DNA of 11,094 nt. Source: Amoeboradix gromovi X-113 (lineage: Eukaryota; Fungi; Sanchytriomycota). This document shows, one piece after another, positions 1-11,094 of this stretch. The translations under genes and the position numbers were made by a program. Position 1 is the first letter of the stretch; each line of letters opens with the position of its first letter. The notes under the pieces were generated by a model. That model ran no database searches, was not told the origin of the DNA, and worked only from the letters and a program-made list of their open reading frames with translations. Location: contig JADGIF010000318.1 of the NCBI GenBank assembly GCA_018985225.1, forward strand, positions 1 to 11,094. The letters run 5' to 3'.

Positions 1-185
1 GTAATGAACTTTGAGTTCTTTTCATTTCGCATATTCTGATGCGAAAAAATTGCTAAGTCGTAGATCTGCAAAGTGTTGAATGGTGACAAAATACCAGTAC
101 CAATAAAAAGAAGTCCTATGATATTGAGAGTTGTTTATTTTTTGTCTTTTTCACTTTCACTCCAACGGTACTCCTCAACAAAAGT

Positions 186-633
186 CCTGATTAACGAGAA
201 AATCGAGAATTTCCACAGAGAAACTAATAATGCTAGATGCTCCGTTACAGTGCCTGCTCACGCTTTCACTACCCTGAGGCGGGATTGGATAAGGATGCAT
301 ATACTTGATGTATATGTTCTTTATTGTCGCATATTCGGTAAGACTAACCACAAGAATTATTAAATAAATAGTTTACGGGTTTATTTATCGTTCGTTTTTT
401 CGAGGACGGGTTAAAAGACATCTAATTGTTCCATGCTTGGACCAGTTCCTCAGTGTTGATGAATGCACGTTGTACCTGTTAGCTATTTCTTTAGATTTGA
501 CATACTCGGGATTACATCCATTAGTTCCATTTACAATTTGTTAAAAGCAAGAATATCGAGTATTTAAGCTATTGGAAAATCTGGAAGTCTTGAAATTATA
601 AAAAATGCATATCGTCGCCAAAGTTATAATTCA
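186..633 (-). mobile_element. Non-autonomous IS607/Fanzor2-derived element, copy A (TnpA HTH + Fanzor tail + right end); left boundary approximate
   Basis: Aligns by eye with 6680-6828 plus 7094-7259 and with 10115-10547 (shared blocks such as cgagaaaatcgagaatttccacagagaaacta and ccatgcttggaccagttcctcagtgttgat). Minus strand ends ...AATCAGG at 186. Similarity is clear to ~611 and weak to ~633. Confidence 0.85.
385..537 (-). pseudogene. tnpA: Truncated IS607-family TnpA (serine recombinase), N-terminal MerR/excisionase-like HTH only
   Basis: Manual translation: IVNGTNGCNPEYVKSKEIANRYNVHSSTLRNWSKHGTIRCLLTRPRKNER*. Fits the IS607 TnpA HTH pattern (Y..s.E.....gV..sTLR.W...G.I.c). The start is ATT here and ATG in copies C and D. 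No catalytic YARVSS motif follows. Confidence 0.8.
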
Positions 634-1436
634 CTAGATGTACTAGTCTCGTCAGAGAAGTAAACAATTCCGGTCATTTTAAACAAGAGAGCTTAAGTGA
701 CTTTACACCCACAGAAAGCCACTGCAGTATTCTGAGCTAGAAACTAGCGCATTAACCTGCTATAAAATTCTGCATTGCTTATTTTGGAATAGGAACATCC
801 AATGGCTTTAAACTGGTGCGTATGATTTATAATGATTCGGGAATTATCAGCAACCTCAATTAATGATTATGTGATTTGTGCTGGTTGTGAAAGGTGGCAT
901 CTCTAGAACTCAGTAAGTTTAACACGCTTCAATGATGCAGCAACATTAGGATAATAAAATCGAGAGCCCTGTTGTGTTTTTATTTTGATAATAAAGAAAG
1001 TACAGACATCTGCAAAATGATTTACTAATGGTTTCATTTCTCTGCACAGATTAATCTTGACCTCAACGCTTTGATTCCAATTTTGCCAAGTTGGCTTTAG
1101 GTGTGCATCTTTATCTCTATTCTTATCAAGAGTTTTAGCTGCTGCACTTTTCATAGGACATGGTGCCCCAACTGCATCCTCAATTATTGATAAAATCTTA
1201 CTATTTCTCACAAGTAGCTTTGAATTATGAATTTGTGAGAACTACCAGTTCTACATATGCAGAGAGTTCGGCAGAATATTGTTCGAGAAATGAACATTAT
1301 AGTGGTCCTGCACGCTTAGATTCCGTTGCAACCATCTCATGTTCTAATTTAATTGCGAGCTTCTTTTAATTAAAATCTTCATGCAAACTGAACCTGATTG
1401 GCAAAAGTATTTATAAAAGACACGAAAGCAAGCTAC

Positions 1437-2249
1437 ATGATAATGTTTTTTACAGCACTTATTACCGGATTAGCTAGCTCTAAAAAGGTTAACTATCAAG
1501 AATATAAGAATACTGGCTTTTATACAATTCACAGTTTGTCGTTATCTGGGGACCTCACTTGTGCATTAGATGGTCAAGGTACGATTTTTTGTTGGGATAC
1601 ATATAACCCATTTGCTGAAGCGCGTCTGATACCATCAAATAAGAAATTTCGCTCTCTTTCAGTTTACGGAAGCCAAGCATGTGCGACCGACTACCACAAC
1701 GTTTATTGCACCAGAAATATCAAAGAAGACTCTGTAGATTGGGTGCTTGTATACTCTTCTATAAGCGATAAAGCATATACTACAGTAGAGCTTGATGAAA
1801 ATACTCTTTGTATTGTTGGCGTAAAAGTTGGTAAAAATACTTTAAAGTGTGCTGATTTTTTAACTGTGTTCAATGATAAACGAGCATGGAATGAGAAAAA
1901 AGGATTTCCAGATTCCATAAATGAAGTATCCATCTCAAAGAGGCGCGCATGCTTGACTTATACGGAATCAGTTGGATATAGACAAAAATCTATGTGCACT
2001 GATGATATTAGTGTTGAAAGTCCAGAATGGAAGCAATTAGATGAGTTTGTTTACGATGTGAAAATTAACAAGGATAAAATGTGTGGCAGACATTACTTCA
2101 ATCTTTCAATCATCTGCTTCAAGGACGGAAAATGGATTCACTATAGCGCGACAGACAATAAAACACAAGGTTACTTTGCAATTGATAACACTCACATTGT
2201 AACAGATGGTGGGACGTTATCCGTTGTTTACTTTGCGGGGTTTCTCTAA
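1437..2249 (+). CDS. Secreted cysteine-paired beta-propeller-like protein (RCC1/BLIP-II- or tectonin-like repeats), 270 aa
   Basis: First ATG at 1437 gives a hydrophobic signal-like N-terminus (MIMFFTALITGLASS). Repeats: SLSLSGDLTCALDGQGTIFCW, SLSVYGSQACATDYHNVYCT, TVELDENTLCIVG..NTLKCA, EVSISKRRACLTY..KSMCT, DVKINKDKMCGR..LSIICF. The ORF is solid; the fold is inferred. Confidence 0.7.
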   Translation: MIMFFTALITGLASSKKVNYQEYKNTGFYTIHSLSLSGDLTCALDGQGTIFCWDTYNPFAEARLIPSNKKFRSLSVYGSQACATDYHNVYCTRNIKEDSVDWVLVYSSISDKAYTTVELDENTLCIVGVKVGKNTLKCADFLTVFNDKRAWNEKKGFPDSINEVSISKRRACLTYTESVGYRQKSMCTDDISVESPEWKQLDEFVYDVKINKDKMCGRHYFNLSIICFKDGKWIHYSATDNKTQGYFAIDNTHIVTDGGTLSVVYFAGFL

Positions 2250-2926
2250 TAAATTCAATGTTATATCATGCCAATATTTGGAATTTTAGGCGTCAAAACA
2301 ATTGAGACATCAAATATAAGACTAGACTAAGTCGTCTTTAAAAGAGGTGCTACATAAGCAGGAAATATTATTATTATTAAAAGTCCTTTTTCTTTCATTA
2401 ATGTCATTCCCCTCTTTAAAATACAACAAGATGACCCACTATCTCTTTCAAATAAAGTCTTTGAGTGTCTTATCTGTTCCTTTTTCTTTTTCTTTTTAAT
2501 AACTTATTTTTGTTTTCTCTTCTTATTAATCATTGTCTCTAAGATTTTGATGGATGAAAAGCTTTTATGCTAAAATAATTTACTTGAAAACATTAGTTTA
2601 ATTTAATTTACTATCGGTTAACACACACTTGAAATAATGATTCAAACTGCCTCAGAAAGTTAGTCTAGTCTTTATATTTGATGTCCCATTTGTAAAATTA
2701 GATCAAGCAATTTAAATAACAGGCTTCATCAGATTACGAACAGTAAATATATTTAATACTGCTACATGATTAGGATCCTATTGAGCCATTTGCGCAGCTT
2801 AAAGTCGCCCAAGACTCTGTCTGGTTGGATTAACTTGGACAGCAATATATGATTCTCAATTATTTGCTTTGAATGAGAAGTAAGATCCATCAGACTGCTG
2901 GAACAAATATGAGCTTTGAAGACAAA

Positions 2927-3087
2927 TACACAGACTGTCACTTGCAAGCAGATAGAACCCTTATGTCTGGAATACATCATTTATACTCAATCCCACTTCA
3001 CGGCAGTACAAGCGTGAGCAGCAACAGTTACAGATCGACTAGCTTTGTCAGCGTCTCTGTAAATATTTAGGTTACTGGGAAACCAGG
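2927..3087 (+). mobile_element. Diverged copy B of the IS607/Fanzor2 element (Fanzor C-terminal remnant + right end), opposite orientation
   Basis: tcaatcccacttcacggcagtacaagcgtgagca matches the minus strand of copy C (tcaatcccacctcagggtagtgcaagcgtgacca). Translation YTDCHLQADRTLM..YSIPLHGSTSVS parallels CTNCHLEID*DHM..YSIPPQGSASVT. Ends ggaaaccagg versus ggaaatcagg. Confidence 0.75.
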
Positions 3088-3163
3088 GCTTTATGAAGAG
3101 AGGACAAATTACTAAGTGTTTGTATAGGTCATAGACTAGTAAAACATTGGAGTTTAGGTTGAA

Positions 3164-3808
3164 ATGACAAAGTGTGAATTACTGGACGGGTTCGCGATAA
3201 TAATACAGGGAATACTGGCATTGGTAGCATTCTCATCACTGCTAATAAAGAGACAGAGGGAGACACCTAGGAGACCATTAATGATATGGATGATGGATAC
3301 GAGCAAGCAAGCATTGGGGGCATCATTCATACATTTTATGAACATATTGTTTTCTTTGGATGCGGAAGTGAATCCGTGTGGGCAGTACATACTGAACATA
3401 ATATTAGATACGACAATAGGTGTTTACATACTTTTGATCATACACTCGTCAATGTACAGGCTAGTGAACAGGTGGGTTGGCATAAGTAGTGGATACTATG
3501 GTGGGGAGAGTCCACAGCTTAAGATATGGATGGGCCAATTTCTGATATATTTAATAGCATTGACGAGTATGAAATTTCTGGTTTTATTGATAATAAAATT
3601 TGGACATTTCGGAGAAATAGTAGAGACACTGCTATTTAGCATGAACGAAAAGGTACAAATTGTACTTGTGATGTTCATTATACCATTGATTATGAATGTT
3701 GTGCAATTCTGGTTAATTGACCAAGGAATTAAGTTCATGACTGTACAAAGATACTTGGAAATTGTAGACGAGGAAACCATAGACGCAGGTAGTGAGAAGG
3801 ACGAATAA
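3164..3808 (+). CDS. STIMATE/TMEM110 family multi-pass membrane protein (yeast YPL162C-like), 214 aa
   Basis: Family motifs LLDGFAIIIQG, LLIKRQRETPRRPLMIWMMDTSKQ, HFMNI, NPC..Y.LNIILDTTIGV, SGYYG..PQLKIW..Q and VMFIIPLIMNVVQFWLIDQ.IK, with about five hydrophobic segments. Confidence 0.9.
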   Translation: MTKCELLDGFAIIIQGILALVAFSSLLIKRQRETPRRPLMIWMMDTSKQALGASFIHFMNILFSLDAEVNPCGQYILNIILDTTIGVYILLIIHSSMYRLVNRWVGISSGYYGGESPQLKIWMGQFLIYLIALTSMKFLVLLIIKFGHFGEIVETLLFSMNEKVQIVLVMFIIPLIMNVVQFWLIDQGIKFMTVQRYLEIVDEETIDAGSEKDE

Positions 3809-3834
3809 ATATAGTGACTGTAATTAGTTTATTA

Positions 3835-6549
3835 TTATGGCTTAAAATCTTTGAGCTCCTTAAAGTCTCTATCAGACGACCTCAATGAATCCATACTTGG
3901 CTTTTGACTCATTAGAGTAGGTTCTTCTAAAAACTTCTTTTTCTTTTTAGGTCCCTCCAGCATCATGTCAATTACTATGTTGAACCCATCATTCCATGCT
4001 TCCAATGTTTCTGAGTCTAACTCGTCTTGCAGCATAAACTTAAGGCTTTTAATAACTGCAGATTTTAGAAAATTAAACATTTCTGGAGTAGTTTTGTATT
4101 CAATTATATGCTTTCTGCCCAGCTCTCGTATTCTATCCTCATACTCATCTAGAAATTCTATTTTTTTAACCATTACGTTCATCATTCCGCCAAAAGCTTT
4201 AGATTTTACGAATATATTGGGGAACATCGCCTGCAATTTGGCATCTTCTTGAAATAAATAGTCATAAAAAACCAGAGAAAACACTGTAGTAGGACTGCTG
4301 GATTCGTTTAACAACTCCGGATCAAGGAACTTAAAGTCAATTCTACTCAAGTCCTGTTTCTTTACTTCTAACTTCTGCCATGTTTTCAGCATTAAAGATG
4401 ACTGAATAGGAGTAATCTTGTTCTTTTTAATTTTATTGCTACCGCTACTCGTTTCCGAGTATCTTTTTTCTTTTTTAATCGGTCCATCAATCATGTACGA
4501 TGATATCTGCTCAAATGCTTCTTTAAATGCATTTATCTCGTCAACTCCAAATTCCTCCTGTAGGAATTCTTTTAAAGTACTGATAATTGCATTGGATAAG
4601 TACGGATAGTACTCTGATTTAACACCATATTTTTCTGCGTGTTTCTTTCCCAACTCTCTGATTTTGTCCTCGTATTGATCCAAAAATTCAATTTTTTCAA
4701 TCAAAGTAAACATCAGTCCTGTAAACGCTGCAGACTGTAATTCAGCGGTTGAAAACAATGGTTGCAACTCGGAATGTTCCCAAAATAAGTTGTCGTAGAA
4801 TTTGATACAAAAAACTGTCTGAATCGACAATCTTTCATCTCCCTTACTCTGCAGCAGCTGCTGATCGAGTCTTCGTAGCCTGATTTCAGTGATTGAGACT
4901 TTCTTAGTTAATAGGTGATCCCAACTCGATCTTATTAATTGTACTTGCTCGGCGGATATTCCGTTGTTGACTTCAACTATAGAAAATCTCTGGTGTTTAT
5001 TTGATTCGTCAGTCATCATAGAAATGACAATGTTGAATGCTGTCTTCCAGCATCTTTGGACATGCTCGGTATTTCTTTCCATTAAAAATTCGCTTATAGT
5101 TCGCAAAATTGAATCTGTAAACTTTGGCATAAGATTCACTGATACCTTTATTTTCATTAAATGAATTCTACCTACTTCCTTAAATTTCTTTATATTTTGT
5201 GGATTGAATTCTGAGTTAAACAGTACAGCGTGTATCATTGCTATGAAAGAGCGTCTTCTAATTACTTCTGTTGGAAAATAAACTCTAAATGACGGGTTGT
5301 CGTAAAATAGATTGTCATAAAAGCGCAGAGTAAACAGGTCTGTGTTCGTTATGCTTTTTTCAAGATCGGGGTTACTCTTATCCACATTTGTTAGTCTGTT
5401 GTAGTTATTGCGAATATCTATGCACCTGAATCGGAACTCGGTGCACTTGGATACCTTTATGAGTTCCCAGGATCGATGCAAGATGTCTAGCTCGTCTGAA
5501 GACAGACTCTCTTTCACAGCAGGTTTGAAATTGGATGATTTAACATTATCACTCAGAAGCAACTGAAACGTAGTTTTCAGAAATGATTGCCAGCAGGTTC
5601 TTGCATCTTCTAAAAAACTCTCATCAAGAAGAATTTGGAAAGTAGAGATGAGAGTGTCTATATAGCATTCGCTTTGAGAAGCCTTCAATTTGTATAACTC
5701 AAAGTATTTTCGTGCAATACTACTTATAATTCCTTCATGCGCAGTGTAATCATAGCTGTAGCTTAAAGTGCAGTCAATCAAATCAGAGAATAAATTGTAT
5801 TGCTTTGAAAAGCCGTTGAAAATATGTTTTAAAGCCGGTTCTTTTATGAAAAGCAAGTCGTAGAATTTTATGCATAACAAAGCTTTGATATCTGGTTTTC
5901 CCTCTAACACCCTCATCGCTAATACAAACTGTTGCTCAACTCCTTTGACATTTAACGTATTGGTGCTCAACGGCAGCTTAGTTAATTTTTCCCAAGTGTC
6001 GTTCATTAAATCTATTTGCTCAAACGTAGCGTCTCTTTGCTTTTTATTCTTCTTTTTAGGACCTTCTATCATCATCTCAATTAAAGGTAGTAAACAACTT
6101 GTCCAACTAGATTCATAAACTGGTAAAAATTCCTCTTTTAAAAACTCCTTGATGGTCAGTATTAGCACTGCAACTAATTGCGAATACATTTCCGGTCTCA
6201 CTTTTAGTTTTTCGGTATGTTTTCTTCCAAGTTCCCTCAGTTTGTCTTCGTTTTCATCTAAAAATTCCGATTTTTTCATTATAGTATTTATTATCCCATT
6301 AAATGCTTTAGCTTGCTTTGTCACATCTTTAAAATGCTCTCTAAATAACGGATATTTGTAAAATAAATTATCATAAAATTTTATAGTAAATATTCCAATC
6401 GTATCCAATCCTTTGAATAGTTGTCGGTCTAATACAAAGAGTATTAATTTATTCTCATCAATTTCCAATAACCGTACGCGTTCCCAGCTCTCTTGAACTA
6501 AAGTTATTGATTCTGAGGAAGGTCGATATGAAGTCGACTTTCTAAACAT
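3835..6549 (-). CDS. Five-domain tandem globin protein (3/3 flavohemoglobin/single-domain-globin-like domains, no reductase), 904 aa from first ATG
   Basis: Five ~175-aa repeats, each with A-helix (S/T)W, B-helix FYDxLF, CD1 Phe, F-helix GRKH/ARKY/GRIH/GKKH/GRKH and H-helix W/F...M/L. The ORF-track start at 6582 is TTG; the first ATG is at 6549. Confidence 0.9.
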   Translation of the reverse strand: MFRKSTSYRPSSESITLVQESWERVRLLEIDENKLILFVLDRQLFKGLDTIGIFTIKFYDNLFYKYPLFREHFKDVTKQAKAFNGIINTIMKKSEFLDENEDKLRELGRKHTEKLKVRPEMYSQLVAVLILTIKEFLKEEFLPVYESSWTSCLLPLIEMMIEGPKKKNKKQRDATFEQIDLMNDTWEKLTKLPLSTNTLNVKGVEQQFVLAMRVLEGKPDIKALLCIKFYDLLFIKEPALKHIFNGFSKQYNLFSDLIDCTLSYSYDYTAHEGIISSIARKYFELYKLKASQSECYIDTLISTFQILLDESFLEDARTCWQSFLKTTFQLLLSDNVKSSNFKPAVKESLSSDELDILHRSWELIKVSKCTEFRFRCIDIRNNYNRLTNVDKSNPDLEKSITNTDLFTLRFYDNLFYDNPSFRVYFPTEVIRRRSFIAMIHAVLFNSEFNPQNIKKFKEVGRIHLMKIKVSVNLMPKFTDSILRTISEFLMERNTEHVQRCWKTAFNIVISMMTDESNKHQRFSIVEVNNGISAEQVQLIRSSWDHLLTKKVSITEIRLRRLDQQLLQSKGDERLSIQTVFCIKFYDNLFWEHSELQPLFSTAELQSAAFTGLMFTLIEKIEFLDQYEDKIRELGKKHAEKYGVKSEYYPYLSNAIISTLKEFLQEEFGVDEINAFKEAFEQISSYMIDGPIKKEKRYSETSSGSNKIKKNKITPIQSSLMLKTWQKLEVKKQDLSRIDFKFLDPELLNESSSPTTVFSLVFYDYLFQEDAKLQAMFPNIFVKSKAFGGMMNVMVKKIEFLDEYEDRIRELGRKHIIEYKTTPEMFNFLKSAVIKSLKFMLQDELDSETLEAWNDGFNIVIDMMLEGPKKKKKFLEEPTLMSQKPSMDSLRSSDRDFKELKDFKP

Positions 6550-6659
6550 GTAGTGGCTTATATGTTGGGGCGCAATATGCAATAAGCAGAAAAGCGTTTT
6601 AGAGTAAGCGCATTAATAGGCAGAACTAGTCAGGTAACAACTCGCTATCACTAATTCTT

Positions 6660-6830
6660 TACTTTTCCAGCCGGGTCTTCCTGATTTCCGAGAAAATCGA
6701 GAATTTCCACAGAGAAACTAGTAGTGCTATATGCTCCGTTACAGTGATTGGTCACGCTTGCACTACCCTGAGGTGGGATTGAATAAGGATGCAGACACTT
6801 GATGTATATGCTCCTTGCTGCCATATGGTC
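6660..6830 (-). ncRNA. Putative Fanzor omegaRNA scaffold plus ~20-nt flank-derived guide (boundaries approximate)
   Basis: Conserved ~110-150 nt between the Fanzor C-terminus and the element end. Stems visible: GTAGTGC/GCACTAC (6721-6727 with 6760-6766), GTGA/TCAC and terminal GATT/AATC. The position matches known TnpB/Fanzor omegaRNA loci. Expression is not shown. Confidence 0.55.
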
Positions 6831-7259
6831 TCAATCTATCTCCAAATGACAATTGGTACAAGTGTAGGTTTCTAAGTTGGTTTCTCTAGAGTACCATACT
6901 TTGTACATGTCTGACTAGTAAATGCTTCATTACATTCAATTATCGTCTTTCCTCTTTGTTTACACTTGAACTTCAAGCATTGCTTGAATGCGTAATGGGA
7001 CATTGTAGCCATGTTTCTTGCGACCTTGCTCGACAAGCTACTTAGCATCTGGCTCCTATTGAACGAGGGTAAGTATATCAGATCATACGTCTTTGTATGC
7101 TGTACCTGCTAGTTATTTCTTTAGATTTAATTTACCATTTGCGAAACGGAAGAATATCGAGTGTTTAAGGCATTAGAAAAATCTGGAAAAGTCTTGAAAT
7201 GATACAAAAATATATACAAATTCGCGATAAATGATTTATTCAAGAAAATAATCAAGCTG
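6680..7259 (-). mobile_element. Non-autonomous IS607/Fanzor2-derived element, copy C (both ends present, longest Fanzor remnant)
   Basis: Left end CAGCTTGAT (7259) is shared with copy D (CAGCTCGAT). A partial HTH (KSKEITSRYSI) is joined at ~7094 to Fanzor coding sequence. Right end AATCAGG at 6680 matches copy A and, with one substitution, copy B. Confidence 0.9.
6792..7096 (-). pseudogene. Fanzor2 (eukaryotic TnpB-like RNA-guided nuclease) C-terminal fragment: RuvC-II region, Zn finger, RuvC-III
   Basis: Manual translation 7096->6875: TKTYDLIYLPSFNRSQMLSSLSSKVARNMATMSHYAFKQCLKFKCKQRGKTIIECNEAFTSQTCTKYGTLEKPT*. After a frameshift: LETYTCTNCHLEID*DHMAARSIYIKCL. Contains SHY.FKQ.L..K, E..TS.TC, CxxC and D(R)D..AAR.I hallmarks. 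Lesions: frameshift near 6875, C->Y in the first CxxC, stop at 6831-6833. Confidence 0.9.
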
Positions 7260-7457
7260 TCAGTATTGCCTCATACGTGCCACCATTCTCATGACAGCTG
7301 TAACAGGTTTGGAAGCATTGCGTTCTGAAGTAAACTACCATCGCAACAATAATCACCTTTATTTCAAATTCTTTCACTGTCTCATATCGCTTTCGGTAGA
7401 CTACACTGGAGCTGCTTTTCTAATTGAATTGATCACTGAGCTGAGTTTGCCGGTGGT

Positions 7458-7479
7458 TCAAGATCGTGCAATGGTCTTA
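7458..7479 (+). repeat. 22-bp sequence with exact inverted copy at 10093-10114
   Basis: tcaagatcgtgcaatggtctta is the reverse complement of taagaccattgcacgatcttga (10093-10114). Confidence 0.95.
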
Positions 7480-7494
7480 AAAACGAATTGAGAT

Positions 7495-8730
7495 TTATTT
7501 AATGATTTGCAAGTAATACTTGACCAATTCAGAGTCCATATCTTTCAAAAAATTCATAATCGTTGCTACTTGAGTAACTTTATATTTCTCATGCTTGGTC
7601 AACTCTGTTCTTAAATGGACTATCTCATCTGGTACCTTTGTGATTCCCATACGCTTAAAGATAATCTCGTCACTCAAATTATCTAGTAAAATGGATTTAG
7701 CCTGAAAGTCTTCCACTGGTAAGTCTGGCTGAGCTTCGACAACAGGAGTTGATAAAGAAGAAGGATTATTTAGGCTATTAGTCAATGAATCCATAGAGTC
7801 CTCATCAGCATCGTCTAAGCTTACAAATGCATCCCTGGAGACAGTCGTGTTTGGAATTGAAGGTGTTGAAGGTTTCTTGTACATCAGGTGCGCTACACTG
7901 CTGGATGAGCTGTCTTTTGACTTGTCCTTGCGTTTACGTTGAGTAGAAGTCTTAGTAGTTCCATATTTCTCATTCATAAATGACATCAAAGTCTTGAAGT
8001 CAAAATCACTCAAACAAGAACTCAAATGGAAAACAGCCTCACTATGGTCAATCGGGATTAGAGAATTACATTTAGAACACTCAAAGAACTCCTCGCCACA
8101 CTCATACACCTTGGAACCATGGTTAAACAAGTAACTATCAAAAATCTTCTCCTTCTTCTTTTTGTGATGTTCGTGAACAGGTGCTGGGGGTGGTGGCGGC
8201 AAGTCTTGCAATTTGTCCGGATTAGTGGCAGTTCTCAACAAGCTCAAGTAATGCTGACGTTCAACTACAGTCATCCCATGGCAACCGCTTTTTAGATGAT
8301 AGTGAACGCCCGTTTTGACAGAAACTAATACCGCACTGCATTTAGCACACTCGAAAGAGCCATTGCCAGCATTGTCATAAAATGATCCAAACTCCTGGGC
8401 AGCAGTCTTCCAAGGACTCATCAATACTTCCCGAACTTCTAATTTACGTTTCTTAGAAGGGCTTTGAGGAAAATGCTTACGCGGGCGACCTGGTCTCTTG
8501 TTCTCAACTGGAATGTCCATTACCGGTTTTGTAGCAGTTTGCAACAACTTCTTAATCTCGGCGCGTTCCTCGTCCGATCGATCGCAATTGGCTAAAAAAT
8601 GGTTGTAAATGCCCATACTGTCGTTGCTATCAAGAACTAGATCGCAATGATTGCAAGTAACTTTGGTATTTTTCTGTCTCAAAAAAGAACTTTGTTTAAG
8701 CAAAGCGATGTGAAGCGTAAAGTTTTTCAT
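7495..8730 (-). CDS. Putative DNA/chromatin-binding protein with three C2HC (BED-like) zinc fingers and an AT-hook, 411 aa
   Basis: CNHC-x14-H-x4-C, CAKC-x13-H-x4-C and CSKC-x13-H-x3-C; AT-hook KRPGRPRK; basic NLS-like KKRK, KKKKEK and RKRK; Pro- and Ser-rich linkers. First ATG is at 8730. Confidence 0.7.
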   Translation of the reverse strand: MKNFTLHIALLKQSSFLRQKNTKVTCNHCDLVLDSNDSMGIYNHFLANCDRSDEERAEIKKLLQTATKPVMDIPVENKRPGRPRKHFPQSPSKKRKLEVREVLMSPWKTAAQEFGSFYDNAGNGSFECAKCSAVLVSVKTGVHYHLKSGCHGMTVVERQHYLSLLRTATNPDKLQDLPPPPPAPVHEHHKKKKEKIFDSYLFNHGSKVYECGEEFFECSKCNSLIPIDHSEAVFHLSSCLSDFDFKTLMSFMNEKYGTTKTSTQRKRKDKSKDSSSSSVAHLMYKKPSTPSIPNTTVSRDAFVSLDDADEDSMDSLTNSLNNPSSLSTPVVEAQPDLPVEDFQAKSILLDNLSDEIIFKRMGITKVPDEIVHLRTELTKHEKYKVTQVATIMNFLKDMDSELVKYYLQIIK

Positions 8731-9048
8731 CAACCAGGGAGGGGGTTACAAAAACATTCTGGAAACAATTAAGATTCTAATCGCAAATTAGCCGATTACG
8801 CCATTGAGCACATGTGAGTGACTGCAAACCAACAGGAGAACGGTAGAACTAAAAGTATTACACTAAATTCTAGGATCTTGAAATAAGGATATTGTTAGGC
8901 TTTGCATGGAGATTTTATGCAATATTAAAATACCTTACTCTGACACATTGGGCAAACCCTTACTAACTGTGTTCACAGTTTGCCGTTCTTTTCCTAAATT
9001 TATGGTGGCTTTTGACGCTTATTACCTTGCCCATAAAAAACTAAAAAT

Positions 9049-9597
9049 TTATTGTTCAACTATTGCCATTTTTCTAGACTCTACCTCACCGGTTACAGTA
9101 CATTTCACCTTATTTTGACTGACAATTGACATTATCTCATCATTTTTCATCGCATGCACAACTCCCAAAAATTTATGAGCTGTACTTAAATAGACAGAAT
9201 TGTCACCGTAGCTAATCACAAAAGCTCGTACAATGTCTCCTACCCTTATCTTTTCGGGCATGACTACACTGTCTCTCTCAATGTCTTGAACATCAACATG
9301 TCTCAAAATGCCTTTGTATTCCTCATAAATTGGTATTTCTAAAGTTTCTTTACCAACTCGTCTTTCAACCATTACGATCTCTATATGGGCTGTTTTTCTT
9401 GTTAGAAATTTGCAAATTCCTAGAGCAATGTCGTTTAACTTTGGAATCGCTAATCCACTATTTATAACATTTGCAGTTCCATCATTATCACTTAAATATC
9501 CTTTAGTCAATGAGCATGTTTTCCCGTCAATCTCTTTGCAATTATAACCACTTTTGCCATCAACTAAATCTCCAGGAAGAACAAACATGAGGGACAT
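9049..9597 (-). CDS. CSL4: RNA exosome cap subunit Csl4/EXOSC1, 182 aa
   Basis: N-terminal VLPGD; S1 domain YKGILRHVDVQDIERD..VMPEKIRVGDIVRAFVISYGD..YLSTA..LGVVHA; C-terminal KCTVTGEVESRKMA. Confidence 0.95.
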   Translation of the reverse strand: MSLMFVLPGDLVDGKSGYNCKEIDGKTCSLTKGYLSDNDGTANVINSGLAIPKLNDIALGICKFLTRKTAHIEIVMVERRVGKETLEIPIYEEYKGILRHVDVQDIERDSVVMPEKIRVGDIVRAFVISYGDNSVYLSTAHKFLGVVHAMKNDEIMSIVSQNKVKCTVTGEVESRKMAIVEQ

Positions 9598-10088
9598 GCT
9601 TCGTGAAAATTACATTAGAGGGGCCAAAGTGATACCAAAAAGAAAAGAGATGTTAACTTATTAAACAACCGAAACCTGATAGACAGAGCATCTAACCGTA
9701 TTACACAATAGATGTGGGATGTGTTTTGTCTTTTGACCGGATCAGCGGGACATGACTCCTTTTCCAATAAAAATATCCCAATTGTCCCATGTAGTGTATC
9801 CTAATTTGGCACTGAAGGCTATTCTCAGAGGCGTCTTTTTTTTACACATAGGAGATGTAAATAGAATCTTCACAACTAGACCAGCTTATTTTTTGCCTGA
9901 GCATCCTCGATTACCTGATCAAGCTCTTGAAAATTTAAAATAGAAATGGAAATGATTTCAATTGTGATCAGAAAATAAATTATTTATGTGAATTTTTTAA
10001 CTTTTGACTAGGCTCTATAGACGAATATATCTTTGTTCTGATAAGATATTTAGCCAAGCAACTAAAATTTGGAACTGTGCAGTAACAT

Positions 10089-10427
10089 CTAATAAGACCA
10101 TTGCACGATCTTGACTCCGTAACAGTGATTGCTCACGCTTTTACTACCCTGAGGTGGGATTGAATACGGATGCAGATACTTGATGTATATGTTCCTTGCT
10201 GCCATACTCTCTATTGTCGCAAATTCGGTAGGACCAGTCGCAAGAATTATTATATAAATGGTCTGTAGGTTTATTTTTATCGTTGATCTCTTTCTAGGCA
10301 TTGAATGACATCTAATGCTTCCATGCTTGGACCAGTTCCTCAGTGTTGATCAATGTATGCTGTACCTGTTAGTTATTTCTTTAGATTTGACATATTCTGG
10401 ATTATATGCATTGATTCCATCTACCAT
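10089..10427 (-). pseudogene. In-frame TnpA-HTH / Fanzor-tail fusion remnant with one internal stop
   Basis: MVDGINAYNPEYVKSKEITNRYSIH*STLRNWSKHGSIRCHSMPRKR...MAARNIYIKYLHPYSIPPQG. The TGA at 10350-10352 corresponds to TCA (Ser) in copy A. Confidence 0.75.
10093..10114 (-). repeat. Inverted partner of 7458-7479, abutting the truncated right side of element copy D
   Basis: Exact 22/22 reverse-complement match. Homology to the element begins at 10115 (ctccgt). Confidence 0.95.
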
Positions 10428-10547
10428 TTGCGAAAAGGAAGAATATCGAGTATTTAAGCTGTGAGAAAAATCTGGAAAAGTCTTGAAGTTATACAAAAAT
10501 GCATACTAATCGCGATAAATGATTTATTCAAGAAAACGATCGAGCTG
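10115..10547 (-). mobile_element. Non-autonomous IS607/Fanzor2-derived element, copy D (left end intact, last ~55 bp of right end missing or replaced)
   Basis: Colinear with copy A through the interior and with copy C at the left end (cgcgataaatgatttattcaagaaaa..atc.agctg). Confidence 0.9.
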
Positions 10548-10645
10548 CACTTAGAAAAAAATCAAATAAATTTTAAAGAATTAAAAATAATAAATTGTTT
10601 TCTATATTGTTTATTAAATAAATACAAAACATTGCGTATATATGA

Positions 10646-10945
10646 GTTACTATTCCAGGTACTGTGCTTATGCCTGCTCCTAAATTTATAATAGATGCTA
10701 GATATACTGCACTTTACGATAATATTATTACTTTGAATGCTAGTCCTGGATCTATTGGATTAGATTCTGGTGTTTCTATTCTTAGAACGCAAAATCCAGG
10801 TGCTGTTGTTACAGGCGATGCAGCTACTCAACCTGGTTTAACTAACGAGTCTGGTGTATTTCAATCTGGTTCAACACCAGGAACTGTTAAATTAGCTGCT
10901 TATGTAAGTGCTCAAAACAATTGGGACATGCTCTGTAAAAACTAG
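10646..10945 (+). other. ORF fragment resembling phage/large-DNA-virus structural (fibre-like) proteins; probably a truncated gene
   Basis: Open frame VTIPGTVLMPAPKFIIDARYTALYDNIITLNASPGSIGLDSGVSILRT..., Gly/Thr/Ser-rich with many T-ending codons. Similarity is from recalled motif only. Confidence 0.35.
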
Positions 10946-11094
10946 ACTAGACAATTTGTATCGAAATTTCAAAAATAAATATTCTGTACAGCTATTCTCT
11001 TGCTCTTTCATCTAGCCTTTATTTTAGATTTGTACGGTAAATATTGACTTTATGATTTCAAATACAATTCAATCAGAGTTGAAAGAAGAGGATT

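What the first reader, a model, noticed from the sequence alone, without database searches (positions are those of the whole stretch)
3835..6549. Penta-globin: five concatenated globin domains without reductase or signalling domain
Seen: five globin repeats at about 6522-6061, 6030-5551, 5505-5010, 4959-4483 and 4416-3953, with F8 positions 171-181 aa apart and Lys-rich linkers (EGPKKKNKK, DGPIKKEK, EGPKKKKK). There is no signal peptide and no FAD/NAD module. Established: fungal and microbial 3/3 globins are usually single-domain, flavohemoglobin or sensor fusions, while concatenated globins are known mainly from invertebrate extracellular hemoglobins. Inference: an independently evolved intracellular multi-heme protein for O2/NO sensing, storage or redox relay. 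I do not recognise it as a described family.
Basis: partly seen in the sequence, partly recalled or inferred. Interest (0 to 1): 0.8.

Follow-up and report, generated by a model that had tools for sequence, protein, structure and literature searches.

The report
Five-domain globin of a sanchytrid fungus
One intron-free gene of a small alga-parasitising fungus chains five haemoglobin-like domains into a single soluble protein, an arrangement I found in no paper on fungi; it arose independently of animal and protist chained globins, and its function is untested.

Summary
Window 3838-6549 (minus strand) is one uninterrupted 904-aa reading frame holding five homologous globin units of about 160 aa. 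They belong to the flavohaemoglobin-like single-domain (F) lineage. There is no reductase, sensor output, signal peptide or membrane segment.

D1, D3, D4 and D5 keep His F8, Tyr B10, Phe CD1 and Phe E11. D2 keeps the globin fold and distal pocket but has Tyr at F8.

The gene is not an assembly fusion. Syntenic orthologues of 59-62% identity lie on three metagenome contigs. A 31%-identical, colinear paralogue lies on another contig of the same genome. Synonymous sites are saturated while amino-acid change is limited in every domain.

All 20 sanchytrid domains form one group (100/98), apart from the chained globins of kinetoplastids, a diplonemid, cyanobacteria and a gammaproteobacterial MAG. 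The nearest single-domain relatives are fungal. The five-domain plan therefore arose inside this fungal lineage, before the two paralogues split.

Chained globins are more widespread in microbes than the literature I read suggests, with up to 20 domains in one metagenomic protein.

Function is inferred only: a multi-haem O2/NO-reactive protein reduced in trans.

This scan had already reported the paralogue on other DNA of this genome (s1-537492).

The parts
3838..6549 (-). Coding sequence of the 904-aa penta-globin (group A); stop codon at 3835-3837
   Evidence: Open frame. The ATG start is shared with orthologue P0002. One independently built 4045-nt Logan contig spans 3300-6707 with only two synonymous differences.
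6052..6525 (-). Globin domain D1 (aa 9-166): His F8 = H111 (6217-6219), Tyr B10, Phe CD1, Gln E7, Phe E11
   Evidence: Pfam Globin 8.7e-9; pocket table.
5542..6033 (-). Globin domain D2 (aa 173-336): F8 is Tyr (Y282, 5704-5706); distal Tyr B10, Phe CD1, Gln E7 and Phe E11 are kept
   Evidence: No Pfam hit alone. It matches an HMM of the other domains at 3e-24. AF2 pLDDT is 86.6 and Foldseek gives 3s1i at TMt 0.84. Tyr F8 is also present in orthologue P0002.
4990..5508 (-). Globin domain D3 (aa 348-520): His F8 = H463 (5161-5163), Arg at E7, and the longest A-B insert
   Evidence: Pfam Globin 1.5e-3 and Protoglobin 5.8e-4, both below cut-off. It is homologous to the other domains. F8 His is kept in all four full-length proteins compared.
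4474..4962 (-). Globin domain D4 (aa 530-692): His F8 = H637 (4639-4641). It is the only domain with the complete flavohaemoglobin-type proximal set of His F8, Tyr G5 and Glu H23
   Evidence: Pfam Globin 1.8e-11. It gives the best PDB matches, 3wfw and yeast flavohaemoglobin 4g1b. Pocket table.
3943..4419 (-). Globin domain D5 (aa 711-869): His F8 = H814 (4108-4110), Lys at E7
   Evidence: Pfam Globin 1.8e-9; pocket table.
3838..3942 (-). Lys-rich, predicted disordered C-terminal tail (aa 870-904), beginning KKKKK
   Evidence: pLDDT is below 50 over 867-904; basic runs are listed.
3164..3808 (+). Convergent neighbour gene of the STIMATE family, used as a synteny anchor
   Evidence: Pfam STIMATE 1.7e-28. 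It is 76% identical to the gene next to orthologue P0002 on L001.
7495..8733 (-). Upstream neighbour gene (412 aa, no Pfam family), the second synteny anchor
   Evidence: It is 73% identical to the ORF directly upstream of the orthologous globin on L003.

Best explanation
Window 3838-6549 (-) is a real, intron-free nuclear gene. The gene encodes a soluble 904-aa protein of five tandem 3/3 globin domains of the F (flavohaemoglobin-like, single-domain) lineage. Each domain carries an insert of roughly 25-30 aa between helices A and B, and short Lys-rich linkers follow D1, D4 and D5. Shown: the unit was multiplied to five inside the sanchytrid lineage from a globin most like the fungal single-domain globins, before the gene duplicated into two paralogues. 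All five units have stayed under purifying selection. Inferred: D1, D3, D4 and D5 each bind haem b through His F8. Their distal pockets (Tyr B10 with Gln, Arg or Lys at E7, and Phe E11) are of the kind that holds O2 tightly and supports NO dioxygenation in flavohaemoglobins and Hell's Gate globins. Inferred: D2, with Tyr at F8 but a conserved distal pocket, binds haem in a ferric, non-O2-carrying state or has a structural role. Because there is no FAD/NAD module, ferric haem would have to be re-reduced in trans, for example by one of the cytochrome b5-domain proteins encoded in the genome. The most likely role is high-capacity O2/NO handling (NO detoxification and/or O2 scavenging or buffering) in a parasite attached to an oxygen-evolving alga. 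My odds are about 0.95 for gene and architecture, 0.75 for haem in four domains, and 0.35-0.4 for the O2/NO role; the single confidence figure of 0.55 is for the statement taken as a whole.
For: Gene and architecture. The family profile matches the globins 3wfw, 3s1i and 3ubc at 4e-24 to 5e-23 without gaps from helix B to helix H. Helix A matches separately, which exposes the A-B insert. The D2 fold is supported, and the pocket residues are. Not an artefact: a single Logan contig spans the whole ORF at even depth. Orthologues P0002 (62%) and P0003/L003 (59%) have both neighbours conserved. Paralogue L010 is colinear at 31% identity. Its orthologue P0004 in NCBI assembly GCA_043777775.1 is syntenic. 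Both gene types occur in the same two metagenomes. Selection: pS is 0.75-0.91 (saturated) against pN 0.16-0.32 in every domain of the window's gene. Origin: the 20 sanchytrid domains form one group at 100/98 and in 100% of bootstrap trees. D4 (100/100) and D2 (96/87) group by position across the paralogues. The highest-scoring single-domain hits and the rows nearest the sanchytrid branch are fungal: Umbelopsis, Quaeritorhiza, Polychytrium and Saitoella. Context: no Globin (PF00042) match outside these two genes and no truncated-globin match in the genome, ferrochelatase is present, and there are at least 10 cytochrome b5 matches.
Against: There is no RNA run and no protein data, so expression, haem content and ligand chemistry are untested. 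The full-length model is weak (pLDDT 65.7, pTM 0.30), so the arrangement of the domains is unknown. Phe at E11 in every domain, and Arg or Lys at E7 in D3 and D5, depart from the Leu E11 / Gln E7 of characterised NO dioxygenases. Only D4 keeps the Tyr G5 / Glu H23 proximal network. My E7/E11 assignment rests on the ungapped alignment to 3wfw; the alignment to yeast flavohaemoglobin places gaps differently. The globin evolves faster than its neighbours (59-62% against 73-76% identity). Domains have lost F8 His repeatedly across the family, which fits a role that does not need every haem. The organism name comes from earlier notes of the scan. I checked it only against the published genome size and GC content.
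Confidence: 0.55

Rival explanations
1. It is an oxygen store or buffer rather than an enzyme. Four high-affinity haems per chain hold O2 and release it in the dark, or keep free O2 low next to a photosynthesising host. This would resemble the myoglobin-like behaviour reported for some animal multi-domain globins.
For: The protein has many haem sites on one chain and no catalytic partner domain. Tyr B10 / Gln E7 pockets are associated with tight O2 binding (family knowledge; residues). Annelid tetra-domain globins are described as high-affinity, low-cooperativity, myoglobin-like proteins (PMC4503718).
Against: A single small cell gains little from storage unless the protein is very abundant, and abundance is unknown. 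The heterogeneous E7 residues (Gln, Arg, Lys) and the loss of His F8 in one or two domains of each paralogue argue against simple maximisation of O2 capacity.
Confidence: 0.2
2. It is a redox or gas sensor, or a scaffold. Haem-ligand state changes the conformation of the chain, and the His-less domains and basic linkers mediate binding to partners, membranes or nucleic acids. The KKKNKK and KKKKK runs resemble nuclear-localisation or polybasic motifs.
For: The Lys-rich linkers and the EGP-K-rich motif after helix H are conserved. A conserved A-B insert with an alternating hydrophobic pattern occurs in every unit and is absent from the bacterial globins. The domains that have lost His F8 are still under selection.
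Against: There is no recognisable output or interaction domain. The domains belong to the F lineage, not the sensor (S) lineage; Protoglobin hits are weak and below cut-off. No partner is implied by gene neighbourhood, since the conserved neighbours are unrelated housekeeping-type genes.
Confidence: 0.12
3. It is a haem reservoir or haem-buffering protein that sequesters free haem, with gas chemistry incidental.
For: There are several haem pockets per chain. Tyr ligation at D2 would favour stable ferric haem, as in human Hb M variants with His F8 to Tyr (textbook knowledge; residue).
Against: The genome has its own ferrochelatase, so haem supply is endogenous. The distal residues Tyr B10, Gln E7 and Phe E11 are conserved, and these matter for ligand chemistry rather than for holding haem.
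Confidence: 0.07
4. It is an artefact: an assembly fusion of separate globin genes, a contaminant contig, or a decaying pseudogene.
For: The published genome was assembled from whole-genome-amplified DNA, which can create chimeras (PMC8371127). No RNA evidence exists.
Against: One independent contig spans the ORF. The same five-domain frame with the same neighbours occurs on other contigs and in other samples. Synonymous sites are saturated while nonsynonymous change is limited. No stop codon occurs in 2.7 kb.
Confidence: 0.02

Closest known systems
Fungal single-domain F globins (Mucoromycotina SD Fgbs of Hoogewijs et al. 2012, PMC3287990; database entries from Umbelopsis, Quaeritorhiza, Polychytrium, Saitoella)
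   Same: They share the 3/3 F-lineage fold. They give the highest per-domain scores (Umbelopsis, 82.6 bits) and lie next to the sanchytrid branch in the trees. The Umbelopsis and Quaeritorhiza (P0039) proteins, the ones I aligned, also share a shorter version of the A-B extension.
   Different: They have one domain per protein, of 166-254 aa. Here five units are fused, each with an A-B insert 14-25 aa longer, and Phe replaces Leu at E11.
Hell's Gate globins of Methylacidiphilum infernorum (PDB 3s1i HGbI, 3wfw HGbRL globin domain, 3ubc)
   Same: These are the best solved relatives by sequence profile (4e-24 to 5e-23), ungapped from helix B to helix H, and by fold for D2 (TMt 0.84). Tyr B10 and Gln E7 align.
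   Different: They are bacterial single-domain proteins or a fusion to a Roadblock/LC7 domain. They have no A-B insert and no tandem repetition.
Flavohaemoglobins (yeast 4g1b, E. coli 1gvh, R. eutropha 1cqx)
   Same: The globin module is homologous. D4 keeps the Tyr B10, Gln E7, His F8, Tyr G5 and Glu H23 set.
   Different: There is no FAD/NAD reductase module. The NCBIfam flavohaemoprotein model scores 18-45 bits against a cut-off of 432. Only one FAD_binding_6 match exists in the genome, and it lies elsewhere.
Animal multi-domain haemoglobins (Artemia nine-domain, bivalve, nematode and annelid polymers; echinoderm multi-domain globins)
   Same: They have several covalently linked 3/3 globin domains made by internal duplication (PMC4503718, PMC4527676, PMC1865544). 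Sea-urchin and starfish proteins appear among the hits.
   Different: Most are extracellular respiratory pigments of animals. The sanchytrid protein has no signal peptide and comes from a unicellular fungus. Its domains form their own group. No echinoderm domain is in either tree: Patiria domains failed my length filter and the sea-urchin protein was not entered.
Unannotated chained globins of microbes: Bodo saltans CUG06439.1, Papus, Sulcionema, Prorocentrum, a 14-20-domain metagenomic protein, Okeania and gammaproteobacterial three-domain proteins; Guillardia theta three-globin chimeras (PMC4101818)
   Same: They have tandem F-type globin domains in unicellular organisms and no reductase.
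   Different: They have separate origins. The kinetoplastid-type units, the diplonemid units, and the cyanobacterial and gammaproteobacterial units each form groups of their own in the tree. The 14-domain protein's units are nearly identical to each other, which points to recent amplification, whereas the sanchytrid units are only 16-40% identical. The Guillardia proteins carry a putative cytochrome b5 N-terminus.

Membership tests
Globin superfamily, 3/3 fold (Pfam PF00042) | Sequence match above the family's curated cut-off | tested here: met
   The whole protein scores 109 bits against a cut-off of 22. D1, D4 and D5 pass singly, D3 scores 19.4 bits and D2 gives nothing alone. D2 and D3 are tied to the others by a family HMM and by the profile search of PDB.
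Globin superfamily, 3/3 fold (Pfam PF00042) | Myoglobin-type helical fold, helices A to H | tested here: met
   The D2 model has pLDDT 86.6 and pTM 0.83. Its top PDB matches are all globins, with 3s1i at TMt 0.84. The full-length model shows the same eight-helix pattern five times.
Globin superfamily, 3/3 fold (Pfam PF00042) | Proximal His at F8 and Phe at CD1 (criteria used by Vinogradov, Hoogewijs and co-workers, PMC4101818) | tested here: inconclusive
   Phe CD1 is present in all five domains. His F8 is present in D1, D3, D4 and D5, but D2 has Tyr. Four domains therefore meet the criterion and one does not.
Globin superfamily, 3/3 fold (Pfam PF00042) | Binds haem b | not testable with these tools
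   This needs recombinant protein and a haem assay.
Flavohaemoglobin (NO dioxygenase) | C-terminal FAD- and NAD-binding reductase module fused to the globin | tested here: not met
   No such Pfam domain is present. NCBIfam NF009805 matches only its globin part, at 18-45 bits against a cut-off of 432.
Globin-coupled sensor / sensor single-domain globin (S family) | S-lineage globin with a C-terminal transmitter domain | tested here: not met
   No transmitter domain is present. The best solved relatives are F-lineage proteins. Protoglobin hits are below cut-off.
Truncated (2/2) multidomain haemoglobins (Hade et al. 2017, cited in PMC7475203) | 2/2 fold, Pfam Bac_globin PF01152 | tested here: not met
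   The protein gives no PF01152 match and neither does the genome. The fold is 3/3.
Invertebrate extracellular multi-domain haemoglobin | Secretion signal and shared descent with animal globins | tested here: not met
   The N-terminus is hydrophilic with no hydrophobic segment. The domains group together next to fungal single-domain globins. Echinoderm domains themselves were not in my trees.

The most novel reading that the evidence does not exclude
The five units are not redundant copies but a division of labour on one chain. D4 would be a flavohaemoglobin-like catalytic haem. D1, D3 and D5 would be tuned O2/NO-binding haems with different E7 residues. D2 would carry a Tyr-ligated ferric haem acting as an internal redox or peroxide-handling site. 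The conserved strand-like A-B inserts would hold the units in a fixed assembly. Together this would be a self-contained multi-haem device adapted to the daily swing between oxygen supersaturation and hypoxia on an algal host. It would also be one case of a wider, undescribed tendency of unicellular eukaryotes to build chained globins.
Probability: 0.1. Interest if true: 0.75.

Novelty: new variant of a known kind. Interest (0 to 1): 0.5.

Why it matters
Fungal globins have so far been catalogued as flavohaemoglobins, single-domain F or S globins and rare truncated globins (PMC3287990). Chained globins have been treated as an invertebrate speciality linked to oxygen transport (PMC4503718). This gene family shows a separate, old and conserved origin of a five-domain globin in an early-diverging, genome-reduced fungus. 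There, the only globin-family (PF00042) matches found are these two penta-globin genes. The repeated, lineage-specific loss of the proximal His in some domains offers a natural experiment on what haem-less or Tyr-ligated globin domains do. The same search also found 3- to 20-domain globins in kinetoplastids, a diplonemid, a dinoflagellate and bacteria, and I found no paper describing these. Chained globins in microbes may therefore be a general but overlooked theme.

Tried and rejected
RNA evidence: the run search found one DNA run and no RNA, so a single transcript could not be shown.

Inter-domain arrangement: the full-length AlphaFold model was too weak (pTM 0.30) to say anything about it.

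ESM Atlas: the feature search gave only sub-threshold single- and multi-globin clusters from oomycetes, ciliates and foraminifera (0.83-0.87), which I did not use as evidence.

dN/dS: a ratio could not be computed because synonymous sites are saturated, so only the proportions pN and pS are reported.

L003 split: I suspected a frameshift or micro-intron in the orthologue on L003, but the split is a run of N in the scaffold.

Assembly fusion, contamination and pseudogene were considered and rejected, as were flavohaemoglobin, sensor-globin and truncated-globin membership (see the rival explanations and membership rows).

Literature: searches for chained globins in fungi or protists returned only animal cases, the Guillardia chimeras and a citation to multidomain truncated haemoglobins. 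The library lacks many subscription papers, including the 2013 review of microbial eukaryote globins, so "not described" is provisional.

Taxonomy: I did not establish the taxonomy of the Logan and JGI hits without names. The labels 'bact' and 'eugl' for some unnamed rows are my assumptions.

Full report
**Observation**

The window holds one long open frame on the minus strand, 3835-6582. Its first ATG is at 6549 and the stop is TAA at 3835-3837. This gives a 904-aa protein that begins MFRKS, as does its closest relative.

Pfam finds only Globin: 109 bits for the whole protein. D1, D4 and D5 each pass the cut-off when scanned alone. D3 falls just below it and D2 gives nothing alone. NCBIfam matches only the globin part of the flavohaemoprotein model, far below its cut-off.

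An alignment of the five units from four full-length family members shows one repeated plan of about 160 aa. An HMM built without any D2 sequence finds the window's D2 at 3e-24. A model of D2 made with the domain alignment is confident (pLDDT 86.6, pTM 0.83). Its best solved matches are globins, led by oxygen-bound Hell's Gate globin I with a target-normalised TM of 0.84.

There is no hydrophobic N-terminus and no membrane segment.

**Is it a real gene?**

The neighbours are eukaryotic: a STIMATE-family gene and an EXOSC1/CSL4 gene. The assembly has 10.55 Mb in 1319 contigs.

Earlier notes of this scan name the organism as the sanchytrid Amoeboradix gromovi. The published genome of that species has 10.5 Mb at 36.3% GC, made from whole-genome-amplified cells (PMC8371127). 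That agrees with this assembly, but it is the only check I made.

The one public run that holds the stretch gives an independently built 4045-nt contig. It covers 3300-6707 in one piece at even depth and differs from the window at two synonymous sites.

A word search of 5.8 billion proteins found two relatives of suitable length, P0002 (909 aa, 62% identity) and P0003 (59%). Their contigs come from two ENA metagenome assemblies. They carry the same downstream STIMATE gene (76% identical) and the same upstream 412-aa gene (73% identical). The apparent split of the L003 gene is a run of N in the scaffold.

Between the window's gene and P0002, synonymous differences are saturated (pS 0.76-0.91). 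Nonsynonymous differences are 0.16-0.32 in every domain, with D2 the fastest. Assembly fusion, contamination and pseudogene are therefore rejected.

**A family of two paralogues**

A Globin scan of the whole genome matches only two loci. One is this gene. The other is an open frame on contig C1218 that reads 911 aa from its first ATG. That second gene is colinear with the window's protein at 31% identity.

It has its own orthologues. P0004 lies in NCBI assembly GCA_043777775.1 with the same G-alpha and ribosomal-protein-L6-family (Pfam Ribosomal_L6) neighbours. A near-identical copy and a third, truncated copy occur in the same two metagenomes that hold the window-type genes. So at least two further sanchytrid-like organisms carry both types.

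This scan had already followed up the C1218 paralogue (s1-537492). The present gene is its sister and is not a new discovery of the architecture.

**Haem pockets**

I assigned positions from the ungapped alignment to 3wfw.

- Every domain of the window's protein has Phe B9, Tyr B10, Phe CD1 and Phe E11.
- E7 is Gln in D1, D2 and D4, Arg in D3 and Lys in D5.
- F8 is His in D1, D3, D4 and D5, and Tyr in D2. P0002 also has Tyr at F8 in D2.
- Only D4 also keeps Tyr G5 and Glu H23, the proximal network of flavohaemoglobins.

In the paralogue group, D1 has lost its F helix. D4 has Gln or Val at F8, and in one species D5 has Phe there. D3 is the only unit with His F8 in all four proteins. The units that lack His evolve fastest but remain constrained.

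The alignment to yeast flavohaemoglobin places gaps differently around E7. The E7/E11 assignment is therefore the likelier of two readings.

**A family-specific insert**

The domain profile matches the Hell's Gate globins in two pieces: helix A, and helices B to H. About 30 profile positions between them are unmatched.

Every sanchytrid unit carries this A-B insert, with an alternating hydrophobic pattern ending in Asp. The Umbelopsis and Quaeritorhiza single-domain globins have a shorter version, and a globin of typical bacterial length (141 aa, source not looked up) has none. Its structure is predicted with low confidence.

**Origin**

A profile of three full-length proteins was searched against 1.84 billion representatives. 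After the sanchytrid-type proteins, the scores fall to proteins whose high totals come from many weak domains:

- a 2461-aa metagenomic protein with 14 units, whose cluster-mate has 20
- proteins of Bodo saltans, Papus and Sulcionema
- a Prorocentrum protein
- echinoderm multi-domain globins
- three-domain proteins of Okeania and of a gammaproteobacterial MAG

The 14-unit gene lies on a contig of eukaryotic genes, nearly all on one strand.

Per domain, the best single-domain hits are fungal: Umbelopsis, Quaeritorhiza, Polychytrium and Saitoella.

In a careful maximum-likelihood tree of 68 domains, the 20 sanchytrid units form one group (100/98, and 100% of bootstrap trees). D4 (100/100) and D2 (96/87) group by position across the two paralogues. 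D3 and D5 are compatible with the same pattern. The degenerate D1 of the paralogue sits on a very long branch. The kinetoplastid-type units (Bodo, Papus and two unnamed metagenomic proteins), the diplonemid units, the cyanobacterial units and the gammaproteobacterial units each form their own groups (quick tree).

The five-unit plan therefore arose within this fungal lineage before the paralogues split, and independently of the other chained globins in the tree. No echinoderm domain was in either tree. I assumed some unnamed rows to be bacterial or euglenozoan.

**How it probably works**

Shown: five globin folds on one soluble chain, four with complete haem pockets, no reductase or output domain, and long-term purifying selection.

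Context: the genome encodes ferrochelatase, so it can make haem. It has at least ten cytochrome b5-domain matches and one FAD_binding_6 match that could reduce ferric haem in trans. It has no Globin (PF00042) match outside these two genes and no truncated-globin match.

From established family knowledge, Tyr B10 with Gln E7 gives tight O2 binding and supports NO dioxygenation in flavohaemoglobins and related single-domain globins. Replacing His F8 with Tyr in human Hb M variants locks haem in the ferric state.

Inference: the protein is a multi-haem O2/NO-reactive protein, most likely for NO detoxification and/or O2 scavenging or buffering in a parasite attached to a photosynthetic host. D2 would be either a ferric-haem site or a structural unit.

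The rivals are pure oxygen storage, a sensor or scaffold role using the basic linkers and inserts, and haem buffering. None can be excluded without experiments.

**Comparison with the literature**

The 2012 census of 165 fungal genomes lists flavohaemoglobins, single-domain F globins (Mucoromycotina only), S globins and two T globins. It reports no chained globins, and no F globins in zoosporic fungi (PMC3287990).

Multi-domain globins are reviewed as sporadic in invertebrates (PMC4503718). Guillardia theta has two chimeric proteins with three globin domains each and a putative cytochrome b5 N-terminus (PMC4101818). Multidomain truncated haemoglobins are cited in PMC7475203. The sanchytrid genome paper does not mention globins or haem.

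Searches for chained globins in kinetoplastids, diplonemids or fungi found nothing. The library misses many subscription papers.

**Verdict**

This is a new variant of a known kind: a fungal penta-globin family of independent origin, conserved across sanchytrid-like genomes. Its function is untested. The scan had already met it through the paralogue.

Noticed in passing
window 6650-7300: The stretch between the globin start and the upstream gene carries a highly repeated element. Summed contig word depth is 10,000-40,000 there, against 74 over the gene. The upstream gene ends about 945 nt from the globin ATG here, whereas on L003 only 34 nt separate it from the start of the globin's open frame. 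The element therefore looks like an insertion into the globin's upstream region. Other notes of the scan treat it as a MITE-like or Fanzor-associated family.
   Followed up: partly
L014:10001-17386 (JGI metagenome 3300066132): A 2461-aa protein has 14 nearly identical tandem globin units, and its cluster-mate P0153 has 20 units in 3326 aa. It lies on a compact contig of eukaryotic genes (Golgi pH regulator, START, CS, DEAD helicase), nearly all on one strand, which suggests a kinetoplastid-like organism. I found no paper on such proteins.
   Followed up: partly
Proteins P0010 (Bodo saltans CUG06439.1), P0019 (Papus ankaliazontas), P0009 (Sulcionema specki), P0015 (Prorocentrum cordatum), P0159 (Okeania), P0021 (gammaproteobacterial MAG): Chained F-type globins of 3 to 7 units occur in several unicellular eukaryotes and in bacteria. 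Those included in the tree (all but Prorocentrum) cluster by lineage, which suggests repeated independent multiplication.
   Followed up: partly
P0039, P0040 (Quaeritorhiza haematococci), P0066 (Polychytrium aggregatum): Chytrids encode single-domain F-type globins. The 2012 census found such globins only in Mucoromycotina among fungi. One of these chytrids is also an alga parasite.
   Followed up: no
G000:C369:14691-15656 (L016): The ferrochelatase match is interrupted by a single TAA. This may be one of the very short introns that other notes of the scan report for this genome.
   Followed up: no
G000:C578:29589-31608 (L011): The full-length 18S rRNA gene matches the eukaryotic model over about 2020 nt, longer than the 1831-position model. 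I could not compare it with a reference collection.
   Followed up: no
window 7495-8733 (-): A conserved 412-aa gene has no Pfam family and is 73% identical to its orthologue on L003. It has three repeated Cys/His-containing segments and a proline- and lysine-rich middle.
   Followed up: no
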